From: Tubulanus polymorphus
Lineage: Eukaryota > Animalia > Nemertea
Assembly (NCBI RefSeq): GCF_964204645.1
Contig: NC_134027.1
Span: 24,142,560 to 24,206,559, forward strand
DNA length: 64,000 nt
Direction of reading: 5' to 3'
The notes under the pieces were generated by a model. The model was given only the letters and a program-made list of their open reading frames with translations. It did no database searches and had not been told where the DNA came from. This document shows, piece by piece, positions 1-64,000 of the stretch (positions are counted from its first letter, which is position 1; the number at the start of each line of letters is the position of its first letter). The position numbers were made by a program, and so were the translations under genes.

Positions 1-581
1 TTTTAGTTGTGTATATAGAAATAGCTTGAAATAAAAAGAGAAAATCCGATAAATAATCCATAAGGTAATAACGCATGAAATCAAAGTCAAGTAATCATTC
101 AATATTGGATTTGTCTAAAATAAATTAGGGCCGTCTGGACTTGAAAATATGATTATGTTAATGGTTAAAAAAAGAAATGCATTCAGAGGCCAGTTCCTGA
201 GCTACAGTTTGCAGATAAATTTGATGCCAATGCAGAGTTTTTATAAATGAGATTGTTGCAAAATCTTGAGTCGAATTTCATTAACAGCTCGGACCTGTTT
301 TCAGGATGTTAATTTTTGACTCGGTAAGATTTGAATTACTGTTACGACAATCGAAAGTGAACTGATACTGATTCTGATTCTCGAAATTCTATTCCTTAGT
401 TTTAGAACTCTGAATTTAGACTCTGTTGAATCAAATTTATCTCATAAAATTGCCGAACTACAATTAGATCTTGAATTCTTTCAAACATTTTGACTTCATC
501 CAACGGTTATTTTAAAACAGATTGATGGTTATTTTTCATAAATTATTCATGTCGTTTTCTCTTTTTTTCCGTGTTTTTCAG

Positions 582-590
582 ACCCGAAAG
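582..590 (+). CDS. FLN: Filamin 9-nt microexon (xPK), phase 1-1
   Basis: Long pyrimidine tract then tttttcAG|acccgaaag|GTaaat; in frame with the downstream chain. Confidence 0.62.
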
Positions 591-2631
591 GTAAATCGGC
601 AGTTTTTCTATTTTCACGATATCGCATGCGCTGAAACAAGTACAATGAAAAAAACATATATAAGATTAATTATTTGCAAATGTCGAAAAGAATATCATCC
701 ATTATACGAAAAATCCCGATCATAGCTCGAAAAACCTCCGCGACTTATTGAGAGCGTGGGCCTTAGATAAGATCCTACGTACGTAGCGATATTTGGCCTT
801 CGGTAGACCGGTCCCTAGCACTTAGTTGAGAGAGAGCATTACTGTTTTATTTTCATCGAAATGAAAAAATGTATTGTTTAGCACTTGTTCCGGCGCATTA
901 GCACCAGGGCAAACTGTTGTTTACTATACTTAATAATTATGTAACCAGTCTGTGACCTAATTGTCGTGACTTGCAACGGGAAAATATATGTAAATACGAG
1001 CAGATAAACAACATTTATAGATGAAATAAGCTGATAACGTCAAGGGTTGTTTCATATATACGTGTTTTTTGTGTATGTCTGGAGTTTAAAAAGTCAATCG
1101 CCTTCCATATATGGTGTCAGTATGCCGGTTATGTATAGACGCCTATGTATTAAATGTTTAAGAGAACAAAATATGGACTGGTTGACCCCCCATATATACA
1201 GGGTATGATATGGGTCCATCGTCTAAATACTGTTCTGTTTTTTTACAATTTTTTGAAATGTTTGAACGTCATTTATGAAAAATTTGTTAATTGTATCATT
1301 TTCGACCGAGAAATTTCTCCATTCACCTGCGGCAGATTTGCCCGGGAGTTTTTGTGGGAAAAATTAGGGAAAACTGAAGGGCATTTGTAAATGGGTGGAA
1401 AGTGGCCACCCTGTTGAATACCAAAATATTGATTATGACTGGTTTATTTTCATTACTGTGGAAGACTGGACTACATTTATGCGAATATAAGCCTCTGATA
1501 TCATGGAGGGCAGACAAACACTTGCTGTACTATGTTGACATATTGAAATCCTCTTTGAACCAGTGGCATAGTGGAGACTTTTAAGAGGCCATCATAGTTC
1601 AATCGCTAATCTAAGAACTTAAGTCTTTGGACTTGAGACCACTTTCAGACTTAAAGTCTCGACGGCCCAACTGGGCCCTAGTGGCTCTCAGGTGGATTAG
1701 ATACTGAAAGTGAGTTAATTACAACTCTTCGAGCCAAACTACACCGAGCACTGCAGACTGATAGCAATGACGATATTCATTTTGTAGTCATATTAAATCA
1801 TGGTTACAAAAAATTCATTATAGATATGGGAAATTGATGATAGGGACCACTTTTTCCCATGTATGATTTGTACATGCGTAAGGCGTGGCCCTTAATATTC
1901 TAGCTAATATTGCGTATGCCATATTGCATCTTCTACGATACCAGTGAACGTCATCAAATTATTCAAGTATACTTCACTGACGTCCTAGTTCGAGATTGAG
2001 AGCACTTTATATCTCTACTCCGTAAATATAGAAACGCCAATGTCTCTCTGCATCGCGCGTATTACTAAACAGACAACCACCCTCAGCTTGTCCCGTTGAG
2101 TTTCATGAGTCATTCACCTAGCTTCAAGCGAATATGTTTTCCAACGCAATCTATCTGAACTTGTGAGCAAATACCCAGAGTTCATCGTCAGTCAAATTGC
2201 TTAAAACCTCACAGAGAGATAGCTTTAACTCGTCATAAAAAAACTGATAAGGCTTAAACTAATGACCATTCAAAAATGTCAGCGGTTGTCGAAGAAAGGT
2301 CAATTGATTTTAGAAATTAATTAGGTCTATAAATCAACTGTCGACATTGACCGATAGATTTCACCTTTAGCCGCTATTGTACCAGTCAGCCCCAGCGCTC
2401 TATCTCATATCTATAGGTTCGATCGTGTTTTCTCTTTATTTGCTCATAAATTACTCCCATGGTTCGAAATAAGTCCAGAGGTTATTAATCGAGCATTCTC
2501 GGCTTGCACCGTGCGCAGCCAGAAAGTCGTAATTTTCGGAACAATTAACGACGTAATTGATTTAACGAGCTAGCGTATAACGAACTATTCATGATTCTAA
2601 TGAACTTTCACTTTTTTCTTTTAATCGTCAG

Positions 2632-2640
2632 TTCCTGGAG
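2632..2640 (+). CDS. FLN: Filamin 9-nt microexon (VPG), phase 1-1
   Basis: ctaat branch-like motif, T-tract, cgtcAG|ttcctggag|GTataa; GCATG motifs just downstream. Confidence 0.58.
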
Positions 2641-3139
2641 GTATAAAAAAACGAATTATTTTCGCATGCAGATGTATTGCATGCAGTTCATTGATGCATC
2701 AAAATTTTTTCTCGTTTATCTCAATATTCATGTGTGTGTGTGTGATGTTTCTGTTTAGTTTTTATCGACATTTGTTAACCGTAGATGGCAGCACCTGCTA
2801 GACATGAGAAACCTATAGACGTTCGCGTCGCCTGAAGTTCAGATTTCTAGCATGAAAGTGGACGGACCTTACGGCTTGCTTTCTGAACGCGATCGTCTTT
2901 GCATTTTAAGCTCGAGTTTGATTGTATCTTCATTTCATGAGAAATGCTTGATTGCCCTTGTCGAAAAGGAAATTTAAAGAAATATACTAGGTTGTTCCTA
3001 GTAAAAAATTTGAACGATTTCAATGGTAGATTTTGAGCCAACTGCTAGTAAAAAAATTCTAAAAATTTTTTTCCTAAGGAATTCTCATTTCATATATCAT
3101 ATATACATATTTATATATGTCGTGATTGATTGATAGAAT

Positions 3140-3142
<3 letters not shown>

Positions 3143-3211
<69 letters not shown>
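3143..3211. repeat. (TA)n microsatellite
   Basis: About 34 AT dinucleotides with one interruption. Confidence 0.95.
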
Positions 3212-3212
<1 letters not shown>

Positions 3213-4629
3213 TCATCATTCACCAGGAAAAACAAATGACACTCGTGAAATAAATTCGTCCAATATTGATAATGAGTAACAACACTCGAGATTTATCAGT
3301 GATATCTTAAGATTTATTAGTTTAGTTCGATTTTTGACTCAGAGAGCGCACACACAATGCGTCATCAGAACTAGACGACTGAATAGCTAGAATCTTGATT
3401 GTCTTCGAATAAGTATTTCCTAACGTTGTTTTGACTGCATTCTTGCGTAAAAAATTGTCAATGAGTGCAGCCATATTCTTTTTAAAAACAAAAGTATTTC
3501 CTGAAGTTAATTCGACTAGATAAGTGGGCAAAGAATATTATAGAAAATCTGTCATCGAGGCGATGAATGCGACATGATATTTTAGCATATCAGTATTCTA
3601 GATGTAAAGGCCAATGTGATTGGTTCCTTTCCAAGGAATTTCGATGTACCGACCAATCATAATTAAGAAGACATAAATGATGACTTAAATTTTTGAAATT
3701 TTTAAAGAACGATACCTTCATTAGAAAGCCCCGGATTTTCCTGTAGGATTTACTTTCTAGTACCAATCTAAGTTTTTTTTTATTAGACTGACTTCTCAGT
3801 GGTGCCACCTATTGATAACCCCGATTGATTGAAACGTCTCAAATTTTGCGAGACAACGTTTCATCGCATCGAAAACACCCACTTTAGGTTACTGGTGATC
3901 TGGGTAAAATAGGTTTTCATCAACAATCACAACCGTCACCTATAGTGGCTGAAAAATGGATATGAATTGACTGGAAAAAATAATAATGACCTTTTCTATC
4001 ATCTCTTATTCTAATGGCATGAAACGCTTGTGTACATGATTCATAGCTAAAATTGTTTTCGAGCTATTTACACATCTATCAGTTATTTCAGATATGCATG
4101 CGATACATATTATTTATATAGGAAATGATGATACATATTTTGAAGAGATGAATGCGTTAACCCTGTCTCGTGTTTTCGTCTAACGATGCTATTTCTTTTG
4201 AAATTTTCTCTTTCTCAGCATTTTGAAGAACCGTGTTTACGTCTTGTTTTAAAGTACGAGTAACCTTGCGTCGTGAAATAATATTTTTCTAAGGGTTGAA
4301 TAGATTTTGTGGCAAGGACCGCACGCGTGTATATGATTGTGATACGTGATAAATTGGGTTGAGAATTACGAGAATTTCTTATCGAAATTTTCGTTTCTAA
4401 GTCAGTAAACGATGTATTATGGTGTGGTTCCGTTTCGTAAGAACTGAACCTCGTCTTAAGATAACAATTACATTGAAGAAAATGTAGAATTTAGATGTAT
4501 ATCTATATCCCTCTATTTCTATTTTAAGCACATATAGTTTCTATCCCAGAGCTGCCAACTCTGATTCCTGGTATTCAGTATTTTTTTGCTATTTCATTCT
4601 AGTTTGGCGCGTACGGAAATGTCAAAGAA

Positions 4630-4850
4630 GTTGCTGAGGGTCTTACTGTTGATTACGGATTAATTTGAACAGAAATATGAAAGTTGTTATTAAGGGTTTT
4701 ACCCCTTGATTACTGAATAATTTGATCAGAAATGTGAAAGATGTTACTGAGGGTCTTACTACCTTGATTACTGATTTATTTGGACAGAAATGTGATGGAT
4801 GCGACTGAGGGTCGTACCTCCCCTGATCACTGATTAATTTAAACATTCCT
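4630..4850. repeat. Diverged ~60-bp tandem repeat, about 4 copies
   Basis: Recurring tgagggtcttact...ttgattactga...aattt...cagaaatgtga. Confidence 0.75.
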
Positions 4851-5184
4851 TTCATATTTCGATGAAGTGTACCTGATAATTTTCAACTTGTTACTGATGG
4901 CACTATTCAGGAGTTGGCAGCCCTGCTATACAGTCTAGAAGGCTCGAGTTTGTAGAAGATATGTTCGTTTAAGTGAAAATGAATTTCAAGAAGTTTTTGA
5001 TCTGGCCAAGGGCGATGGAGATCTTAGTTTTGAGAATTTGGGAATGAAAAAGATTTGGGTTTTTTAAAGCTATTCTCGCTTAAACAATGATTCTTTTCTG
5101 AAACTCGGGTCTTGCTTGAAAATTCAAAAGTCTAAAAGAATCTTATTTTTCTTTTTTTGTCTTCCACATTTGCACGTACGATAG

Positions 5185-5199
5185 GTTTTCAGATGCCTG
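5185..5199 (+). CDS. FLN: Filamin 15-nt microexon (GFQMP), phase 1-1
   Basis: T-tract 5141-5170 then gatAG|gttttcagatgcctg|GTgggt; in frame. Confidence 0.58.
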
Positions 5200-6014
5200 G
5201 TGGGTATTCCGTCCGTCCGATTATAGACCATAGATTGAAAACCCGCTTTTTTATTACGAATAGATTTTTATCGATTCCCGTAAAAACCCAACTCAGTCTT
5301 AGGGTCGTCGTGATAGATTAATCGATCGAAAATTGTAGCTTGGGTCCAGTTAACAAAAGAGAAATCCAGTGGCTAGGAGCCTGGTCTTTATGGACTGATC
5401 CTAACTTGAAGCCTATAGAGTTCATTCAACTAATGTATTAGACAATTAAGTTAATCACCGTGTTAACTGATCTGGTACCAGAGCCACAGTTTTGACTGAA
5501 ATGGTCTCGAAGACAAGTTTGTTAGATTGATTATAGTAGGCTTAGACCAGTCTTACAGGGACGGATCAGGAGGCCTATATTTGAAGGACTTGTCACATCC
5601 CATTAGGGCAGTTTGATGTCCGAAAAGGCAACATTTTATGTACTCCCGCAGGGGGGCCAGGTTTGAAGAACATTTCATATCCCAAAAGGACATTTCTATG
5701 TCCAAAAGGCAATATTAAGCATATTCCCGCACTGAAATGCACCAAGTATCTCTGTAGACAAAATAAAAAAGGTCACTCAAAAAATTTTGTTGGAACTGTG
5801 TAAGTCTCGCAAGTTCCTCACTGGTCTTCATCCGCGCAAGTGTCCTGACGATTTTGAATTGGCATAATTTTTCCAGAAATTTGCGGTAACTATCGTAAAG
5901 CCTGTGTATATGTTTTAATTATCAAATATCGCGAGTAATCAAGCTTTCCGTTATTAACTGGACCCAACGTTTACTCAAATAGATTAAGATTCGTTTTCTA
6001 CCCGTCTAGCAATC

Positions 6015-6131
6015 TGGGCCCGGGTTCCACGGTTGTGAGTAAAGAGTTAACTCACGAGTTAAAATCAGTTCATTTTCAACTTGATTAAACTCTGGAGTCA
6101 AATTTAACTCACAACCGCGGAACTGGATCCA
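6015..6131. mobile_element. Short palindromic MITE-like element (family A)
   Basis: gggcccgggttccacggttgtgagt...actcacaaccgcggaactggatcc; relatives near 187-300, 10895-10995, 57181-57290, 62395-62530. Confidence 0.75.
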
Positions 6132-6319
6132 CTGTGTATTCCTCTAGTACAATTAGATCGTGTTTTGTGGATTCCACCATTCTGTTTTCTTTTCCGTAGA
6201 TGTAACAAAAACTGATTCAATGTTTTTTCTATTTTCTCTTTCTTTCTCTCTATTTTTCCACTCATTCCCAAATATTCTTCGTGCTCCCCTCGCACACGTG
6301 CACAACTCCTACTCAACAG

Positions 6320-6328
6320 CGAGGAAAG
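6320..6328 (+). CDS. FLN: Filamin 9-nt microexon (ARK), phase 1-1
   Basis: ~115-nt AG-free pyrimidine-rich zone then caacAG|cgaggaaag|GTaaat; in frame. Confidence 0.62.
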
Positions 6329-6960
6329 GTAAATATTTCAAGTTTCCGGCACTTTTTAGTTCGTTATCTCATTTCCGAAAGTCTTAATTCAGTTTTCTTG
6401 AATCCGTTTTTCGTCGTTTCCGATTCACTTTTTCGTCCGAATTTTCGAATAGTTTGTGACTCGTTCTCTTCTAAACGCTGCAATTTTTTTCCTCTCGAAT
6501 CTTTCTTAACTTTTTCCGAAATTCAAAATGGATGTAAAAATAATTGATTAATCAAAAATTTTTATCGTTTGATTTTTCGAAAAGATTTCCGCTACGCAAA
6601 ATTCTACAATTTGAATTTTAATTAATTGAAGAAATATCGGGATCAAAATTGAAAAAAAATTTTTTCTTAAATTTACAAATCATGACCGCTTGAATATAAC
6701 TTGGATATCATTCCTCCCAGCAATTCTTTGTGATTACAGTTTATATGTCTGGAAGTTGGATTTCTTTATTGTAATTTTTTTCTAATTCGAATTAACAATT
6801 TTTTTTCACGAAAATAAAAAGACTTTGGTTAATTATGCAGTCATTTCAATAGGGTAGAAAATTATTGGAAAAAAAAGTTAAAAAAAAAAATTCATACAAA
6901 AATTTTAAGTGTATAAGGGTTTTTACTGATGGTTTTTCTTCGAAAAATTTTCGTTTCTAG

Positions 6961-7014
6961 TTCCGAATCTCGAACAGATGCCGATTAAGGCTGAAAGCGT
7001 CCCCGCCGCAGAAA
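6961..7014 (+). CDS. FLN: Filamin 54-nt exon (VPNLEQMPIKAESVPAAE), phase 1-1
   Basis: tttctAG|ttccg...gcagaaa|GTAAGT; open frame. Confidence 0.8.
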
Positions 7015-7406
7015 GTAAGTGACCACCGCAATAACGCGCTGAGCTCGGCACGACAGAATACCTCATCGAACTAATCAATGCGATCTAATCTATCCGTTGA
7101 TTTTATTAATTACTCGATTATTAATTAAGCATGCGTTAGAATTGATTACAGGTATTTTCTTTTTTTTTCGTTCGATAGGTCACGTAATTAATTTTCAGGC
7201 GCTGATGAAAGCATGTCGTTTCGCTCACTTAAATTAAAAAAGAAATTTTAGACAGCAAAAATATGATGAATGAGTTTAAACCCATGATTAGAAACATCAA
7301 ATTAGACGAGAAGATACACAATATCCGTGTATGATGATGACGAGAGAAATCCCACAATAACGAAGCCAAGATTGAAAAATTCTATATCAAAATGATTATA
7401 TTTGAG

Positions 7407-7450
7407 GAGCGATGTTTCGGCTAACAACGGTTAGCCATCATCAGGCGTAC
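7407..7450 (-). ncRNA. Minimal hammerhead ribozyme-like motif
   Basis: Reverse strand: cgc CTGATGA t ggctaac cgtt gttagcc GAAAC ATC gc; perfect 7-bp stem II. Confidence 0.6.
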
Positions 7451-7466
7451 TGAAGGCGTACTCAGA

Positions 7467-7508
7467 ACGCCTGATGATGTCTAACAGTTGTTAGCCGAAA
7501 CGTCGCTC
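7467..7508 (+). ncRNA. Minimal hammerhead ribozyme-like motif
   Basis: cgc CTGATGA t gtctaac agtt gttagcc GAAAC GTC gc; one mismatch in stem II, short stem I. Confidence 0.6.
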
Positions 7509-7627
7509 CTCAAATATAATCATTCCGATATAGAATTTTTCAATCTTGTCTTCGTTATCGTGGAATTTCTCTCAGAAACATCAGATGATTATTGAATCTG
7601 AATATCTGAATTTTCGGTTTTCAACTT

Positions 7628-7887
7628 AAGCTGTGATCACACTCAAGGAGCAATTTGGATTGGATCAGACCCAAGTCAAATTTGGCTGTTTACATGTAAA
7701 CCACTCACTCGATACTTAACAAAGTGAAGTGAGTCGCTTTCGAAACCATTTGCAATTTAAACGCCATCATTTGACCCATGGTAAAATTTGGCTCCGGCTT
7801 AGTCTTGCCAAATTTGGTTCACGCCTGTTTGGCCCATTTTACATTCACGTGAAAAATACAAAAAATACTCATATGTGATCGCAGCTT
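7628..7887. mobile_element. MITE (family F) with TIR aagctgtgatcaca/tgtgatcgcagctt
   Basis: Terminal inverted repeats; related internal sequence near 14740-14990, 21290-21560, 31420-31710, 61177-61340. Confidence 0.7.
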
Positions 7888-9003
7888 ATAACAATATTAA
7901 GGAAGTTGAATGAATTTTGACCTGGGAATAAAAAATTCAGTGTTTTCGAAAAAAATTTGGGGTTTTTCATTATTGTGGGTTTGATGCTCTAGTCTTTCGA
8001 CACATTGCAAAATTTCCACCTCTATACAATGAATTTAATAGTTCGTTCGTAGAATGCTAATAAACGCATGCAAGTCACTAAAAAAACAATGAAAATTGAA
8101 TCAACTAATGATATGTGACACCTAGATGTACATAACAATGGCTTATATTTAGTCAAACAAAACTCAAGAAATGTTAGAACCTACAGTTTTAAATTAACAC
8201 AGACTCATAATTTTGAGATGAACGAAATTAAGATTAACAACATTCGAACATTAACAGCCACTAAAAATTACGTTTCAACGAAAATAAATGACTACGTACT
8301 TATCACTCACTCGGAAAAATTACACGTGATAGTTGCATGAATGATAAAGATTAGATTCCTAATAGATGTACGTTAGGGTTGGTAAAGTGCGATGCTTAGT
8401 TTGCTGTAGATGTCGAATAGAAAACTTGTGAAATAAGTGCATTTTCAGACTTTTTCAGAATTACTCGGAATACAGAGCCGCCACCCAGAATATCGCTAAA
8501 AACATCATTTTCTCCATTTATTTTTCTATTATAATTGAAAAAAAATTAGTTTGCCTCATTTCTCCCATCATTTGAATTCAATTTAACACAATTTCCACCG
8601 TATTGAAAACATTTTTGGCAGTCCTTTCAAGATTTTATGTGGAAAATACTCCAATAAAAATTAAATTCCTATTTGAATTTTTCCCATCCATTTTAGAACG
8701 TGCTTAATAGAAAAATACATGTATTGTAAGGAAAGATTTTAAGAAAATTTTATTTTCCATTTTTTCCCTTCGCCCTACAATTTTTACCTAAAATATCTGT
8801 ATTCCAAGTAATAAGGACTTATTGTTGGTAACTGACTTAATCAGTAGTGCTATATGGGAGGGTTTAGGACAGCTACTGAAATAAGCTATCAGTAAACTGT
8901 TATTTGAATAAGAGACTTGTTGAGAACTGTTTTCTGAAATCTGGGGAATTTTCGTAGAAATCAACGTGCGAATATAAAATTGTGATTAACTTTTCATTTT
9001 TAG

Positions 9004-9042
9004 AGGCACCGAGGGCTGCTGCAGCTCCCCCGCCGGTCGATA
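9004..9042 (+). CDS. FLN: Filamin 39-nt exon (KAPRAAAAPPPVD), phase 1-1
   Basis: ttttcattttTAG|aggcacc...gtcgata|GTAAGT; joins 11057 as T-CNPSKC. Confidence 0.8.
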
Positions 9043-10275
9043 GTAAGTGTGGACGGTCACGCCCCCCACCCCCCCCTGAATACCCCCACCTAACACACAA
9101 CCGAAACAAAACATATTGACAGCATTCATCGCATGCAATTCGGATACACACCTGAAATAAATACTAGAAAAAACAGCTACAAAAACCGAACCGCAAAATT
9201 TGATCGCCGCTCTCTAAAAAACAAATCGCATGAAGTTTCTTTCGAAAATAGAGTATTTCGATGGGAAATTATGATTTCATTGTTGAAACTAATCGAATAA
9301 TTTTGATGTGATTAAAAGTAAGCATTGTAGAAAATTAGAACTCACAATCCAACCTCAAAAGTGAAAGTGCCTTCATTATCACATAAAAACGAATTAATGA
9401 CAATTTGTAATATTCTATGTACCAGTAATAAGTTGTATTTTCTGAAAAATATGGTAATATCTGACAAAAAATTTTTCTGTGGCCACAAACCCAGTTCTTG
9501 TTAAAATTTGTGTTGTAGTCAAATTTTTGAGAATTTAATTTTATTCATTCTTACTCGAAATTGTGGAACTGGGTCCAGTTTTGTAGATCGGATTCAAGTT
9601 CAAATTCTACTTTTATAAGTCCAATCAGATTTAAATTCGAAGCTGGACCGGGCCTGATTATAACTGGTTCGAAATGAACTTGCTATTTTCTATGCACGCT
9701 GAGAAAAGTATCTCGTTTCGACTATGAATAAATTCCAATATTTCTGTCTCTGATCAAAACCACTAAACAAAATCGACACCTCAAAACTGATAGCATTCAC
9801 TGTTGAATCGGCTTTGAAATATTTCTCGGCTTTCAGAATTTTCAGGATAACATTTTTACAGCCATCCGAGGGAATGACGCTTGTAGAACTTACTCAACAA
9901 AATATATATGATGGCTCTGTATAGCATGGATTAATATTTCTAGTTTCAGGAATTAATTTGTTTTTTAACCGTATCTGCAGTTATGGAGTTTAGTGCGTGT
10001 TGAAGTAGGCTTGGGAGAAATGGTTTGAGTATTGGTTGGACTGTGAGGAATGTTAGGGTTGTTGGTCATGTCCCCAGTTAAGGGTATTGGTTTGTGTAGA
10101 AATTTTTTAAGGTATATTGGTAAGGCTTGTGGGGAAGACGGGATATGCTCTCACTAGGCTCTGTGGTTGTGTTTAGGGATAACGAGTCAATTCAGGCCGA
10201 AGGTACTATTCTAAAAACTTTGCCTTTTGATATTCATTGATATATTCAGTATTCCTGAAGATGACTATTAGGATA

Positions 10276-10443
10276 CAGGGGTGGATCTAGAAAATTTGGG
10301 AGATATTTTTGAAGAAATATATCCTTAAAGATGGATATTCTGAGAATATGAATGTGAAATTTGCAGGTTAACTTATCTTGACGAAAAGGGCTATCTCAGT
10401 TGGAAGGCACGGGTCTGGACCCCCATCCCAAATCCGCCCCTTG
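10276..10443. mobile_element. MITE (family E) with TIR caggggtggat/atccgccccttg
   Basis: Inverted ends, gata on both sides; relatives near 5556-5780, 18130-18375, 26100-26165. Confidence 0.65.
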
Positions 10444-11056
10444 GATAAAGTAGTCTTGAAATCGATTCTTCATGCAAATTGACTCCTATAACTGCAGACA
10501 CTCAGTATGTTTTTAGTTAAAATGGCGCTTGTCAACTCAGATTGGTTTAGAAAAAAAGTTGTATCAATGCTTTAGTTTCTGTGTCACTGTTTTCGTGATG
10601 TCTGACAACTAACGCTTCATTTTGGTTGATTATAACCTGTGTCAAGATTGTTGCGACGAAATTTATCGCATCAACGTTTTCTATGTTGAACGTAGGATTT
10701 TGGTTGAAAAGTCGCGATGAAATTCCGCTCAAAGTTACGCATTTTAGTTTCCATGTTTTAACATGCTATATGTTTCAATGTACGTTGAAAGAAATTCTCA
10801 AATCCTAAAGAAGCTGTAATTCATCTTTAAAAAGTGTTTTATCAATTTATCGAGTTTTTATATGATGATCTATTTTAGCCACCGTTGAAAATCTTGGTCC
10901 AGTTTCAGTGTCATGAGTTAAGAGTTTACTCTTAAGTCAAAGATCATTTTCGATGAGTTAACTCTGGATCAAATCTAACTCAAAACTGTAGAACCACGAG
11001 GACCTAATTATTATTAGAATAACGACTGATTTCGAAATCTATTTTCCGCATTACAG

Positions 11057-11331
11057 CTTGCAACCCGAGTAAATGCTACGCGACCGGTCGTGGTATCCAG
11101 CCGAAAGGTATCCGCGTGCGCGACGTCGCCGACTTCAAGGTGCACACAGAGGGCGCCGGTAATGCCGAGGTCAAGGTCATCGTACTGGGACCGGGAGGCT
11201 CGCACGAGAAGGTGAAGGTGAAGAAGGTCGATGTCTGCACGTACGAATGCGAATACATCCCGCTGAAACCTGGAAAGTACGTCGTTACGGTGCAGTTCGG
11301 TGGACAGGATATTCCTAAATCACCATTCAAG
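11057..11331 (+). CDS. FLN: Filamin exon, Ig3-equivalent
   Basis: ttacAG|cttgc...aag|GTacag; CNPSKCYATGRGIQPKGIRVRDVADFKV...DIPKSPFK. Confidence 0.95.
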
Positions 11332-11880
11332 GTACAGTATCCTCAGAGGTTTGGGTTGGTTCTACAGGACTGGGTATTTAGGTGGGTTCACCATTCAAGG
11401 TACAGTATCCTTAAGAGGTTTGGGTTGGTTCTACAGGACTGGGTATTTAGGTGGGTTCACCATTCAAGGTACAGTATCCTCAGAGGTTTGGGTTGGTTCG
11501 ACAGGACTGGGTATTTAGGTGGGTTTACCATTCAAGGTACAGTATCCTTAAGAGGTTTGGGTTGGTTCTACAGGACTGGGTATTTAGGTGGGTTCACCAT
11601 TCAAGGTACAGTATCCTTAAGAGGTTTGGGTTGGTATTACAGGACTGGGTATTTAAGTGGGTTCACCATTCAAGGTACAGTATCCTCAGAGGTTCGGATT
11701 GGTTCTGCAGGACTGGGTATTTAAGTGGGTTCACCATTCAAGGTACAGTATCCTCAGAGGTTTGGGTTGGTTCTACAGGACTGGGTATTTAGGTGGGTTC
11801 TCCATTCAAGGTACAGCATCCTCAGGGGTTTGGGTTGGTTCTATATAGGACTTGGCATTTAGCTGGACTCACCATTCAAG
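11321..11880 (+). repeat. 68-69 bp tandem repeat (~8 copies) containing the exon end and splice donor
   Basis: caccattcaaggtacagtatcctcagaggtttgggttggttctacaggactgggtatttaggtgggtt repeated. Confidence 0.95.
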
Positions 11881-13111
11881 CTGCAGTAAGGTATGCAAGG
11901 CGCATTGGGGTTAGGGCTAGTTTTGTATATCAACTTCAGTTGCTGCTAATGTAAATATAGAAAATTGAAGTCAGTTCAGATTTTACAGTTATATGGATTG
12001 AAATAGAAAATATGTTATATTTTCCGGAATATGACCAGCTGTTATATTGGTGACATGTGTCGTCCATCCGGTTACGGGCGGTTCATCAAAGTATTCAATC
12101 CTTAGAAACCTACGGCATCTGGATTGAGAACATGTTTATACATAGATTGAACCTACATCAAGCTTTAAGTCAAAATGAAAACAGTCAAACCAGATTAAGC
12201 AGGTTTGACCGTAGTATTTGAGCCAAATAAGGGACTTTTTTCCTTGTTAGTGTATAAAGCCGTGATGGCCGGGTTCAAACGTGTATGTCTCCTCTATAAA
12301 GCCATTGAGGGGCAGCTCAACCACCCAGCTACTGCTGATTTCTAACTTCGAACACAAAGGTAATATGAAATAACTTCATACGTCTTATCGGCAGACTTAG
12401 AAACAACCCGCAGCGTCAGAAATCTAGTTATTATTGGACTCTAAATCATCTGAAATGATAACAATAAGCTTGAAAAACATCAGCTGAAACAATAGATATG
12501 AATCTCGTAAGAAAGCGGGTATTATCATATCGCTACCTGAGATCTTTTTTCGAGTCAGATTTATTCATGTTTTTTTAAACGTACATCGTTGATCTCGTTA
12601 CACGGACCTCACATGGCGCGTTACCTTTTTCCTACTCGCACCGATCCAGACAATACAAAGATATAAAAATACATATTTGCGAATTTGATACGCATCGTCT
12701 GTAACTTTATCTGAAAGCATTTGTTTGAAATGTTCGCACGTATTTTTTCCCATGGTTTCCACGCGTTGTTATACGACGATTGAAGTTATTTATGATTTCG
12801 ACGTGGGTTTCATTGACCGGTTTTAGCTTTGATTCATGGGGTACTAAAACACGATCCAGTTTCATAGTTCCCTTGGTTGAAATTTGACTAGCGATAAAAT
12901 ATTGAAAATGAACTAGACTCTGATTGACGCTTATCTCTTGGAGGTATGCGTATTTCATGGCATTAGGGACAGGGATGTGTCATTATCATGATGAATTGGA
13001 GTAAGCAGATTTTTAAAATATTGCCAGGCGGGGCACGCAATAATTCCAGGCAATCGACTCCTGCATAAATAAAGTACACACAGTATGGTGTTATTTGAGT
13101 TTCAACACGAA

Positions 13112-13454
13112 CAGGGTGGCCTCTTACCTGGAAAACCTGGAAAACTCAGTAAAATCTAGAAAAAGTTGGGCAAAATTCAGGGAATTTGACAAAATTTTAC
13201 AAAAAAAGCTGGAAGATTCAGGGAATCAGAAAAATCTAGAAAAAATCAGGGAATTTGCCATAAACCTGGAAAACTCAGGGAATACGGATAATGCTATTGA
13301 CCGTGTGTTTTATTATGACAATGTGATTCAATGAAAAATGAATAAATTATAACATTTTATACCAATAGATTTCTCTGATTCACTCGGGGAATTTTGTGTA
13401 ATAACATGGAAAAATCAAGGAAAACTCAGAGAATTTGAAAATGGCGCCACCCTG
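13112..13454. mobile_element. MITE (family C) with TIR cagggtggc/gccaccctg
   Basis: Inverted termini, internal cctggaaaactcagggaa subrepeats; copies at 28785-29054, 32800-33062, 39340-39683, 56548-56745. Confidence 0.8.
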
Positions 13455-13512
13455 CTGGAATATTTCCCGAATTCACGGATAAGATATCGGAATCGTTTCT
13501 ATTTTTCCGCAG

Positions 13513-13827
13513 GTCGATGTCGCTCCGGCGAAACAGTCGAAGATCCGCGCGTACGGACCGGGACTCGAGGGCGGAATCGTCGGATGTTCGGCGGACTTCG
13601 TCGTCGAAACGAACGGCGAGACGGGCGCGTTGAATTTCTCGATCGAGGGCCCGTCGCAGGCGAAGATCGACGTGCACGACATCGGCGACGGTTCGGCAGA
13701 CGTGAAATACTGGCCGACGATCTCCGGCGAGTACGCCGTGCACGTGCTGTGCAACGAGGAGGATATACCCGGCTCGCCGTTTATGGCTCAGATTCAACCA
13801 ACCAGCGCCACCTGCAATCCAGCCCTG
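13513..13827 (+). CDS. FLN: Filamin exon, Ig4-equivalent
   Basis: ccgcAG|gtcgat...ctg|GTcagt; [15 protein letters not shown]...[10 protein letters not shown]. Confidence 0.95.
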
Positions 13828-14420
13828 GTCAGTATTTCATCTTATGATAACGCACAGTACAATGCGGGCAATTGAATATATTCAATAGTTTTAGATTACC
13901 GAGAAGATATGATTTATGCAAAACATTCCTTCAGGCTTATTCTAAAATCTGTTTCAAATGAATAAATAATGGGGACAATCCCTATTTTAAGATAAAAAAA
14001 TCTGTTTCTACAGTATACACCTGACTATGACTACGTTTGAGAGTAGTTTCTACTCTTTTTAACCTATTCGCCCTCAAGTCACCCTCATTCGCCCTGTCTA
14101 CTACTCCTCAAGACACCTGAATCTGCCTTCAGTCATCTGCCCTGCCTATTAGGCTATTACTCCTCAAGCCACCTGAGTCCACCTTCAGTCTGGTCTGTTC
14201 CGACCCCGCAAGAAGAGCAGGGTACCCACTGACCCTAGAAAACTCGGAAGCTGAACAATTTTAGAAAAATTCATGGAATTCCTAATCCACACCCAAGTGG
14301 CACCCCTAAAATGATTTAAAATATCAAAAATATATATTTCTGATCATTGAAAATAATTTCAAAGAAAGTTAAAAGTTAAGTTTATTTCACACATGGTTTA
14401 TTCTACATTCGTTTGTGTAG

Positions 14421-14678
14421 GTGAAAGCATACGGACCCGGTCTGCGTCAGTCGGGCGTCGCGCCCAACGTCTGGGCCGAATTCACAGTCGACACTCGCGA
14501 GGCCGGAACCGGCAAATTGAACATCTCGTGTCTGGACGTGAACTGTAACCCTCTCGACGTGCAGGTTCTCGATAACCGTGACGGAACCTACAGCTGCCGA
14601 TATTTGCCGAAGAAAACCGTCAAACATACGATTCTTATTTCGTTCGCCGATACGAACATACCAGAAAGTCCATTCAGG
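14421..14678 (+). CDS. FLN: Filamin exon, Ig5-equivalent
   Basis: gtgtAG|gtgaaa...agg|GTaagt; VKAYGPGLRQSG...IPESPFR. Confidence 0.95.
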
Positions 14679-15112
14679 GTAAGTCCAGTGATGACTGGTT
14701 TTTTCTGATCCGTGAATTGGTTGTCAGCGTCTGTTATAGCCACAATCACATGGAAACTATTTGACCCCCGTGAAACTGGTCCGGACCAGATGCGAGTCAT
14801 GTTGGGTCCGCGTTTACTAAGCGCGTTCACACGTAAAATGACTTGTTACTTAAATGCTATAAAAACGATGTTGTGGCATGTTAGGTGATTCACTTCCAGA
14901 ACCAGTTAATATTCTCACCAAATATTTTAATATGGTCCTGGTCTGACATGTAGTTGGGCAAAAATTTGGCCGCATCAACCAGATACAAACTAATTTATCA
15001 CTCAGTCACAGTTTTAGTATGGATGTGAATACCTGGTATTCTTTAGACTCAGTTCATTGTAGATGATTCAATCAGTTGTCTCAGTGCTCATCAGTTTACC
15101 ATTGTTTTGTAG

Positions 15113-15233
15113 GTAAACGTATCTGAAGTATCTAAACCTCAGGAAGTGAAAGTCTACGGACCCGGTATCGAGAAGGGAGTCAAAATGCACGAACCGACTT
15201 ACTTCGTGGTCGACTGCAAGAAGGCTGGTCCAG
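15113..15233 (+). CDS. FLN: Filamin exon, Ig6 N-part
   Basis: ttgtAG|gtaaac...ccag|GTaaat; [29 protein letters not shown]. Confidence 0.93.
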
Positions 15234-15259
15234 GTAAATCCTAATCTAAAAAACACAGT

Positions 15260-15530
15260 TTTATGATGTCATCAGGTTCGATATTGCAAGTGAGGGAGGA
15301 ATGTGGCAAAGTCTCATGATGCCATCAGGTTCAAATCCCTGTGAAAGAGGAATGTGGCAAAGTCTCATGATGCCATAAGATTCAAATCCATTCCGTGTCG
15401 TAGGAACGTGGCAGAGTGTCATGATGCAATCAGGTTCAAACCCTTACAATGGAGGAATGCGGCAAAGTCTCATGATGCAATCAAATTCAAATCCCTGAAA
15501 GGGAGGAACTTGGCATGATGTCATCGGTTT
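15260..15530 (+). repeat. ~55-60 bp tandem repeat with Pol III A/B-box-like motifs
   Basis: ggaatgtggcaaagtctcatgatgccatcaggttcaaatccc repeated about 5 times; single relatives near 49645-49690 (minus) and 50195-50235. Confidence 0.75.
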
Positions 15531-15627
15531 GATTCTGAAAACTACCAGTAGTTGCCCGAGCGGCGTTCATTGTATGTAAAAAAACTGTAAGAAAAATCGA
15601 TTGACCAGGTTATGTATTTGATTGTAG

Positions 15628-15852
15628 GTGATGTCGCGATCGCTCTGACTGATGATAAAGGAATTGACGTCCCTGTCGAGACGGTCGATAATAAAGACGG
15701 AACGTTCACCATACAGTATCAACCGTACACAACTGGTACCTACACCGCGTCAGTATTCTTCGCCGAGAAAAAAGTGCCGCAGAGTCCGATCAAAATCGAA
15801 GTGGCGCCGAGCTGCGACGTCAGCAAGGTGTTCATCGACGGCCTCGAACCGA
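15628..15852 (+). CDS. FLN: Filamin exon, Ig6 C-part
   Basis: ttgtAG|gtgatg...ccga|GTaagt; DVAIALTDDKG...VPQSPIKIEV. Confidence 0.93.
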
Positions 15853-15980
15853 GTAAGTTCATTTGATCGTTCGTTCTCTTCGTTCCGGGGCAGTTCATCT
15901 GGTGGCGTTGAAAAAGTCCCAACGCGATGAAATGAATTCGAAACAAAACTGAATTATTTACATGTGTATATTAATTCTCG

Positions 15981-16290
15981 ACCTTGATTCATTGTACCTT
16001 GATTCAGTGTACCTTGATTCAGCGTACTGTGAATCGGTCAGTATACCCTGATTCACTGTACCTCAATACACTGTACCCTGATTTGGTATACATTGACTCT
16101 GAGTACCTTGATTCGGTTTACCTTGATTCGGTATACCTTGATTTGGTTTACTTTGATTCGATGTAACAAGACTCAGTGTACCTAGATTCACTGTACCTCA
16201 ATACACTGTACCTTGATTCAGTGTACCTTGATTCAGAGTACTTCGGTTCAAGGTACCTTGATTCAGTGTACCCTAATCCACTGTACCGTG
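15981..16290. repeat. ~15-bp minisatellite (taccttgattcagtg)
   Basis: About 20 diverged copies. Confidence 0.9.
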
Positions 16291-17216
16291 AAGATCAGAA
16301 CTTTGATATCTGATTGAAGTTTAGTTTTCTCGATATATCATCATATCATTGCTAATTGGGACTTATTCAATTCATACTTCTTTGATGCCGGTGTCTATAA
16401 CGTATTTTATATTAGTGAATCTGCTACATCATTTAGTCAAACTATCACATTTTCTTAACTCGGAAAACCTTCACAAGTTTCCGATGAAAATATTTTATGC
16501 ATTAAATATGTAGATTGATTTATCTTTTATCGAGATCTATTGTTCAAGACAAACTATTATTTTCGATCATATTCTTAATTATTACTTTTTACTTTGATGT
16601 AATTTTTTTTTAAATACGCGCTAAGATGGAAGAATGCTTCGTATCCTAATAAAATGAGAAAAATCTTATGATTTTTTTTGCGGTTACAAAGCGAGCACAT
16701 GTGTCGTCAGTCTAAAATTTTTACTGAAGAAGGATGGTAGGAAATATATTTCTATTCTATCCTAAATATTTCTAATATCTTAAATAGACTTTTTAGTCAC
16801 CCAACAATTGTGAGATTTTACATTTATTGTTTCATCGCGGAAATGGTAATCTTACTGATCAGTCTTAATATATATCGGTCTTTGAGGCCCAATATTGAGG
16901 GTTGACTGCTCTAGATCATGACTGGTAGACGGATATTAATCTCAGAGTTAATGAGCAAAACCCACAGTTGATGATTTAAAAGTTTATTCACACAGTTTCA
17001 AAATTTTGACTAAATTTGTAAATAAATTGTTAAGTCATCAAGTGAGGTTTGCTCATTTACTCTAGATCAGTTTTCTGAGGACGAATATATTTTTATGCCA
17101 TCACATTGTGCTCGCTGTAACCCCGAAAAGCTTTACATTGAGAAATGTTGTTAATTCGGTGGAGTTTATTTATGTTTATTATATTTCCCCCCTCTCGCTC
17201 CCCTCCCCTCCGATAG

Positions 17217-17828
17217 CTTACGAACTCGGCGTTGAAACTGACTTCGACGTCATCACAACGAACGCCGGCAAAAAACCGAAAGATGTCGTCGTCAACATCA
17301 CGAACCCGAAGGGCAAGGTAACAAAAGCCAAACTCGACGAACTAGACGACGGCTACATGGCGTCATTCAAGATGGCTGAAGTGGGTGTGCACACGATCGA
17401 GGTGGAAATCGGCGGCAAACCCGTGCCGGGAACGCCGCGTCGCATCGAATGCAAACCGAAAGGACAAGCCCCGCCCCCGACGCCGAAATCGGCGGCGCAG
17501 AAGGTGAAAGCGTACGGTGACGGTCTGAAGAAAGGCGTCACGAACAAACCGTGCGAGTTCACGATCGATACGCGCGAAGCGGGACCCGGCGCGCTCGGAC
17601 TGACCGTCGAGGGCCCGTGCGAGGCGAAGATCGACTGTAAGGACAACGGCGACGGAACGTGCGGCGTGAAATACCACCCGGTCGAACCCGGCGAGTACAC
17701 CGTCAATATCATGTACGCCGATGAGCACATACCGCGATCGCCGTTCAAGGCTCTGGTCGTGCCGCCCGGACGAGAGAACCTAGACGTCAGCGGGATACGC
17801 GTCACCGGACCAGGAGTCGAACCCGAGG
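17217..17828 (+). CDS. FLN: Filamin exon, Ig8-like and Ig9-like repeats plus start of the next
   Basis: cgatAG|cttac...gagg|GTatat; within ORF 17108-17974; KVKAYGDGLKKG...GLTVEGPCEAKIDC. Confidence 0.95.
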
Positions 17829-17979
17829 GTATATACACCTATCTACGCATGGTGTGTTCTTCTTACGATATAAGGCTGTCAAGTGACCCTAATTTTCCTC
17901 TTTTTTTTTACTGGATACTTCCTTCCTGTACCCTTTCCTATGATTTTTGTCTGTATTCTCTGAATTTGGATTGATCGCC

Positions 17980-18092
17980 AGGGCCCGGCTTAATAGACTA
18001 GTATTAACTATAACCCGGGGACTAACTTAATTCATTTTCAATTGAGTTAGCCCCCGGGTTAAAGATAATACCAGTCTATAAAACCAGGCCCT
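17980..18092. mobile_element. Palindromic MITE (agggcccgg...ccaggccct)
   Basis: Near-complete hairpin; relative at 60803-60921. Confidence 0.7.
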
Positions 18093-18987
18093 GTAGTGTT
18101 TCTCTTGTGAGACATGTGAAAGTACCGGGGTATATCAAATTTGCCCTTTCTTTTTTGTCAACGAAGAAGATGTTTGGTGAATTTCAGTGCAAGAGTGCCC
18201 CTTAAACTAATATTGTCTTTTTGAGACATTAAAGCGCCCTTTTGGGATGTGACAATTTATTCAAAATTAGCCCCTCAGTGTGGAAGTACACATAACCTTG
18301 CCTTTATGCACATCCAAGTACCCTTTTGAGTGTGACCAAGTCCTTCAAAATTGGCCTCTGGATCCCCACCCCTGAACAGATTAAATTCCTCGTACTTTAT
18401 GCCGGGTCCAGCCATCTAAAATCCCAACTTGCCAAGTAGAATATTCGATCTACCTTTTGGGACCACTTGACAGCCTGATATACTAACAATAGGGGGCGGT
18501 AGTAGAGCGTGCACGCGAATGTGTCTCCTTCTCCTGTCAATCTCTTGATCGTCGATTGTTCTATAAAATCATCATCACCGGCGAATGAAATTATCTAGAA
18601 TGTATATTATTTGATTTACATGAAATAATCGTTCGAATTAATATTGCATGAATATTGTTGATTTTTCTGCAGCACTTATTTTTAGACGAGCATGGAAATA
18701 TTTTACGACCCCCGGTTCCACAGTGGACGGTTTATATTCGACTGCTCGAGTCAAATGCTTGAAAATGATCAGATCATCGCTCCGAAACTTTTTTCGAAAA
18801 TGAGAGAGTTATAATTCCTCCAGGATTTGCTAACATTTGCCTCTGGAGTCGTATGTTTGAACCTGATCATATTATGACTCCATAGCTATGACTCTATTCA
18901 AAGCGATGACTCCGGTATTGTCTAACATTTGACCTCGGAGTCGAATTTAGAAAATCGACTTATTATGAATCAATACAGAGTTTAACG

Positions 18988-19086
18988 GAACGATAACCAC
19001 ACTCAAACGTGTTGAACGGATAATAAGATAAAAACCCACTATCTACAGATCTTTTAATCTGTAGATAGTGGATTTTAATCTTATAA
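18988..19086. mobile_element. Centrally deleted copy of the 61345-61605 palindromic element
   Basis: gaacgataaccacactcaaacgtg...ataagataaaaacccactatctacagat is the reverse complement of the 61540-61605 end. Confidence 0.7.
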
Positions 19087-21054
19087 CAGAGTTTAACGGT
19101 TTGGAGTGAAATTTTGTATGTTTTTACTCTTCAATCTGAAGGTTTGAAATTGTATCTGGAGTCAAATATATGTAAAAATGAACTAATTATGACTCTCGGA
19201 GTCGACTCAACGACTGTGGAACTGTTTTCTGTGTTAACATGTTACTTACTGCACGTATATACGCAATTTCAGATCCCGTTGATCTTAACATGAAATAGAA
19301 TAGCTCTTCATATTTGTAGCACTAAGAACCCGATCGTGGCGGGCTAGGCTAAACTTAGAGTTTAAAAAATGAAAAACAAACAGTTTTTCAGGAGGGGAAC
19401 GTAAATAATTTGCGTGGGTAACAAAAAACCTCGGCAAAATAAGCGATGGTGTTGTTTTGATCAGAAATTTCTCTTACCCAGGGGGAGAGGTATGTGTACC
19501 TCTTCATAGATACGTAACACTGTTTACTCCCTTTCGCCCTCGCACTTCTGTCATAAGATACAATTGCTTATCATTCCCTCCTACGTGGGAAATATTTGCA
19601 ATGACTTTCACGAGGAAAGAGAAAATATCGCGAAAGAAAATCCATTGTTTGTTCCTAAGGAACTGGTCTGTATTCTAGTCTACAGATAGACTGGGTGGCT
19701 GTATAAGATACGCCCGGTGTCTGGAAAATATGAAGATACTCTGGTGTTTTCTACCTCAGTATTTGATATATTATTTATTTTTGAATGGTTCTAGGATTTT
19801 GTAAAAACTTTTGAACAACTGACCCCAAACTTTGAATTGTTTCTGGTTTCCATTTTCCCAGGGTTTCAATTAATTGTGCACAAAATTCATGTTTTTAACT
19901 TGTAAAAACTCTGCCCTACCGGCGGTACTGCCACAGTTGTTTTGATTGAAGACCTTAGTGACCTCTATCGTATGTGAAGCAAATGAAATAACAGCGAAGA
20001 GGTATGAATACGTTCAAACCATCAGGTGATGGGTGTTCACGTGAACTTATCTTTATGGCCAAAACCCTGAGAATAGCCGTATTGGATATAGGGGTTTGTG
20101 AGATCTGACTTAAGAGGAGTGTTATGCATAGATATGACTCGAATAGGAAATTTTTGAAAAGATCTCTGACTGAGTATAATTTCGAACCCAGTATTCCAGT
20201 AATTCAGACACTAGTCAATTGTATGATAGAATGTGAAAGATGAGGTATATATTCGCTATGTTATCACCCGCCCACCCTCTCTTAGCACCACATACTCATC
20301 AATACTCTATCTCTCTCAATAGGAATGGGGTTTAATATGAATCTAAACAGATCATAATGCTGCAAATATCATACAGCACGACTATAATGTTATCGTAACT
20401 GATGTTCATGTATCTGATTACCACCCCTTGAGAATGCTGCCGGCACCCAGCTCTACAGTTGTGGAAGTTAAAATCATATCATGAAATTGAGTCCTTTGCT
20501 CCTTGCGACTAGTTGTGCAATTATGGCATAGATTCAACAACTTAAGATCAGTCTGTTCTAAGATCATTACTTAAGACCAGTCTAATTAAGCTCATTTTAG
20601 TTCTATTGCCAATCTTACAGATCACTTTAAGCTACTTGTGGTTCTATGATCGATCTTACATCTTTTTCAAAATTATTTTTGGACTCGGCTAGTAACGACT
20701 GTGCAACTGGTCCCTGAAATCAAAACTAACCACAACCAATCAAAAAATCATTTAAGTTTGATTTAATCTATTTCATAATAACATCGGAATGATTTTCTTG
20801 AAGATTAGTAGAAATATTTTATGATTGACGCATGCGCCATAAAATCAGTTACTGACATTTATTAAATGTTTTTTCAAAAATAACTACGAGCAAATGTTTA
20901 CGTAGGAATCATTGAATGTGATTAGAATATCAAGAATTTTCAAAGAAAAAAAATTCATTTTCAGAAATATTAAGATTCTTATTAGAATGAATTTCACCTC
21001 AAATTTCGCCAATTTTTACTTTGAAAATAATTTTTTTCATTGATTGTTTTGCAG

Positions 21055-21228
21055 GAGTATTTTTGGAATCATTGACCGATTTCACGGTCGACGCGCGATC
21101 GGTGACTCGTACCGGCGATGGCAAGGTCAAGGCCATTCTGACGAATCCTCAGGGAGTGAAATACGACACGATCGTCAATAACAACAAGGACGGCACGTAC
21201 AAGGTCAACTATACTCCGTTCGAACAAG
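21055..21228 (+). CDS. FLN: Filamin exon, Ig11-equivalent
   Basis: ttgcAG|gagtat...caag|GTaagc; GVFLESLTDFTVDARSVTRTG. Confidence 0.95.
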
Positions 21229-21721
21229 GTAAGCAGCGGCGGTTTTTATTCGCGGACCAACCTTCACCCAAAAGGACAAGTTCCTAAATTGATTTTGGAA
21301 CAGCCAAGATCACATGGAGATAATTGAGTGGCACGGACCAGGCCCTAGTCATACTTGGCCCATGCTTGATTAGGGAGTAACACATAATCACTCACTTGAT
21401 ACGAAAATGCTATCAAAACAATGCTGTGGCAAGTGAGTCAAGTCACTCACAGTGTTCACTACCCTAACCCTTGTACCCTAACCAAATGGACCCGTTATAA
21501 ATGAATCGCCCATACATAATCTGGCACGGGGCAAACTTGACCTGGAATTTTTGGATGATCCCGATGCTTGTATGATCCCGACAAAGCAACAGCTTGCTTT
21601 ACTGAGAAGTTTAACTCCTAAAGCATAGCTGATGCAGCAAGAAGAACCTCAATCCTAAAACATAAAACAGATTTATTATTAAATCATTCTAAATAACGTG
21701 TTCGGTTTTTGTTCATTTCAG

Positions 21722-21832
21722 GAGAACATCAAATTGATGTAACATTCGAAGGTATGCCCGTACCGAACAGTCCGTTCAAGGTCAACGTGGTACCAGGATT
21801 CGACGCCAGTCGTGTCAAAGCTTACGGCCCAG
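21722..21832 (+). CDS. FLN: Filamin exon, Ig11 end / Ig12 start
   Basis: ttcAG|gagaac...ccag|GTaaat; GEHQIDVTFEGMPVPNSPFKVNV...VKAYGP. Confidence 0.93.
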
Positions 21833-22451
21833 GTAAATAGAGTTAGCTTCGTAGAATCCATCATTTTCTCTAAAATTTTCAAATCCCTTAAAGCCGAATT
21901 TTATCGCAGACCTGCAGAACCAAAGAATGGAAAAATCAAATTCGCTTAAGGCCTCGTAGTTGAGATGATCATTAGGTTGAAGACTAAAATGGCGACTTCA
22001 CCTTTCTGAATTGAATCGGAAATAGAAATTGGGACTCCTAAAGGGAAACAACTTCAGTAATGTGATGACTTATCCAATGACGACTTAATTGAGTTCGGCT
22101 GTAGAAAACTGATGATTCCCATTAACACGTCGGTAGCCAACCTCGATATCTCGTAGTTCCAGTTCTGCCATCATTGCCACTACGAGTTTTCACCCCTTCT
22201 TATATTCCCTGTTCGATATTTGCGCTCTGGCGCACAGGAATGACACGTTTCCTGATTTGCTGGCAATGTGAACAAGCTCATCTCCATTTCCAATGCTCAA
22301 TGATCAGTTGTGAAAAATGGCAGACTACATGACAGCTCTTTTGCCAACTACGAGATAACTTATAGTGGCAACCGCAGCACTGTATGACCGTGGAGGTAGC
22401 GATCATGTTCAGCTACAACAAGATAATGACAAACTGTTTTTATGAATGCAG

Positions 22452-22664
22452 GTTTGGAGGGAGGCAGCACTAACACCCCTCAGGTATTCACCGTCGAGAC
22501 GCGCGGCGCCGGTCAGGGAGGACTCGGTCTGTCGATCGAGGGCCCGTCCGAGGCTAAGATGACGTGTCGCGATAACCGCGACGGAAGCTGCACGGTCGAG
22601 TATCTGCCAGAGAAACCCGGAGAATACGACATCGGAGTGAAATTCGCTGAAACGCACGTGCCAG
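22452..22664 (+). CDS. FLN: Filamin exon, Ig12-equivalent
   Basis: tgcAG|gtttgg...ccag|GTagga; [27 protein letters not shown]. Confidence 0.95.
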
Positions 22665-23226
22665 GTAGGAATTACTGACACTCCCCCCTGAAAATAATCC
22701 CTATTTACATCAGGTGGGAGATCAAGCACTTTCAATCCTCAATTGAAATATTCATAATTTACAAGTTTGCAATATTAATCTAAATATCCCGAATAAATAT
22801 GATTTTAACTTATTATGGTTCATTGCGACTGGCCCCAGTAGTTTACGTACATTCAAAAATTTCCGTCAAATTTCATGGTTTTAAAAATAGATAGCAATCC
22901 AATGAACATTGATTTTAGGCAACATAAAAATGATATTAAATTTGAAAAATGTATTAATGAACTTGATGATGATTTACCGCCCAGTTTATTCCAATTTAGG
23001 ATTTCAATTTAGATTATCAAACTTTCGATAGAAACGATAGATTGTACTCTGCTTGTAATGTTTCGCTGATGAATCACATTCTATTTCTGATAGTATCTTA
23101 CTTGACGAACCCCGCACAATTCACTTGAATCCAAACAATTATAGTAACCCAGTGGGTTCATAAAGTATCTTACGTCTGATCGCCAAATTTCTGGTTTTAC
23201 GAATCTCTATTTCGGGTAATTCGCAG

Positions 23227-23397
23227 GAAGTCCGTTCCACGTCGGAATCCAGAATAAACTCGACCCGACGAAGGTGAAGGTTAGCGGACCGGGCGTCGAC
23301 CCGAACGGCGTACGTAATCTGCAGCCGACGTCGTTCACGATCGACACGATCGAGGCCGGTTCCGCGTTCTTAGAAGTGAATACGATCGATAAGAAAG
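23227..23397 (+). CDS. FLN: Filamin exon, Ig13 N-part
   Basis: tcgcAG|gaagtc...aaag|GTcagt; GSPFHVGIQNKLDPTKVKVSGPGV. Confidence 0.93.
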
Positions 23398-23540
23398 GTC
23401 AGTGATAATAACTTCACAGGTCAATTTCGTGAAAAACTTTTAACTTCTGCAATAATGGTGAAAACATCTCGTGCGTGTGTATCGGCCTGACTCGCGGTCG
23501 GTTTATCATTGTTTAGAAATATCCTTTTGATTTATAACAG

Positions 23541-23664
23541 GAAAGAAGAAGCCCGCTGAAGTGACCCCGGTCGGCGACGGTACCTACGACTGCACTTACA
23601 CCCCCGAAACTGAGGGACCGTGCAAAGTAGAGGTGAAATACGCCGACAAGCAGATCCCGGGAAG
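23541..23664 (+). CDS. FLN: Filamin exon, Ig13 C-part
   Basis: taacAG|gaaaga...gaag|GTaaga; GDGTYDCTYTPETEGPCKVEVKYADKQIPG. Confidence 0.93.
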
Positions 23665-24236
23665 GTAAGAATATCGAGCGTTCTGATTGAACGTAGCGTC
23701 AGGGTCTAGTTGAGCAGTCATGGTTATAAAACTCTTGTTTAATGTGATCGCCATGTTCAAATGTGACAATCAAGGATTCAGCTTGTGGCAAGTGAGGGTC
23801 CACAAGGTGTCGCCAGTGCTTATTCGGATTTCTTCTCGGATTCAATTAAGATTTATCCATAACTTCTCGAATTCTATGAATAATAGATAAAGATGGCGCT
23901 ATGTATGAACCTTAGAGATAAACCTGAGATCATTAGGATGCATCATTTGCCTAAAGTCTGATGTTGGAGGCTAAAAATCTAGGTGAAAGTTCTGAACTGA
24001 ATTTTGATACAGTTTGTCGTATTGATACACATACCATCTAGCGGGATAACTGGTCATTTGTTAGATTGGCTAGCCAAATTGAACTTTTCAAGTTTCATAG
24101 ATTTGTAGTCAAATCAAGGCTTATCCTGAGTTATATGCTTCTGGGTTAGTATTTGATAGCTACTGTTCCTTTATATAGGTATCAAATTTGCTCGTGGGGT
24201 TGAAAGATCTAAGTTGATTTTTTTTCGATTTTTCAG

Positions 24237-24390
24237 TCCATTCGGTACGAACATCTTACCCGCCCACGACGTAACGAAGGTTAAAGTCGACGGAACAGGA
24301 ATAAAACCTGAAGTTATGGCCAGTTTCCCGGTTACGTTCATGATCGACACGAGAGAAGCCGGAATCGCCGATTTAGAAGTTCAGATCCTT
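24237..24390 (+). CDS. FLN: Filamin exon, Ig14 N-part
   Basis: tttcAG|tcca...ctt|GTaagt; phase 2 to 0; HDVTKVKVDGTGIKP. Confidence 0.93.
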
Positions 24391-24799
24391 GTAAGTATAA
24401 ATACCCTGCGAAATGCTTCTGTGGCAAGTGAGGATCTACCAGGTTTCGCTAGTGTGCAGTAGGACATCAACTATTGCGACAATAGAGGATTCCTCTTGAA
24501 GTGAAGATCCACTGGGTGTCACTAGTGTGCTGTAGGACATCAACTGCTATGGCAATAGAGGATTCCACTTGTGGCAAGTGAGGTTCCTTGGTCTTCCACA
24601 CTTGCAATAACTCCTCCATGTTTGATATCAAATTAACTTATCTATTAGAAGTAAATCATTTATCAATGAAAACTTGTAAAATCAGTTCAAAGTTGAAAAA
24701 GATGAACTGATTTTGACAATGTAAAATCATCTGTTAGTTACGCCATCTGGTGATATAGCCGGAGTATCAGTACCTCAATTCGATATGTTTCTGTTACAG

Positions 24800-24989
24800 G
24801 ACCCGACCGGTCAGCCGGTTCGACCTCAGATCCTGGATAACGGCGACGGCACGTACACGGTCGCCTACACCCCCGAGGACGTCGGAACGTACCAAATCAC
24901 CGTGAAATTCGGCGGCCAACCCGTGCCGAAAGCTCCGTTCAAAGTCGCGTCGAAACGGTGCGGTGACGCGAAAAAATGTTTCATCACAG
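24800..24989 (+). CDS. FLN: Filamin exon, Ig14 C-part
   Basis: ttacAG|gacccg...acag|GTatgt; DNGDGTYTVAYTPEDVG. Confidence 0.95.
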
Positions 24990-26267
24990 GTATGTATAAT
25001 CCGGTCTCACTGTCCCTCAGTACGATTCCAGATTCCAAACTTATTCCAGAAACTAGTTCGATATCGTTGAATCTTACTTCTTAGATAGAATGGCCACTGG
25101 CAGCCAAGGCAAACTTCAAATTTCGTAGCAAGTCCACTAGTAATAGATCGCGCCATAGTTTGTTTTTACGCATTTCATATATTTGGCCATTTTGGAATAT
25201 GGTCCGAACCACTAGAATCGGGCTCAATTTTGTAGCTCACAATTTTGGTTACTTTGACTGCGGTTCGGACTAACTGATATTCGGTTTCGCTTACTTCGCA
25301 AATAGTCGCCTTACTAGCAAAACAGAAGTTCACCCAGATTTAGAGGAATTTTTGATTCATCAAATTTCGGTGTGGAAAGTTTTAACTTTTGTCATTGACC
25401 AAAAGAAATATAAATAGAAGCCATTTCGAAGCGTCTAGGGAACAAATTCGCCTAGAAATTCAATCAGTTTCGATAATTGATAAATGACCTAATTGACCTC
25501 AAGGTGAAGGTCAGTGATTCCTTGTTGTTTTGGAAACGACCTAGATAGAATGTCAAGTTATGGACAGATGAACCTTTTCGAAAGGTGTAATTCATCATTT
25601 CTGGACTGGTTCAGTGCACGGCGAAGATGTGTTGTATTTTTTTTTTGTTCTCTCTTGATGTACAGTTTTATGATTATTATTACCATCAGCACTGCTTACA
25701 CCTGTTATCTGCTCGATGATTTATTACTGCCAGATGTTGTTTTCAATCGTCAGTGAACTGAGTGTAAAATGAACGTTCTCCTACGAAGATCTATCGGAGT
25801 ACATCTCAAGAATGTCACCTTGAGTTGTTTTTAGTCGATGATTCTTATTTTTGCCTTCTTGAATTACCACTGATGCGATAGACTCCCTTAACCTAAATTG
25901 ATTAGGTCGAAATTGATGTTTTTGGTACCATCCTCGTAGCACGGGCGGGGCTCGATACAAAAGGAAATACTAAGCAGGAATGTTAGACCGATAACTATCA
26001 CGACTATCGGTGTTAGATAATTTTGAAGAAAATTCGCAATTTTCTGAAAGAACGGGTGTCGTCAAATTTGCAGATTCCGACGATCTCGGTCTCGACGAAA
26101 AGGGTCATGTCAATGGGAAGGGAGGGATCCGAACCTCTGAGACCACCCCTTAGATCTACCTCTGCACAAATCTCCTGACACTACAGCCTTTGGTACATAC
26201 TTCATGAAAGGTCTATTATCGGGCCTCGTGACTTCATCTTTCATCATCGTCTGCTCGTATTTTTCAG

Positions 26268-26512
26268 AGGGTCTCGAAGAGTACGTCGTCGTCGGGCAAG
26301 AGTCCGTCCTGACGATCAACACGTCCGAAGCCGGTCAAGGTCAGATCAACTGCCACATCCGTAACCCGGTCGGACAGGAAGCGGACATCGACATCGAAGA
26401 CAACGGCGACGGAACCGTGTCGATCTTCTACACGCCGTTAACGCAGGGCGCGTACACTATCAACATCAAGTTCGGCGGTGAGTCCGTACCGCAGGGAACC
26501 TTCGTTCAACAG
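26268..26512 (+). CDS. FLN: Filamin exon, Ig15-equivalent
   Basis: tttcAG|agggtc...cag|GTatgg; VGQESVLTINTSEAGQG...DGTVSIFYTP. Confidence 0.95.
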
Positions 26513-28784
26513 GTATGGAAAAAAAAAAGTTTTTTGATTCTAATTTTATCGGCAGAAAGCATGCGGATTCAACTGCAAATTTGAACGCGGTTAAAACTGT
26601 GTTTAAGTTAAGCTATCCTCACTGGCTGTGTTAAAAACCGGTGTGTGGTCGGGCTTTAGTAGAAATCTAGGATAAGGCGTGAAGTTTCCATATTATTTTG
26701 TAATTTCTATTTTTTTGGACGATTTATCATATCGAAAGACAGAATTAAATTATGAAATTAATTTCTTATTGTTCTCATGACCCATCATTGAGACTGTAAT
26801 AGGGATTGTCCTGATGTTTGATCGATTTGATAATTTGTCTATTCGGCGTCCCTAACAAACCCACCAGAGGAATCGAACTCTGAACTTTCTCGATGGTCGG
26901 TTGAAATTCCAGAATTTTATTTGTTGAAATCAAGCGTCATAATCTAATACACCGTTTTAGCTTCAAAAAATTTGCTCGTCGCATTAGATTTCTGATAAAG
27001 CCTGACCAAACTCCGAGGAAATGAAAAAAAAAATAATATCAGATACGTTGAAAGGTTTGCGCTAATCCCTCCCGAGCGATAATTTGTTGTATGTTGTTAT
27101 CGTTGTTTGTGAATGTGTATTGTCTTGTTATTATTCTTCATCATATAGCCAACTGTATTCTCCCTGGCAAGCGGCCCTCCTGAAACCCGAAATAAAAGCA
27201 CTCTCGGTTAAATGCCCTAGTCCGGTTTTCTCCGATTCTAATGGGGTACCGACAGCACTACTGTGGCAAGCGAGGATTCTGCGATGGTCCGCCAGCTGTC
27301 GCTAATGGCATCTGCTTTACTGCGATTAAATTCTGCCTACATTTCTATTAAATTTGAGTAAATTTATCTCACTAGTAAATCAAATTTTTACGGAAATCTA
27401 TACCACACACTGAAAAAGTGAATCTCATATCGAAGCCATGTCTTGTTTGATAATATTCAGATTTGGAGCCTAAAAATTCACACAAGTTCGAATATCATCG
27501 AAAATGAACTAATTTTCACTACAAACGACCCACAGCGTATTGGAGTACCGGTACCTGATCGGGATAACAAACGTGAAAACCTTATTCAAAACAAATCCGG
27601 CCAGTTCTTTCATTTGGGTTTTCAAGAGGTTGAGCTATGAATATTTGATTGTCATCTCCCATCGAACGAGTTGGAACCCCGCATTTTCAGAATAACGTAG
27701 AAGCGCCGATCTTGCCCGGGAGAATATGGTATCCGTTTATTCCGAGAGTTTTCAAACAGCTCTCTATTATCACCATCATCGCACATCATCGCCACCAGGT
27801 GGAAGCACTCTTTTCGAACGCGACGCTTAAAATATCTCTGCACCCGAACAACATCGCTGACTATCTCTTAATCGACAACTTGTAAAATCTTTCAGTAACT
27901 CGACTGTAGGGATTTAGTGCCACTATATACCCGTCGCTCAAAGTCATGTTCGACTCGCATAGTTCGAATTTTTCGCAGGTGGTTTAAACGTTTACACACG
28001 GCAGCCGGCACTTAACTCAGCGTCCCCATCTTGTTTAGAAAAAAATTCATCTCAATTTTTATTATATAAGCTTGGCCCGTGACCATCATACGAGTTTAGC
28101 TGTTTTTTGTTAAAACGTTAAAACAGTAACAAAGATTTATTTATGCATTCCTGAAGAATATCACGATTGCGAATAATTCAATTCAATCGTCAAAATGTCG
28201 CCAGTGAATGTCAGGTCAGGTATTTTATTCAAGTTTTGAATTATTCATTTTCGACAGTATGAAGCAGTATATATGATATCTTTCAAGGGGTCGATAGATT
28301 TTCAAGTTACGTAGTTTTCTTTTTTCGAGAAATCATGACGCCCGTTAGAGATTCGAAGCGACTTATCGCGAGATCTTAAAACCTCAATTTCAACCGATCC
28401 GCCAGATCAAGTGTTAAATATATCTACGAAGGTTATATGGAAATTGCTCAGAAATGAAAGGGTTAAAAGTGCTAAAAACGATTACCGCGAATCGATATTG
28501 ATATCAGTTTTGACCGGAAACTAAACTTCAACCGATCTGTCGATCTGTCGATCTGCCGATCTGCCGATCTGCTGATCTGGGGTGAAAGAATTAGATTAAT
28601 CAGTTGTTACATTACTGCTGTAAATCAGAACTTCCCGATGATAACTGACTACAGTAAAACCTGTTTTACATTCCTTCCTTCGCCGCTCGTCTCATCCTCG
28701 TTCTCCCTCTTCCCCATCTCCTTTCCCGCCCTGTCCGGGCTCTCGCCTCTATATTGCCCGTGCCTTTCTCCTCTTCCCCTCACA

Positions 28785-29054
28785 CAGGGTGGCACTGACC
28801 GTGGTAAACCTGGACAAATAAGGGAATTGGAAAACAATCCGGGAAAACTCGGGGAATTCAACAAATTTTACCATAAACCTAGAAAACTCAGGAAATTCAG
28901 ATAATGCCATTGACCACGTGTTTCTTAATCAGTACGTGATTCAATGAAAAATGAATGAATTGTAACATTTTAAAATTTCTCTGATTCACTTTGGGAATTT
29001 TGTGGAAAAATCAGGGAAAAGGCGATTTGCAAATTGTGGAAAGTGACCACCCTG
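28785..29054. mobile_element. MITE family C copy
   Basis: cagggtggc...accaccctg; similar to 13112-13454. Confidence 0.75.
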
Positions 29055-30699
29055 TTAAACACCTTTCAGCTTTCTTCCTACCCTCCCCTCTCTTCTTAAC
29101 CTTGGCCAATCTCATTACTTTTCTTTCTCCACATCTATCATTCCCTCCTCTCCATTCTCCCTCTATCTTACCATCACCTCTTTATCTCTTCTCTCCCACT
29201 CTATCTCCCTCTCCTCACTCTCTCTCTCTCTCTCTTGCTGTTGATAATGAACGCACGGTGTATAATATGTAAACCAACTGGTGGAGTCTGTCAGTTCACG
29301 GATTATAACTCCATAAACTCAATAATTATCAGATCATTGATTAACGACCTAGTACACTTCTGTTAGAGAGCGTATAGATCTTCTGTCGATCTCTTATTCA
29401 TTTCGGTGAAAAAAAAAACGATTTTAGCTTTGGCCACGTACTAAACTAGACCACCCCTGACTCGGACGAACTGAGGCCGGCAAAATTGATCTGAGGTATA
29501 AAGCAAAGTCCAAGTTAAGGATTGGAGAATGCGTTAGGAAGTCGGAAAAATTGTTTTGAGCTCGTCAAAAGTCCAAATTTGCCGTGTCCAGGGTTTAGTG
29601 TAGAAGCCATCATCATGTAGCTGGGCGCTATACATTTAGTTACTCGACCACCAGGTGAAGAAATCCATCGCGGCCACCAAAATTTTTTCTCAGTTATTTT
29701 GTGTCGCCATCATTTTCATTGGAAAAAAAAGCAAAAGGTTTATTTGCCATTGATGCTATGAAGCAAAACATTATTCTGGCCATATCCGATGTAAAGTTCG
29801 ATAAGATCAGCGTATAAGTTCATTACCGATTCATCTTTGCTTTACATATCGTGTATTAATAAACGTACATCGTGCTAATATCTATCGTCGATACGAAGCG
29901 ATATATCAGTCTGGTAGCGAGCGAGAGAGAGAGGGGGAAAAATAACGCATTACTGTCGACGTTGGTATAACATATAACGTTTATTCGTTCGAAGGTATGC
30001 GCCCGTCTGAAAATAGATATCATCCTGAAAATACCAGCGGCAGCAGCAGCAGCAGTGAGAGATGTTCGGAAAGCTCTTTCAGATATACTCCTGTACGGTT
30101 GGGTTGTTTGTGTACGGTTGAATTGGCTGATACTGGCGGGTATACTGCCAGAAAGAAACAGTGTCTGGCGAGTAGTCTCTCGCTGGTCTCTTGTCAAACC
30201 GGGGTTCATGAGTTTGAATCCTGGTGGTAGCAGCCATTCAGTCTTTCACTGGTTTCTCATCAGAGTTTCTTGGTCGACAACTCTTAAACTTCCCTCTTTA
30301 TTGTAAGAGTGAAAAAGAAGCCACATGCAAGTAGCACTCAGTGGGTATGCGATCAAGAGATTTGAAAATCCAATATGACTGCTTTGCAGCCATATTTGAT
30401 TATATAGTTTGTGGAGAGCCTAAAGCTGAAGAGAGAGCAGTTAAGACATTAATGATGGTAGAAGTTTTTAAAGAAAGTGTCCGACTTTAACCATCAAGAT
30501 ATCAACCATCAGGGTATCACTTGAGCAGTTTATATTGCCAACCAATAAATTGCGCACTAGAGTAGAAGTAAAAGTAATTTAGAGGGTGATAAAATTGTGG
30601 TGGAATATATAATGATTCATCAACTGAGTATTTTGAAAGATATGTGTTGGGGTAATGTATCAGTTCAATGGATTGGATGGCAAATTACATGGGAATGTT

Positions 30700-30900
30700 T
30701 TGATTGGCAATAAAATGAGCTTAGACTGGTCTTAAGTTGTAAAATTGTCTATAGACCCAAAATGAGCTGAGACTAGTCTAAAGTTATGAGATTGGTTATA
30801 CGTTAACTAAAGTGGGTTTCAAACTGGTCTTAAGTGGTTTAATTGGTCGTAGAACCAAATTGAGCTTAGGCTGGTAATGTAAGCTCGACTATGCAACGGC
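30700..30900. repeat. ~47-bp tandem repeat (gagcttagactggtcttaagttgttagattggctatagaaccaaaat family)
   Basis: Same unit recurs at 35310-35520, 45680-45940, 58100-58450 and inside the MITE at 48859-49002. Confidence 0.8.
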
Positions 30901-32049
30901 AATTGTTCTCCTCTTTGCTGTAGACTGATGTATATAATGAGATAGATTTTAGAATTACGGTGAAATTTGTAAGTTCTGAGAATGTGTATTCAATCATCTC
31001 AGTAAGTCAGTTGTAGTAGACAGTAGTTAAGCAGCGGCTAATGGGGTTTAGTTTTCTGTCGGCGCGATGTTTAGGTACAGTTTCTGGTAGATGTTTGAGT
31101 TAGCTGTATGTCTGTATACGTGCGCCATATAACTGCAGTACGTTAAAGTCGTTAAAGTCTGGACGATTCGTTTTAATGAATTAACTCTCATCCGACCGTC
31201 TACCCTGACCTATCGTTAGTTGAATTACCCGGCAATTTCACTGAAATCTATCGATACGTGATACGATTGAAACTGACAGGACGATATTTCTCAAAACTAA
31301 GAATGATTTTCATTCCAACATTCCAAGTAAAGCTCACGCTCAATTTCATTACCTATGATCGAAAGGCTGACCCCCTAGGCATCAATTTTCAAGATTGGCT
31401 CATCTTTAGCCAGATCACCTGGGGATGATTTGGCCCTGGCTTAATTGGCGCGGGTCAGGCGCGAGTCAAATTTGGCACGTTCCTAATTAGAGAGGGCTTC
31501 CACACGTAAACCACTCATTCAATACTAAACAATGCTTAAACAAAGTGAAGTGAGTCATTTCCGGACCAGTTGCAATTTGCATGCAATGATTTGACCTGTG
31601 CAAAATTTGGCTCGGGCCTTGTCTGTTTTTTGGTCGGGACAAACAGGCACAGGCTCATTTGGCACCCGTGTGAACAGTTGTTTCGGGCCAAATTTGGCCT
31701 GACCAAAAACTCCACATTAAACTAGACACGGTTTAAATAAAAATTGCGGAAAAAATAGCCATTGCGGAATATTCAACGTCATGTTAACGACTTGATAGAA
31801 ATATTAGGACAAATAGGTTGGGAGAATTTTTTGGAAAGTTATGTGTGCTAGGCTGATCTACATCAGAGTATGTATAAGCGCAGACACAATATTTCATACG
31901 GTATTATAAACTGTTAGGATGTATGCGTATATACAGCGCTGCTCAAACCGAAGCGTGGCCTTCGTTTTCTTTCTCGTTCGAGCCACGCGAGAAAAACCTT
32001 GAAAAAATAACGGATCGACTTTCACTTATTCGCCGGGGTTTTTTTTTTT

Positions 32050-32360
32050 TTCATTCCCGCAGCGTTGAACGGGGAGATTATACCCGCGGTACTTATAAGG
32101 GACCCTGGTAATGAATGATTAGAGCCTTATCGCCGGTGCTGATAGGCCGTTTGAGAGCCGGCCGGCGATTGGTCGACGCGACGACGCACGCGAGCGAGGT
32201 GTTGCTTCGCGAATAGCGCGGCGTTCGTTCGTGCGTGGCTTATAGCGGCGTCGCTGGCTCGCTTCTGCAACTCGCGGTAATTCGGATTAATCGACGTTGT
32301 TGCGAAATTGTTGTTTTTATTTCTCGCGATAATTCGTGGATACTATCCGTATACTACCGC

Positions 32361-32391
<31 letters not shown>

Positions 32392-32580
32392 ACCGTTGTT
32401 GTTGTTGTCTCTGGTGGCGCTCGTCTGTCGCGCGTGTGTGGAACTTAATTACGAAAATATTAATCAGGGAAACCTAATTATCAATCTTGCTCAATTTACC
32501 GTGACCCGTGACCCGGAAAAAACGCAAACCGATTGTCGGAATATTTTCCAGAGGATAACCCGTGATTGCTAGTTCGATCT
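32050..32580 (+). promoter_or_regulatory. Putative internal promoter and non-coding first exon of a short filamin isoform
   Basis: CpG-rich island in an AT-rich intron; ACTTATAAGG CArG-like 32091-32100; ATTGG 32168-32172; ~380 nt without ATG ending at tct|GTAAGT (32580/32581); (CTG/TTG)n tract. Confidence 0.55.
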
Positions 32581-34384
32581 GTAAGTTTTTTAATGGTGCG
32601 CGTGTTTTTTTATTATACGCGGTGTGTGTGTGTGTTGTGAACCCCTGATTTTAGTAGAACTACCCCCCTCCCCCTCCCCCTGTCAGCGGTAATTTCACCT
32701 CGTCCGGAACTATTGAAAATGATAAAATCGAAACTCACTCGATGCAAATATGAAACGAAATTTTTTCATCGAATCAGAAATCAAAAAGACACAACCAAGG
32801 GGCCACTTACCTGGAAATCATGATAAAGGAAAATTTCTTTTCTTTAGTCGGAAAATTTTGTAAAACAAAATAGTTTAAAATCAAGGAGAAGTCAGGGAAA
32901 TTTTTTGAGATTGCTACAAGGTGCGTAAAATCAAACAGTTTCTGTCAATGACTTTAGTATTCGACTGTGCTAATTTGTTGGATTCTTAGCAAATCAAGTC
33001 AAGGAAAACAATATCATATCGGGGAATAGTTGGGGAAATACAAGTCAAATAAAATTGACCACCGCGTAGATTTTCTTTCAATCTTTCAAATTTATATTCA
33101 GTGGGTTTTTAATTCTGGTATCTGTTCTCCACGTCTGTAGTGTACAGGCTATTCCGCTACTACTCCGAAAATATCTGAATTCTTCTTATAAGATACTGAC
33201 GAGCGAACGCCTAATTCTATTGCTAGTTGTGATCATCAGTAAGTGTGTGGTGCGTTAACGCATGGTTCTCGTAGCGCGAAAATTCCTGACATTTTTCCTG
33301 TCCGAAACATAGTCATTAGGCTTCTATATAGGGCTTTATACACCTTTCTGTTTGCTAGAAGCCGTGTTCAGTCGATTTAGACGTGTCTCTCATGTTGAGC
33401 CATGAAATTCGAATCGCTTTTTATGTTTTTGTCATATCCCCTTTCAACTTCTAACTTTTACAGCCCATAGGTTCGCAAAGGTTGCTTCATTAGCGGATCC
33501 AGCATTTTGAAAAGGGTGGGCGTAAATAAAAACAATTTGATAGCACTCCCAAATAAAATTTTGGAAAAATAGACACAATGAGGTGCACTCTGAGTGTACT
33601 TTCGTAGTACAATAGAAAGAAAGTAATTTATGTGGTGATGAAGATTCAGTTAATCCGCTGTAACGCAATTTAGATTTGTGGCTACCATCCAGCAAACTAG
33701 TCAGTTCTATATTCATTGGCTTGAAAAAATCATGAAAAATTAGGGGGCGCACGCCGCGTATGCCCCGCCTGGTTCAGCCACTGGTTAGACCCGCGTTTAA
33801 GTGTAGAAAATCTATTTTTTGTCTAATTCGGTTTGTAAATGCCTTCGTTATGCGATTGGAACGCTTTCTTTTTTTCAAAAAACTGCTTTCGTTTTTAAAC
33901 TTAAGAAGTAAAAAGTGAGAAATTTTATCAGTTCAAGTACAACGATAACTGTTTACGCTTCGAGATGAACACTCGCAGACTTTTAGAGATAACCGGTCTG
34001 TTTACATCATGTGACCACGCGCGCGAGCGTTCTGATTGGTCGGATAGAAGCAGACGGCTTACATTATACTCCGTTTCAATTTGCATTGAAAAATGCGTAC
34101 ATATGATATTTTGCTCTGTCAAAATTTCTATCTATACCAGAAAGAGAATATTATGAATTGTGAATTTTTCTGCAATAATGCTATTGCGTACATACTTCTG
34201 AAATTTAATAGGATTTTACATTTGAATAAACAGCAGTTTCACGCAGTCATCTCAACATTTCCGAATTATAAAAATCTCATAAAAGTGACATAGGCTGCAG
34301 TTGCTCTTAAGTTGGTTAACCAGTGCATTATTACCATGGTATTGAGCAACTGGCTTGTGTGGGGGTAACACTTTTGGCAAAAAG

Positions 34385-34452
34385 CATGACTTGACCAGGA
34401 TTTGAACCAACCACCTCTCGGTCGCCAGTCTGACACCATATCCATTAAGCTA
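34385..34452 (-). mobile_element. tRNA-derived SINE head
   Basis: Reverse strand TAGCTTAATGG (A box)...GGTTCAAATCC (B box); no complete cloverleaf. Confidence 0.6.
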
Positions 34453-35309
34453 TGAGAACAGGACAGTTTTGTAGGGGTTTATCTATTTATTTATTTATGC
34501 AAACATCGATATTGGTTTTCATTCACCTGGTATATAGTAATCATAGTTAACTAGTATTGATAGGCGATGGTTATCGTTAATGAGGCCCTGCTCCGGGTTA
34601 CTCTAATTAAACCCTACATTCCGCACAAAATCCCCTGCGATCCACGAATTCCAGCCAGCTTTAGATATACATGAATATACCATGCAGTCCGTTTACACGA
34701 AAAAGTTGAACTCAAATTTTTAGTTTTTTTGCTATTTCCAATGAGGAAAACGATTCAAACTTCACCGTTTTCAATACCAGTATTTCATGAAATCTTGTGT
34801 TAGATTTTTGTTGACGTTTATACGAGGTCTAGATTCAAGTTGAAAAATTGAAAAAAAAGATTACCTTGATTTTCACTCATTTCTGAACATAAATTTCTGA
34901 AAAATGAACTAATTTTCACTTGACTCGGAAATGCTTTGATTTTTACTTAATTTTCAATTTTGACCGTCAATCTTGACTCAAACTTCCTACCACCGCGATA
35001 AGACAGTTAGATATTTTAAGTATTTCAGGATTTCTGTTAATAATACGTAGGTTCGATAGCATTTTTCCAGTTTTTGTTTTCGTAGAAGTATTGAAAAATA
35101 GTTAAAAATCTGATTTGTGAAGTGTTTATAGAGAGCACAGTCATTCCATACCCCCTTCAGTGTTGAAACCTTAAGAACTTTCAAGACTGCACTCATAAAA
35201 TCAAAATGTTTAGGATATTTATATTGAGTATTTGATTAAGTTTTTGACCTTTTTTAGAGTGTTTTTCTTGTTTCATCGACTATTTTCCTAGACAGAACTG
35301 AAATAAGCT

Positions 35310-35520
35310 TACATTTAGGCTGGTATTGAGTTGTTAGATTAGCTGTGGAACCAAAAGTAAGCCTAGACTTGAATTAATTCGTTAGATTGGCTATAGTACC
35401 AAAATGAGCTTAGACTGGTCGTAAGTTGTTACATTGGCTAAAACCAAAATTTGCTTAGACTGTTCTTTGGTTGTTAGATTGGCTATAGGACCAAAATGAG
35501 CTGGTCTTTAAAACCAGAAT
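35310..35520. repeat. ~47-bp tandem repeat family copy
   Basis: gttgttagattggctatag.accaaaatgagcttagact repeated. Confidence 0.8.
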
Positions 35521-36289
35521 GGGTTCAGTTATGTTTCAACTGGGACCAATTGTCAAGTCATTGCCCATAGCTTTGAACTTTAAAGCGAAATCTCGGTCTG
35601 GAATTTCTTCAAAACAGTTGGGATATTATAATGTGTGAAAAATTGGGTGAAAATCTGTATTCCTAGAAATTCAAAATAAAAATCTAAGATAAAAAGATAA
35701 AAAACTCTGAGAAAAAACTGAATTTTCGACTTGTCAGATCTTAGCAGGTTTTTTTCTTGTTAGTAGGATGATGTATAAGGAACTTAAGTAGATCAAGGAT
35801 GAACAGAGGTTTTCGTTAGATAGAAATCCATCAAGACCGAAATGATAGCGTACCGATGGGATGATTTAGTTTTATAACCCCCCATCCCTATCTCTCCCTT
35901 CTCTTCTCTCCCTCGCTCGTTCTCGGAGGCTTGCTCAACTCGCTGGTATGCCTGGCCTCGGCTAAACATAGCATAAACCTCGGGGCGTGTGTAAACATAA
36001 AACATGAAACTGTTTTCTCCGCGGCGAGCAGCGAGCAGCGAGCAAGAGAATCTACTGTCGGTGTGTTTCGCTAGTTTTTATATAAAAATACTGCGAATCA
36101 GTGAAGAATCGAGTGAGGAATCAAGTGAGGGATAGATGAGAGGGGTTTATGAGGGTAATGCGCCACTGTTTGCGTACGTTCAAAGGCAGTAAATAAAACT
36201 GTCTAATCACTAGAATAGGTTTAATCAAGGCGATCCAGTTTCACTGTTATCACTGAATTCTGGAGCCAGCTCCAGAATGCGGTTTGATT

Positions 36290-36465
36290 GGAGTCTCACA
36301 CAGTTGTGTGGGTTCAATTTAATTCTGAATGCAGTTCCACGGTTGTGTGGATCTATTGACTTTAGATCCAGTTCCACAGTTGTGTGGGTTTAATTTGACT
36401 CTGGATCCAGTTCTACAGTTGTGAGGGTTTAATTTGACTCTGGATCCAGTTCCACAGTTGTGGGA
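36290..36465. repeat. Tandem amplification of MITE family A terminus (~39 bp)
   Basis: ggatccagttccacagttgtgtgggtttaatttgactct repeated 4-5 times. Confidence 0.8.
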
Positions 36466-36764
36466 TATATTTCGATTTCACAGTATTCCAGTCTTGCATC
36501 AGGAGTCCTATGTTATTACGATAAGATATAAGCAATGATATAGAACGCATTGTACAGTTTTAACGCAAGTCACAATAGCTACAGATTCAGATTTATTGTT
36601 CTACAAAATGATAACATTTCTCTTTTCTCAGAACAAAATAGATACAATATCACATCACAAGTTTACTGTAGGTTCGATGATTAATGGCACAATTTGAGTC
36701 GAGCAGTTTCTTCTATAAATACCTGAACCCTTCGCACTACGGAGATTGCTTAGGTTATGATAGA

Positions 36765-36946
36765 GAAGACCTGAAGCCCCTACCCCCCTCTGAGAACTGA
36801 ACCCCCTGCCCTCTGAACCCTCTGAGACCTGAACCCCCTATACCCTCTGAGACCTGAACCCCTTACCCTCTCTGAGACCTGAACCCCCTACCCCCTCTGA
36901 GACCTGAACCCCCTACCCTCTGAGACCTGAACCCCCTACCCTCTCT
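36765..36946. repeat. ~23-25 bp minisatellite (ctctgagacctgaaccccctacc)
   Basis: About 7 copies. Confidence 0.9.
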
Positions 36947-37171
36947 GCCCCGGTTGTATACCGTGTTAGAAGAGTGTTTTCATCGTGTTCTGTTTTGTCG
37001 TCATAAATCATAAAATTCAGCGCATGTTTGAATCACGTCGTTATCGCGAGGTAAAGGGTTAAAGCCGAAACCACTCTCCCCTTCTATTATACAACACCAC
37101 TATCATCTATACCGGCGCCCCCTACTGGCATGCTTCCACGAAAACTTAACTGCATGCTGCTTTGATTTCAG

Positions 37172-37210
37172 GCCGTACCGCAAGCAGAATATGACCGTTT
37201 GGCGCCGCTG
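37172..37210 (+). CDS. FLN: Filamin 39-nt hinge-1 exon (AVPQAEYDRLAPL), phase 0-0
   Basis: cttaac...tttcAG|gccgta...ctg|GTAAGT; in frame between 26512 and 37786. Confidence 0.8.
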
Positions 37211-37785
37211 GTAAGTGTTGATTACGAAGAAACGAACAGAATTACGAATCGCGGTCGAATTCACTGAGGCGCGATTAATGAGGAATATACAGCGCGATTA
37301 GAAAAAATAAAATCCGCGTTGAGACTTTTTAGAAACGTTGAATTTTGACTGATATCAAGTTTCTAGGCATTTTCTTCGTTGAAAATGTTTCGGTCGGATC
37401 GATTCGAAAAATCGACGTCTGTAAATTGTAGAAAAATGAGTTAAATTAGAGGAATCTGTGAAAAAAAGAGTAAAAACGTGCGGAAAATGCATGAAAAGTA
37501 TCTGTAGAAATATTTTTATCTTAGTTGAATTTTACTCGCGCCTATGCAATGCACCTCGCGCATCGTCCAAGCATATAATGTGCTTTTATCAAATTGGAAA
37601 ATTACGTCTTTCCGAAAATGTCGATAATTTTTGTCGAGAAAAAGATAAAGATGATATAAATCTTCCTGATTCAAAAACTATGAATGATGACTTAAAATAT
37701 TTTCATCTGTATCATGATGACAATCATAATAATGATAATGATAGCGATGATGATTATTTTGATTCGGTTTTATTTGTTTCGACAG

Positions 37786-37930
37786 TCTGGTCCTCTCCCC
37801 GACGAAGAGATCATCTCCGCTGAACAAACTACACGCGCGCACGCAGCCCCGGCCGAGCCCAGTTACCCCGGTGGATACAGACCTGTCGATTTCTGTTTAC
37901 CCGTTGGTCCCGAATTCAATAAAGTATCAG
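37786..37930 (+). CDS. FLN: Filamin exon, hinge 1 and start of Ig16
   Basis: cgacAG|tctggt...tcag|GTacgt; SGPLPDEEIISAEQ...YRPVDFCLPV. Confidence 0.88.
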
Positions 37931-38696
37931 GTACGTTTCATTATTGACGAACTAAACAAAACAACCTTTAGAATATTCATTTGCTTTCTCGAATTTAACC
38001 GATTTCACGAAAAGGTCGAACTATTAAATTTATTTTAGGTAAACCGTATTGACAAAGAGATTAACTTGATTTTAGAGTTAAGCCTTTTTGTGAAACAATA
38101 CTCAGGGCCCAGTTTCAACAAAAGGATTAAGGCCTAAATCGATTTAAGATAGACTGAATAAATGAAAAAATTAAATTGATTTATGAGTTAAACCTTGTCG
38201 TGAAACTGGACCCAGGGGTATAATTTTGAATTCTTAATTACCTCTCAGTACATTCTGACAACCTGTTCTGGCGCTCTACCAGGGCTGCTACTAGCATTTG
38301 AATGTTGGGGGGGCAAAGAAACCCGAAAAAGGGTTCTTCTGATAGGCCCTAACAAAAACTCTAAGGCCTATAATAAAATGCTTGTCAGTCCTAAATGAAG
38401 GATTCTACATTTGATTTCTATTGGATATAACAAAAATATTTACAAAAAGGGGCACTTTTCCCAAAATTCTGGAGGGAAACTGCCACCCGCTATGAACGGC
38501 CTTGTCTACCTATTCCGGAATCGCATAATCTGTAAACCTGATGCAAAGATGCCGGTAGAGAGTTTGTAATCCAGAATTGGTTGTCCTAATCAAGAAAATT
38601 TTTCATCTGAAACCTGTGTTAAAGTCTTCCTTGTTTTCTTTGATCCTAGTTTCTGTGAATGTACCTTCATCCGTTTTTTTGTGTTTTTTTTTGCAG

Positions 38697-38837
38697 CAAA
38701 GATCAAAATGCCGTCTGGTGAAACCATCGAGCCGAAAATTGAAGATAACAAGGACGGAACGGTGACCGTTCGTTTCACCCCGAGTGAAGTCGGACAACAC
38801 GATCTAACCGTCAAATATAACGACACACCGATTCAAG
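38697..38837 (+). CDS. FLN: Filamin exon, Ig16-equivalent
   Basis: ttgcAG|caaag...caag|GTaaga; KMPSGETIEPKIEDNKDGTVTVRFTP. Confidence 0.95.
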
Positions 38838-38861
38838 GTAAGATTCTCAGAAATCCATTTC

Positions 38862-39127
38862 TTAACCCTTTCAATGCTGACTAATTAATACCCTATAGTG
38901 CTGAAGATAATTTGAAAATTTTAAAAAATTCCACCCTAGTAATAACGGGAATACCACTATAGTGCGTCTACACCGCAGTGTAGTGTATCATTAGTTACTA
39001 GTATTTCACTATGTTTGACAGGTGCTGCCATTACTAATTACATTAATACACCACTGTGCGGTGTACTAGCAAAATCCATCACTGATTTATACACCGCACT
39101 GCAGTGTAGACGCACTGAAAGGGTTAA
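38862..39127. mobile_element. piggyBac-like MITE (TTAA target, CCCT ends)
   Basis: TTAAccctttcaatgc...gcactgaaagggTTAA; copies at 59292-59562 and ~49855-50180. Confidence 0.8.
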
Positions 39128-39839
39128 AGAGATCGTCATTCGTCAAAACTACGGATGTCGAGACACCGAGAAACTTCGCTACGACTCGCGAATAATGAAG
39201 AGTTAGATATAAGTCCCACAATCGCAAAGTTGAAAAGTTGAAAAATTATCAAAACATGAAGATTTATCTTTGAAAATCAGAATTTTCGGTTTTCCACTAA
39301 AAGCTATTATCTATTTCATTCCTGTGGGAATTTAACAAATTTTTTACCAAAAACCTAGAAATGGAATTTGGATAATGCTATTAACCATGTGTTTATCAGT
39401 ACATGATCCAATGAAAAATGAATGAATTGTAAGTAACATTTTAAATTTCTCTGATTCACTCCGGGAATTTTGTGTAATTTTATCAATTTCATTCCTCTGG
39501 GAAATTGACAAATTTTACCAAAAACCTAGAAAACTTGGAATTTGGATAATGCTATTAACCATGTGTTTGTCAGTGCATGATTCAATGAAAATTTATCCGA
39601 TTCACTTGGGGAATTTTATGTAATAACGTGGAAAAAAGCAGGGAAACACGGGATTTGTTAATGGGTGGAAAGTGGCCGCCCTGCTTAATACCGAGTGCTC
39701 GTCGAGGCATGTGTTGCAGATTCCCATTTACTTCGCGAATAATTTCATCCAAATCGAAATGCCCTTTATACACTCAGTAAGACCGGAATTCCAGAATTCG
39801 GTAATAAACAAAAATCTATTAACTGATTCTGATTGTGAT

Positions 39840-40130
39840 TTCGGGCGCGCGTAATTCGGGTTAAGAGCCATCGTCTCGAACTGCCTTAGAAATTTCAGTC
39901 TAATTCAACGACGACGATTGATTGCGTATTGTTCTCACGCTCGTTCGTAAGAAGTCGGGTTCTTTCCGCCCGCCCGAGACCTGAGTCAAATTCTAATGAA
40001 TCGATACGACTCGAAATCAACAGTCGACGCGGCGTAGACGTACGGAGACAATTCGAGGAACGGAGTTTATTTTTCGACGCCCGCCGATTCTACGTACCGT
40101 TTACTGGTTTCGCGTTTTTGGATTTAAATC
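39840..40130 (+). promoter_or_regulatory. Putative promoter upstream of the giant exon
   Basis: CpG-rich patch with ccgcccgccc GC boxes (~39966-39975) and TGAGTCA (39982-39988), ~700 bp upstream of ATG 40696. Confidence 0.35.
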
Positions 40131-40317
40131 TGAAGATGTTACTTCATCCAAGTTACTACGGAATTATAGATTAGTTGATAATAAGTGAAAAGCTTAGTTC
40201 ATAATCATAAATCTGGAAACATCAGTCCCTGTAATGTCGTTGGACTAATTTTCAACAGATCTTTAGAAAACTTCAGGACCTATTACGTAATTGGAGTTAT
40301 TTTCAACAGATCTTTAG

Positions 40318-40560
40318 AGCACTCATTCGGAACGAATCGGTTCTTCATCTACAAATGTGGTGAAGAAATCTTCTACGGTTGAAGTCATCGAAACGAAGTT
40401 CGACTTCGAGTCTACTCAACCACAGAGTCGCAGATTTTTCAGTCCTGATAAAAGTGTCCGTAATCCTTATTTTGAGAGATATTCAAGTCATTCGAGACCT
40501 GAAAAGTCATCTTTCACATTTACGGAGACGAAATCAAGCTCTCAGGATATTCTTAGTTGA
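40318..40560 (+). pseudogene. Degenerate upstream duplicate of part of the giant exon
   Basis: STHSERIGSSSTNVVKKSSTVEVIETKFDFESTQP...YFERYSSHSRPEKSS matches STRTERTGSSSLNAAERSSTVEVIESKSDFESTRP... at ~41533-41790; stop at 40558. Confidence 0.7.
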
Positions 40561-40695
40561 TTTCGATTATTTCGTCAGTTTTCGAAATTTTTCGCTATTA
40601 TTTCGAAATTTCGAGACCTTTTCTCTTCGGACGAACTCGGGCTATTGAATCTTTAATCAACTTTTTCTCGAAAGATTGAAAGCTCGAGATCGACC

Positions 40696-43600
40696 ATGAG
40701 TTACTACGAGAGGTATGTTTCACGAGGTGATAGAGGTACGATGGGGAGTTCGTCGGTGTACAACGCATCGCACGGCGGTCGAGCGACGAATTTCGAAATT
40801 TCCCGCAACGATCGAAATTCCGATTTACGTCTGACGAACGGTATTAATGAAAGTTCGGAAAGGTCAACGCTTACCGATAGATATCAAACGGGAAAGAGTT
40901 ACCATTCGTCGTCCGGATTCGAGACCGGAATCGAGACCGGATCGGACATTACCGCCGGCTCGAGCCTCGGTGTCCAGTCGCTAGTGAAAACCGCGTCGAG
41001 AAGTTCGAGTCCCGTTCCGGCCGGCAGTCGCATCATAAAAATCAAAGAACGGACGACGACGTACAGCGTTCCGGACTCGAACTCCGGCGCGGAAAAAACC
41101 GAAGACGTCACCGAGATCGTCGACGTAAAGAGTAAACCGGCCGCATACGCGAATTCCGGTTCGTCGGGTTATCTAACGTCGAGGAGGATGTTGAGTCCGG
41201 AAAGAAGTCCGTCGTCGTATCTGGAGAGGTACGCGTCGTCGTCCTATAACGGCGAGAGTTCACCGTCGAGATACAACCACAGCTCCGGTTACGTACGCTC
41301 CAATTATGAAAGTAAGTCGTCTGCTGTGGCGAGTCCAGTAACCTCGACAACATCGACAGAAACAACCATGTCTAGAAGTTGGGAGACCGGGGTCAGTGGT
41401 GGCAGTGCTGCTGCTGGGCACTCGTATCTGGAAAGGTATTCCAGTCCGGCGAGGTCTTCAACCGAAGTGACCGTGACTGAAACAACGTCCGGTCTCGAGT
41501 CGGCCCGACCGACTGAAACCGCTTCAACTTCTAGCACTCGTACGGAAAGAACTGGTTCCTCATCTCTGAACGCGGCGGAGCGATCTTCGACGGTTGAAGT
41601 CATCGAAAGCAAGTCCGACTTTGAGTCGACTCGACCGCTTTCGAGTAATTCATCGGAGTCGCGGCGTTTGAGTCCCGAAATAAGCGGCAGTTCGTATCTG
41701 GAGCGATATTCGAGAAGTCACAGCCCGGAAAAGAAGTCGTCGACTGTCGTAGTTACGGAGAAGAAATCGACCTTGGAGTCGACTCAACCGAGGCAATCGA
41801 ATTATTTCGAGGGACGGACTTTGAGTAGTGATAGAAGTGGCGGTAGTTCTTATCTTGAAAGATATTCAAGTCCTGAAGAATCAACTTTCACAGTTACGGA
41901 GACAAAGTCAACCTTAGAGTCGACTCAACCACAGTCGAGTTATTCGGAGTCACGGATTTTGAATCCTGAAAAGTCGTCGACTGTAACCGTTACCGAAACC
42001 CGGTCCACCGGTGACGACGTGAAACCTCTTCGTTCGGAGTTCAGTTATTCAGCACCAGGTGGCGCTGCTCGCGCCGAAAAGTCGGAAATCTCATCGGTGA
42101 CAGAATCAACGAATCGTAGGATCGGTTATCTCGCATCGAGGGCGTTTAGTCCGACGAGAAGTTCGTATCTGGATCGATACTCGATTCACAGCCCGATTAC
42201 GAATTCTTCTTCGACCGTCGAAGTCGTGGAAACAAAACGAGACACGACGAATTTGAATCCGACTGAATCGGAAACGCGGTCGGTTACCGAATCGACGAAA
42301 CCGATTCAGGCGTATTCGTCTCGTAGTTTGAGTCCGAGAAGTTGGTATCAGCAGCGCTTTTCGAGAAACCCGATGGAATCGTCAACATTCGCCGAGAGTT
42401 CGTCCAATTTCAATTCATCTTTATTATCGGAGCAATCGACGGCGGAACAGCCGGAAAGATCATCGACTTTCACACTTACCGAGACAGAATCCACTGTAGA
42501 GTCGACTCCACAGCAGTCGAGTTATTTGGAGTCACGAACTTCGAGTCCTGAAAGAGGAGGCAGTTCTTATCTGGAGCGCTATTCAAGAAGTCAGAGTCCT
42601 GAAAAGTCGTCAACTCTAACAGTTATGGAAACAAAATCCACTGTAGAGTCGACTCCACAGCAGTCGAGTTATTTGGAGTCACGGACTTTGAGTCCTGAAA
42701 GAGGAAGCAGTTCTTATCTGGAGCGCTATTCAAGAAGTCGGAGTCCTGAAAAGTCGTCAACTCTAACAGTTACGGAAACAAATTCCACTGTAGAGTCGAC
42801 TCCACAGCAGTCGAGTTATTTGGAGTCACGGACTTTGAGTCCTGAAAGAGGAGGCAGTTCTTATCTGGAGCGCTATTCAAGAAGTCGGAGTCCTGAAAAG
42901 TCGTCGACTATAACAGTTACGGAAACAAAATCCACTGTAGAGTCGACTCCACAGCAGTCAAGTTATTTGGAGTCACGGACTCTGAGTCCTGAAAGAGGAG
43001 GCAGTTCTTATCTGGAGCGTTATTCAAGAAGTCAGACTCCTGAAAAGTCGTCAACTATAACAGTTACGGAAACTAAATCCACTGTAGAGTCGACTCCACA
43101 GCAGTCGAGTTACTTGGAGTCAGGGGCTTTGAGTCCTACTACTACAAGCGGCAGATCATATCTCGAAAGATTTTCAAGTCCCCAAAGGTCGTCGACTTTA
43201 ACCGTTACGGAGAAAACTTCGAATACGGAATTGGAAGAACCTGCTCGGGCTGGTTACCCGGAGGCACGTGGGCTTAGGGCGACTGGAAGTCCAGCTCTTT
43301 CAGATACAATCGTTACGGAAGCAACAATAGAATCAAAACCGCCGATTTCTTATGTGGATAGATATTACAGGCGAGCACCGGAACATCTCATAGTGGAAAA
43401 GAAAACCCTGACAGAGTCTCCAGTACACCTCGTTGCGGAGAAGGAAACAGTAACAGAGTCTCTGGAGCACCTGGTTGTGGAAAAGACGACCCCGGTAACA
43501 GAGTCTCCGGAGCACCTGGTCGTGGAGAAGACAACTGCGACTGAGTCTCCACAATACCTCATCGTAGAAGAGACAACCACAGTAACAGAGTCTCCTCGTA

Positions 43601-45586
43601 ACATCAGCCCATCGTTTACTAACACGACTGAATCGACCTTGACCTCGTACGACTTGACGGGATCTCGAAGCGGAGAACGAACTCCGGTTAAACCGGAGCC
43701 CTCGGTTTCGTCGTACTCGCAATCGTCCGACATCAGCTCCGACGCTCCGATCAACGAGATACAACGGATTCGCGAAACCGAAACGCGAACCATCACCGAA
43801 GAGCGTAAGGATTTCCTCACGCCCGATTACGTGCCGTCAAGCGGTAGGAAAATTTACACTGTTAACAGGAGCCCGAGTCCAGCAGTAGCCGATCGAGTCA
43901 CCGTGGAACAGAGGACACGAGCTGTTAGTCCGCAAGTTCTCAGAGTGCGCGGCCGCGAACAGAAAAAACAACGCAGTCCAAAACTCATTCGAGTACATCG
44001 CAGTCCAAGTCCTAATGTTGTTAGGGTACATCGCGGTCCGAGTCCAAATGTGGTCAGGATACACCGCAGTCCTAGCCCAGTTATAGTGCATCGTAGTCCT
44101 AGTCCTAATGTGGTTAAGGTTCATGGTGGTCAAAGTCCTAAAGTAGTTAGGGTGCATCGCAGTCCAAGTCCGGTTATAGTGCATCGTAGTCCTAGTCCTA
44201 ATGTGGTTAGGGTTCATCGTGGTCCAAGTCCTAAAGTAGTTAGGGTGCATCGCAGTCCAAGTCCGGTTAAAGTGCATCGTAGTCCTAGTCCTAATGTGGT
44301 TAGGGTAAATCGCAGTCCAAGTCCAAAAGTAGTCAGGGTACATCCCAAGCCAAGTCCAATCAGGGTGCATCGCAGTCCAAGTCCGATCAAGGTTCATCGC
44401 AGTCCGAGTCCAAATGTGGTTCGGTTACATCGTAGTCCGAGTCCAAGAGCGGAAAGAAAAGTCATTCAAGTCCAACAGCATTCCGAACCTCTTCACGTGG
44501 CATCGGAAAATATTTTACAAGCGCAGCGAAGTCCGAAAATAGTACACGTACAAAAGCAGGACGTGAGCCCGGCGAGAACGCGAAAACACAAACATAAAAA
44601 ACATCGTAAAGAAAAGAAAATATTCGCGGTTCATCGATCGAGGTGGAATGAACCCGCGGTTCTAGCGGACGACGGATCGACGGTCGAAGAGAAAATAGTA
44701 CAAATACGATATAAAGACGAACCGGACGTCGTGAAGTCAGAGGTGAGGAGAGTGCGACGCGTAGAACCGGCGGTTTTTACAACGGTCGCCGAGCCGGTTG
44801 TACATCAGCTGAACGGTGAACCCGGGGTCGTGTTTAGCGGCGCACCGGGACGAGTTCATTTACAGAGAAGCGTAACGCCGGTGAATTCAGGTCACAGAGT
44901 CATCCGTATTCATCGCACGCCCGAAGCAACGCTGTCGACTCGAAGAGGAATCGACGTGCAGTCCGCGCCATCTCCGAATTTTTCGGAATTTCAGCATCGC
45001 TTTGTTACGACGCAACGGCGGATCGAGCCGCAGCAGGTCGTGCAGGTCGAACGAAGCGTCAGCTCGCAACAACCGCAGCAGGTCGTGCAGGTCGAACGAA
45101 GCGTCAGCTCGCAACATCCGCAGCAGGTCGTGCAGGTTGAACGTAGCGTCGGCTCGCAACAACAACAACCTGTCGTGCGGGTCGAACGAAGCGTCAGCTC
45201 GCAACAACAACAACCGGTCGTGCGGGTCGAACGAAGCGTCAGCTCGCAACAACAACAACCGGTCGGCATCATGAAACAAGATGCAGTAATTCCGAAAACA
45301 GAACACGCGAAACTGGAAACGAGCACGAAGGAGTCTCACCACCACCGCGTTATGACTACGTCTACCGCCGCCGTATCGCCGTCTCCGTCCAACAGAGGGC
45401 GCAGTCCGTTCCGTTGGAAGAAAAAGAAGAAAAACAAGACGAAAAACGACCACAAACGACGCAGAGAGTTCATCGAAGAATACGCGTTCACTAATAGTAC
45501 GAGCGCCGATAACGGCGTGAAAAAATATTCAGCGATGAATAGCTACGTGCCTAAAGCTACTGCTGGGTTAGATAGCCCGCTTAAAG
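40696..45586 (+). CDS. FLN: Giant alternative first coding exon of filamin (1630 codons, low-complexity, repetitive)
   Basis: 4.9-kb uninterrupted ORF from accATGa; aaag|GTatat donor 20 nt before the ORF end, phase 1, matching the acceptor at 46119; in-frame stop upstream at 40654. Confidence 0.78.
42454..43210 (+). repeat. Coding 147-bp (49-aa) tandem repeat, about 5 copies
   Basis: tccactgtagagtcgactccacag at 42490, 42637, 42784, 42931, 43078. Confidence 0.95.
43972..44445 (+). repeat. Coding VHRSPSP(N/K)VVR repeats
   Basis: More than 15 short units in the ORF translation. Confidence 0.92.
45028..45265 (+). repeat. Coding QQVVQVERSVSSQQ repeats, about 5 copies
   Basis: gtcgtgcaggtcgaacgaagcgtcagctcgcaacaa repeated. 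Confidence 0.92.
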
Positions 45587-45679
45587 GTATATTCTATATA
45601 CATTAATGATACAGGCTCCGGCTATAAGCTATTTTTAACTGCTAGTTGAACCCCAGCGCGGAGTTGGACGGTTGACCGA

Positions 45680-45940
45680 ATTGGTCTTTAAGATTGTTTT
45701 TAGAACTAGAATGAGCTTAGACCGGTTTATATATGTTAGATTGGTAATAGAACCAAAATGAGCTTAGACCGGTCTTAAGTTGTTAGATTGGCTTTAGAAC
45801 CAAAATGAGCTTAGACTGGTCTTAAGTTGTCAGATTTTCTCTAGATCTGACATGAGCTTAGAAAGGTCTTCAGGTGTTAGATCTGCTTTAGAACCAAAAT
45901 GGGCTCAGACTTGGCTTAAATTTTTAGATTGCCTATGAAA
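45680..45940. repeat. ~47-bp tandem repeat family copy
   Basis: agaaccaaaatgagcttagac.ggtcttaagttgttagattgg repeated about 5 times. Confidence 0.85.
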
Positions 45941-46118
45941 CTCATTGTCTTAAAGGCTATGAAATTGGTCCCCAGTTTTCGTCATTACAAATTTTCTGTT
46001 CAGAAAGTATCCTTGTTCATTTGAAGTAGCCCCTTGAAAATTCCTATATTCACAGTGATAAAGCAATATCGAAGACAAATTAATTAAATGTTGGCCATCT
46101 TGTTTTTGTATATTACAG

Positions 46119-46247
46119 GTAGCCCGTTCAAGTTCCACGTGGATGCCGTTGATAGTGGATATGTAACCGCGTACGGTCCTGGTTTGAGTCATGGTATGGC
46201 TGGAGAGCCTGCCACCTTCAGTATCAACACTAAACATGCTGGACAAG
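46119..46247 (+). CDS. FLN: Filamin exon, Ig16 end / Ig17 start
   Basis: ttacAG|gtagcc...caag|GTatgt; GSPFKFHVDAVDSGYVTAYGPGLSHG. Confidence 0.95.
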
Positions 46248-48399
46248 GTATGTTCATTCTTGTTGAAAATAAGTCATGAGGCCTGTTTTATCCAAAGTCC
46301 GCGAACAGAGAATTCCAGAATTGGTAGACACCAATCGAAACCTGCCTTTGTATTGATTTTGGTAGGGCAGTTTAAGTAGTATTCATTGTTTGGAAAACAA
46401 TGATATGTTATGAGCTGAAATTCCCTGAAAATCTACTGGAAGGACGTGGAAATTTTTGATTCCACGTAGGAGCGAAATTGGTGTGAAGTGTTGTTTTCAA
46501 AGTTCGGAGTCAAGGGTGACATTGCGTGTTGAAATGTGTGGGGATTGGCTCGTCTTGAAATTTATTTGGCTGTTATGCTAGAATTCATATTGGGGCAGGT
46601 ATATGATTTTAGAGGGAAATTCAAAGGCTGATCTAAGAAACAATATTTTGTGGAATGGGGAAGGACATCCCCTTGCCACCCCCCTTCTGGTTATTTTTTT
46701 ATCTTAAAATAGGGAATTTCCCCTGTTATTTATTTGGCTGGTAAATTTCGTTTGACTTTTTGATTGAGTGTCCCATACAGACCCACCACACCTGCCGGGA
46801 GCGAAACAGGGGGTTTGATTTTGAAATCGGAAATCGAAGTACAAATATAGTTGTGTGATCGGCGGTCGAGTTAACAGAATTTTTTTTTTTTAAATCTAAG
46901 TACATAATTGGAAATTCGGTTCCGGTTCCGGTTCTTTCAAACAATCTTCCATTCAGTCTGAACCCTTCTGGTTATTAGGTTGATCTATGCGAGCGGGTTA
47001 TCGTATTTCGATATTTCGGGTGAATAATATTTGTCAGGGGTGTGTCTGAGTGGGGCTCGTTCGCTTGTAATAATAGTAATTAAGTAAGTCAATGAGTTGT
47101 ATGAACTTAGTTATTAATTCTAGCAGTGTCTTTCTCTCTCTGTCTGATACTTGAAAATTTATTCAACGCCGAGCCCGTTCTCTCGATGTTTTCCTTCGCG
47201 TAATGTTTTTAGCCGATTTTTAGTGCGATCGTGAACGTATTCGAAGCATTCCGTTCTTTATTATCTGAAGTGTAAAAATCGTTTTTTTTATACCCCAACG
47301 TACGTACTTTATGAACTTTGAATTACTTTTTTAAACAACCGCGGAAAAATTACGTCTTGACGTTTTAAGACTCATCTTCATCAAGTTTATCTTACAGCTC
47401 GTAATGATTAACGATCGCAATTTGAAAAGCCTATACAAGATTGGCAATGCAGAAAATCAAAATCTTCTGGCAGGAATTTGTTTCGTTTATGATAAAATGG
47501 CAACGTTTTACCTTCAGTGCGATCTCAATCCTGGTAGTAAAGGTCTTCGTAGTAACAAATTATTTCCAAATTATAATTTGTGTATCAATTACAAATTGGT
47601 TGTTTTTTTTTTCCTTAATGAATTTGCTAACTATAAAATGAATTTGATTTTCTCAAATTTTCCAAAATTGTCTAGAAAAAGTTGCCGCTAAGCAGAATTT
47701 AGAAATCATATTAACTGATAAAGTGATGTTCATTTTTCTCGAATGAACTTTCTTCGAAACATTTCAAGCGGCGCTGTTGATACGAGGAATTATTTTTTCA
47801 AGTCTTCGTCATAAATCTTTTAAAAATGAAGTCAAGATAATGAAACTTCTGAAGTCTTTACGAATCTGGTTCAAAACGACGTTTGCCTGCGTGTCAAGTG
47901 TGGGTGTTTTGCCGAAATGATTTTTGGGTGGATTCGACAATGATTTTCATACCGACGAATACGATAAACACTTGATGACTATAAAAGCTGAGTATTAGGT
48001 ATGGGTACGTTTCTGTAAGGCCAGGCAAACCACAAGCTTGGACCTATGAGGTGAATAACGTGAAAAATTGTGAATTCGATGTCTGCTTAAAAAGTTATGA
48101 AAAATCTGTGAAAATCCATGAAAATCTGTGAAAATTCGAGAAAAGTGTCTGTCAAAATATTTTGTCCCTGTTAACGTCAAGGAACTCAGAATTTATGCAC
48201 AAGTTGTGTTTAAAGTTTAAGAAATTGCAGTTGCGGCACAATTGTGTCTTGAGTCCCCGTTTGAAACTTGGTATCAAGTTGTTAGCGTTTCAAAATAGTA
48301 TTAATTCTAAGCCTTGACAGCACTGTACATACATGCTTTGGTCACATAATCACCGAACTTTATTTTTCTATTTATTCTATTCATGTATTAATTTTGTAG

Positions 48400-48417
48400 C
48401 CGATCTGGGATTTGCAG
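48400..48417 (+). CDS. FLN: Candidate 18-nt microexon (ADLGFA) in Ig17
   Basis: T-rich tract then ttgtAG|ccgatctgggatttgcag|GTattg; phase 1-1, open. Confidence 0.45.
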
Positions 48418-48738
48418 GTATTGTTAGACGTATATTTATTGCAGGCCACGTGTTCACTCAAACGCTGCATTCACGGGATTTCGCGAGCGAAAAATTCCGC
48501 TGAAATATTTTTTTTCGAAAACCTGTGAATTAGTGTTCGATATAATCTTCTCACTTATAAACAAGTAACTGATTACTATAAATGCAGCCGATAGTTCATA
48601 ATATTCTAATACGATAGAAAGATTGCCATCTAATATATCAGATATTTTGCTTGTATATGTATCGCTTTGCCGAATTGATAGCAATCATACAGAATATGAA
48701 TATGATTATTGGATAATGGACAAAAACCAATTTTCTTT

Positions 48739-49115
48739 GGAGCAGTGTGGGCGAGTGGTTAGAGGGTTGCACTCTGGGATGTCAGGTCATGGGTTCGAAC
48801 CCCGTACATTGCCGTAGTGTCCCCGACATTGCACTTATTCCCATTACCTAATGGGTACCAGGGGCCGGTTGCATAGTCATGGCTTAGACTTAAGACCAGT
48901 CTAAGACCAACTTAGTTCTATAGCTAATCTAACAACTTAACACCAGTCTTAAGATTTAAGACCACTTTTGGGCTTAAGTCACGACTGTGCAACTGGCCCC
49001 TGGTCTGATAGATGGCCCCTGAGCGCTTAGTAATAGCTCGGAGGTCACTTCTCTCCGGGGAGAGATGACTGATACAAAGTTACGTATACAGACTAGGGGT
49101 TATAATACCAATCGT
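48739..49115 (+). mobile_element. tRNA-derived SINE interrupted by a MITE
   Basis: A box TGGGCGAGTGG, B box GGTTCGAACCC, then aatgggtacc core; sequence continues after the insertion. Confidence 0.65.
48859..49002. mobile_element. MITE (family B) with TIR caggggccggttgca/tgcaactggcccctg
   Basis: Terminal inverted repeats; contains one unit of the ~47-bp repeat in reverse orientation. Confidence 0.8.
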
Positions 49116-49764
49116 ATAGTTATGTTATTGATAACATTCATTGTTGATATCGGACACTTTTAATACTCTACAAATTATTCTTGCTATTGAAACCAGTCTT
49201 AATTTGTTATACAAGATTTTTTGATAGATGAGCTAAGACTGGTCTTTAACTTCAGCGGGGCCATGGGGCATAATAACTCTCTGACATTTTGCTGTCCGTT
49301 AATTTTGATTTTGCTGTACTATCTAATAATAACGCAAACCCGAAGATGTGTACATGAATATCACACTGTAACTGCACCTTTGGGGCTGGTTCCATTGAGT
49401 TGAATACTTTTCTTTCCTTTTCTAACAAAAGATGTCTTAATAGCGTGAAACCGGGTCCCAACCTTAAATGTTAAACTAGAACTATCCGTTGTTGCTGTAT
49501 GGAATAAGTTTGTGTGAAATTTGGAATAATCATTCTTATGGACAAATCTAAATTTTCCCGAATCTGGCCCCTTGTTGATGTCTAGATTCGCATTATAAAT
49601 CACAACTCTGTTGTAAAACTGTGACTAAATCCATCCTCCTTTGTAGGGATTTGAACCCGATGGCATCATTAGACTACCATTACCCTACTTTAAGGTTTGA
49701 AAACCCATGTTGCCGCGCAAATGTGACAAGAAGCTGTATAGCTACTGGTCAAGTGGACTAGTGT

Positions 49765-49835
49765 TCTATTGGCCTCCTGGTTTGCACGCTTGCTTTCTAT
49801 GTACGAGACCCGGGTTCGATCCCCGGTGAGCGCGT
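49765..49835 (+). mobile_element. tRNA-like SINE head or tRNA pseudogene
   Basis: TGGCCTCCTGG...ccggGTTCGATCcccgg T-arm; anticodon arm poorly paired. Confidence 0.5.
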
Positions 49836-50321
49836 ATAATTTCACCATCTTCTTCACCCTTTCAGTGCATCTACTCTGCATCGCAGTGTATAGATCAGCG
49901 ATAGATTTTTGTAATACATTGCACTCAGCGATAGATTTTAGTAATACATCGCACCACGGTGTATTTATTTAATCAAACAAAAACTCATATTCTTTTTGAT
50001 TTAATTCATAATCAGTTATCTATTCAAAGATGGCAGCACCTGTCAAACATGACGCAATAATTGTAACCAACGATACACCGTCGTGCGGTGTAGACACGCT
50101 ACAATGCGCTGCGGTGGAATTTTCCAAAATTTTGATAATTATGTCCAGCATTTAAGGGTAAGAATTGGAAGGGGTTGATTGTTACAGTGTTCATTATGGC
50201 AAAGTGACCGGGCGCCGATAGGTTCAAATCCCTGATTATTTACATGTATCCCGCGTTTCTATGTTTTGTGTAGAATTAAGTCGAAATTTTCGCTCACTGC
50301 AATTTTCTCGTCTCTCCGCAG

Positions 50322-50654
50322 GTGGTCTGGCCGTCGCGGTCGAAGGTCCGTCGAAGGCCGAGATCAAGTGCATCGACAACAAAGACGGCACGTGCACGGT
50401 GAACTACTTCCCGAGCGCCGCCGGCGAATACAAGATCATCGTCAAATTCGCCGACAAACACATCGCCGGTTCGCCGTTCACGTCGAAGGTCACGGGTTCG
50501 CCGCGCAAGAAGGCGTCGGTGAACGTCGGTAGCAAGAGCGAGGTTTCCCTGAAGGTCACCGAGACGGACATTTCGAATCTGACGGCGACTATTAAGTCGC
50601 CGTCCGGTACCGAACAGCCGTGTATGCTGAAGAAACTCGCCAATGGGCATCTAG
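50322..50654 (+). CDS. FLN: Filamin exon, Ig17 C-part / Ig18 N-part
   Basis: ccgcAG|gtggtc...ctag|GTaact; [17 protein letters not shown]...[12 protein letters not shown]. Confidence 0.95.
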
Positions 50655-51157
50655 GTAACTTTTATTCATCGATATCCTACCAAAATTCGTTCACCTTCAT
50701 TCAGCTCATTTATATCTATATATTCTTTTAGGCGAGAAGGGGCCGGTTGCTCAAAAGTTCCGGCGTTTAAATACCATAGTAACAATGAATTTTTGATTGT
50801 TTCTATTTCAACTATCTACTGGCTAACTGTAACCAACTTTTGATCAACCGGCCCAAGATTTATACTAGTCCTGAAAATCCGCAAAAATTCATGGAGATTA
50901 GTAATTATTTTTGGAAAAAGTATGAATTATTACGATTTTTCCGTGCGAAAGCTATGGAATTTTAGAAATGCGGACGGGATATTTTTTCTCGTGGTTTTAG
51001 TATTGTACGTAGACCTAGTATTTGTAGGCGTAAACTTTCAAAAGCAAAAAAACTAAACCTAGTTTTTGAATCTAGGAAAAAAATGTGGAAAAAAAACCTA
51101 GAACGATACTCCTCGTAGGTCTTTTTGTAATTTGTATCTGTGATGGTTTTATTTTAG

Positions 51158-51175
51158 GTGGGGCTCCACAACATG
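51158..51175 (+). CDS. FLN: Candidate 18-nt microexon (GGAPQH) in Ig18
   Basis: tttttattttAG|gtggggctccacaacatg|GTaata; phase 1-1, open. Confidence 0.45.
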
Positions 51176-51634
51176 GTAATATTAGTTCACTGCTATCGTT
51201 TTGTAAACTGTTTGCAGTTGGAAAATTATCATGTCTGTGCAATACGTTTTTTTTTTCTATCTTATTTATACGATTAATTCCATTCTGCCATCTGACTGTA
51301 ATCTGATGATAATTAGGCCTCAGTTGTTCTCGCCTGCAGCAGCCGGGAAACTAGTTTTCACGCTTTGCGGTGCCACCTGCTGGCCATCTGCTGCGAGAAG
51401 TCTGCAGACGTTTTCTGCAATTCACTGAACTCCTTTTAGACAAACAGTATTTCAGTAATGAGACGTTTATTAGCTCTTTTCTTTGGTCTATTCCCTAAAA
51501 ACATTTTTAAAACATCAGATTTGTGACAGTTTTGTGGAAGTTTGGAATTGTGTATTTTCTTTCGTAAGTTCAGTCCAAGTGTTTTTTCTCCTAAAGAAGT
51601 TGTGGCTACCTAGCAAAGGCCTATAGTGCTTGCT

Positions 51635-52040
51635 ATAGCCAAAGCATCCAATAACTAATGATTGGGCAGTATATAGGTAAAAACTGACATAGCCAATGGC
51701 TGAACTGTACAAATAGCCAATGACTGAGCAGTATACTTTCCAATAACCAATGACTGGGCAGTGTGTTTTATCAGCCAATGATAGAGCAGTAAGGGCTCAA
51801 ATAGCCAATCGCTGAACAGTATACTTACCATAGCCAATGACTGTGCAGTAAAGCCTTCAGTAACAAAAGGCTGAGCAGTTCCTTCTGTATGTTCTATTAG
51901 CCAATGATAAAGCAGTATTGGCTGAAATAGCCAATGGCTGTGCAGTATAGGCTGAAATAGCCAATGACTGTGCAGTATAGGCTGAAAAAGCCAATGGCTG
52001 TGCAGTATAGGACCAAGTAGCCAATGGCTGTGCAGTATAA
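51635..52040. repeat. ~30-32 bp tandem repeat (agccaatgactgtgcagtataggctgaaat)
   Basis: About 12 copies, most containing CCAAT. Confidence 0.9.
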
Positions 52041-52200
52041 TATTGTGACCGAAAATTATTTTGAATTTAAACCTTTCGCGGTTGAATAGAGTATATTAAA
52101 TATAGTTAAGCAGTCTATATTTACTATAAATCTGTATTCAATTGGTTTATCATGAACACTGGACTGAACGCTTGTGGTATGATATTCTGTATATTTTTAG

Positions 52201-52221
52201 GACCTTCCTTAATTTCTCCAG
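52201..52221 (+). CDS. FLN: Weak candidate 21-nt microexon (GPSLISP) in Ig18
   Basis: atatttttAG|gaccttccttaatttctccag|GTgcat; in frame, weak donor, TGCATG ~55 nt downstream. Confidence 0.28.
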
Positions 52222-53961
52222 GTGCATCATCAATCCATTAATTTACTGTCTTTATTTCAGTGATTAATTCTTCATTTTGCATGAAGGTCGTTTGCACATG
52301 AAACATCGCGCACGATTTCTATTCGGACCCCATTGTCTCTTCTTGTTGTAGATTCGTTTCAAAAAGCACTAACTTAAAATGCTTGACTCGAAAGTTGCAA
52401 TATCTGCGATGTCTCGTGCGCGTCAACCCCGAGTTCGAAATCTTTTCATTTTCATGAAATTTCTCACAAATTCGCATCATCTCAAATTACATGTACCCGC
52501 AGTGCCTTTCATTCGATACAATAACTATCAATCTATTATCATCATCATGTCACAATATTTGAGACTAGAAATTAGACTAGAAATAGATGAATCATTCTCT
52601 TAAGAAGACAACTTGAATGTTGAAAAGGCGCCAGTTTCAATGACGAGGGCCTTTGATCCATTTCCACATTTTATGAGACCTGAGTCACCAATTCGAACTC
52701 AGTAAAACCCAGTTCCACAATTCTTAGCTAAGATTTGACTTTAGTTGGGTTAAAACATTTGAATTGAACTGATTTTAAAAATGAAGTTTTAGTCAAGCTG
52801 ACTGACAAACTGTGATATTTTTAACAGTTCATTTTAATTAAGATAAGGTCTTCTATACATTATTAGTTCCATGCCTCACAAATCGCAAAAGTATCAAATG
52901 CTTGGTACAGTGGATACTGAGCGCTGACCTGTGGAACTGGCTACACGTCCTTTTACGGGAAGCAAATTTATCATTCGAAGCCACTTTCTGATTCTCGATG
53001 ACTTATCAAATAAACTGAAGGCTAGATAGCTTCATTTGTCTATAAACCCGGAACGCAAAGTACTAACCGCGCTAATTAATACCGAACCCTTAGTATCACA
53101 GTAGAAATACCCGTCATAGACCCTCGTAGAGTACACTCTGGTTGGTGCTTCTTACTAACTATACTCATCATATCAACTCATACGAAAACAACAACAATAA
53201 CATCGTTCATTTGAAAACATCTCATCATGCAGTGCAGTGAGGATGGACATCTTTTTCCTGAAGAAATAACGCGCGATAATGAAGAAAAACTGTTAGAGGA
53301 TTGGCATTTCGACTCATTTCAAAACTGATGACGTTTTGAAAAATAGCTCATAGTATTGAGTCGAAACTCTCTAAGTTTTTCATCATAATTGTGGTTTTTC
53401 GTCTGAATTATAGACAGTCACTTGTATACAGAAACCAACCTTCTCAGTCTCACTTAGCATCATTAGTGTCTCGATTAAGCTGAGAATTTCGACTTAAGTC
53501 CATAGACTATCTAGATCTGGATACCGGATATGGAACCAAAATTAGCTTAGACTATGATCTTAGACTTTAGATTGGCGATAGAACACTTGAAGATTTTACC
53601 CTAGTACATATTAGATTTTAGATGAGACACTTTTAGGAATCCCCCCTTAAAATAGTAGATATAGACGTAATGTAATCCTAGTAGATACAATGAAATAACC
53701 ATCCATCCGTTTACATAGATTGACTCTATCTTACTCTGTATCCTGTCTACTCATCTCAACGTCAATGTGAATTGTGACGATATTCTTTTGGAAAAACTTT
53801 TGTATCATAAAATACATTCATCATACTCCGATTTTATACTCCTCTAAGCGACCTCACCAAGGTCGTGCGGATACCCGTTCCCAAGCGAATTTGTCGCCGT
53901 GAAAATTTTCGATAATCGATTTTTCTTTTCTTTCTTTTTTTCTCGCGCGCTTTCAATTTAG

Positions 53962-54165
53962 GAATCTCGTTCACGCCTAAAGAGACCGGCGAACACCTGG
54001 TGAACGTACTCCGCAACGGTAAACCCATCCCGAACAGTCCGTTCAAAATACACGTCGGAGAAAGCGAGCTCGGTAACGCCGCCAAGGTCAAGGTCAGCGG
54101 ACCAGGGTTGAAGGGCGGCATGGCGCACCAGAAAAACGATTTCACGGTCGACACGAAAAATGCCG
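53962..54165 (+). CDS. FLN: Filamin exon, Ig18 end / Ig19 start
   Basis: atttAG|gaatct...gccg|GTtagt; GISFTPKETGEHLVNV. Confidence 0.95.
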
Positions 54166-54621
54166 GTTAGTATTTTTTCAATCACTCGTTTTGACCCTGT
54201 GTGGTGCAGGGACACTGTTCGTGTGTTCTTAACTGTGGTTGGTGAACTGCGAACCTAAGCCATTTACCATGGTTACTGGAATCAGTTGATGACGAAAGGC
54301 CCCTCGGCCCCAGTTACTGGGATTTGTTAGTGATTACTGATAAATTTGAACATAAATTTGAAAAGGATTGTTGGGGGTCTTGCCTTCCTTGATTACTGAT
54401 TACTTTAATATTTGGTTCAGCAACCAGTTCCATTGTCGAGTCTTAGGTCCAAGAGTCATTTTGAATCTAACCACAAGTCTTAAGTTGTTAGATTGGCTAT
54501 AGAACTAAAAATACCTAAGGTCTGAAGTCTAAGTCATGGAACTGGCTCCTGGAGGTCGGAAGGGATGTTTATGATTCTTTGACTGTCGAATGACTCCATG
54601 CGACTTCTAATCATCTTACAG

Positions 54622-54903
54622 GTTACGGCGGTTTGAGTCTGTCGATCGAAGGTCCGAGCAAAGCCGACATCGAGTGCAAAGATAACGAGGACGGTTCGTG
54701 CAACGTCTCCTATCGTCCGTCGGAGCCGGGAACGTACATCGTCAACATCAAATTCGCCGATAAGCACGTGCCGGGCAGTCCGTACACGGTACGCGTCGGG
54801 GGTGAACCGTCGCAACGTCTCACCGAGAAAATCACTCGACAGAGGACGGCGGCCAACTTCTCCGACATCGGCAGTCAGTGCGAACTGAGCTTGAAGATAC
54901 CCG
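54622..54903 (+). CDS. FLN: Filamin exon, Ig19 / Ig20 start
   Basis: ttacAG|gttacg...cccg|GTaggt; [19 protein letters not shown]...CELSLKIP. Confidence 0.95.
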
Positions 54904-55049
54904 GTAGGTACACTGATCGTCATCTTGGTCAATTTCAGAGTTAATGAGCAAACCCACAGTTGTTGATTGAACAGTTTATTTTCCTCCAGTTTTGACTAAA
55001 CTTGATCAAGTTAGTTGTCGAATAAACACTATAATCCGTGTATACTGTA

Positions 55050-55218
55050 GATAAATGAAGAAATCCCACGCTTCGAATTTAAAATTAAACGATCAAATTT
55101 ATTATTATGTTTATTACGATCGAATTTATTATTATGTTTATTATTACGTTGTGGTTTCATAATGATAAATTTGATCGTATAATTTTACATTCTAAGCGTG
55201 GGATTTCTTCATTTATCT
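55050..55218. mobile_element. Palindromic element (gataaatgaagaaatcccacgctt...aagcgtgggatttcttcatttatc)
   Basis: Long inverted arms; the aaatcccac end motif is shared with the hammerhead-bearing palindromes. Confidence 0.65.
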
Positions 55219-55335
55219 TGATCAAGTTGATAAGTTATTTTTGTTTCTCTGATGATGAAGTTTAGTGAAAACATTGAAGCTGTAAGAAAAATTGTAGAAA
55301 ATTGTACGATTGTACGATTGTAGAATAACTGTGGG

Positions 55336-55378
55336 TACGCCTGATGATGGCTAATAGTCATTAGACGAAACGATGCGC
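55336..55378 (+). ncRNA. Degenerate minimal hammerhead motif in a Penelope-like relic
   Basis: cgc CTGATGA t ggctaat agtc attagac GAAAC gat gcg; cleavage triplet non-canonical. Confidence 0.5.
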
Positions 55379-56876
55379 TCACATATTTATACACTTCAAT
55401 TCAAGAACGTTTCATCTTTGGCTGAATCATTGTAGGATTCTCTTATATCGTCGATTTCATTAAATCAATTCTACTTGGAAGTCGTTCATGTTCATCCAAT
55501 TACACATTTCATCACGCTTTCAATTCAAACAAGATATATCATTTATGATTACTGTAATTAACTGTGTGTGTGTGTGTAATCAATAAGCAATCACGTATGG
55601 ATTCGTAATCTGTAAGTAGTAAATTTCTTGAACGGAGAGTTTTTTTTTTTTACTGGGATCGATTTTTCGTCAATTTCGTGGCTCGCTTAAATTCGTTGAA
55701 GAATTGAATACACTTATGCACAAAATACCCGCAAACCCAATCTATCAACTATAATGATTTCACTTTCTTCAAACACGGTGGGAGAAGATCGTGACTCCAA
55801 CACCTCACCACACAATACACCTTCTGTCAATTCAGTCTTGAAAAAAATCTGGATCAGATTTCAAAGATGGATACTAACTATAACCCTGACAAAAATTGCT
55901 ACGAAAAGCTATGCAAAGCCCATAAAAAAATTAGTGACATGTTTTTAAGATTGATTCATTGCGTCAAAGGTGTCGGTGGTTACATCCGGCGGACCTGACT
56001 GCTGACAAAAATTTCAAAATACTCCAAAAATCAGAATAATTTCCAGTTCGTTTTCAATTTGACTACTATTTTTGAAGTCCAATTCTCTCCATTTTTGGGT
56101 GAATGCTACTGCAGTTAAAGATATCGGGTTGTCTGGTCTGATTCCGGGTTAAAGTTAGTAGCCGACTACATGGAAAAACTGGAGCTCAGAGGGGCCGTGT
56201 CACAGACTTCAGTTTCCATATAGTAATGATACCAATGAAACCTTGAAAAACCTATGAAGCTTGAAGTCACTTGTGAACGAAGCCCCCTGGTTTTAGTTTT
56301 CATCCGTAAAGCCTGAGCACATTTCAGAATATATACATATATATATTTATATACCCTGCAATTCATGTCGTAAAAAACTCGTCAAATTTATTGTCATCAA
56401 ATCTGTCTTGTAAAATGGCCGCAGAATTCCTGGACCCCAGTGTGTTAAATCAATATGACATGATCAAGTTCATACTTAGTTCAAATACCATTAAACTACG
56501 AAATGTTCCACAAATTTTTTAACTCTGCGAAAGTAAAGACAATGATGGTGGCCACTGACCTGGAAAACTCGGAAAACTCAGGGAATTAGCAAAACCAGGG
56601 AATTTGACAAATTTTGCAAAAGATGACCTGGAAAACTCAGTTATTGATTACGCATTTCTTTGTCAATACGGGATTGTACTAAGACTGAAAAGATGAGGCA
56701 AAAAGTCAGGGAATTTGTACATTCGTGGAAATAGGCCACACTGAAAATTAGAATGCATTAATTTTGATTCTAAGCTTAAACTGGGCCAGGGTCAAATTGT
56801 CCTAAATTGTAAGATGATTATTTGTGAAGATATTTGTGATGATATTTGTTGTTTTTTTTGCGTGCACGCGTTGCAG

Positions 56877-57041
56877 GTACGAGTCCGTTCGACATGCAGG
56901 CGTCGGTGTTGAGTCCCGGCGGACATACGGAACTGTGCGACATCATGAACCGTGACGACAATCACTACAGCATCAAATTCGTGCCGAAAGAAATCGGTAT
57001 CCACACGGTCAGCGTTAAACACAAGGACGTTCATATCCCTG
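56877..57041 (+). CDS. FLN: Filamin exon, Ig20
   Basis: ttgcAG|gtacga...cctg|GTgagt; YSIKFVPKEIGIHTVSVKHK. Confidence 0.95.
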
Positions 57042-57180
57042 GTGAGTTGTCGATAAACCGACCGGTCGTAACTTAAAATCCATGAAAGCTGTGTTTTCAG
57101 TTTGCTGGAATTTTAGAGGGGGCTGCATTATGACATCTTTGCTGCTGAGTAGCAAGGCTTTCGATCCTCCAAAAAATACA

Positions 57181-57290
57181 GGACCCAGTTCCACAGTTGT
57201 GAGTTAAGATTTGACTCAGAGTTAACTCATTGAAAATGAACTAATTTTAACTCAGAGTTAACACTAACTCAGAACTGTGGAACTGGATCC
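57181..57290. mobile_element. Palindromic MITE family A copy
   Basis: ggacccagttccacagttgtgagtta...actcagaactgtggaactggatcc. Confidence 0.78.
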
Positions 57291-57707
57291 AGAAGATTAA
57301 GCTTGAATTTGGTGAAGTCTTCTCTATTTTTCGCATTAGTTCAATTTGTTATCAGCATTGATAGAATTATATTAACATGCGCTCTGGTAGGGGTAGAAGA
57401 TATTTTATAAGGGGTAGTTGATTCTCAGAAAATCATTTTGAAAAAAATGATTTAGCTGAAAGGTTATCTTTAACATCTATGAATTGTATGGTTTTCACCA
57501 TAACTGTAGTGAACTGATTTAAATCTCAGTATAGTTAACGAATAAACACCCGCAGTAGATTTGTAGAACAAATTTATTTTCTAACAGTTTCGAGGTTAAT
57601 TCTAAACCTCATACAATGTTGTCACAACAGTTGTCACCCTATTGATCGGACTTGAGCAGAGTCTGCTGTATTATTCACTCACATACCTATATTTTCTTGT
57701 TTTATAG

Positions 57708-57809
57708 GCAGTCCATTCCAATTCACGGTTGGACCGATGACCGAGGGAGGTGCCCATAAAGTTCGCGCGGCTGGACACGGTTTGGAACACGGAGAAGTAG
57801 GAATCCCGG
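57708..57809 (+). CDS. FLN: Filamin exon, Ig20 end / Ig21 start
   Basis: ttatAG|gcagtc...ccgg|GTgagt; [23 protein letters not shown]. Confidence 0.95.
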
Positions 57810-57904
57810 GTGAGTATACCTTGATTTCCTCTCGAAATATCCATCTATTTGATTACTTTCGTCGTCATTCATGCTAATTTATGCTAATTTATTCGCGATT
57901 CCAG

Positions 57905-58042
57905 GTGAATTTAACATCTACACTCGTGAAGCCGGTGCTGGTGGTTTGTCCATCGCGGTCGAAGGTCCGTCGAAGGCTGAAATCAACTTCGAAGACAGAA
58001 AGGACGGATCATGCGGAGTTGGGTACACCTGCAGTGAACCAG
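57905..58042 (+). CDS. FLN: Filamin exon, Ig21
   Basis: tccAG|gtgaat...ccag|GTatgt; [35 protein letters not shown]. Confidence 0.95.
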
Positions 58043-58099
58043 GTATGTAATCATGTAAAAGGAAATCTTCAGCACGGTGCAATTGCATATTTGTGGGAT

Positions 58100-58450
58100 T
58101 GAGACTGGTCTTAAGTTGTATGATTGGTCATGGGACCAAAATTAGCTTAGACTAGTCTTAAGTTCTTAGATTGGTTATAGAACCGAATGGGTTTAGACTG
58201 GCCTTAACTGGTTTGACACTAACTGCTTTTCTGGGTGAAGCAGGAAGTGTTTGACATGAACCAGTTAAGGGTTGAGCTTTGCTATAGAACCAAAATGAGC
58301 TTAGACTGGTCTTAAGTTGTTAGATTGGCTATAGACCTAAAATGAGCTCAGACTGGTCTCAAGTTGTTAGATTGGCTATAGGACCAAAATGAACTTAGAC
58401 TGGTTGTTAGATTGACTATAGAACCATATTGGTGTTAGACTAATCTTGAG
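58100..58450. repeat. ~47-bp tandem repeat family copy
   Basis: Multiple gagcttagactggtcttaagttgttagattggctatag units. Confidence 0.85.
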
Positions 58451-58480
58451 ATTGAGTATATGTTGTATTTTTCTCTGCAG

Positions 58481-58611
58481 GAGAGTACACGGTATCGGTT
58501 AAATTCAACGACGAGCACATCCCCGATTCGCCGTTCAAAGTCTACGTCAGCCCCGAGAATAAGGAAGCTCGTAAGATCAGCGTGCTCGCTCTACAAGACA
58601 AGGGTCTGCAG
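58481..58611 (+). CDS. FLN: Filamin exon, Ig21 end / Ig22 start
   Basis: ctgcAG|gagagt...cag|GTacga; VKFNDEHIPDSPFKVYV. Confidence 0.95.
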
Positions 58612-59012
58612 GTACGAACGACACACTGCATGAGGGATGAAAAAACTTACAAATTACGTAGTGGAATTGACATTTCAACTCGATGCTCAGAGCTATTTTG
58701 AGAATTAGAGTCAAAATCCTCTTATTAGTTTTATTTTAAAATTGTTTTTTGAATACTATTGAGAGTGCTTGGTGAATGGGCACTCTGCCAAACCTATGTT
58801 ATATCCAGGCAGAAAATTACGGGAAGGAGTAATTGGGATAGTTTCCGGTTGAAATAGTGTGTTGTCGGTCCACGTCGGTGCATGCTAATGTGGGATTGCT
58901 AGTTTGCTGTACTTCCTGAAAAAAATTAGAAAGACGGGGTTAATTTTTATTAGATTCGGGTTTAAATTTGTAATGACGCGGTTTGCGTAATTCGTTCTCT
59001 CTCCGATTTCAG

Positions 59013-59130
59013 CCCGGACGACCGGCCGCGTTTACGCTCGATATGAACGGAGCGAACGGCGAATTGAAAGCGTTCGTCGTTTCGCCGTCCGGCGCCGAAG
59101 AGGAAGCTCTCATTCAACCGATCGACGATG
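59013..59130 (+). CDS. FLN: Filamin exon, Ig22 middle
   Basis: tttcAG|cccgga...gatg|GTacgt; PAAFTLDMNGANGELKAFVVSPSG. Confidence 0.93.
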
Positions 59131-59291
59131 GTACGTGCGTCGCTAATTTAAACGATCAGAATTTTTCTCTCGTTAATCGCTAATTATTAATTGATAGAAT
59201 TACGTGTAGAGTATTCCTTTACGCCGATAGCGCGCGCAGCGAAAATAACAATTTCGATACTCAGTTCGCCCACGGACTCATAAGGCCTTAT

Positions 59292-59562
59292 TTAACCCTT
59301 TCGGTGCTGACCAATTAATTCCCTCAAGTGCTGGAGATAATTCGTAAATGTTTGAAAAATTCCCCACTGCATCAAATAGCAGGCATCAGCTGTAATGTGT
59401 CTGCACTGCGGTGCGGCGTATCGTTAGTTACTTATTTCTAACTGTTTGTCAGGTGCTGCCATCTTGCATTAAAGATGATAAACGTTCACGAATTACATCA
59501 ATAGCTAAGTCCATCACTGATTTACCCACCGCAATGCGGTTTAGTCGCACTAAAAGGGTTAA
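59292..59562. mobile_element. piggyBac-like MITE copy
   Basis: TTAAccctttcggtgc...gcactaaaagggTTAA. Confidence 0.8.
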
Positions 59563-60506
59563 AACTACTTGAATATGAATTCACCTTCCAGAATTCCACC
59601 AGAAATATCAAATTTTTTCAGTACTCCGTTGCATTTCGTCATAATTTTCCCCCAAAAACATTTCCAAATTTTCTTCTTGATATTTCCATCAGTATTTTCG
59701 AGGTAACGATTTGCACAAATTTAATTTTCATCGTTTCTCGCAACATCTGAATTCAATTCAACACAATTTTCATTCCTTTCTTTTCCGCAGTCCTTCTAAG
59801 ATCTCTTGTGGAAAATACTTGTGTAATAGAAAAAAATTGTTTTTATTTTTTCCCCTTTTCCCTTCCATATTATGACGCCTTAGAGAAACTATTATTTCAG
59901 TCGTCAGTTTAATCGCCGTTCGCCGTTCTTTTTCTGTATTCCATATTATCAAAACAGGGCCTTAAACGAAATAGAGTCCACGGAGCTTTTCACTTGTTTC
60001 ACGATTGTGTACTTCTGAACAAGAGTTACAATCTACTGTTGCAATTAGTGTTTCTTGTTTTCAAGCAGAGCGCTCAAAGTCACGAAACAAGTGAAAATCA
60101 TTTTATGTTTCGTGTTTTTTTTTTCATTCGTGCTGCGCGCGCTAGTCCTTAGTGTAATCTCCCCCGAAAGCATTCATATTGTTCACCTTACTCGCTCTAG
60201 ATGTTAATTCTCGTTTGAAACAAATCCTTCGGAAAAGATCGCTGCCTTCGTAATTCCCCCAATGATGTCATCAAATTAACTGCAGGGACAAGCGGTTTAC
60301 TCAGTTTCAAGTTGAATATAACCAACCGGAGTTTTTAAGGAGATAGCCATCCTTTCCGCAGAAGGGTGCCCGTGCGTCTAGAATAAAAAGTGATTCTTTG
60401 GGCCGATTTTGAAATTGATTTTGATTTACGAAAGTTATGCGTACATGTAATTAATTGAAATGTAATTTGAAACGTAATTTTTTTTTTTCAATCTCGAAAT
60501 CCTCAG

Positions 60507-60515
60507 TTCAAATTT
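60507..60515 (+). CDS. FLN: Candidate 9-nt microexon (VQI) in Ig22
   Basis: Poly-T tract then cctcAG|ttcaaattt|GTAAGT; phase 1-1, no junction stop. Confidence 0.5.
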
Positions 60516-61344
60516 GTAAGTAACGCTAAAACCTGACGGTTGAAATCCCCTCTGAATACGTGCGCCTTCCCCTTATATACATCACATGCATATTCAACTC
60601 AGCCCCCCTACCCCCCATATACCCCCCATGTACAGCAGAGTGGTGTGTGGCTCCTTTCCTCTTCCTACCTCTCTCTCTCTCTGCCTGGTTTTGAGACCCT
60701 TTCCTTCAAATATGAAATTACGCCCTTAAAGTATATCATTTTTCCTATGATACCTATTATTACTTCCACTTCGTCGTCCTAGAATGCTGGTTATATATTA
60801 TCCCGGGCCAGGTTTTATAAACCGGTATCATGCTTGACCCGGGAGTTAACTCAATCGGCGATAATGAATTTAGTTAACAAGCCCTGAGTTAAAGTTGACA
60901 CCGGTCTTTAAAACCGGCCCGTGCTGAGTTTGAAACGTTTGACAGGGTTTTTGTATCGGCGTGTAGCATTTTCCCCGATCCCGCTATTTCCCTGCGAGCT
61001 GTGTCTACGTTCGAGTTTTAATCCGAGGCAAGTCGAATTTCAACTCCGACGTTTTCGAACTCGACCGTAGATGTAGCTCGCAAAACATCCCACGTGGTGC
61101 CGGCTAATTTCTGAAATGACCTCCCTCCATAATTTGTCGTAAGATATATCGAACGACGGTTTCGATTTCTTGAAGCGTCAGCCGCGATCACACGCAAGCG
61201 TTAGTGATTTATGTATGAGACGATTTGGCACGGGTCTAATTCGGCCTGCGCTTCAGAAGAGCGCATATTCACACGTAAATTTCTCGCCCTAGAATACTAG
61301 AATACTAGAAACTATCGAAATTATGCTGCGGTAAGTGTCACTAA

Positions 61345-61605
61345 AGATAATAAGATAGAAACCCACTATTTACAGATTGAAAGAATTTAAAAACCAGAAT
61401 TTATTTATTTAATCAAAAATATATAAAAGACACGACGTTTCGATCTCACCGTAGAGATCATCGTCAGGTGTGAGATCGAAACGTCGTGTATTTTATATAT
61501 TTTAGATTGAATAAATAAATTCTGGTTTTTAAATTCTTTTAATCTGTAAATAGTGGGATTTTATCTTATTATCCGTTCACCACGTTTGAGTGTGGTTATC
61601 GTTCG
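61345..61605. mobile_element. Palindromic Penelope-like relic with hammerhead
   Basis: ~100-bp inverted arms centred near 61460. Confidence 0.72.
61430..61471 (-). ncRNA. Minimal type I hammerhead ribozyme motif
   Basis: Reverse strand: ACAC CTGACGA T GATCTC tacggt GAGATC GAAAC GTC GTGT; 4-bp stem I, intact core, 6-bp stem II, GUC triplet. Confidence 0.72.
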
Positions 61606-61620
61606 AAACATGAAAATATT

Positions 61621-61781
61621 TGACGAGAGAAATCCCACGACGATTCAGACTTTATTACGAGAAACGTTTCGGCTAAACACTATTAGCCATCATCAGGCGT
61701 ACTGATGATGGCAGTACGCTTGATGATTCTATTCAAGAATTTTTCATCTTTGACTGAATAATTGTGGGATTTCTCTCGTCA
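61621..61781. mobile_element. Penelope-like relic of the 7300-7573 family with a minus-strand hammerhead (61659-61702)
   Basis: tgacgagagaaatcccac...gtgggatttctctcgtca ends; reverse strand cgc CTGATGA t ggctaa tagtgt ttagcc GAAAC GTT. Confidence 0.68.
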
Positions 61782-62134
61782 TCCGTCCAGGGATGAAAAC
61801 GGCCCATATTGAAAAAGTCGGAAAATATTTTCAAAAAAAAAGAATTTTTCAGATTTTTTTTTTTTTGGAACAAAAATCAGTAACTTTTAGCCAAAAAACT
61901 TACTTCCTTTTGGTCAAAATGTAAATAGTTAGGGCCTGAATTAGAGCCGCTTTTTGAATGAGACGCCATATTGGTTTCTCCGACTCCGCAGCTGTGCTAA
62001 CAACTGCCGAAAACCATCTTAAGGAGCAAATTTGCCCCGATTGATGAACGCTTGTGCGATCGCGGCTTGCGTAGCTCGAAATACTTACAACAGGTAAAGG
62101 ACTATATGAATGAGATATGTGTAATTTATTTCAG

Positions 62135-62152
62135 CAGATGAAGGAGAGACCG
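62135..62152 (+). CDS. FLN: 15/18-nt NAGNAG microexon ((A)DEGET) in Ig22
   Basis: tttatttcAG|cAG|atgaaggagagaccg|GTAAGA; phase 1-1 from either acceptor. Confidence 0.6.
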
Positions 62153-63347
62153 GTAAGATGTTCGTGTGTGTAGGAGCTCTATCAAATAACAATAAATTGG
62201 CCTAGGAAGATGAATTTTAACCAGAGTTATCGAATTCATTATTATCATTATTATTATTATTAGTATTTTTATGTAGGGTTCGATATTAAAAAAAGATAGA
62301 GCGCTTCCGCCTATTAAACGAGCACAGTTTCAAAGCGATGATGATTAAGAGAAACATTTTAACATTTCGAAACGTGAATATTGTTTCCAGAGCTCGGTTC
62401 CACCGGTTGTAGGGTTGAAATTCCAAGTTCTAGATTCGATGAAATGAACTAAGTTTAAGTCGAAAGTCAAATCTGACCGACGAATGTCCATAAGTCGAGT
62501 TATTGAAAACTCTCACAGTTGTGGAACCGAGTCTGGATTTGTGCAGTATAGATTTTAGGTGAATTGAATAATGCTTTTTACACGATCGATTTGTAAATCG
62601 ACGATGCTTTCAGCTTGATTTGGTGTGGTACATGAATTCATGCTATATCTTCGTTCTTTTCATTCGTAGTTTTTTCATCGCTTTCATTTGCGTTATCATT
62701 ATCGCATCGACTCTGTGGTGTTCAGGGTCTAGTTTTATCGACGAGGCATCAATCGGCGGCCTGGACCGTGCGCTTCCTCAGATATTCATACTTCAAATTT
62801 TATATTGTCGACACTTCAAACATATTGAAAATGTACTAGACACTCCAGACATAAGACATTTTATCAGCACACTTTGACAAACTGATTGTCCACACTTTAC
62901 ATGTGTTCAGGACTTTACCATAGACATTTTTAATTGAAAATGAACTACAAACACCAGACATTAGACATTTTATCAGCTCACTGACAAACTGATGTCCACA
63001 CTTCACCCTACACTGGTGAATGAGAGAAGTGGTGGTTCCAGGCTGCATATTGACTCAATTGAATGAAAGTTTACACGATAAACCTTCGAAATCGAATTTG
63101 GAAATGAAAAAACTCATAACTGGCTCCACAGGTCTATGTGAAACTGCATTGTACTCTTTACGTGATAAAAATATTTCATTAAGAGTTCAGTTCTTCTATT
63201 TTCATTTATTCCCTGAAGATTTATTAATTCTCGCGACGAAAATTTATTTATCGGAATTTATTTTCTCGAAATTGACCCGTGCCCCTATTGCACCGAGAAG
63301 CATCGAGCGCGCGGTATTTATTCATACGTGCTAGCATTGTTTTGCAG

Positions 63348-63518
63348 ATAAATACGCAGTGAGATTCATCCCACACGAGAACGGACCCTACATGGTACAC
63401 GTACACTTCAACGACCACCCGATTCAAGGAAGTCCGTTCAGAATAATGGTCGGAAAGTTCATGGCCGACCCCGGTATGGTTCACGCCGCCGGCGAAGGTC
63501 TCGTCAGAGGTCAAACAG
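63348..63518 (+). CDS. FLN: Filamin exon, Ig22 end / Ig23 start
   Basis: ttgcAG|ataaat...acag|GTaaac; DKYAVRFIPHENG...DPGMVHAAGEGL. Confidence 0.95.
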
Positions 63519-63881
63519 GTAAACGAAACACCGATGATACGCGCCCAAATTTTGTATGAATTTTAACTAGTCATGGCGAGTGCTCCAACTGGGTACTGGT
63601 GAAATCAAACTCTCCTTGCTCAATTCAGAACAAGTCAATTGTTCCCTAATGAATACTGGTCACCTCTTCCTAATCAATGCTGGTCAATTGATTTGCTACC
63701 TACTCGATACTGGTCAAGCTGACCACGCGCCTTCCATATTTGGTTATGGTTTGGTGAAGTCAACCACATGTCTCAATTGAAATCCCTGCCCTTCAATTTG
63801 GGTAGAATTTTAACTGTTTCGAACCTCTCCCGCGGTCTATTATTCAACTCAGGACTTGACCCGGTTTTTGTATTTATCTAG

Positions 63882-64000
63882 GTCAACCGGCCAAGTTCGT
63901 CGTCGACACGGTCGACGCCGGCTCCGGAGCCCTCTCCGTTACGATCGACGGTCCGTCGAAGGTGGCGCTGCAGTGCAAGGAAGTGGAAGACGGCTACGAG
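63882..64000 (+). CDS. FLN: Filamin exon, Ig23 (runs off the window)
   Basis: tctAG|gtcaac; [40 protein letters not shown]. Confidence 0.93.

Follow-up and report, generated by a model that had tools for sequence, protein, structure and literature searches.

Review passages give filamins two hinges in the rod of Ig repeats, H1 at Ig15/16 and H2 at Ig23/24, and hinge 1 is described there as encoded by one exon, spliced out in muscle and sensitive to calpain (PMC7216277). Mouse Flnc carries a further optional insert, the cryptic exon 8a of 63 nt, which is included at ~10%, has both RNA and peptide evidence, was missed by annotation and is reported to be lost in a myotonic dystrophy model (PMC10770608). 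In the supplement rows of that report, the inclusion and exclusion peptides both continue into the first residues of Ig3; its passages on exon 8a name neither an Ig2/Ig3 placement nor a hinge, and the placement comes from the present analysis. FLNC isoforms with an insert at this junction were also found in lizards, frog, lungfish, salmon, cattle and warthog. An optional Ig2/Ig3 insert thus has a vertebrate counterpart, and the earlier note's claim that vertebrate hinges do not lie before Ig3 is not supported as stated, given the proline-rich optional insert of mouse Flnc and the other FLNC isoforms. Structurally, Ig3-5 of FLNC form a compact module, whereas Ig2 and Ig3 do not pair compactly (PMC4170960). 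Mammalian Flna has a regulated alternative exon as well, poison exon N, which is described as triggering decay (PMC8652244) and differs in this from the in-frame linker predicted below. It belongs here as another regulated alternative exon of a filamin gene. Its probable location, intron 9 of FLNA, would place it at the same Ig2/Ig3 junction.

The window, a stretch of 64,000 nucleotides from the nemertean Tubulanus polymorphus, contains 13 exons of a filamin gene that join into an open chain of 980 aa, aligned from residue 472 of human FLNC. The gene groups with those of nemerteans, and its public model P0471, with two CH domains and 22 scored filamin stretches, has the CH-CH plus Ig rod that defines a bilaterian filamin. 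The constitutive exon at 11057..11331 on the plus strand, as are all features given here, is identified as Ig3 by its best PDB match (the start of FLNA 4m9p), by its alignment from FLNC residue 472, after two Ig repeats, and by the public models, and it offers a phase-1 acceptor. Ahead of it the earlier note had listed six small segments of 9, 9, 15, 9, 54 and 39 nt, and all six are indeed present at their coordinates, with AG before and GT after, and remain stop-free when joined into the Ig3 exon, although their splice sites are uneven in strength. It had also claimed that no junction creates a stop; with A, C or G as the last base of the upstream exon this holds for all 64 combinations, with T it fails in 1 of 64, and the public models imply C. 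The four short segments have the length (3-27 nt), the AG/GT ends and the frame preservation of microexons, and are here treated as predicted microexons. Since the Ig2 exon falls outside the window, further small exons may lie upstream.

We suggest, with a probability of about two in three, that the four predicted microexons and the two annotated exons are spliced optionally into full-length filamin and form a spacer between Ig2 and Ig3. Such a spacer would resemble hinge 1 in being a splice-controlled insert between Ig repeats, with a flexibility that is predicted here, but unlike hinge 1 as described it would sit near the actin-binding end, at Ig2/Ig3 rather than at either the H1 or the H2 position, and would be built of several very small exons. 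With exon 8a, as far as it is reported, it would share an optional, in-frame and proline-rich character and the same junction, but mouse has one 63-nt exon where this gene has an array.

Splice sites were scored with a model trained on the same gene (25 acceptors and 23 donors). The first predicted 9-nt phase-1 microexon (582..590, 3 aa) has strong sites (acceptor 8.5, donor 6.1) and a GCATG at 624. The second (2632..2640, 9 nt, phase 1, 3 aa) has an acceptor of 3.6 and a weak donor, is followed by GCATG at 2664 and 2679, and shows a weak, 7-base in-frame match to the linker start of L001, a spliced relative. The 15-nt predicted microexon at 5185..5199 (phase 1, 5 aa; acceptor 0.2, donor 3.8) has no GCATG within 150 nt, but an 8-base word and QMP recur in the 54-nt exon. 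The sequence at 6320..6328 is predicted as a third 9-nt microexon, again in phase 1 and of 3 aa, but may instead form the 3' end of an alternative first exon; its donor scores 6.1, and its acceptor is the weakest of all (-3.7 versus a constitutive range of -0.6 to 14.2). Ahead of it, at 6200..6319, is an AG-free zone of 118 nt with a long pyrimidine tract (76% pyrimidines over 100 nt), compared with 11-88 nt at the 25 constitutive acceptors, and no other exon of the array has such a long zone; it likely reflects a distant branch point, the alternative being the body of a first exon. The phase-1 exons of 54 nt (6961..7014, 18 aa) and 39 nt (9004..9042, 13 aa, Ala/Pro-rich) have, like 5185, low acceptors, and are followed by GCATG at 7129 and 9131, respectively. 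The single allelic difference listed in the 54-nt exon (6983) falls on a third codon position and, by reading of the codon, changes no amino acid.

How many such segments might arise by chance can be judged from counts of symmetric stop-free candidates of at most 15 nt. At a looser threshold, which was fixed after the score of 6320 was known, there are 6 of them; 40 shuffles gave 1.1 +/- 1.1 and never as many as 6, the minus strand gave 2, and 22 kb of other introns gave 4. At a stricter threshold there are 3 versus 0.5 in shuffles (0 of 40), but again 2 on the minus strand. From these counts, chance alone should give one or two such candidates in 11 kb. The scan also yielded two 9-nt candidates absent from the earlier note, 5652-5660 and 10177-10185. 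The former (acceptor 2.9, donor 3.2) may be a chance pair, with a short AG-free zone and no GCATG, and its inclusion would leave the repeat described below uninterrupted; the latter was rejected together with candidates at 7179 (5 nt) and 2417, as frame-breaking or with weak donors.

The linker contains a repeated motif, KVPxxxQMP, which, as the earlier note had claimed, occurs twice and only across exon junctions, the K being supplied by 582..590 in the first copy and by 6320..6328 in the second. The two copies share six of nine identities, a level reached in 8 of 100,000 random draws of AG..GT segments, and in 49 of 100,000 when the segments drawn had ends like those of good donors; as the test takes the segments as chosen in that note, and the short candidates allow ~64 subsets, the stricter figure is roughly 0.03. 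The joined linker is 67% P/A/K/Q/G/E and 22% Pro, versus 23% and 3% in intron translation, which places it inside the range of the 23 distinct inserts of relatives listed, and it contains one PxxP and no canonical SH3 motif. GCATG occurs within 120 nt downstream of four of the six exons versus 2 of 23 constitutive donors (P 0.003 against position background), and behind two of the microexons taken alone (2/4, P 0.08). The same motif behind the exons of L007 (4 of 6 within 150 nt) was discounted, because that intron has 24 sites in 9 kb.

The public models cover only part of this array, and the expectation that gene predictors would miss it is borne out for the predicted 9-15 nt exons, which are in none of the five, and not for the 54- and 39-nt exons, which are already annotated. 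The latter occur in two models only, P0469 and P0470, both beginning at a Met inside the 54-nt exon (6978) and so lacking the N-terminus; P0469 is without CH domain and includes the 39-nt exon, which P0470 skips. All three full-length models skip the whole array. Because the sole models holding the 54- and 39-nt exons lack the actin-binding domain, the use of these exons in full-length filamin is itself a prediction. Four sequencing runs were mapped to 6900-11320, a stretch that leaves out the four short exons; X1-X3 cover the introns as DNA would and X4 gives no cover, with GT-AG joints in none of the four, so they are uninformative on expression.

These models invite the main alternative explanation, in which an internal promoter yields a filamin without actin-binding domain that starts at the Met of the 54-nt exon, the 39-nt exon being a cassette of its N-terminal tail; the strong donor at 6328, behind its weak acceptor, may then close a non-coding first exon, and the short segments upstream may be separate or due to chance. 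P0469 and P0470 have exactly this form, none of the five public models joins Ig2 to 6961 or 9004, and there are precedents: an isoform of Ptychodera (P0035) without CH domain enters at an Ig3-like repeat, and Drosophila FLN90 is described as lacking the actin-binding domain and keeping only C-terminal repeats (PMC5173320), although P0469 and P0470, unlike FLN90, keep Ig3 onward. We nevertheless consider this origin unlikely, as the exon at 6961 is preceded by a T-rich tract and an acceptor AG, and the six codons upstream of its Met are argued to be translated because they are part of the KVPxxxQMP repeat, which the upstream microexons also spell; moreover, the insert is internal in scallops, annelid-like records, tapeworm, L001 and mouse. 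The two origins are also compatible, since an internal promoter and an internal linker can both hold.

In other animals, too, the junction varies. Of 497 proteins, 267 could be scored as filamins, the other 230 having one of two anchors missing or belonging to other repeats. An insert, mostly Pro/Ala/Lys-rich, was found in 40 of the 267, which is no frequency, because isoforms were counted singly and 230 were omitted; in one batch of 120 rows, 16 had an insert, and six that the pattern misread were settled by inspection, five as having no insert and one as a doubtful model, which was dropped. The 227 without insert include all listed oysters, mussels and clams and both Owenia models. Isoforms of Mizuhopecten form a length series at this site (0/12/17/29/33 aa), as do those of Argopecten (0/19/32/37), Schistocephalus (0/5/88), amphioxus (0/80), Pomacea (0/2) and Lingula (0/3, two records from different scaffolds). 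Steps of 2-5 aa occur in four lineages other than that of this gene, and being known from proteins only they could reflect shifted splice sites. The intron before Ig3 is in phase 1 in all five loci with a readable Ig2 donor (eight viewed).

Annelid-like loci have a conserved genomic array as well, its six symmetric exons measuring 15-45 nt; at least one of these is present in 10 of 14 loci searched, and spliced proteins carry five (P0482) or three (P0447) of the six modules within full-length filamin. L005 has an annelid-type linker and an apparent one-base assembly error, and serves as a pointer only. Among close relatives, L001, which groups with Lineus, is a contig without introns; its linker has 16 aa, and in its predicted fold the linker block has a pLDDT of 51 versus 85-97 in most domain blocks. 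All seven models of Lineus longissimus that hold Ig3 are without linker, and annotation can therefore miss such a linker. The earlier note had advised looking for the same linker in related filamins. In the relatives compared here, junction position and array architecture are kept, and none shows the same linker sequence: the scallop, annelid-like and tapeworm inserts share the junction, the low-complexity make-up and the modular lengths but no sequence, the annelid-like exons measure 15-45 nt against the three predicted 9-nt units here, and when the linkers of three relatives were compared with 16 introns by tblastn, nothing matched convincingly. A search covering little of the subscription literature yielded no account of an Ig2/Ig3 hinge, of an exon array of this kind in an invertebrate, or of the scallop, annelid-like and tapeworm inserts; filamin goes unnamed in the main text of a paper on planarian splicing (PMC4978528).

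These comparisons bear on two more sceptical readings. The 54- and 39-nt exons might alone form an optional linker, the 9-15 nt segments being, in part or altogether, chance AG..GT pairs or decayed exons no longer in use, as one or two chance candidates are expected in 11 kb, two unlisted ones are present, the sites at 2632 and 6320 are weak, and the short segments are in none of the five public models. The repeat across junctions, the excess over shuffles, GCATG behind 582 and 2632, the AG-free zone at 6320 and the small steps in four other lineages all argue against this, and we regard it as improbable. That the exons are used as one fixed block, or that the insert serves binding or cleavage instead of acting as a mechanical spacer, seems to us very improbable: the proline-rich sequence of vertebrate FLNC inserts stays recognisable from fish to mammals and one annelid-like module is invariant across seven loci, both of which fit a binding motif, but 9004 is skipped independently, scallops and annelid-like records have modular series, and no sequence is kept between phyla. 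A docking or cleavage role is possible, and less supported than that of a spacer. The optional hinge proposed in the earlier note thus gains from the 39-nt cassette and the modular in-frame linkers of relatives, and is held back by the missing actin-binding domain of the models that hold the exons.

Under the optional-spacer reading, a flexible, Pro/Ala/Lys-rich segment of 0 to ~45 residues would separate Ig2 from Ig3. Rbfox proteins bind (U)GCAUG and favour inclusion from downstream, and a factor of this type, acting on the downstream GCATG motifs, might confer tissue control on the array. Part of the array may have arisen by tandem duplication of the KVPxxxQMP unit, and P0469 and P0470 may be N-truncated because reads cannot align across 9-nt exons. 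The spacer would lengthen and loosen the link of the actin-binding domain plus Ig1-2 to the compact Ig3-5 module, which could alter how far actin cross-links reach, and how compliant they are, in muscle or nerve. The Ig2/Ig3 junction is an old splice-variable site. More tentatively, and at somewhat less than even odds, it could have been an unrecognised third splice-controlled hinge since the bilaterian ancestor, retained as one minor exon in vertebrate FLNC and enlarged independently in nemerteans, scallops and annelids to arrays of tiny exons, with the six exons here, three of them of 9 nt, acting as a length dial between the actin-binding head and Ig3-5.

In summary, the records show a third optional insert site in filamins beyond the two listed hinges. 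It lies beside the end that binds actin and precedes the compact Ig3-5 module, and the inserts recorded there span chordates, molluscs, annelid-like worms, flatworms, a brachiopod and nemerteans. Exon 8a of mouse Flnc thereby gains an evolutionary and structural setting in which it can be tested as a spacer, and this gene is a clear example of how annotation may overlook runs of 9-nt exons, with truncated gene models as the result.

Six short segments on the plus strand of the filamin intron upstream of the exon at 11057 are each preceded by AG and followed by GT: four predicted microexons (582-590, 2632-2640, 5185-5199 and 6320-6328) and two annotated exons, of 54 nt (6961-7014) and 39 nt (9004-9042). 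Joined by coordinates, they give a frame open into exon 11057, as an earlier note had it; its further statement that no combination creates a junction stop holds generally, with an exception if the upstream exon, the Ig2 exon outside the window, ended in T. Exon 11057 is filamin Ig3, again as proposed: among solved structures it best matches the opening domain of 4m9p, an FLNA entry, and 13 window exons form an unbroken 980-aa chain whose alignment to human FLNC starts at residue 472, past two Ig repeats. A tree built from 18 filamins places the gene with Lineus longissimus and the relative's contig L001 (support 99/99). At least one allelic difference falls within the 54-nt exon; the one listed there leaves the protein unchanged.

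Five public proteins derive from this gene. The three full-length ones (P0427, P0429 and P0471) run directly from Ig2 into Ig3. P0469, which has no CH domain, and P0470 begin at the Met within the 54-nt exon; P0469 includes the 39-nt exon and P0470 skips it. The expectation that gene predictors would miss the array is borne out for the 9-15 nt segments, none of which occurs in any of the five models, but not for the 54- and 39-nt exons. Annotation reached 18-nt exons of this gene but none of 9-15 nt; other cassettes in the models lie at 37172-37210 (39 nt), 48400-48417 (18 nt) and 62135-62152 (18 nt), and P0429 omits a 612-nt exon (17217-17828). Reads of the sequencing runs X1-X3 extend over introns in the stretch 6900-11320, and none of run X4 aligned there.

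The window holds several other features. A 1649-aa open frame (40657-45606, plus strand) in a filamin intron is Ser/Thr/Arg-rich with several tandem repeats, and a donor after 45586 allows an in-frame join to exon 46119; it has no Pfam match, no match among the proteins compared and no place in the five public models, and it would likely serve as a giant first exon, used alternatively, for a short C-terminal filamin, or else as a giant cassette. A 68-nt tandem repeat (11320-11888, 8.3 copies) begins within the 3' end of the Ig3 exon, whose donor site it copies, creating a series of decoy donors. High-copy repeats lie at about 7300-7560, 10156-10303 and 10896-11043; the first, a palindromic one whose summed depth in run X1 peaks at about 42,000, is likely a small transposon-derived element.

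Could the microexons be chance products? By a splice model trained on this gene's own sites (25 acceptors, 23 donors), 582 is strong, whereas the donor of 2632 and the acceptor of 6320 are weak. A scan of 1-11056, at a threshold picked after the score of 6320 was seen, returned 10 candidates no longer than 15 nt. Six were symmetric and stop-free, where 40 shuffles averaged 1.1 and never reached six; the same scan gave two on the minus strand and four in 22 kb of other introns. A stricter threshold left three against 0.5 in shuffles, yet two on the minus strand. Two of the six (5652 and 10177) were not in the earlier note's list. The stronger argument against chance is the KVPxxxQMP repeat (6/9 identities), one copy of which arises from 582, 2632 and 5185 and the other from 6320 and 6961. 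The note's appeal to this motif is upheld: drawing at random from two pools equalled it in 8 and 49 of 100,000 trials, and the figure remains at about 0.03 or lower once selection among candidates is allowed for. Furthermore, GCATG occurs within 120 nt downstream of four of the six exons versus 2 of 23 constitutive donors, although of only two of the four microexons, and the AG-free zone at 6320 (118 nt) exceeds those of all 25 constitutive acceptors. We consider 6961 and 9004 almost certain exons and 582 a very probable one; 5185 is probable, and 2632 and 6320 each only slightly less so.

That the microexons are chance or decayed sequences next to a two-exon linker seems improbable to us. Somewhat less improbable, though still unlikely, is an internal promoter yielding a filamin without the actin-binding head: P0469 and P0470 are compatible either with a true internal start or with models shortened where reads fail to align across 9-nt exons. 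The shortened-model reading is favored because the codons preceding the Met of the 54-nt exon make up half of the KVPxxxQMP repeat. Least credible by far is that the insert is a fixed block or binding site.

The Ig2/Ig3 junction also varies in other animals, as the isoform records compared indicate, with an insert in 40 of 267 scored proteins. Schistocephalus inserts 0, 5 or 88 aa in three otherwise identical records, Lingula 0 or 3, Mizuhopecten 0, 12, 17, 29 or 33, Argopecten 0, 19, 32 or 37, Pomacea 0 or 2, and amphioxus 0 or 80; some vertebrate FLNC isoforms (lizards, snakes, frog, lungfish, bony fish, cattle, warthog) carry 21-44 aa. No insert was seen in Owenia or in the oysters, mussels, clams and pulmonate snails listed. 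Among 57 metagenome loci, the annelid-like ones have a phase-1 intron at this junction and an array of six conserved symmetric exons (27, 30, 30, 45, 15-18 and 33 nt), at least one of which was found in 10 of 14 loci searched; the full-length filamins P0482 and P0447, whose species may differ, contain five and three of these modules. A 16-aa linker is present in L001, which is intronless and a near relative of Lineus, yet absent from all seven Lineus models with Ig3; in the predicted Ig2-Ig5 fold of L001, the linker block has pLDDT 51 versus 85-97 for most domain blocks. A search for the same linker in related filamins thus recovered optional inserts of similar make-up at the same junction, but the linker sequence itself in no relative compared.

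Other architectures were met along the way. Oyster isoforms (P0029, P0179-P0191) differ by 11- and 12-aa modules within Ig2, away from the junction. Locus L050 has a differently built linker in the same intron: its short first exon (about 5380-5410) resembles the module that opens the annelid-type array, and a larger exon (about 8555-8690) consists of a Pro/Lys/Ala repeat. Protein P0001 has 13 Ig3-like repeats after a Pro/Lys-rich N-terminus and no CH domain, and locus L023 an Ig3-like tandem stretch (1-1840) ahead of its Ig3 match; both are possibly a large tandem-Ig cassette at the junction. The Ptychodera isoform P0035, without a CH domain, has about 1100 low-complexity acidic residues followed by an Ig3-like repeat.

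The earlier note's view that vertebrates have no hinge before Ig3 is countered by the vertebrate FLNC inserts and by mouse Flnc exon 8a, which PMC10770608 reports as 63 nt, unannotated, confirmed by a peptide, and included at about 10% in wild-type muscle and <1% in a myotonic dystrophy model; we place it at the Ig2/Ig3 junction because both peptides continue into the Ig3 start. The insert site already has one published, proven example. Excerpts of other papers give hinges 1 and 2 only (PMC7216277), report Ig3-5 as compact and Ig2-3 as not (PMC4170960), and describe FLN90 (PMC5173320) and a Flna poison exon, with no position in the excerpt (PMC8652244). The literature searched, whose coverage excludes most subscription papers, yielded no description of an Ig2/Ig3 hinge or of the invertebrate arrays; within it, neither the distribution of inserts among animals nor the construction from microexons appears to have been described.

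The proposed splice-tunable linker of 0-45 aa has behind it the sequence and frame, two annotated exons, the skipped form and optional inserts elsewhere at the same junction; the microexons would extend it if spliced in. We give a probability of roughly 0.65 to the full mechanism, in which the microexons would be included in some tissues, partly under an Rbfox-type factor, part of the array would stem from duplication of one unit, and the product would be a disordered spacer, at most about 45 residues long. Such a spacer would loosen the hold of the Ig3-5 module on the actin-binding head with Ig1-2, altering the reach and compliance of filamin cross-links. The array would thus behave as a splice-controlled filamin hinge, although it is neither hinge 1 nor hinge 2.

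Follow-up and report, generated by a model that had tools for sequence, protein, structure and literature searches.

Filamin isoforms without actin binding and with enlarged hinges

Filamins that lack the actin-binding domain are already known in fly and worm. In the available parts of three reports, the short products of Drosophila cheerio (FLN90, Cher90, CherA/B) arise from an internal promoter, measure 90–100 kDa, and join a short front, devoid of an actin-binding domain, to about eight retained C-terminal Ig repeats; CherA alone suffices for Z-disc localisation (PMC5173320, PMC5521747, PMC5011733). The cDNA-proven FLN-1C of Caenorhabditis elegans, as covered by the available text, likewise uses an alternate transcription start and comprises 836 residues with the last nine repeats and no actin-binding domain (PMC3143143). 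In four arthropod short models (P0081, P0082, P0086, P0095), ~80–185 unique residues precede a product that retains most of Ig16. Enlargement of a different kind is found at hinge 1, where gene models of the Lineus longissimus filamin-A-like forms X1–X5 and X8 (XP_064632234–238, 241) contain a 425-residue insert and those of Branchiostoma contain inserts of 274–933 residues that vary between isoforms. Outside the filamins, the available text on Drosophila Zasp52 describes exon 15e as a long, alternative, disordered exon of a muscle scaffold with a tested function (PMC13521563).

The filamin locus of Tubulanus polymorphus, analysed here in a window of 64,000 nucleotides, contains a 4.9-kb open reading frame (ORF) that is probably an alternative first coding exon, spliced at 45586 onto 46119. 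The predicted product of ~2420 residues would place a disordered front of 1630 unique residues before the last strand of Ig16 and Ig17–24. Like FLN-1C, it would use an alternate start and lack the actin-binding domain; unlike FLN-1C, which has no long disordered front, and FLN90, it would not be a small protein with a short unique front. It would also join at the last strand of Ig16, whereas the arthropod short models join one exon earlier. The long hinge-1 inserts are likewise large regions of low complexity situated at the rod 1/rod 2 boundary of invertebrate filamins. However, they are internal and precede an intact Ig16, whereas the ORF follows the middle exon of Ig16, and they are two to four times shorter and unrelated in sequence (acidic, coiled-coil-like, or RKGS repeats). 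Zasp52 exon 15e, for its part, is an internal exon of a different gene. What is novel is how large the predicted added region is and where it sits, not the loss of the actin-binding domain; the architecture is less unfamiliar than a preliminary description, which did not know it from vertebrate filamins, had suggested.

A giant frame between two Ig16 exons

The host gene is a filamin, as Pfam PF00630 matches on three of its exons attest. Its closest relative among the fetched filamins is that of the nemertean L. longissimus, to which it is sister in a 29-row tree with 100/100 support. Matches by tblastn are collinear with residues 467–2652 of the 2816-residue, 22-repeat Lineus protein, so the actin-binding domain and Ig24 lie outside the window. 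The label Ig16 follows human repeat numbering. Features are collected in Table 1.

Table 1. Filamin exons, the ORF, and its repeats (window positions; all on the + strand)
Position	Feature	Basis or score
26268–26512	Filamin Ig15 exon, phase-0 donor at its end	
37172–37210	Hinge micro-exon (predicted), 39 nt, phase 0-0	
37786–37930	End of filamin hinge 1 and first Ig16 exon	Lineus tblastn
38697–38837	Filamin Ig16 middle exon, phase-1 donor	Pfam Filamin
40318–40557	Detached stop-free copy of ORF repeat unit, 80 codons, same frame, two stops before ORF	
40675–40695	Seven in-frame codons after weak phase-0 AAG acceptor: 5′ UTR or internal-exon start	Score 0.2
40696–45586	Predicted giant coding exon of 1630 codons, from the ATG to a phase-1 donor	
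41548–43245	~49-aa repeat family; motifs SYLERY and S-S-T-hydrophobic-x-hydrophobic-x-E, each present 11 times in ORF	
42472–43137	Young 147-nt array inside the ~49-aa repeat region	
43382–43595	45/87-nt repeats, EHLVVEK type	
43992–44444	Basic RVHRSPSP repeats, periods 27–93 nt, 12 RSPSP	
45036–45265	VERSVSSQ repeats, 45 nt	
45587–45606	Predicted intron start GTATAT; frame continues six codons to stop	
46119–46247	Filamin exon: Ig16 last strand and Ig17 start; shared acceptor	Pfam Filamin

The preliminary description had reported an uninterrupted frame of 1636 codons between two Ig16 exons, preceded by an in-frame stop at 40654 and free of filamin, reverse transcriptase (RT), or transposase motifs, and all of this is borne out. 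From stop to stop the frame occupies 40657–45606 (1649 codons), of which 1636 are translated from the ATG at 40696; both flanking exons also align to the Ig16 or Ig16–17 stretch of Lineus, and the ORF has no Pfam family at E ≤ 1. The other five frames contain 52–91 stops each across the same span, and for the 1109 codons outside tandem arrays the chance of meeting no stop is ~1e-23. Read depth over the ORF in run X1 is 31–54, against thousands at repeats, which makes the ORF single copy. About one third of it is tandem repeat. The detached copy upstream has no in-phase donor that would link it to the ORF or to 46119.

The encoded protein is rich in Ser, Thr, Arg, Val, Glu, and Pro, contains no Cys, has 75 SP/TP sites, and is predicted to be disordered: FoldIndex marks 84% of its windows as disordered, versus 15% in Lineus Ig17–24. 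A single-sequence AlphaFold model of residues 591–1630, with a pLDDT of 31.7, fits disorder, but such a value is equally expected when no alignment is supplied.

Signs of selection on the encoded protein

The ORF is a single-copy frame evolving under protein-level selection. When repeat copies are compared at fixed DNA offsets, with no protein alignment, 76 of 139 differences in the ORF fall on third positions (p = 2e-7) versus 107 of 306 across five arrays in introns, although the counts are not fully independent because the arrays overlap. Protein-aligned copy pairs concur: in those of the RVHRSPSP array, for example, 27 synonymous codons stand against 13 replacement codons (0.29 expected). 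The young 147-nt array, at 11 to 14, is without synonymous excess. No run listed as covering the stretch is of RNA; three of four runs (one study) contain it and have the character of genomic DNA. All three ORF indels listed for other individuals (12, 5+4, and 3 nt) keep the frame, versus 3 of 17 indels in introns (Fisher p = 0.018), and when 38 substitutions and three indels are simulated under neutrality, the frame survives in 0.1% of 4000 runs. In 40 of the 213 rows of differences, none of the 33 changed ORF codons becomes a stop and 15 are synonymous, a weak excess (p = 0.044) that shrinks to 8 of 21 (p = 0.28) once a cluster inside a tandem array is set aside. Codon usage is similar across frames (−0.17 for the ORF; −0.10, +0.02, and −0.15 to −0.18 for the alternatives), and CpG is not depleted here, which leaves the CpG profile uninformative.

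The least probable of the readings considered is that of a dead or never-expressed frame, or of a mobile-element or viral ORF held open by repeat expansion. The tandem-repeat share of the ORF and the detached copy upstream would suit such an origin, but single-copy depth, the want of a Pfam family, the third-position bias, and the frame-keeping indels argue against it. A transposon or viral ORF in particular was rejected, as the sequence is not multi-copy and has no RT, integrase, or transposase domain.

The 3′ end: a donor that fits filamin

The donor after 45586 and the acceptor at 46119 are both phase 1, and their predicted join reads ...DSPLK-GSPFKFHV, exactly as first described. The donor scores 8.4 bits, where 23 filamin donors span 2.8–12.4; among the 130 phase-1 GTs that the ORF contains it has the highest score, it lies 20 nt ahead of the stop, and GC content drops across it from 0.47 to an intron-like 0.32. 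Because the best phase-1 donor is so near the stop and in phase with the filamin exon that follows, the ORF is most likely spliced onto Ig17–24.

It is improbable that the ORF is instead a nested, same-strand, single-exon gene that ends at its own stop, with the donor a product of chance. Such a gene would be served by the ORF's own ATG and stop and by an ATTAAA at 46083 that may act as a poly(A) signal; the signs of selection concern the frame rather than the splice, and donors of like score occur five times in 11.3 kb of intron. Yet by position the best of the in-phase donors would come to lie within 20 nt of the end of this 4.9-kb frame with a likelihood of only ~0.4% (an estimate), and it coincides with the GC step. 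Moreover, no AATAAA occurs between the stop and 46119, and the 3′ UTR would run through a high-copy 47-nt repeat.

In run X4, no match to the stretch was obtained at 90% likeness and none to the ORF at 80%, a result uninformative on expression. One filamin contig recovered at 80% likeness has Ig16 joined in the ordinary way, with the ORF skipped; at only ~81% identity, it derives from another organism or a paralogue.

The 5′ end: first exon or internal exon

The AGs ahead of the ATG would start exons at 40675 (phase 0) and at 40683 and 40689 (phase 2). The strongest of 101 phase-1 AGs within the ORF scores 2.8, and in the absence of a good phase-1 acceptor the ORF does not fit a simple cassette joined from 38837, as the preliminary description had argued. 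What that argument passed over is that phase-0 40675 is in frame and compatible with the phase-0 donors at 26512 and 37210. The proposal of a giant first exon holds in part: the ORF is coding-like, predicted to be disordered, not mobile, and equipped with a good in-phase donor, but 40675 also permits an internal exon.

An internal exon of this kind, standing in for hinge 1 and Ig16, is unlikely. It would yield the actin-binding domain and rod 1, followed by a 1637-residue disordered super-hinge and Ig17–24; the product would cross-link actin across an elastic spacer of great length and may coexist with the first-exon form. The AG-free zone before 40675 spans 57 nt, a length attained by 5% of 576 intronic AGs and inside the range at true acceptors (17–88 nt), four of 21 true acceptors score 2.6 or less, and low-complexity hinge-1 inserts occur in Lineus, in Branchiostoma, and in a metagenome contig (L007, ~750 residues). 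On the other hand, the site scores 0.2 and is an AAG, a trinucleotide used by none of the 21 filamin acceptors here; the known long inserts all precede an intact Ig16. In addition, a Met in good context (ACC precedes the ATG) lies just seven codons past 40675, even though Met makes up 0.6% of the ORF.

Very unlikely are two further arrangements, a cassette within Ig16 that joins 38837 to one of the phase-1 acceptors of the ORF, and a terminal exon that closes an actin-binding isoform (donor 26512, acceptor 40675, stop at 45606). Weak phase-1 AGs at 41339, 42053, 43124, and 44891 (2.3–2.8 bits) could serve the cassette, but the AG-free zone at 41339 is just 3 nt, and the open, selected 5′ part of the ORF would go unexplained. 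The terminal exon has a parallel in C. elegans FLN-1B, which according to the available text binds actin and has an exon to itself (PMC3143143), but it leaves the donor at 45586 without explanation. The acceptor at 40579 (phase 0, score 5.3) was rejected as a coding exon start: its frame meets the stop at 40654, making it usable only for a non-coding leader.

A putative filamin without an actin anchor

If the ORF is a first exon, a promoter inside the filamin gene would start the transcript, whether or not a non-coding leader exon comes first. The isoform would dispense with rod 1 as well as the actin-binding domain, retain the ligand-binding and force-sensing repeat pairs, and carry a front rich in predicted phosphorylation sites. 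Dimerisation of filamins is mediated by their last repeat; through this repeat, which lies outside the window, the isoform could pair with itself or with full-length filamin. By analogy with fly CherA/B and the disordered exon of Zasp52, it would most likely act as a tissue-specific scaffold, probably where muscles attach, with its repeated front as the anchor in place of actin binding.

A doubtful extension is that eleven or more migfilin-like strands in the front dock in the ligand grooves of Ig17/19/21/23, either within one filamin or between neighbours, such that multivalent filamin–filamin cross-linking, gated by force and by phosphorylation at the SP/TP sites, supplants actin binding. 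Docking of the migfilin type would consist of strand addition to an odd-numbered rod-2 repeat. The filamin-binding peptide of migfilin is given as residues 5–28 in the available part of one report (PMC4554727), and CD-face ligands are described as having alternating hydrophobic residues in that of another (10.1101/2025.05.02.651884). By eye, the ORF repeats (PEKSSTITVTE type) resemble the PEK...SS-strand start of the migfilin peptide as it appears there (PMC4554727), but they are less hydrophobic, continue past the strand with Glu and without a proline, and occur in 11 copies in cis. The strand-like hydrophobic pattern in these 11 copies was picked after the copies had been viewed, and beta strands at five copies come from a structure model of pLDDT 32.

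Distribution and significance

No relative of the ORF was found among 7990 candidate proteins of 899–2863 residues, in the Atlas, or in the PDB, and its last 108 residues have no match in metagenome contigs. Residues 1018–1630, searched against 1.84 billion representatives, gave 32 matches, of which 31 fall in the RVHRSPSP array and the remaining one in the VERSVSSQ array; the eight inspected are unrelated low-complexity proteins. The junction is recognisable in 232 fetched filamins, none of which has a long non-filamin stretch there (226 have an ordinary Ig16), and eleven metagenome filamin loci show no such exon where the junction is covered. Nor was the isoform found described in the openly accessible literature searched.

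The exon is a prediction from DNA, and its relevance is limited to one invertebrate lineage. If it is expressed, the rod 1/rod 2 boundary of invertebrate filamins, besides short starts and hinge inserts, also acquires a 1630-residue lineage-specific front, and the isoform would belong to a type overlooked by homology-based annotation. It would provide a natural test of how the force-sensing rod 2 behaves without actin anchorage. Should the repeats bind filamin's own ligand grooves, the result would be a self-cross-linking filamin, of which no description was found.

The open frame and its host gene

As the preliminary description held, an uninterrupted 1636-codon frame lies between two filamin exons, and both flanks were confirmed (see table). 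The stop-free stretch extends over 1649 codons (40657-45606), of which the product from the ATG takes up 1636 aa, while the remaining five frames carry 52-91 stops. Tandem arrays make up 1563 nt, and for the 1109 codons outside them the probability of no stop by chance is ~1e-23. No Pfam family matched the product at E<=1. The host gene is nearest to the filamin of the nemertean Lineus longissimus (76.8%, runner-up 72.6%, among 243 fetched proteins matching all 11 test exons), with which it clusters at 100/100 support in a 29-row tree comprising one nemertean and zero named annelids, brachiopods or phoronids. The source animal is probably a nemertean or a near relative. Lineus filamin has 22 repeats; the numbering used here (Ig16, Ig17-24) follows the human scheme. 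A 68-nt tandem array of 8.3 copies begins at a filamin exon end, so that the donor region is repeated.

Features of the filamin locus, in window positions
Feature	Position	Strand
Filamin exon upstream of the ORF	38697-38837	+
Filamin exon downstream of the ORF	46119-46247	+
ORF	40696-45606	+
Young 147-nt array in the ORF	42472-43137
RVHRSPSP array in the ORF	43992-44444
68-nt tandem array	11320-11888
Predicted micro-exon	37172-37210
Copy of ORF repeat unit	40318-40557
TCAGTT hexamer	40575-40580

Protein-level selection on the frame

The ORF is a real coding frame and a predicted giant exon within a filamin intron, and its frame has experienced selection at the protein level. The stronger evidence for coding comes from its repeat copies rather than from differences between individuals. 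Compared at fixed DNA offsets, the copies show 139 differences, 76 of them at third positions (p=2e-7; the arrays partly overlap), and the same count in five intronic arrays gives 107/306. Protein-aligned pairs of the old 49-aa units yield synonymous/replacement counts of 15/4, 11/7, 9/7, 7/6 and 14/9, and the RVHRSPSP units 27/13 (0.29-0.31 expected); the young array yields 11/14. Codon usage fails to tell this frame apart from the other readings (-0.17 vs -0.10, +0.02 and -0.15 to -0.18). Three runs from one study act like genomic DNA from other individuals. In one of them, X1, depth is 31-54 over the ORF vs thousands at intronic repeats, and the ORF is therefore single copy. Among the indel events listed, all three in the ORF keep the frame (12, 5+4 and 3 nt, the 5+4 pair counted as one), vs 3/17 intronic events that are multiples of three (Fisher p=0.018). 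Within 40 of 213 rows, 38 substitutions alter 33 codons, 15 synonymously and 18 by replacement, with no stops; the synonymous share (p=0.044) becomes 8/21 (p=0.28) once a cluster inside a tandem array is removed.

The predicted 3′ junction

Close to its 3′ end the ORF has an in-phase donor. As proposed, the donor after 45586 and the acceptor at 46119 are both phase 1; by matrices derived from 23 donors and 21 acceptors read off the window's filamin exons, this donor scores 8.4 (true filamin donors 2.8-12.4, leave-one-out) and ranks first among the ORF's 130 phase-1 GTs. GC drops across it from 0.47 to 0.32, similarly to most true donors, and a stop lies 20 nt beyond. The simplest reading is a predicted splice to the last strand of Ig16 plus Ig17-24, so that fusion of the giant exon to Ig17-24 is most likely. 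A nested gene, translated to its own stop at 45606, appears quite improbable; between that stop and 46119 there is no AATAAA and a single ATTAAA (46083). The sole spliced contig, from run X4, joins 46117-46245 to 50320 and is the ordinary filamin form, with the ORF skipped; its 30 loose upstream letters agree by eye with the close of exon 38697-38837 at 23/30 positions. Because the contig differs from the window exons at 24 of 129 nt and at 38 of 193 nt, it represents a different organism or a paralogue. X4 and the DNA runs are labelled as a single species, although the X4 filamin contig shares just ~81% identity with the window exons.

The 5′ end

A cassette inserted after 38837 is unlikely, as had been argued, because the ORF's 101 phase-1 AGs all score 2.8 or less. 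The AGs before the ATG indeed offer no phase-1 fit, but one of phase 0, giving a start at 40675, is in frame with the ORF and fits the phase-0 donors at 26512 and 37210. Splicing from either would make a full-length filamin with the giant exon replacing hinge 1 and Ig16. The AG-free zone there, 57 nt (true acceptors 17-88 nt), is reached by 5% of 576 intronic AGs; however, the acceptor scores 0.2, reads AAG, which occurs in 0/21 filamin acceptors of the window, and lies seven codons ahead of a Met preceded by ACC, even though Met accounts for 0.6% of residues. Such an internal exon is unlikely, and the explanations other than a first exon, an internal exon or a nested gene have, taken together, a slim chance. 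The predicted first coding exon of a filamin isoform is the likely status of the giant exon.

Several other elements lie nearby. Hinge 1 has a predicted micro-exon of 39 nt, phase 0-0, with a 12.0-bit donor and a 105-nt AG-free zone; its 13 residues are similar by eye to how the Lineus and Capitella hinges begin. The stop-free 80-codon copy, in the ORF's frame, differs from the ORF copy by 16 synonymous to 14 replacement changes, a synonymous excess, while in X1 4/5 differences change residues; it may be what remains of an exon that was once longer. TCAGTT, an initiator-like hexamer, contains the strongest AG before the ORF (40579, 5.3 bits) and precedes an ATG-free leader of 116 nt.

The predicted product

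Disorder is predicted for 84% of 51-residue windows, vs 15% in a Lineus Ig17-24 control. The product is without Cys or a hydrophobic segment, bears 75 SP/TP sites, 12 RSPSP and 11 SY(L/V)(E/D)R motifs, and passes from near neutral to acidic (residues 1-1060) to basic (1061-1630, net +67). Adding the 793 residues found past the corresponding junction in Lineus would bring the isoform to ~2420 aa. A model of low confidence (pLDDT 31.7) places strands at five copies of an S-S-T-hydrophobic-x-hydrophobic-x-E motif, present 11 times vs a mean of 0.06 in 1000 shuffles, the pattern having been chosen afterwards and the copies being paralogous. The motif looks similar, by eye, to the first part of the migfilin peptide that binds filamin (PMC4554727). 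Two sources describe CD-face ligands as alternating beta strands (10.1101/2025.05.02.651884; PMC10164935), the former, a preprint, reporting no clear consensus for its predicted ligands. Self-binding of the repeats to filamin is a candidate, as a lead only.

Known filamins and a possible role

Long hinge-1 inserts occur in Lineus models (425 aa), Branchiostoma models (274-933 aa) and the metagenome contig L007, but there they precede an intact Ig16; long bivalve, snail and cnidarian filamins have extra repeats rather than hinge inserts. L007 (6032-8425) encodes ~750 aa of RKGS-repeat sequence immediately before Ig16, with shorter RKGS inserts upstream, and the metagenome contig L011 appears similar. 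Five snail and clam filamins (P0121, P0133, P0134, P0136, P0137) have 3765-4005 aa and 36-38 repeats, the extras in rod 1. The junction is recognisable in 232 of 293 fetched proteins (226 ordinary, 6 odd), and none of the 232 has a long disordered stretch there; this is weak evidence, since the samples were the best 120 of 196 and best 120 of 361 matches, biased against forms with few repeats. Such an isoform was not found in the literature searched.

The architecture had been called unfamiliar from vertebrate filamins. Internal-start filamins exist in fly and worm (FLN-1C, PMC3143143), so the kind is already known; what is new is the size of the ORF front and its join point. An internal promoter would drive the isoform, whose giant exon would be spliced onto Ig17-24 and expressed; the protein would dimerise and may act in muscle. 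Fly CherA/B (90-100 kDa, last 8 repeats) localise to the Z-disc without actin binding (PMC5521747), FLN90 has a promoter of its own (PMC5011733; PMC11221683) and, in muscle, organises the postsynaptic membrane (PMC5173320), and in Zasp52 an alternative exon encoding a disordered region gives stability at the Z-disc (PMC13521563). By analogy with these, the likeliest role would be that of a tissue-specific rod-2 scaffold, with the repeated front serving as anchor in place of actin.
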